A program made the position numbers and the translations under genes. A DNA stretch of 63,635 bases, the filler included, from Octopus bimaculoides (taxonomy: Eukaryota), in the NCBI RefSeq assembly GCF_001194135.2. It is 6 parts of 6 records of this genome, joined end to end, with 100 filler letters (N's around TTAATTAATTAA, not from the genome) between each part and the next. Parts side by side here need not be neighbours in the genome. Positions count along the whole stretch, not along the records: positions 17,248 to 38,363 come from NC_068988.1; 5 more parts are not named here. One strand, given 5' to 3'. Shown here piece after piece: positions 1 to 63,635 of the stretch. Positions within the stretch are counted from its first letter, which is position 1. Each line of letters opens with the position of its first letter. The notes under the pieces are model-generated. The model saw nothing but the letters and a program-made list of their open reading frames with translations. It was not told where the DNA came from and ran no database searches.

Positions 1-27009: not shown

Positions 27010-28200
27010 GGGTCCCCCGTTCCCTTATCAGGTGGTCAATGAGGAAACTAGGGATAGATGAGTGGTTAGAGAGAACTGTGCAAGCCATGTACAGGGACGC
27101 TATCAGTAAGGTGAGGGTTGGCAACAAGTACAGCGAAGAATTCCGGTTTGAGATAGGGGACCACCAAAATCCAGTCCTCCAGGCAATAACACAGGAATTC
27201 AAGATGGGATGCCCTTGGGAGCTCCTCTTTGCTGATGACCTTGCCCTAATTGCTGAGTCACTATCAGAACTAGAGGAGAAGTTTCAGGTGTGGAAGCAAG
27301 GACTAGAATCAAAGGGCCTTAGAGTCAACCTAGCTAAAACCAAAGTCTTAATAGGTAGGAAGGTAGACAAAACACAAACCCCTTCAGGTAGATGGCCCTG
27401 CTTGATCTGTAGAAAAGGAATAGGTAGAAACTCCATAAGATGCTCCCAGTGTAAGCTATGGACACATAAGAGGTGCAGCAATATCAAAGGCAGGCTAACT
27501 AGCAAGATAGTTTTTGTATGTGGCAGATGTACAGGAGCAATAAACACTGAAAATGTGCAGAAAACAACCTTTGTCACACTCCAGGGAGAAAAACTAGAAG
27601 TAGTTGATAGCTTCCGTTACCTAGGTGACCAAGTTTGTAGCAGGAGAAGGTGCGCTGAAAGTGTAGCTGCTAGCATAAGAATAGTTTGGGCAAAGTTCAG
27701 AGAGCTCTTACCTCTGCTGATGACAAAGGGCCTCTCACTCAGAGTAAAAGGTAGGCTGTATGACGCATTTGTACAAATCGCCATGCTACATGGCAGTGAA
27801 ACATGGGCCGTGACTGTTGAGGACATGCGTAAGCTCGCAAGAAATGAAAACAGTATGCTCCGATGGATGTGTAATGTCAGTGTGCATACTCGACAGAGTG
27901 TAAGTACCTTGAGAGAAAAGTTGAACCTAAGAAGCATCAGTTGTGGTGTGCAAGAGAGACGATTGTGCTGGTATGGACATGTGGCAAGAATGGATGAGGG
28001 TAGCTGTGTGAAAAAGTTCCACACCCTAACAGTTAAGAGAACCTGTGGAAGAGGTAGACCCAGGAAGACCTGGTATGAGATGGTGAAGCACGATCTTCGA
28101 ACTTTAGGCCTCACCAAGGCAATGACTAGTGACCGGATCCTTTGGAAATATGCAATACATGAGAAGACCCGGCAAGCCAAGTGAGAGCATAATCTGTGGC
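27010..28200 (+). mobile_element. RTE-clade LINE (PHD-in-RT family), RT C-terminal half in one open frame
   Basis: ORF 26955-28184: RVPRSLIRWSMRKLG...PWELLFADDLAL...RVNLAKTK...WPCLICRKGIGRNSIRCSQCKLWTHKRC...CGRC...EVVDSFRYLGD...RLCWYGHVARM...GRGRPRKTW. Confidence 0.9.
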
Positions 28201-28214
28201 TTCTTGAAGTGTAG

Positions 28215-28992
28215 CCAGCTCACTTATTCATATCTTGAGGATGCTTTTGTTTCATTATTAGAAGAATACATAGGGTGTGTAAACAAAAAGAATAAGGCAT
28301 GGATATCGCAAGAGACACAAGCAGCCAGAGAAGTAAGAAAGAAGCTAAAGGAAAAATTACTATCGGCAAGCTCAGAAGTAGAGATAAATAGATGTCAGGG
28401 AAATTAAAACCAACAAAATAAGAAAGTTAAAAAACAATTAAGAAGAGACAAGCGAAAATATTTCGGAAATTTAGCAATAACAGCAGAAAGTGTAGCTCAG
28501 CGCCAGAACATGAAAGAGCTGTACAACACAACTAAATTACTATCTGGGAAGAGAGTAAGAGTAGAAAAGGCAGTAAAAGGGAAGGATGGCCAGACGTTAA
28601 CATCAATTCTAGAACAAAAAATCGATGGAAGGAGCATTTTGAAGATTTTCTCAATAGACTACCTCCAGACACAATAGCCAACATTGTGCCAAGAAATTTG
28701 GATCTTAACATCAGCCTTGACCCACCGTCCAAGTTTGAAATAAGAAAGGCTATACAATTCCTTAAGAATGGGAAATCGGGAGGTGTAGACAATATTCCAG
28801 CTGAAGCAATGAAATCAGCTATAGAAATAGCGGTAGAAATGTTTCATCCATTATTTTCTAAGATATGGCAGGAAGAAAATGTGCCTAATGATTGGAAAGA
28901 GGGACTCATCGTAAGATTGCCAAAAAAAAGGTGATTTAAGCGTTTGCGGATATTATAGAGGGATTATGTTGTTATCGACTCCCGGAAAAGTT
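28215..28992 (+). mobile_element. RTE-clade LINE, second family without PHD: linker and RT N-terminal part
   Basis: NKAWISQET...RRDKRKY...EQKNRWKEHFEDFLN...EIRKAIQFLKNGKSGGVDNIPAE...VPNDWKEGLIVRLPKK-GDL...YRGIMLLSTPGKV, then a gap. Confidence 0.9.
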
Positions 28993-29552
28993 NNNNNNNN
29001 NNNNNNNNNNNNNNNNNNNNNNNNNNNNNNNNNNNNNNNNNNNNNNNNNNNNNNNNNNNNNNNNNNNNNNNNNNNNNNNNNNNNNNNNNNNNNNNNNNNN
29101 NNNNNNNNNNNNNNNNNNNNNNNNNNNNNNNNNNNNNNNNNNNNNNNNNNNNNNNNNNNNNNNNNNNNNNNNNNNNNNNNNNNNNNNNNNNNNNNNNNNN
29201 NNNNNNNNNNNNNNNNNNNNNNNNNNNNNNNNNNNNNNNNNNNNNNNNNNNNNNNNNNNNNNNNNNNNNNNNNNNNNNNNNNNNNNNNNNAGTAAAAGAA
29301 AACTATTTCAGTATCAAAACTGAAACAATCACATTTCGATACTGTAATGACAGTTTCACTTTAATGGTTTCATTTTAATACTACATACATATATACATAC
29401 ATACCTCATTCTAATTGGCGGGAATTATAAGTTATTTCTAACTCATCCTTCACCATGATAACAACAGAAAAAAAATAGTCACACATCTTTTTCAAATACG
29501 ATCGCCAAACATTTATTCCCTACAAACTGTAAGTTTTTTGGAAAATCTTTTC

Positions 29553-29655
29553 GTAAATCTTGAGATTAACACCCGCACGATTACCTACCTAACCCTAAAA
29601 CCCCAACTCTAACATTTTAGTGAAAATCGTGCGGGTGTTAATCTGAAAATTTAAC
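29553..29655. mobile_element. Decayed copy of the GGTAA-type MITE
   Basis: agattaacacccgcacgatt ... aatcgtgcgggtgttaatct flanking cctaaccctaaaacccc. Confidence 0.6.
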
Positions 29656-30239
29656 AATCTTTTTTAAAGCACTTTTATATGTCTTGCAAACAACTCGCAC
29701 ATGCAAGTGCTACCAGTCAAGAACTCCAGCAAGTGTATGGGGTCATCAGGAGATTTATTTAGTGTGTGTGTGTGTGTATATATATATACACTTAAGACTT
29801 AGTTGTGGGTTGGGACTTTCATCGGCAGAGGTCATTATTATTACGACCATATATATATACACACAGAATGCACATTAATACGCACATACATACAAATACC
29901 TATCATTCTTTTATATTTAGTGTGTGTGTGTGTGTTTTGCCCATCTTAATATATAATGCTGAAGTTCTGTATCTGTGAAGCCTTTTTAAAAGTTTATAGA
30001 AATCCACATTTTCCACTTTTTCGTCCTAACCCTAACACTGTAGTCAATATTGTGCTGGTGTTAATCTGAAAATTTAATAATCTTTTTTAAAACACTTTTA
30101 CTTACTAACATTTTTTTATTTAGTGTGTGTGTGTGTGTTGGCCATATATTTATACACTTAAGACTTAGTTGTGGGTTGGGAGTTTGATCGGCAGACGTCA
30201 TTATTATTATTATTATTATTATTTGAAATTTTTCCTCCA

Positions 30240-30385
30240 AAGGCGGCTTCAGGCAGGTGGAGAATAGTTGATTATATCGACCCCTGTGTCCAACTGGTAC
30301 TTATTTTTTAGACCCTGAAAGGATGAAAGGCAAAGTCAACTTCGGCGGAATTTGAACTCAGAACGTAGAGATGGGTACAAACCTC
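30240..30385 (-). mobile_element. SINE family B (partial)
   Basis: ctggtacttattttttagaccctgaaaggatgaaaggcaaagtcaacttcggcggaatttgaactcagaacg. Confidence 0.8.
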
Positions 30386-31711
30386 TCGTTGCTACACTGA
30401 TTCTGCAGAACAGGGTTGAGTGTGAAAACCAACTTTAAAGTGTAAATATAGATGTTTTTGAATACACACTCATACATACATATATACAAATACCTGTCAG
30501 TCTCTTCCAAATATGATCGACAGTCAAACATTTATTCCTTACAAACTGAATTTTCTTAATATCTTTCTTAAAACACATTTACTTACGACCATATATATAT
30601 ATACATACAGAATGCACATTAATACACACATACATNNNNNNNNNNNNNNNNNNNNNNNNNNNNNNNNNNNNNNNNNNNNNNNNNNNNNNNNNNNNNNNNN
30701 NNNNNNNNNNNNNNNNNNNNNNNNNNNNNNNNNNNNNNNNNNNNNNNNNNNNNNNNNNNNNNNNNNNNNNNNNNNNNNNNNNNNNNNNNNNNNNNNNNNN
30801 NNNNNNNNNNNNNNNNNNNNNNNNNNNNNNNNNNNNNNNNNNNNNNNNNNNNNNNNNNNNNNNNNNNNNNNNNNNNNNNNNNNNNNNNNNNNNNNNNNNN
30901 NNNNNNNNNNNNNNNNNNNNNNNNNNNNNNNNNNNNNNNNNNNNNNNNNNNNNNNNNNNNNNNNNNNNNNNNNNNNNNNNNNNNNNNNNNNNNNNNNNNN
31001 NNNNNNNNNNNNNNNNNNNNNNNNNNNNNNNNNNNNNNNNNNNNNNNNNNNNNNNNNNNNNNNNNNNNNNNNNNNNNNNNNNNNNNNNNNNNNNNNNNNN
31101 NNNNNNNNNNNNNNNNNNNNNNNNNNNNNNNNNNNNNNNNNNNNNNNNNNNNNNNNNNNNNNNNNNNNNNNNNNNNNNNNNNNNNNNNNNNNNNNNNNNN
31201 NNNNNNNNNNNNNNNNNNNNNNNNNNNNNNNNNNNNNNNNNNNNNNNNNNNNNNNNNATTCTTTCCTTCTACCTTTTCACTCTTACTTCGTTCTTCTTCC
31301 TCTCTCTCATTTAATAGCTTTCTTCTATCCCTCTACCTCTAACATATTTTTCATAACATAGAAATGTAAAAATACACAACCACACATACGTGATCTGTGA
31401 CAACATACACATAAACACATACACACATCAACGTTATAGATATAAGATTTAGTTTCTGTGTGTTTCTTATATAAACATGCACACGCATTGCTATTTTATA
31501 ACTGTCTTCCGTTCTCCCTTCCTCTCTTTCTCTTTCTTCATTGCTCCCGTTCTCTATTCCTTTCTCCCCCCTCTCTCGCACTCTCAAACGCATACACGCG
31601 CACGTACACACAAGCATTCCCTAACTCATGTTCGTCAATGTTTTGTAAATATACAAACTACGGAGCTTATGGACAACACATTGCAAATCAGTGAACTTCA
31701 TTACAAATGTG

Positions 31712-31895
31712 GGTAATTTTTCAGATTAACACCCGCACGATTTTCACTAGGGTGTTAGGGTTACGGTTTTGGGGTTAGGGTTTTAGGGTTACGGTTAGGG
31801 TTAGAGTTACGATGAGGGTTAGTGTTATGGTTACGGTTTTAGGGTCTAAGAATTACGGTTACGTAATTGTGCGGGTGTTAATCTGAAAAATTACC
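31712..31895. mobile_element. MITE with 27-bp TIRs starting GGTAA, 8-bp TSD and a TTAGGG-like interior (Merlin-like)
   Basis: TIRs GGTAATTTTTCAGATTAACACCCGCAC and GTGCGGGTGTTAATCTGAAAAATTACC. TSD caaatgtg / aaaatgtg (7 of 8 match). The interior consists of degenerate ttagggtt / ttacggtt units. Confidence 0.85.
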
Positions 31896-31899
31896 AAAA

Positions 31900-32470
31900 T
31901 GTGAAAACTACCAACCCTGCCAACTATTATAACTCTTGTTGTTCTCTTTAATATGTACATAGATTATGCCTCCAAACAAGACAACTTGCTGGGGAAAGAA
32001 AGCAACCGGTTTAAAAAGACAGCAACAGACTGCATCAATTCAACACATTCCAGAAGCTACTTTGAACATAATGCAAAATAGTGCATCAACATCTACTGCC
32101 CAATCTGATACAATTCTGGCAGAACTGTGTAGCAACAGATCACCAGCAATTGCTTCATCAGAAATTGCTGACCTACCTCCTACGAAAAGTAATTACCCTG
32201 CTTTGTATAATCAAGGCAGCGCAAAAAGTGGTTTTGCACAATCATTTCTATAGCCAATTAGACGGATGAAATTTACATACGCTTAATAATGTTACGCCAA
32301 ACAGCCTTCAGACTTTCCCTATTAATTTCGTCTTTTGAATTATGAACATATTTACACCATAAGGGTTTTTTCGTTGCAAGGCTTTCTTTTTTAGTTGATT
32401 TTCACCTAGCAAGACTTATTGTAGATGGCGTAATAAGTTACACCCGGACAACGTCGGGTTATACTGCTAG
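31900..32470 (+). mobile_element. Helitron 3' terminal portion (non-autonomous); 5' boundary unknown
   Basis: GC hairpin CCCG-GACAACGT-CGGG at 32443-32458, followed by ttatactgCTAG ending at 32470 and then T, which is the canonical Helitron 3' end. A short upstream ORF begins MPPNKTTCWGKK. Confidence 0.6.
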
Positions 32471-32477
32471 TATATCT

Positions 32478-33015
32478 TTAATTAGAGCAACTTACCAAGG
32501 AATGTCATGCTGAGTCTTACATGGAAATGGAGCTATGGATAAATTTGAAGTAAAAACAGGAGTTCGGCAGGGCTGTATACTTTCTCCCTTTTTATTTCTA
32601 CTAGTTATAGATTGGATTATGAAGGAAACTACGATTGAAAGCCAAACAAGCATTCAATGGATGGATGCAGAAGCTCTAGAAGATCTCGACTTTGCAGATG
32701 ATATAGTGCTACTTTCACAAACATATAGCCAAATGCAAAATTAAATGTCAAAATTAAAAGTAATAGCTGCCAAACTGCGACAAATAAAAAGTTATGCACG
32801 TTAATGAAGTAAACAGTGAACATATTAAACTAGAAACCGGTGAACTAGAGGATGTAGCTGAGTTTAGGTATTTAGGTAGTAAGATAACGTTCTCAGGCGG
32901 CACCGACAAAGATATTAAGACGAGAATAAGTAAGGTAAGGACCGCTTTCCACCTGTTAAAAAAAGTATGGAGCGCAAGTGTAATTTCAATAAAGAACAAA
33001 ATAAGAATTTTTAAC
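32478..33015 (+). mobile_element. RTE-clade LINE, second family: RT core; probable continuation of 28215-28992
   Basis: IRATYQGMSC...DKFEVKTGVRQGCILSPFLFLLVIDWIM...LEDLDFADDIVLLS...LEDVAEFRYLGS...DIKTRISKVRTAF. Confidence 0.9.
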
Positions 33016-33199
33016 ACTAAGTTATGGGGACGTAAACACACCAGCATCAATTGTCAAGTGATGTTGGGGGAACAAACTCAGACACACAAACATATACATA
33101 CACATACATATATACATATATACAACGGGCTTATTTCAGTTTCTGTCTTCCAAATCCACTCACAAGGCTTTGGTCAGCCCGGGGCTATAGTAGAAGACA
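33015..33199 (-). mobile_element. SINE family A (partial, runs into a gap)
   Basis: ctaagttatggggacgtaaacacaccagc...ccaaatccactcacaaggctttggtcagccc. Confidence 0.8.
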
Positions 33200-33789
33200 N
33201 NNNNNNNNNNNNNNNNNNNNNNNNNNNNNNNNNNNNNNNNNNNNNNNNNNNNNNNNNNNNNNNNNNNNNNNNNNNNNNNNNNNNNNNNNNNNNNNNNNNG
33301 ACTCGCCCTTCCGGTCAGCCTCCCCAGACACTGACGTCATACCACAGAAGTCAAAAGTTGACCCTACACCATAGCAGTTTGTTATACATGGCCGTTATGA
33401 AATGTACCATATATTTTTAATATTGAAACAAATGCCAGTTTGTATAATACTTTCTATCTCTCAAGTTTAAACAAGATCCATTTCAAGTATTGCGGTAGTT
33501 AGGTATATACACAGAATTAAAACAATGGATGTACGAGTTTGCTTTAAAATTGAGCTAAAAATCTCAGCTGAGCATCCTTTAGATCATTAAAATTTGAATT
33601 AATACATTTCCTGTAAGTATTCATCCTAATTCTTACTTGATTGTATCTTATTTTCATGGCAGTTATATCTGTTCTTAGTTTCGTTAACTTTGTAATGCAT
33701 TGGACTTCGTCCCATCCACATATGCCACATAATTGTCAAAGAGGAAAACATTATTTGTGAACCATGAGTCATTTCAAGTCTCTGATTAA

Positions 33790-36415
33790 TAATCATCATC
33801 AATTTCAGTATTACTGTCCGATCCACTCTGTCAAGGAAATCACTTTCACTAAGTTCACTGTCACTATCAGGATCAGAATCTGATGCGCAAGTTTCATCTT
33901 CAAGTTCTTCTTCCAGAATATCTACTAACTGATGGGGCATCACCTCACCCCTCTGTCCACTTTGGCCTTATGATTCCAGCTTCCATTGTCCATCCATGTC
34001 CTTCATATCCTGGTCTGGAAGTTGCTTCACCAAACATGTTGCTTGCAGATATATCTACATGGAGGCAGTGAAGCAAGATCAAATTGCTTAGATTTTGTGA
34101 AATAATCCTTCCTACTGCACTTTGCTTGCAAGATTATGAACTACAATGTATTCACCTTTTTTTGTCCTTTTGTTACCATGCAGCACACATGTGAACCTCT
34201 CCAGTTCATTCATCACTTCCTCGTTGACTTCCCAAGACTCCCCTAACTTGGAGAATGCTTTCTGGAATGATTCATCTATTTCAACGACTTTCAGTCCCTT
34301 CACTTTCCCCTTCCCTTTGAAGGCACTGGTACTATTGCACCTGGTGAAGGCATGATGACTCAGCAATGCAGAACAGAGAACAAGCATGGAAGACATAGCC
34401 AGCTTGGTCACATCGATACAGTGTTGTGTGTTGCTCTTTCCAGTTTCAAACAGAATTTGAAGTCCTTCCAGGAATCTAGCATGTTGAAGTAAGATGAAAA
34501 ATATGTCTGAATCAGGACTCCTCATGCAAACGGATTTGCATCTCTGTTCTTTGGCATACATGCAATACAGGATCACATGAGTGTCAGTTTCTTCCTGTGA
34601 AGATTTGAGAGAGTGTACTGCTTGACAGAATGTGTAATGTCCATCTGATGTCAACTGGCAAGCTTTTCCTTCACATATTAGTATCATCTCATGTCCAGTG
34701 AGAATGTTGGCAGACACCTCACTCCTCCAAGTTGAGAGCAAAAGCTGAATGAACTGTGTCTTGTTCTCATCGTTTGCAAGAAAGACTTTCCAGTCTTTCA
34801 GATGCTTTGTTTTCTCACCACTCAGGATGAGTTTGTCTCCAGCACTTTGTCTGTTTGTACCCCTTTTACATAATCTTCCTTGTACATGTCAGTGCTAAAT
34901 ATGACAGGTGAAGAGTAGATCCCAACATCTTATGAGATATTTCCCCGAATGTTTGTGGAATCTCATGCAAGCAATGGAACACTGCATTTCCATCCTCTAT
35001 GATGAAGCTCTGTCTTGGATCAAGTAACTGTGCATCATCACATTCTTTCACATGTTTGAAGCCTTTCAATTTGTCTGTTTTTGCTAAAAATCCATGTCAA
35101 TCCAATGCTGGCATCAATGGGTATGTTATCAGTTTGTCAAGGTCAAGTTTCCGATCAATCTGTGCTTAAGACTCCACAAGTAAGTGAAACGCTATGTTTA
35201 CCTGCTGCTTTTACTCGACAACTTTGTTTTGAGAAGATGAGAGTTTCACAGACTTGTGCATGTATGCCATGGTTTTCAAATTTGGGTGTTTAATAGAATC
35301 AAAAAAGCCATCCTTCTTCACTAGTCTGTTTTCTATGAAGTCTTCCTTTGCTAGCCTACAAACAGTTTCAGCAGTGAGGACATCCTTTGCAACTTCTTCT
35401 GAAACCAGAGCGCCAGATAATAGATTGTACAACTTCTCATCATCTGGGATGTTGAAAGGGTTGTTGAAGCACTTGATAGCTGCAATGGTCCGTGAGACAA
35501 GTTTCTTGCTAGTTGCAATTTCACAAGGGTGAACATCCCAATATTGCAGTCTTTGTCTTCTTCATCAGACATTCCCACTAGATAAAAATGTAGCCTGAAG
35601 AAATTTGGCTCATTCTTTACCTAACTTTGTTCATCATTGATAAGCACTGTAGTTTGTCTGCAGACCACTAATGTCTGCTCCAGCCGAGCCACTTCCACCT
35701 TTTGATTTTGCTTGCTTCATAAAAGTTTTTTTGATTGTCTTGTCGACAGCACACCTATTTTCTGGAATAAAGTATCTCGCCACACTGATTGCACTTCTCT
35801 TTAGCAAATCCTCCACACTGGAATGAGAATGTTCAATGTTAGCAATAAACATCTAAAAGAATGCAAGGTACCAGGCATAGTTGTGTCCTCCAAAGCTGAA
35901 GAAAGGGTCAAGCATAAGGTAGAGGCACTGTGCGTATACTGTACAGCTTGTAGAAAGCACATTGTCAACTAAACATGGTTGATGTATGACATCCAAAGCA
36001 CAGCAGTCTTTCCATGTTGGCTGAGTGAATGTTCTCACGGAAATGGAGGTATTCTTCAATGTATGAACAAATTTTCTGATCATTCAATGCTGCATTTTCA
36101 GTCTCCTTACTGGGAGATGTTTGATAGTTTTCCAAATGGAAAACAAGCCAGCATCAATCTCTCAAGGGCTTCCATCAGAACTTTGTGGCAATTAAGTAAG
36201 CGTGCATAGTTCTTGGCTGAAATGACACCCATCAAAGACCCAGATGTTGTAAGACTGACTTCAAGTAAGATATCAGCAAATCCTGTTCCATGGGGGTACC
36301 TTCTATCCCAGTTTTTTTTTTGTGTGCTGGCAACATAAATTTTCTGACTTGTTAGACCCAGAGCTATATGAAAATCCCCATTAAAGTAAATCACAAGTGG
36401 CCTAATAACATTGCT
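33790..36415 (-). mobile_element. Academ (AcademX-type) DNA transposon remnant: transposase fused to an XPG/FEN1-like nuclease, pseudogenised and 5'-truncated
   Basis: Transposase part: GDFH...GTGFADILLE...GSLMGVISAKNYARLLNCHKVLMEALERL; PFFSFGGHNYAWYL; AVDKTIKKTFMKQAKSKGG. Then IIEDGNAVFH. XPG part: SSQEETDTHVILY...RSPDSDIFFILL...HAFTRCNSTSAFKGKGK, followed by an acidic tail. Many stops and frameshifts. Confidence 0.8.
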
Positions 36416-37072
36416 GAAAAATCAACAAGGAGCAACACACACTACACTAGCTGTTAACATGTTATCAGAACTTTCTCTTCAAAGAAATAAATTCTACTTA
36501 TTTTACATAATAATTAATAAATGTCATAATATTATGACTTTTTAATTATTGATATATTACTTAATATGTTATTTGTCTTTATAAGATGATTGTACTAAAT
36601 GATAAAAAGAAAATGAATGTAGTGCCACCCAAGAGCTAAACATGATAGGAGGTATCTGCTTTTATACATAAGTACACTTGAAAACTTATCAAAATGCAAT
36701 TAACAATTTTATCTTCTTTAGCCATCCCATCTGAATTTGTGGTAGTGTGTTAGTCTTTTCAAGTAGAAATTACATTGTGTTACTTGTACAGTTATAAAAA
36801 GTTTATTAAATGCTAAAAATCTTGGACGTTATATAATGGGCTTGCATATGCATTTATAGTCACATATATACACACACAGTTATACTTACACACATGCATA
36901 CATATACACAGTTGCATTTACACACTTACACACATGTAGTCACATTTATACAAACACACACATGCATGCACACACATACACATGCACACATACATGTACA
37001 CATATTCACTCTCACACATTTGTACAAATGGTATCAGTATTCTAATTCTGTACTTTTTCTTTTCCAGAAATT

Positions 37073-37415
37073 ATGAATAGCTATAGATATATACGGCAGT
37101 ACACTGGTGCTGTGAAAGCTGTTATACTGGACTGGTCTGGCACAACAATTGACCGTTATGTAATGGCACCAGCTGTCGCATTTGTTGATGTCTTCCAGAA
37201 ACATGGGGTCTCTGTATCAATGTCTGAGGCTCGAGTGCCAATGGGTTTACGGAAGGATGCACACATCAAAGCATTAACAGAAAATGTTGATGTCAGACAA
37301 AGATGGAAGGAAGTACATGGAAGATTCCCTGATCATTCAGATGTTGAGAAAATGTATCATGATTTTGTGCCCTTACAACTCTCAGTTCTTTCCAAGTATA
37401 GCAAGTTACTTCCAG
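37073..37415 (+). CDS. phnX: Phosphonoacetaldehyde hydrolase (phosphonatase, HAD superfamily), coding exon for aa 1-114; the rest of the gene was not found in this window
   Basis: Translation MNSYRYIRQYTGAVKAVILDWSGTTIDRYVMAPAVAFVDVFQKHGVSVSMSEARVPMGLRKDAHIKAL...RWKEVHGRFP...MYHDFVPLQLSVLSKYSKLLPG. HAD motif I is DWSGT (bacterial DWAGT). The cap motif EARxPMGLxKxxH has the Schiff-base Lys 41 residues after the nucleophile Asp, as in Bacillus cereus PhnX (D12/K53). Acceptor tactttttcttttccAG ends at 37067 and donor CCAG|GTAAGT starts at 37416 (phase 1). Confidence 0.9.
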
Positions 37416-38363
37416 GTAAGTGTGGATCAAGCTCTCATCTTTTACATTAAGTGACACCTTAGATTCTCAACTGTCACCTCCTCCAAGCTGGTATGTTAAC
37501 TCTTCTCAATTACCAAATGATGGTATTAGACAAGGTGTTAAGTCTCCCTCTCAATGACCAGGGGATTGTGTTAAGTCTGCTTCCCAGAGATCGGGTTGTA
37601 TGTTAGAACTATCAACATTTACATCATCTCACAGTGCAAGTATCTATTTTTAATGCATCTGTGACTGTAAACTTCTCATCTGAAAAGAAACCCTTTCCCT
37701 TTAGGGTTAAGAAGCCAGTGAAGAAGCGACGTCTTGTTGGTTATCCAATTGAGAGGGTATTAACAACAGGTGATGTGAAATGATTGCAACCTTTGACCTT
37801 AATCCATATTAGTTTCTGATCATTTGGCCTAATGATTTCAAAGGTAGTTATTATTAAATAATGGTAATATATTTCATCTCAGTTGATTATATTGACTTCA
37901 GTATATAGTTGAATCTCTATGGAATGTGATACAAAGTAAACTCAGCAGGATTTGAATTCAGAATATATAAAGAGGCAACTAAATACTATTATATGTTTAG
38001 ATAGTCAATCTAAGATTTCAATCATTGTGATAATAATGATTTCTATCAGTAGCACCAATTTGTAGGCAGAGTACTAATTAAATCATCCCTAGGACTTGCC
38101 TGCTCCAAATTTTGTTGACCACAGAAAACTGAAATGTTATATGGACTGTTAGATATGTAATTCGTCTGACGTTCCATGTGTCATGTGGTTCGTCTGAGTT
38201 CATTGTTTCATTGTTGTTGTCTTGTGGGACTGTCGTAGTAAAAGGTCATTGATAGATATATGGCGGACATGACTTTTGTTTATTCATAACGAACATTGGG
38301 TGAGTGCGTTCTTTGTATGTAATTGAACAATAAATGTAATAATTAAATTGTATAACTCGTTAT

Positions 38364-38463
38364 NNNNNNNNNNNNNNNNNNNNNNNNNNNNNNNNNNNNN
38401 NNNNNNNTTAATTAATTAANNNNNNNNNNNNNNNNNNNNNNNNNNNNNNNNNNNNNNNNNNNN
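38364..38463. other. Synthetic 100-nt scaffold join (44 N + TTAATTAATTAA + 44 N); the same spacer occurs around 17192, 59029, 60213 and 62232
   Basis: An identical 12-mer with stop codons in all six frames is centred in N runs five times in the window. Confidence 0.9.
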
Positions 38464-38495
<32 letters not shown>

Positions 38496-38709
38496 GTATA
38501 TATACAACACACACACACATATATATATATACATATGTACGGATATGTGTATATACACATATAGATATACATATATATGCATATGTATATATATCATATA
38601 TATAAATATATACTTATGCATATATATATATGTTTATATTTATATATTTATATATACATACACATATCTACATTATTATACTTCGTCTCACAGAGCATAA
38701 TAGGAGTAT

Positions 38710-39100
38710 TTTCAAATATTCTTTTCTACTCAATGTACAAGGCCTGAAATTTTTTTTTGGGGGGGGGGCGGTCGGGGCCGGTCGATTAGATCATCTCCGT
38801 ACGCAACTGGTACTTAATTTATCGATCCCGGAAAGATGAAAGGCAAAGTAAAGCATTTCGCCCGGCGTTGCTAACGTTTCTTAATTCTTTATTGCCCACA
38901 AGAGGCTAAACATAGAGGGGACAAACAAGGACAGACAAAGGGATTAAGTCGATTACATCGACCCCAGTGCGTAACTGGTACTTAATTTATCGACCCTGAA
39001 AGGATGAAAGGCAAAGTCGACCTCGGCGGAATTTGAACCCAGAACGTACAGCTCAGCATTTCGCCCTCCGTGCTGACGTTTCTGCCACTTCACCGCCTTA
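38710..39100 (-). mobile_element. Two nested or tandem SINE family B copies with different 3' tails
   Basis: actggtacttaatttatcgaccc...gatgaaaggcaaagt occurs twice. The tails are ...gggccggtcgattagatc and ...cccacaagaggctaaacatagagggg. Confidence 0.85.
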
Positions 39101-39779
39101 GTATTTTCCTAATATTAAATACTTTATGTTCTACAATTTCATGAGTCTTGAAATTCTATACTGACATCTCGAAAATATGATTTTTAAATAAGAAATTTGA
39201 AGATGTAATCGCNNNNNNNNNNNNNNNNNNNNNNNNNNNNNNNNNNNNNNNNNNNNNNNNNNNNNNNNNNNNNNNNNNNNNNNNNNNNNNNNNNNNNNNN
39301 NNNNNNNNNNNNNNNNNNNNNNNNNNNNNNNNNNNNNNNNNNNNNNNNNNNNNNNNNNNNNNNNNNNNNNNNNNNNNNNNNNNNNNNNNNNNNNNNNNNN
39401 NNNNNNNNNNNNNNNNNNNNNNNNNNNNNNNNNNNNNNNNNNNNNNNNNNNNNNNNNNNNNNNNNNNNNNNNNNNNNNNNNNNNNNNNNNNNNNNNNNNN
39501 NNNNNNNNNNNNNNNNNNNNNNNNNNNNNNNNNNNNNNNNNNNNNNNNNNNNNNNNNNNNNNNNNNNNNNNNNNNNNNNNNNNNNNNNNNNNNNNNNNNN
39601 NNNNNNNNNNNNNNNNNNNNNNNNNNNNNNNNNNNNNNNNNNNNNNNNNNNNNNNNNNNNNNNNNNNNNNNNNNNNNNNNNNNNNNNNNNNNNNNNNNNN
39701 NNNNNNNNNNNNTATATGTGTATGTATGTATGTATGTATGTATGTATGTATGTACGTATGCATGCATATATGTGTCTGT

Positions 39780-39970
39780 GTCTGTCTATCGTTCCCATCG
39801 CATGGCAACCGGTGTTGGTGTGTTTATGTCCCCGTGAGCAAGTAGTTCGTAAAATGAGACCGATAGGATAAGTGCGAGGCTTAAAAAATAAGTGCTGCGG
39901 ATGATCTATTCGACTAATAATATAAGGCGTTGCCCCAGCATGGCCGCAGTCAAATAGCTGAAACAAAATA
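39780..39970 (+). mobile_element. SINE family A tail
   Basis: ggcaaccggtgttggtgtgtttatgtccccg...ccagcatggccgcagtcaaatagctgaaac. Confidence 0.7.
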
Positions 39971-40197
39971 AATTTATATCGCTGACTCCTCAGTATATCG
40001 AGTGCTTCTGCGGCTGATTGGTGTTTACGTTTTTTTAGATTTTAATTATTTCTGTAAGAGGTTTTGGAACGTAACACTCGCGATAATCGAGGGATTGCTG
40101 TGCACCTTTTTATGCTCCAATTTGAAACCAGATTGATTTTTTTTTTCCATTTAGGAATATTGTCTTAAACAAGAATCGAATCTTTCAAATTAAACGA

Positions 40198-40367
40198 TGA
40201 CGTCATGACATATCTAACCAATGACGTTCAGCAACTACAAATCTAATTTATTAATTGACGTCAGCAAAAATTCTGACAGTCGAAAGTTGTTGATGGCTAC
40301 TCATTCAGGCTTTGATTCAAATAAAATCAGCTTATAAAAGGAGCAGACGACAGATAGACGGTCAGTC
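40198..40367 (+). promoter_or_regulatory. Pol II core promoter: two palindromic CRE sites, CCAAT box, TATA box and Initiator
   Basis: TGACGTCA at 40198-40205 and 40256-40263; CCAAT at 40218-40222 overlapping a TGACG half-site; TATAAAAG at 40333-40340; TCAGTC Inr at 40362-40367, whose A lies 31 nt after the first T of the TATA box. Confidence 0.6.
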
Positions 40368-40654
40368 TTTGACAGAGAGTGACAGGCAACTGACATAGGA
40401 GAGAGAACGTAGACCTGTCATGCATTCACATCAATGGTTGGCCAGACCTGCCAAACAAGAAGTTTGCAACATGAAGCGAGCTAACACTTACTGGGATAGG
40501 GTTTACACTGTGCCCACTGACACATGCGTTCATTTACTTACTCTCTTCCTCTTTTTTTCCGCCTCCCACCCTCTCCCTTCCTCTCCTTCCCTCGCTCTTC
40601 CTCTCCTTTCCTCTCCCTCCCAACTGTCTTCCTGTCTTTCTGTCTGTCTGATTA

Positions 40655-40691
<37 letters not shown>

Positions 40692-41149
40692 CACATACGT
40701 AATTATAAAATCGAGCCACAACATTTTCAACGTGTACGAGGTGGTATAACTTAAATCCTTATTGTTAACACTTAGAAACCGCGAGTATGCCTCTACGAAC
40801 AAAATTCCGTCTGACTCTACTCACCGGAAGACTAGTTGACTTTGTGTTTTATAGCTCGCTAATTCGCAAAAACATCGTCATTTTCAGCCGTAAACACGAA
40901 GCCATGTAGCTGCCCACTTTTGTGCCTTTCATGTGGAATAGTTTAATTAAATCACGCCCACAATTCTTGCTAACGGGTTCAAAGTGTAAAAGAATTAACC
41001 CATTAAGTCCCACTGAAAAAGAACATTTAGCAGCAAAGGCACAACAGAAATGAGAATCAAATGTGAAGATATTATAAAGTGGGTGGCAGAAAACCGCCGA
41101 GAGGGTGGTTTTCTGCTAGTAAATGTACATATATATTTGTCTCCCTGTT

Positions 41150-41345
41150 TATTATTCTATTTTCTCTCCCTGTTTATTTCTATGTTCCTTTCTGTTGAAG
41201 AGCGTAGGCTCGAAACGTAAAAGACTTTCTCACTTCCCGAGCGTTAAANNNNNNNNNNGACTTTCTCACTTCCCGAGCGTTAAACTAATACATCTGTTTA
41301 TTATTTCCACACCCGTCGTCGTCTTTCTTTTTTATTCGTAAATTT
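41150..41345 (+). repeat. Hammerhead-like dispersed repeat, copy 4
   Basis: ccttt CTGTTGA a GAGC gtag GCTC GAAA cGTA aaaga. Confidence 0.6.
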
Positions 41346-43001
41346 TCATTATATATATATTATTTATATTATTATATGATCGAATACTACTCATCCATTT
41401 CCAAGTAAGTTTTATCTTAATAATTCAGATGCGCACTCTACACTCTCTATTCTCCCTTTATCGCTATTATTCTTCTTTCTTTCTGTTTTTGTTCTCCCGC
41501 ACTTCACCGTTCTCTTTCTCTCCCTCTCTGTCCCTCACTCTTCCTCTTTGACTCTCTCGTTGCTCACACGTGACCAGCGGCTATCGTTCTTTTTTCTTCT
41601 CGCTTTACAAGAGATAAGACCTACTTTTGCCTGTCTCTTGTCATAGCTCCTTTCTTCAGCGTTCACAACTTCACCTCGTTATGGCTTAACAGCCCTCAAC
41701 GTTTGTTTTTACTGTTTTGTTCTTCCTGTCCTGTTTTTGTTACTTCCGCAAAAATCCCAAATTTTATTTAATTTGCTTTGCGAGAAGGACTGTTTTAACG
41801 AAGTCGCATCTTGTCCCAACTTTCGAAACGCGGAGTAGATAAAACAGGGGACAACTGATGAAGGGAATGTTCTTTATGTTGCCTGTCTCGTTTCTCTATT
41901 TGTTTCTTTCATTGTTCGAAAAGATGTTCGTTTTCCATGGTTTTTTTTAATGTTCTCGTTTTTCATTTTGTTCATGTTCTCTTGACGTCCTGTACCCATA
42001 TATGCATGTATATATGCATATATATATATGTTTATATATATATATATATATAAATAGATAAAAATACATATACATATGTGCATACATGCATGAAGTGGTT
42101 TGTTATACCTTACAATGCTTCCATTCGATTACCATTTTTACCAATGAAAGAAAAATAATTAAGGGCAAAGCATATGTGATTCTAGTGTTGAAGAGACTTC
42201 CGGTAGTTGCTGCCATTTCTTGCATCAGAAGTCGGTAAAAAATTTGTAAAATTTGTAAAAGACTTGAAAATATTTCAAGCAAAATTCAGTATTNNNNNNN
42301 NNNNNNNNNNNNNNNNNNNNNNNNNNNNNNNNNNNNNNNNNNNNNNNNNNNNNNNNNNNNNNNNNNNNNNNNNNNNNNNNNNNNNNNNNNNNNNNNNNNN
42401 NNNNNNNNNNNNNNNNNNNNNNNNNNNNNNNNNNNNNNNNNNNNNNNNNNNNNNNNNNNNNNNNNNNNNNNNNNNNNNNNNNNNNNNNNNNNNNNNNNNN
42501 NNNNNNNNNNNNNNNNNNNNNNNNNNNNNNNNNNNNNNNNNNNNNNNNNNNNNNNNNNNNNNNNNNNNNNNNNNNNNNNNNNNNNNNNCAATACAGCACA
42601 ATAAGCATGAACATCAGCACCACCATCGCTGCCGCCACCATCACCACCACCAACACAACAACAACAACAACAAGCTCATTAAACAGATCCCTATGCTGCA
42701 GGTGTCATTTTCGGGGTCACTGTTAAGAGTACAAGATGGATGGTACTTTGCACTCTCAACTCCCTCTGCTCACCATCCAATGCCCCCCCCACCTGCCGCT
42801 ACTCATATTCATTCATTCATTCATTACATACAATGGCACCTCCATCCCCACTCCCCTTTACAAAGTACCTACTTCTACTCCCCACCACCATCACTCATTA
42901 TTCTCATTCACCATCATCACTGCCAACTCCACACTCCTCTATCGTCACTTCCCGACCTTCACCGTCACCCCACCCTTATCCATCTATCCATCCATCCATC
43001 C

Positions 43002-43100
<99 letters not shown>

Positions 43101-44124
43101 NNNNNNNNNNNNNNNNNNNNNNNNNNNNNNNNNNNNNNNNNNNNNNNNNNNNNNNNNNNNNNNNNNNNNNNNNNNNNNNNNNNNNNNNNNNNNNNNNNNN
43201 NNNNNNNNNNNNNNNNNNNNNNNNNNNNNNNNNNNNNNNNNNNNNNNNNNNNNNNNNNNNNNNNNNNNNNNNNNNNNNNNNNNNNNNNNNNNNNNNNNNN
43301 NNNNNNNNNNNNNNNNNNNNNNNNNNNNNNNNNNNNNNNNNNNNNNNNNNNNNNNNNNNNNNNNNNNNNNNNNNNNNNNNNNNNNNNNNNNNNNNNNNNN
43401 NNNNNNNNNNNNNNNNNNNNNNNNNNNNNNNNNNNNNNNNNNNNNNNNNNNNNNNNNNNNNNNNNNNNNNNNNNNNNNNNNNNNNNNNNNNNNNNNNNNN
43501 NNNNNNNNNNNNNNNNNNNNNNNNNNNNNNNNNNNNNNNNNNNNNNNNNNNNNNNNNNNNNNNNNNNNNNNNNNNNNNNNNNNNNNNNNNNNNNNNNNNN
43601 NNNNNNNNNNNNNNNNNNNNNNNNNNNNNNNNNNNNNNNNNNNNNNNNNNNNNNNNNNNNNNNNNNNNNNNNNNNNNNNNNNNNNNNNNNNNNNNNNNNN
43701 NNNNNNNNNNNNNNNNNNNNNNNNNNNNNNNNNNNNNNNNNNNNNNNNNNNNNNNNNNNNNNNNNNNNNNNNNNNNNNNNNNNNNNNNNNNNNNNNNNNN
43801 NNNNNNNNNNNNNNNNNNNNNNNNNNNNNNNNNNNNNNNNNNNNNNNNNNNNNNNNNNNNNNNNNNNNNNNNNNNNNNNNNNNNNNNNNNNNNNNNNNNN
43901 NNNNNNNNNNNNNNNNNNNNNNNNNNNNNNNNNNNNNNNNNACGAATGATCATGGGATATTACTTAAAAAATTCCCGTCCGAGGCACAAGTCCGAGCAAG
44001 GTTGTTTATGGAAGACCAGCAGTCATCTGATCTGTACATACCAGCCTCCCCTCTCTCCACGCCACCGATGTTATCCAAGGGAAAACCAAAGTCCGATGCA
44101 GCTTGGCACCAGTGACGTCACAAT

Positions 44125-44250
44125 TCATTTCTTCAGCTGAGTGAACTGAAGCAACGTGAAATAAAGTGTCTTGCTCAAGAACACAACACACAGCCCAGTC
44201 CGAGAATTGAACTCATTACCTCATGATTGTGAGCCCGACGTTCTGAGCCA
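44125..44250 (-). mobile_element. SINE family C head fragment
   Basis: cagctgagtgaactgaagcaacgtgaaataaagtgtcttgctcaagaacacaac. Confidence 0.75.
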
Positions 44251-44707
44251 TGTGTGTATGTATGTATGTGTGTATGTCCAGGGTATGACTTTATACTGCA
44301 TCCAGTTCGGGAGTTCCATGGTTTTGAAGAGTATGGAACCAGCCCCTTGCGACCATTTTCCCCATGCGTTCTCTGACCCAAAGAAATAGCATTTCTCAGG
44401 GTCGTAGCTATTTTGTGAAACAGCATTTGTGATGAGAACGCATCTGAGGGCGGGAACGAGTCTTGGACTAAATGTCAGAAATGGCAATGATAAGGAAGAA
44501 ACACAAAGAGACGCCAAGCATCCGTATGTATATGCATTTGAAATACAATTGATATAAAACAAAAGGTGAAGCAAGTGAACACCGAATGTAATATAGTGCG
44601 TGTGTTTTCATTGGTTAAACTGGCAACATGACCATCCCTAAATACAGCAATATCTGTTTCAACACACGAATTCACATCAAGAATCTTACAAAACGAATAC
44701 GAATATA

Positions 44708-44743
<36 letters not shown>

Positions 44744-45050
44744 TGTATGTATGTATGTATGTATGTTTGTGTGTGTATGTATGTATATATATGTGTATGT
44801 ATGTATATGTGTATGTATGTATAGAGGGAAACAGAAAGAGAGCAAAAAGTGGAAACTTTGAGTCGATGAATATTTAAGTATAAATATAACGGTATTCCTA
44901 TTGATAGATCAAACTTAGAGTATAAATGAAAGAGAAAATTAAAGGTTTGTACTCTGTGTAAGTTTGGTCTATTAATATAAATATCTACATATTTATACTT
45001 GAACAGTCATCGTCTGAATGTCTTCAATCTTTGCTCTCTTTCTGTTCGCA

Positions 45051-45167
<117 letters not shown>

Positions 45168-45403
45168 TGTACATAATACTCAGGCTGTTATATTTAATTC
45201 CACACTTTGCTCCTCACAAATGGTTTCTCGTACAGACATCGGAGTTTGAGTTCGAACCATTTGATCGCTGCTAATTGTTTTCTAATCCGAGAATCTCTGG
45301 ATCTCAATATATATATATATACATATACACACACACACACACATATATATAGATATATATGTATGTATACATGTGCGTGTGAGTGTGTATGTGTGTGTGC
45401 ATG

Positions 45404-45444
<41 letters not shown>

Positions 45445-45554
45445 ATATATATATATAGGTAGATATATGGGCATAATACATACATTCATACATTCAAACG
45501 ATACGCAATATCAAATGTAGAGACATGAACTGTAGCAAGTGTATTAACTACTAC

Positions 45555-45609
<55 letters not shown>

Positions 45610-45774
45610 GCTACTGCTGTTGCATGGGGAGATTTAAATAGATTTNNNNNNNNNNACTGCTGCTGCTGCTACTGCTGTTGCATGGGGAGATTTAAATAGA
45701 TTTAGGATTCTTGTGTAAAGCCAAACCTAGGAAACGGTGCATAACAATAAGTATGTAAGGAATACACAAACGCG

Positions 45775-45823
<49 letters not shown>

Positions 45824-46429
45824 ACATACACACTCACACACAAATAAACAAACGTGATATATATAGGTATGTATACATATATGTCTGTGTATGTGTGTGC
45901 TTGTGTGTGTGTGTGTTGTATATAAATATATATATATATACACACGTACATATTCATATATGTATATATTTCCTTCGATTCTTTTTCTATATTTCGATCT
46001 AAATCATGTTTTTTTTCCTCAAATAGTACAGAGAAATGACAAATACATAAATGAATAAATAAATAAATGTATAAATAAATAGAAAGAAGACAAAAATATC
46101 AACCGCTGGCTCTCTATTCAGTTGTGAAATTTTTTCCAATTGATCTGCCGCATTTATCTGGATTGAAATAATTCAAATAGTACGAAATATTTGTAAGAAA
46201 AGAATCAGCGAAAATTTGCTTTCCTTAAAACATGTTGTTAATATATTTATTATTTATTCAAATTACTGCTCAACCTCTTTCGAATTTGAAATAGTATTAC
46301 ATGTTGCCGGAATAATTTTGGCCTGCTATTTTCAAGAATTCAACAAATTCACTCTTTTTAACATTACTTAAGAAAATCCTTCATTTTGTTTCAGTCATTG
46401 GAATGCGGCCATGCTGTGACAACGACTTG

Positions 46430-48890
46430 AACAAATCTGTGTAGACTGGCAAGTATGGAGCGGCTAGTTCTTTTTCTGAGGCAAAGAAGAGTCCTTCAGT
46501 TTCAGCTTTCATCCCTCTGTTTCTTAACGATTATTGTTTGTTTTTTTAACCCATCTCCACGATCTCAGATTGTTTTGTGTTTTTTTTTTTAATGCCGGTA
46601 TTGACCATGAAGGGGTCTTTTTTTCTTAATAACTGACGTTCTTAATTTTCTGTTTCTGCTTAATATTTAACTTTCTTCCATTTTCCGTTGTTTGTCTTTT
46701 CTTCTCACACTATTTCACTTCAACTTCTGTTTTGCATTTGCTAGTTTTCTTGAGGACAAAAAAAAAATTGCAGTCATTTGTTTTGTTCATGTTTTACTGC
46801 TCTCAGTATTAGTTTTCTGTTGTTATTTATTAGTTACTTTTACAGTCTTACAGTAAATATTTTATAAAAGTTGCTACCTACTCAACTTCTCTTCCTATTA
46901 GTGTTTGTGGTAAACATAAGCTTTCAAAGTCAAAGTTTGAATAATATCTTGTTTTTCCGTCTAGTTTTGCTAATTCATTTAACGATCAGCTGAAAAATAT
47001 TTTAACCATTACTTAATTCTGGAGCAACTAGATAATTGACAAGTATTACCTTAATTTTCAATTAACTCTACCTTAATTATTAATTTGATGCACTTTTGAT
47101 ATTGAATTAACCATTTTTTCATTTGTGCGAGTTGTACTCGATCTAGTTGACTGATTCTTTAGAATTTGTAAGTTTGTATTTGGTGTAATCATCATTTCCC
47201 CTTTTCATTAACTAATAGCAGCTATTAGTTTTCTTAATTAATTCATAGATATATCTCCCAGGATGCTTTAACACATTTAACGAATGACTTCCTTCGATGA
47301 ATTCGTATACTGTTTGTAGCTGCGTTTCTAGTTGTTTATCATCTGCAGTGTACGACATGAAGTTATCCGTATAGAAAAAAGTTGGCTGGTTGTCCTCCAA
47401 TAGCATTCGTACTCGAGTCTGGTCTCCTTTGGTGTGTTGCTTCCCAGAGTTTTTAACATCGAATAGATGAAGAGTGAAGGAAGTCTTCTTGGAATATTTC
47501 TCTGGTAATGGTGACTGCAGTTACATTTTTATAATTCCTTCTTACCTCTATAACTACAGAATTGTTTACAGTTTGTTTGTGACGTGGTTTACATGTCTGT
47601 TTATCATTGATGCTATCTTACACATAGCCATCAAAACGCCTTAATCCCTGCCAAACTCAGAACTTTCTTTTCTTTCTAAAGTCTTCAGTTATGACTCTGT
47701 TGTAGAGTAATGGTTCTTTACAGCCATATGTGTTCTTTGAAGCATCTACTTTATTTTTCTATGAACAGGTTGTCTTTTCTGCTTATCTTCTGCGATGTTA
47801 TTTCAGTTAATACATCCTAAGCTGTAGGAAGATAGGCTATGGGTCTTTAGTTTTTAAGGTATTAGAAGATTAAGATGTTTTTTCTCTTCTGTAAGCCAGT
47901 CATATATTGTCTTTGGTGACAACAAAATCTTATTAAACTTCACTGTTATCACATGACTCAGTTAAATATTTTAACCAGGCGTTTGAGACAGTATTTTCGG
48001 GTATTTTCCAGTTGTTTGTTTATTGTAGAGTCTAAACTACATTTTTGTTGATATGGCCTTTCTACAATTGTTCACGTTCCTATGTTCGTTGCTTTGAAGT
48101 CGCGACCTTTGTGATTCCTTTGATGCCTCTACCTTTTTCAGTAGAATTCTTATTCTCTGATATTGGATTGATTTCTACTTTATTTTTATGCAAATCCTGA
48201 TCAAATCGTTTCGGGTTATATTCGGGCTGTTGCTTTTGTTCAAAGACCATTTGTACCATTTCATAACGTTCGGTTCTTTATAATTCAACGAAAATCTCTT
48301 ATTTTAGGCGTTCTTTGCTTTCCAGTTCATTATTTTCTTTTTCTATTATATTCCTATAATATTTGCTTTTTTTTTATTTTTCAGTTTCTCAATTTTGTCT
48401 TTTCGTTATCGCTTTTATCTGGGATTGAGAGATCTTTTGTTTTATTTTCTGCATTTTACTGCTTGCCACACCGTTTACTTGAGTTTTCATATCCCCATAG
48501 GATTAAAGTTGAGAGAATACCTACTTTCCTGTGTAATTAGCATAGCTACTGCATATATATATATATATATTATTTTCTTTAATCTGGTGATATTGATTTT
48601 CGTATTTGCTTTCATTAAGTCTACGATCACTAGTTTTTATTGTTGTTGCTATTTCAGCAGAGTAATTATTCTTAGGAGGTCTTTAGAAAGATGTTCCAGC
48701 GATTTGAAATCTGTAATTATATTTGCTATAAACTGTTCCGCTCATAGTTTCTTCCTTAAGAATTTCTCACTCGTAAACCATTCTCATATTCTTGCTTAGA
48801 CACATATTTGTTTGCGTTGATCCGGTTCGGTTTTGCTGTATTTTGTTATCTTCCTGGTTCATGTAGCCCATACTGTAAAAAAAAATTCTT
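46430..48890 (-). mobile_element. R4-clade (RLE-type) LINE, heavily decayed RT region
   Basis: Minus frames: NWKIP...NAWLKYL; DWLTE...TKDP; PTFFYTDNFMSY...QLETQLQTVYEF (decayed YMDD region); KKRPLHGQY; RNRGMKAETEGLFFA. Confidence 0.75.
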
Positions 48891-48894
48891 GTAT

Positions 48895-49410
48895 TAGATT
48901 CAGTCACTTTCTTTATTAACCATGAGGTTAAGAAAAAGAGGGGACGATACGAGGACAGACAAAACAAACATTGGGGTCAGGGGATCGAATGAGACGAAAC
49001 GTATGAATAAACAATTAAAATATATGCAATTAAATGAGAATGAGTGATTAACAAAAAAATGAAGCGGAGGGTGCGGTCGACCGCACACACCGCATACTCA
49101 CGCTGAAGACTTTGCTTTGTCCTTTTATTGGTTCTCGCTTAGACAAGTTCTTTCACTCGCAACATACTTGCTACAGACTTCCATCTTTTACGAAACACTC
49201 TTTGCGACAGGCGTTTCTTCTCCAGCCTTATTTTCCGTTTCTTGGGGGAAACGAAAAAGACGATTAACCCGAGACTGGAGATGAACATGTCTGCTGCAAT
49301 TCCTTTCACTCTCGTCTTCCATACTATCTCTTTCGCAACAGCAACTACCGAGAGAAAACAGGATCGCTCCTCCCAGTGGCTGTGGCGCAGCTGGAAGACC
49401 ACCATTAATA
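48895..49410 (-). mobile_element. Tx1/L1-like LINE 3' end with 3'UTR
   Basis: VAVAKEIVWKTRVKG...KRKIRLEKKRLSQRVFRKRW...RVK resembles the Tx1-clade C-terminus. A pyrimidine-rich UTR ends with AATAAA near 48910. Confidence 0.55.
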
Positions 49411-49414
49411 TACT

Positions 49415-49864
49415 CTTTACTCTCTTTTTACTCTTTTACTTGTTTCAGTCATTTGACTGCGGCCATGCTGGAGCACCGCCTTTAGTCGAGCAAATCGACC
49501 CCAGGACTTAATAAGTAAGCCCAGTACTTATTCTATTGGTCTCTTTTTTGCTGAACCGCTAAGTTACGGGGACGTAAACACACCAGCATCAGTTGTCAAG
49601 CGATGTTGGGGGGAATACCGCAAGGTATTCATTCTGACGCAGGCATGGCTGTGTGGTAAGACGTTCGTTTTGCAGTTCCGTGGTTTCAGGTTTAGTGTCA
49701 CTGTGCTGTACCTTGGGCAGTACCTTCTATTCTATCCCGCATTGACCAATGCAAACTGAGTGAGTTTGGTTGACAGAAACTGCGTAGACGCTCTTGGTAA
49801 ACATACATACATACATACATACATACATACATACATACATACATACATACATACATGTGTGTGT

Positions 49865-49902
<38 letters not shown>

Positions 49903-50135
49903 GTGCGTTTGTATATCTGTCACTCCACCGCTTGACAACCGGTCTGGGTTTGTTTACGTCTTCCTAACTTTGTGCTTCAGCATAAATAGACGATCGAATA
50001 AAGTACCAGGCTTTATAACAAAAAAAAACAAAACAAAAAAACAAGAAGTGGGATCGATCTGTTCGACTAAAACCCTTCAAGGCATTGCCCGAACATGGCC
50101 GCTGTCCAATCACTGAAACCAGTATAAGATAAATC
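49415..50135. mobile_element. SINE family A: a minus-strand tail (49415-49610) next to a plus-strand head-microsatellite-tail copy (49638-50135)
   Basis: cagtcatttgactgcggccatgctggagcaccgcc...; gcaggcatggctgtgtggtaag...ccttgggcag...(TACA)n(TG)n...ccgcttgacaaccgg...catggccgc. Confidence 0.8.
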
Positions 50136-50149
50136 GCCGCCATACTTAC

Positions 50150-50203
50150 TGAAGTACGTAGAGGCTTCTTCCTCCAGCAGATGTTCGACAGCTAGTTCGT
50201 ACT
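50150..50203 (-). CDS. Candidate 54-nt symmetric (phase 1-1) internal exon of an unidentified gene
   Basis: Minus strand: acceptor ttttttttggcAG, open frame (x)AG-YELAVEHLLEEEASTYF-A, perfect donor GTAAGT. No partner exons were identified. Confidence 0.35.
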
Positions 50204-50688
50204 CTGCCAAAAAAAATATTGAAATCATTGAGCTTTGTAGAATATGATACTCAGGCATTTATCTTTGAACATTTCAATGTATTCTGCTCCAACACTAAAG
50301 TACTTGTGTTATAGAAGACATATATTTATACCCCTTAGAGACTGTGTTAAGTTGAAGTGTGTATAAGATAGCTTTAGCTTTCACGGAAGCCATATTGATA
50401 CGTAACAGTTGGTTTTTCTCTCGAAATCTTATTGAATTTCCCATCCGATAATTTCATTCCTGATTCTTCTCTGATAAAGTGAAATCAGAGAAACTGGTCA
50501 ATAGGTTTAAGCTTCGGCAATATTTTCTACTTCACGGTGTCCACGTTACTAATGCCGTCGCTGCCTTGACGTCATCGGCAAAACGCTTGAAACATTCTTT
50601 CTTTTTATTTAATTAAGAATGTGTTTTGGAAGTCGTTTTTTCAGAATTACAGTTAGCACTTGTTAAAGGTTTGCCGAAGTTTCTCATC

Positions 50689-50729
<41 letters not shown>

Positions 50730-50730
50730 A

Positions 50731-50761
<31 letters not shown>

Positions 50762-51186
50762 TTATCTCTCTGTCTCTCTGTCTCTCTCTTTCTTTACATA
50801 TATATACACACACAGACACACACATATATACACATGCTTAAACACACATTTATGTATATGCATATATGTACGTGTGTGTATATATATTTTTATAAATGTA
50901 CGTAAATATATATGCGCAATATATGTGAATATAGTGCGTATGTATGTATGTATGTATGTATGTATGTATGTTTGTACGTGTGTGTGTGTATAGAAGTATA
51001 TATCTTTTGTATTTTACAGTTATATTTCATGTTGCTCCTGCTCAGATGGCGGAAACGCGGGATTCTACAACGGGTCGTGGTGTATATTTTATATCCCACG
51101 GCATTAAAATATACGCCACGGAATCCGGGAAACCGGCCTTATGAGCCTATGGTTCAAGAAAAACCTTTGATCTTTTAATACTTACG

Positions 51187-51315
51187 TCAGGCTTCTTTCA
51201 GTTTTGCCTACCAAATCCACTCACAAGGCTTTAGTCAACCCGTGATTATAGAAGATACTTGCCCAAGGTGTCACAATGGGACTGAACCAGGGACCATGTG
51301 GGCTAAGTAGCAAAC
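51187..51315 (-). mobile_element. SINE family A head
   Basis: ggcttctttcagttttgcctaccaaatccactcacaagg...acttgcccaaggtg...accatgtgg. Confidence 0.8.
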
Positions 51316-51364
51316 GAGAACATTAATGTCAACCTTTCCTTATTCACTGAAAGCCGACCACAGT

Positions 51365-51812
51365 AGAATGGATATTCTTTTCTACTCTAGGCACAAGACC
51401 CGAAATTTTGGGGGAGGGAGCCAGTCAATTAGATTGACCTCAGTACGCAATTGTACTTAATTTATCGACCCCGAAAAGATGAAAGACAAAGTCGACCTCG
51501 GAGGAATTTGAACTCAGAACGTTAAGACAGACGAAATACCGCTAAGCATTTCGCCCAGCGTTCTAACGTTACTTATTTCTTTATTGCCCACAAGGGGCTA
51601 AACATAGAGGGGACAAACATGAACAGACAAAGGGATTAAGTCGATTACATCGACCCTAGTGCGTAACTGGTACTTAATTTATCGACCCCGGATGGATGAA
51701 AGGCAAAGTCGACCTCGGCGGAATTTGAACTCAGAATGTAAAGACAGACGAAATACCACTAAGCATTTCGCCCGGCGTGCTAACGTTTCTGCCAGCTCTT
51801 GCCGCCTTAACA
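51365..51812 (-). mobile_element. Two tandem SINE family B copies with different 3' tails
   Basis: Same arrangement as 38710-39100; ends ...ctaacgtttctgccagctcttgccgcctta. Confidence 0.85.

Positions 51813-63635: not shown

What the first reader, a model, noticed from the sequence alone, without database searches (positions are those of the whole stretch)
37068..37421. Intron-containing phosphonatase (PhnX) in an animal genome: C-P bond cleavage encoded by the host
Seen in sequence: an intact exon bounded by a canonical acceptor and GTAAGT donor encodes 114 aa with DWSGT and EARVPMGLRKDAH. The nucleophile Asp, the Schiff-base Lys (41 residues later) and the cap His are all retained. Established: PhnX cleaves the C-P bond of phosphonoacetaldehyde in the bacterial PhnW/PhnX route of 2-aminoethylphosphonate breakdown, and molluscs make abundant aminoethylphosphonate lipids. 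Inference: this animal can recycle phosphonate phosphorus itself, through an ancient or horizontally acquired gene that has gained introns. Homologues may already be annotated in invertebrate genomes, so any novelty lies in pathway and origin rather than mere presence.
Basis: partly seen in the sequence, partly recalled or inferred. Interest (0 to 1): 0.75.

Follow-up and report, generated by a model that had tools for sequence, protein, structure and literature searches.

The report
Octopus phosphonatase gene, first exon
This is the first coding exon of an octopus gene for phosphonoacetaldehyde hydrolase (PhnX, a C-P bond-cleaving enzyme); it is a real animal gene, but it is already annotated in octopus and many other molluscs, so it is largely ordinary.

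Summary
Window 37068-37415 (+) is an intact exon with ATG at 37073, 114 codons plus one base, an AG acceptor at 37066-67 and a GTAAGT donor at 37416-21. It encodes the N-terminal 40% of a phosphonoacetaldehyde hydrolase (TIGR01422, E 3.5e-35). The nucleophile Asp (D20), Schiff-base Lys (K61) and cap His (H64) align with D12/K53/H56 of Bacillus cereus PhnX.

It is not new. The exon is 94% identical to RefSeq [quoted passage not shown]. The flanking non-coding DNA is about 90% identical and collinear with that chromosome. A spliced transcript from a related octopod uses exactly these exon boundaries, and dN/dS is 0.09-0.21.

The second and last coding exon (GSTTG, RPKP, VKVDDT) lies an estimated 1.3 kb beyond the piece's edge, so only half the gene is here.

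Orthologues are annotated in at least 15 molluscs, a brachiopod and an annelid. The protein has been detected in a snail proteome. PhnX as a horizontally acquired gene is already published for corals and rotifers.

My added result: a gastropod and a brachiopod share two exact intron positions, so the gene is ancient in Lophotrochozoa. Its nearest relatives are marine bacterial phnW-phnX operon genes (59-66% identity). The direction and number of transfers remain unresolved.

The parts
37050..37067 (+). Polypyrimidine tract and AG acceptor of the intron that precedes the first coding exon (5'-UTR intron)
   Evidence: Sequence. The site is conserved in O. sinensis. The transcript L004 diverges from the genome exactly at window 37068.
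37068..37415 (+). First coding exon of the phosphonoacetaldehyde hydrolase (PhnX) gene. It has 5 nt of 5'-UTR, ATG at 37073, 114 codons plus the first base of codon 115 (phase 1).
   Evidence: It is 94% aa identical to O. sinensis PhnX. dN/dS is 0.21 and 0.09.
37130..37144 (+). HAD motif I, DWSGT. D20 is the phosphoryl-accepting nucleophile (B. cereus D12). The Asp+2 position is Ser, non-acidic as in PhnX.
   Evidence: Gap-free alignment to PDB PhnX chains.
37226..37264 (+). Cap-domain segment EARVPMGLRKDAH. It carries M57, the Schiff-base Lys K61 (37253-55) and H64 (37262-64), equivalent to B. cereus M49/K53/H56.
   Evidence: These columns are invariant in alignment A1.
37416..37421 (+). GTAAGT donor of the phase-1 intron between P114 and codon 115
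   Evidence: The transcript junction CCAG|GAACTG in L004 and the O. sinensis exon-2 acceptor match it. L002 has the same position and phase.
37416..38363 (+). First 948 nt of the intron, cut by the piece's edge. By collinearity with O. sinensis, exon 2 is expected about 1.3 kb beyond 38363.
   Evidence: No PhnX-like coding found here. Window 37863-38134 aligns to L003 21466-21738, and O. sinensis exon 2 starts at L003 23274.

Best explanation
The finding is coding exon 1 of the orthologue, in an octopod cephalopod, of the gene RefSeq calls phosphonoacetaldehyde hydrolase in Octopus sinensis. The gene has two coding exons.

Exon 1 (here) encodes HAD motif I, with the Asp nucleophile, and most of the helical cap domain, with the Schiff-base Lys, its His/Met neighbours and the specificity loop. 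Exon 2 (off the piece) encodes motif II (GSTTG), the phosphonate-binding Arg (RPKP) and the Mg2+-binding motif IV (VKVDDT).

Inferred mechanism, taken from the B. cereus enzyme. K61 forms an iminium with the aldehyde of phosphonoacetaldehyde. This activates the C-P bond for phosphoryl transfer to D20. Hydrolysis of the enamine and the acyl-phosphate then releases acetaldehyde and phosphate.

Inferred role. Together with an aminoethylphosphonate transaminase, the enzyme would let the animal release phosphate from 2-aminoethylphosphonate, derived from its own or dietary phosphonolipids and phosphonoglycans. The start codon is preceded by an in-frame stop in a relative's transcript and there is no N-terminal extension, so the protein is probably cytosolic.

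Origin. The gene has been resident in lophotrochozoan animals since before the mollusc-brachiopod split. It is most closely related to a clade of marine bacterial phnX genes that sit in phnW-phnX operons.

Shown: the exon, its splice sites, family assignment, catalytic residues, orthology and synteny, purifying selection, transcript splicing in a relative, and taxonomic spread. Inferred: enzymatic activity, physiological substrate and role, localisation, and the HGT scenario.
For: Exon anatomy. Family: TIGR01422 at E 3.5e-35 for the exon. The full-length O. sinensis orthologue scores 299 bits against a curated cutoff of 220 over profile positions 1-251. PDB PhnX chains match at 1e-22 for the exon and 1e-53 to 1e-60 for the full length, with D12, M49, K53, H56, T126, Y128, R160 and D186 conserved.

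Orthology: 94% aa identity to O. sinensis PhnX; collinear non-coding DNA at 90-94% nucleotide identity.

Expression and splicing in a relative: the 1329-nt Logan contig L004 (SRR3401912) carries an uninterrupted 280-aa ORF and joins the exons at exactly the window's donor. It departs from the genome at exactly the window's acceptor.

Selection: dN/dS is 0.21 and 0.09.

Animal context: LINE reverse-transcriptase fragments, microsatellites and N gaps.

Spread: named orthologues occur in 15 molluscs, Lingula and Owenia.

Ancient residence: Biomphalaria and Lingula share intron positions after HIK (phase 0) and after VVK (phase 0), plus one in the same codon.

Functional context of the bacterial sister clade: in a Rhodobiaceae contig, phnX directly follows a class-V aminotransferase (PhnW-type), with a LysR regulator and transporters nearby.

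Literature: protein-level detection in a mollusc (PMC6281880); squids and bivalves contain ceramide aminoethylphosphonate (PMC7431532).
Against: Only about 40% of the coding sequence is in the piece, so the intactness of this species' exon 2 is inferred from relatives. No transcript from this species itself was available. No animal PhnX has, to my knowledge, been assayed. B. cereus active-site Cys22 is Val here. The clade's motif IV is DDxxxG rather than GDxxxD; that is the same arrangement as PDB 3IRU, which its depositors named only 'phosphonoacetaldehyde hydrolase like'. A partner transaminase in octopus was not checked. An animal that makes AEP via phosphonoacetaldehyde would be hydrolysing its own biosynthetic intermediate, so the physiological role may not be simple phosphorus scavenging.
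Confidence: 0.85

Rival explanations
1. Bacterial contamination or a recent, unspliced bacterial insertion misassembled into an animal scaffold.
For: The nearest non-animal relatives are marine bacterial PhnX at 59-68% identity.
Against: The ORF is interrupted after codon 114 by a GTAAGT intron and preceded by an AG acceptor. The flanks are animal repeats. The whole neighbourhood is collinear with an O. sinensis chromosome at about 90% identity. No bacterial sequence exceeds 68% identity, whereas the octopus orthologue is 94% identical.
Confidence: 0.01
2. Orphan pseudo-exon: a decaying remnant with no functional gene in this species.
For: Exon 2 is not in the piece. No transcript from this species was seen, and its exact product is not on record.
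Against: The frame is intact, all catalytic residues are kept, both splice signals are conserved, and dN/dS is 0.09-0.21 against two other octopods. Exon 2 is expected about 1.3 kb past the edge by collinearity, so its absence is explained by truncation of the piece.
Confidence: 0.04
3. A PhnX-fold enzyme whose main job in the animal is not phosphorus recycling. It could control the level of phosphonoacetaldehyde, the last intermediate of the animal's own AEP biosynthesis. Or it could act on another beta-carbonyl phosphonate or phosphate ester.
For: Molluscs synthesise AEP lipids (PMC7431532; PMC10574752, introduction), and phosphonoacetaldehyde is the shared intermediate of synthesis and breakdown (established pathway knowledge). 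There are active-site differences from B. cereus: C22V, Ser at Asp+2, and a DD-type motif IV. The review PMC10574752 states that phosphonates remain cryptic in eukaryotes.
Against: The Schiff-base Lys, His, Met, Arg and Mg ligands that define phosphonoacetaldehyde chemistry are all kept. The same sequence subtype in bacteria sits in phnW-phnX catabolic operons. The full-length score exceeds the equivalog cutoff.
Confidence: 0.1

Closest known systems
RefSeq 'phosphonoacetaldehyde hydrolase isoform X1 [Octopus sinensis]' (P0240, chromosome CM016866.1)
   Same: It is the orthologue. Identity is 94% over the 114 residues. The acceptor, the donor and the intron phase are the same, and the flanking DNA is collinear.
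   Different: It is a different octopod species (dS 0.13). The window has a 2.6-kb insertion upstream (33933-36561). The 'MV' N-terminal extension of isoform X1 appears to come from a SINE-like exon that is absent from the window.
Bacillus cereus phosphonoacetaldehyde hydrolase PhnX (PDB 1FEZ, 1RQL, 2IOF)
   Same: It has the HAD fold with the same order of motifs. Nucleophile Asp, Schiff-base Lys, His and Met are conserved in exon 1. In the orthologue's exon 2, Thr126, Tyr128, Arg160 and Asp186 are conserved.
   Different: Identity is only about 40%. Cys22 is Val, Ala14 is Ser, motif IV is DDxxxG instead of GDxxxD, and there is one extra residue before the Arg. The octopus gene is also a spliced nuclear gene of an animal.
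Marine bacterial PhnX clade (Kiloniellales, Rhodobiaceae, Arenicellales, SUP05, SAR324 and others) and PDB 3IRU (Oleispira antarctica 'phosphonoacetaldehyde hydrolase like protein')
   Same: It is the same sequence subtype: DWSGTT, MGLRKDLHIKA, GARPxPFM, VKVDDT and a C-terminal GE(K/T)P. Identity to the animal proteins is 59-68%. It is the best PDB hit.
   Different: These are intronless genes in phnW-phnX operons with regulators and transporters. They form their own clade, excluding the main animal clade (BS 98 with 7 named sequences and 53 with 87; main animal clade BS 67-78).
PhnX reported as horizontally acquired in corals and bdelloid rotifers
   Same: These are animal nuclear genomes carrying PhnX, with PhnW also present in corals and rotifers, interpreted as host-encoded AEP breakdown (PMC4878875; bioRxiv 10.64898/2026.05.06.723128; PMC3499245).
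   Different: According to the preprint's tree legend, the coral clade groups with Symbiodiniaceae and is separate from 'other Metazoa'. The lophotrochozoan clade found here would belong to those others. I did not have cnidarian or rotifer sequences to test this.

Membership tests
Phosphonoacetaldehyde hydrolase, PhnX (NCBIfam TIGR01422, EC 3.11.1.1) | Whole-protein score above the curated equivalog cutoff (220 bits) | tested here: inconclusive
   The window's exon alone scores 121.5 bits, because it covers only profile positions 1-102 of 251. The full-length O. sinensis orthologue (94% identical in exon 1) scores 299 bits and the related octopod transcript product 296 bits. The criterion is met for the orthologue but cannot be completed for this species, because exon 2 is off the piece.
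Phosphonoacetaldehyde hydrolase, PhnX (NCBIfam TIGR01422, EC 3.11.1.1) | HAD motif I with an Asp nucleophile and a non-acidic residue at Asp+2 (DxAGT type) | tested here: met
   DWSGT at residues 20-24. D20 aligns with B. cereus D12, and Ser replaces Ala14.
Phosphonoacetaldehyde hydrolase, PhnX (NCBIfam TIGR01422, EC 3.11.1.1) | Cap-domain Schiff-base Lys with neighbouring His and Met (B. cereus K53, H56, M49) | tested here: met
   K61, H64 and M57 align without gaps. They are invariant in alignment A1.
Phosphonoacetaldehyde hydrolase, PhnX (NCBIfam TIGR01422, EC 3.11.1.1) | Motif II Thr, phosphonate-binding Arg160 and Mg2+-binding acidic motif IV | tested here: inconclusive
   These are not in the window, because they lie in exon 2. 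They are present in the O. sinensis orthologue and in the octopod transcript product as GSTTGY/F, CRPKP and VKVDDT. Motif IV is the DD variant.
Phosphonoacetaldehyde hydrolase, PhnX (NCBIfam TIGR01422, EC 3.11.1.1) | Catalytic activity on phosphonoacetaldehyde | not testable with these tools
   This needs a recombinant enzyme assay. I found no report of an assayed animal PhnX in the searched papers.
PhnX-like hydrolase TIGR03351 and other HAD-IA phosphatases (phosphoglycolate phosphatase, HxpB, 6-phosphogluconate phosphatase) | Better match to these models than to PhnX | tested here: not met
   For the exon: TIGR03351 E 0.12 (12 bits), others E 0.003 or worse, against 121.5 bits for PhnX. For the full-length orthologue: 73 bits against 299 bits.
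Bona fide animal nuclear gene (as opposed to contaminant) | Spliceosomal introns, a host repeat context and synteny with a related animal chromosome | tested here: met

The most novel reading that the evidence does not exclude
Lophotrochozoan animals have carried a working bacterial-type phosphonatase since before molluscs and brachiopods diverged, as shown by shared introns. They use it to cleave C-P bonds of their own or dietary aminoethylphosphonate, so animals and not only microbes would mineralise marine phosphonates. The closest bacterial clade is unusually shallow (mean 75% identity) although it spans many phyla. The transfer that links the two clades could therefore even have gone from a eukaryote to bacteria. 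That last point is the least likely part of the reading.
Probability: 0.3. Interest if true: 0.45.

Novelty: already known. Interest (0 to 1): 0.17.

Why it matters
If the enzyme is active, octopuses and other lophotrochozoans can release phosphate from phosphonates themselves. That bears on how phosphonolipid-rich animals turn over these lipids, and on who contributes to the marine phosphorus redox cycle. The gene's presence, name and likely foreign ancestry are already in public annotation and in the literature for other animals. The window therefore adds no new kind of element. What remains open is biochemical proof in any animal, the partner enzymes, and the direction and number of transfers. 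None of these is specific to this window.

Tried and rejected
1. I searched for further PhnX exons in the piece with tblastn, using six full-length relatives and later the L001 protein. None was found.

2. An exact look-up of the window's read-through ORF in the assembly index found nothing on record, so the species could not be named directly.

3. The first word-indexed protein search with the 115-aa exon returned only short fragments and missed the 94% identical octopus protein. Profile searches with full-length relatives were needed.

4. I tried to locate the 5'-UTR exon in the window using the 37-nt 5' end of transcript L004. Only chance-level short matches came back.

5. I looked for the coding 'MV' exon of O. 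sinensis isoform X1. The only candidate is ATGGTTG|GTAAGC inside a SINE-like repeat at L003 16023, and it has no counterpart in the window. I judged it an annotation peculiarity rather than part of this gene here.

6. My initial idea was that all introns are lineage-specific gains, based on L001, Owenia, the octopods and intronless Pecten, Patella and Liolophura. I revised it after Biomphalaria proved to share intron positions with Lingula.

7. I tried to name the 52 unnamed sequences inside the animal clade through cluster look-ups. No organism names were available. They are probably eukaryotic transcripts, but this is unproven.

8. Rfam, tRNA and repeat scans of the piece found nothing related to the finding.

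9. One literature search with loose term logic returned only irrelevant papers.

Full report
OBSERVATION. Window 37068-37415 on the + strand is an intact exon.
- A pyrimidine tract and AG (37066-67) precede AAATT and then ATG at 37073.
- The frame stays open for 114 codons to CCA (P114). It is followed by one G (37415) and GTAAGT (37416-21), which makes a phase-1 donor.
- DWSGT lies at 37130-44 and EARVPMGLRKDAH at 37226-64.

FAMILY ASSIGNMENT OF THE EXON.
- The peptide hits NCBIfam TIGR01422 (phosphonoacetaldehyde hydrolase) with E 3.5e-35 over profile positions 1-102 of 251. All other HAD families score E 0.003 or worse.
- It hits the solved PhnX structures with E about 1e-22 in gap-free alignments. 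These place D20, M57, K61 and H64 on B. cereus D12, M49, K53 and H56.

WHAT IS AND IS NOT IN THE PIECE.
- tblastn with full-length relatives finds no other PhnX-coding segment anywhere in 17248-38363.
- The rest of the piece looks like animal DNA. It holds several copies of a non-LTR retrotransposon (RVT_1 plus a PHD-like finger), microsatellites, interstitial TTAGGG-like repeats and assembly gaps.
- It has no tRNA genes and no Rfam matches.

WHOSE GENE IT IS. Profile searches with full-length relatives returned RefSeq 'phosphonoacetaldehyde hydrolase isoform X1 [Octopus sinensis]' (P0240, 284 aa).
- The window's exon is 94% identical to it (107 of 114 residues).
- The O. sinensis locus (L003, chromosome CM016866.1) is collinear with the window. 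Window 36561-37794 aligns to L003 19305-20526 at 90% nucleotide identity, and window 37863-38134 aligns to L003 21466-21738 at 94%.
- The source is therefore an octopod other than O. sinensis (dS 0.13). I could not name the species.
- In O. sinensis the gene's second and last coding exon starts at L003 23274. By collinearity, the window's exon 2 should lie about 1.3 kb beyond the piece's end. Its absence is a truncation, not a defect.

SPLICING AND SELECTION.
- A 1329-nt Logan contig from run SRR3401912 (L004) carries an uninterrupted 280-aa ORF (P0288). It is 90% identical to the O. sinensis protein.
- The contig aligns to the window at 89.8% from 37065 to 37416 and stops there.
- The junction reads CCAG|GAACTG. 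This is exactly the window's donor joined to the O. sinensis exon-2 acceptor.
- At the 5' end the contig departs from the genomic sequence at the predicted acceptor. It has an in-frame TAA nine nucleotides upstream of the ATG, read from the printed sequence.
- MNxYRY is therefore the true N-terminus, and there is no targeting extension.
- Nei-Gojobori dN/dS for exon 1 is 0.21 against O. sinensis and 0.09 against the transcript. That indicates purifying selection.

FAMILY MEMBERSHIP OF THE FULL-LENGTH PROTEIN.
- The full-length orthologue passes the TIGR01422 equivalog cutoff: 299 bits against 220, over the full profile.
- It aligns to B. cereus PhnX across its length with T126, Y128, R160 and D186 conserved.
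- Differences from B. cereus are C22V, Ser at Asp+2 and a DDxxxG motif IV. The last is the arrangement of PDB 3IRU, the best structural hit.

HOW IT LIKELY WORKS (inference from the characterised bacterial enzyme).
- K61 forms a Schiff base with phosphonoacetaldehyde.
- D20 accepts the phosphoryl group as the C-P bond breaks.
- Hydrolysis then releases acetaldehyde and phosphate.
- In the closest bacterial clade the gene directly follows a class-V aminotransferase of PhnW type, with a LysR regulator and transporters nearby (L005). This supports the catabolic assignment of this sequence subtype.
- Squids and bivalves contain ceramide aminoethylphosphonate (PMC7431532), so a substrate source exists.
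- Whether the octopus enzyme serves phosphorus recovery, lipid turnover, or control of its own biosynthetic intermediate cannot be decided here.

SPREAD AMONG ANIMALS.
- Named orthologues occur in Octopus, Sinanodonta, Liolophura, Mercenaria, Mactra, Bradybaena, Patella, Biomphalaria, Haliotis, Dreissena, Argopecten, Pecten, Pinctada, Plakobranchus and Lymnaea.
- They also occur in the brachiopod Lingula and the annelid Owenia.

PHYLOGENY. I built neighbour-joining trees with Kimura distances on 280 columns.
- The 19 main named animal and eukaryote sequences form a clade with bootstrap 67-78. No named or genome-derived bacterial sequence falls inside it (0 of 87).
- The marine bacterial sequences form their own clade. 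Support is 98% with the 7 named bacterial sequences and 53% with 87.
- Animals plus marine bacteria separate from other PhnX at 82-85%.
- A small chiton-plus-L001 group is unresolved.
- The cephalopod-type group (Octopus, the transcript, L002, P0251) has 99% support.
- The bacterial clade spans Kiloniellales, Arenicellales, SUP05, SAR324, Planctomycetota, Verrucomicrobiota, Acidimicrobiia and Chloroflexota. It is nevertheless shallow, with mean identity 75%. Non-cephalopod animals are 72% identical among themselves and 66% identical to the bacteria.
- The direction of transfer is therefore not resolved.

INTRONS.

| Lineage | Intron positions in the coding sequence |
|---|---|
| Window, O. sinensis, L002 | one intron, after LLP, phase 1 |
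| L001 | one intron, after LTE, phase 0 |
| Owenia | one intron, after HK, phase 0 |
| Pecten, Patella, Liolophura | none |
| Biomphalaria | three introns |
| Lingula | five introns |

- Biomphalaria and Lingula share two positions exactly: after HIK (phase 0) and after VVK (phase 0). They also share a third in the same codon.
- With about 840 possible positions, two exact coincidences are expected by chance at roughly 1e-4 (my estimate).
- The gene, already carrying introns, therefore predates the mollusc-brachiopod split.
- Cephalopods lost those introns. The HIK|A site is uninterrupted inside the window's exon. They carry a different intron instead.

COMPARISON WITH WHAT IS KNOWN.
- The gene is annotated under this name in RefSeq for octopus and many molluscs.
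- The protein was detected in Biomphalaria hemocytes (XP_013069854.1; PMC6281880).
- PhnX appears in HGT lists for corals (PMC4878875).
- A 2026 preprint finds PhnX and PhnW in almost all of the coral genomes it examined. Its PhnX tree includes 'other Metazoa' (10.64898/2026.05.06.723128).
- Bdelloid rotifers express foreign PhnX and AEP transaminase (PMC3499245).
- A 2023 review notes that phosphonates remain cryptic in eukaryotes (PMC10574752).
- I found no biochemical characterisation of an animal PhnX in the searched literature.

VERDICT.
It is overstated as a novelty, and it remains inferential about physiology and origin.
- Novelty: already known. Interest is low.
- The modest added value here is threefold: evidence of ancient residence from shared introns; the characterisation of a shallow, phylum-spanning marine bacterial sister clade; and the demonstration that the piece holds only exon 1.

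Noticed in passing
window 33933-36561: This is a 2.6-kb segment absent from the collinear O. sinensis locus; the breakpoint maps to L003 19305 on both sides. It contains ORFs on the minus strand (34112-34741, 209 aa; 33626-33943; 36107-36394) with no Pfam hit, and no clear terminal repeats. It is probably a species-specific transposon insertion about 0.5 kb upstream of the PhnX exon.
   Followed up: partly
window 17196-19226, 24677-26411, 26955-28184: There are several diverged copies, in both orientations, of one non-LTR retrotransposon (the C-terminal part of RVT_1 followed by a PHD-like zinc finger). They are interrupted by N gaps, and related copies occur in the O. sinensis locus.
   Followed up: partly
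window 22935-22960 and 31751-31838: Short interstitial telomere-like repeats (TAGGGT/GTTAGG units) lie next to assembly gaps.
   Followed up: no
window 36872-37019: An imperfect (AC)n/(ACAT)n microsatellite ends about 50 nt before the exon's acceptor. It creates spurious His/Thr-rich ORFs (for example 36894-37076).
   Followed up: no
window 21467-22136 and 33015-33199: A SINE-like repeat of about 180-400 nt is present in at least six copies in the 34-kb O. sinensis locus (L003), at 72-87% identity.
   Followed up: no
L003 16023 (O. sinensis): The two extra N-terminal residues ('MV') of RefSeq isoform X1 appear to derive from ATGGTTG|GTAAGC inside a tRNA-SINE-like repeat. There is no counterpart in the window, and the related transcript has an in-frame stop upstream of the MNxYRY start. 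This is likely an annotation or alternative-exon peculiarity.
   Followed up: partly
L006 (Lingula anatina) and L011 (Biomphalaria glabrata): The PhnX genes of a brachiopod and a gastropod share two exact intron positions (after HIK, phase 0; after VVK, phase 0) and a third in the same codon. Pecten, Patella and Liolophura have intronless coding sequences, and cephalopods have a single, different intron.
   Followed up: yes
L012-L091 (bacterial genome loci) and L005: The bacterial PhnX subtype closest to the animal genes occurs in MAGs of many phyla: Proteobacteria, SAR324, Planctomycetota, Verrucomicrobiota, Acidimicrobiia, Chloroflexota and Deinococcales. Mean identity among them is still 75%, which suggests recent spread among marine bacteria. 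In L005 the gene sits directly after a PhnW-type aminotransferase.
   Followed up: partly
L001 (ENA ERZ25072999) and L002 (ENA ERZ21867824): These are two unnamed eukaryotic contigs from ENA assemblies that carry complete two-exon PhnX genes. L002 groups with octopods and shares their intron, so it is probably another cephalopod. L001 groups weakly with the chiton Liolophura but has an intron that the chiton lacks.
   Followed up: partly
P0066, P0075 (metagenome proteins): These PhnX homologues are 307-344 aa long, with low-complexity Asn/Ser-rich N-terminal extensions, and look protist-like. They fall outside the animal-plus-marine-bacteria group in the NJ tree. Their organisms are unknown.
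   Followed up: no
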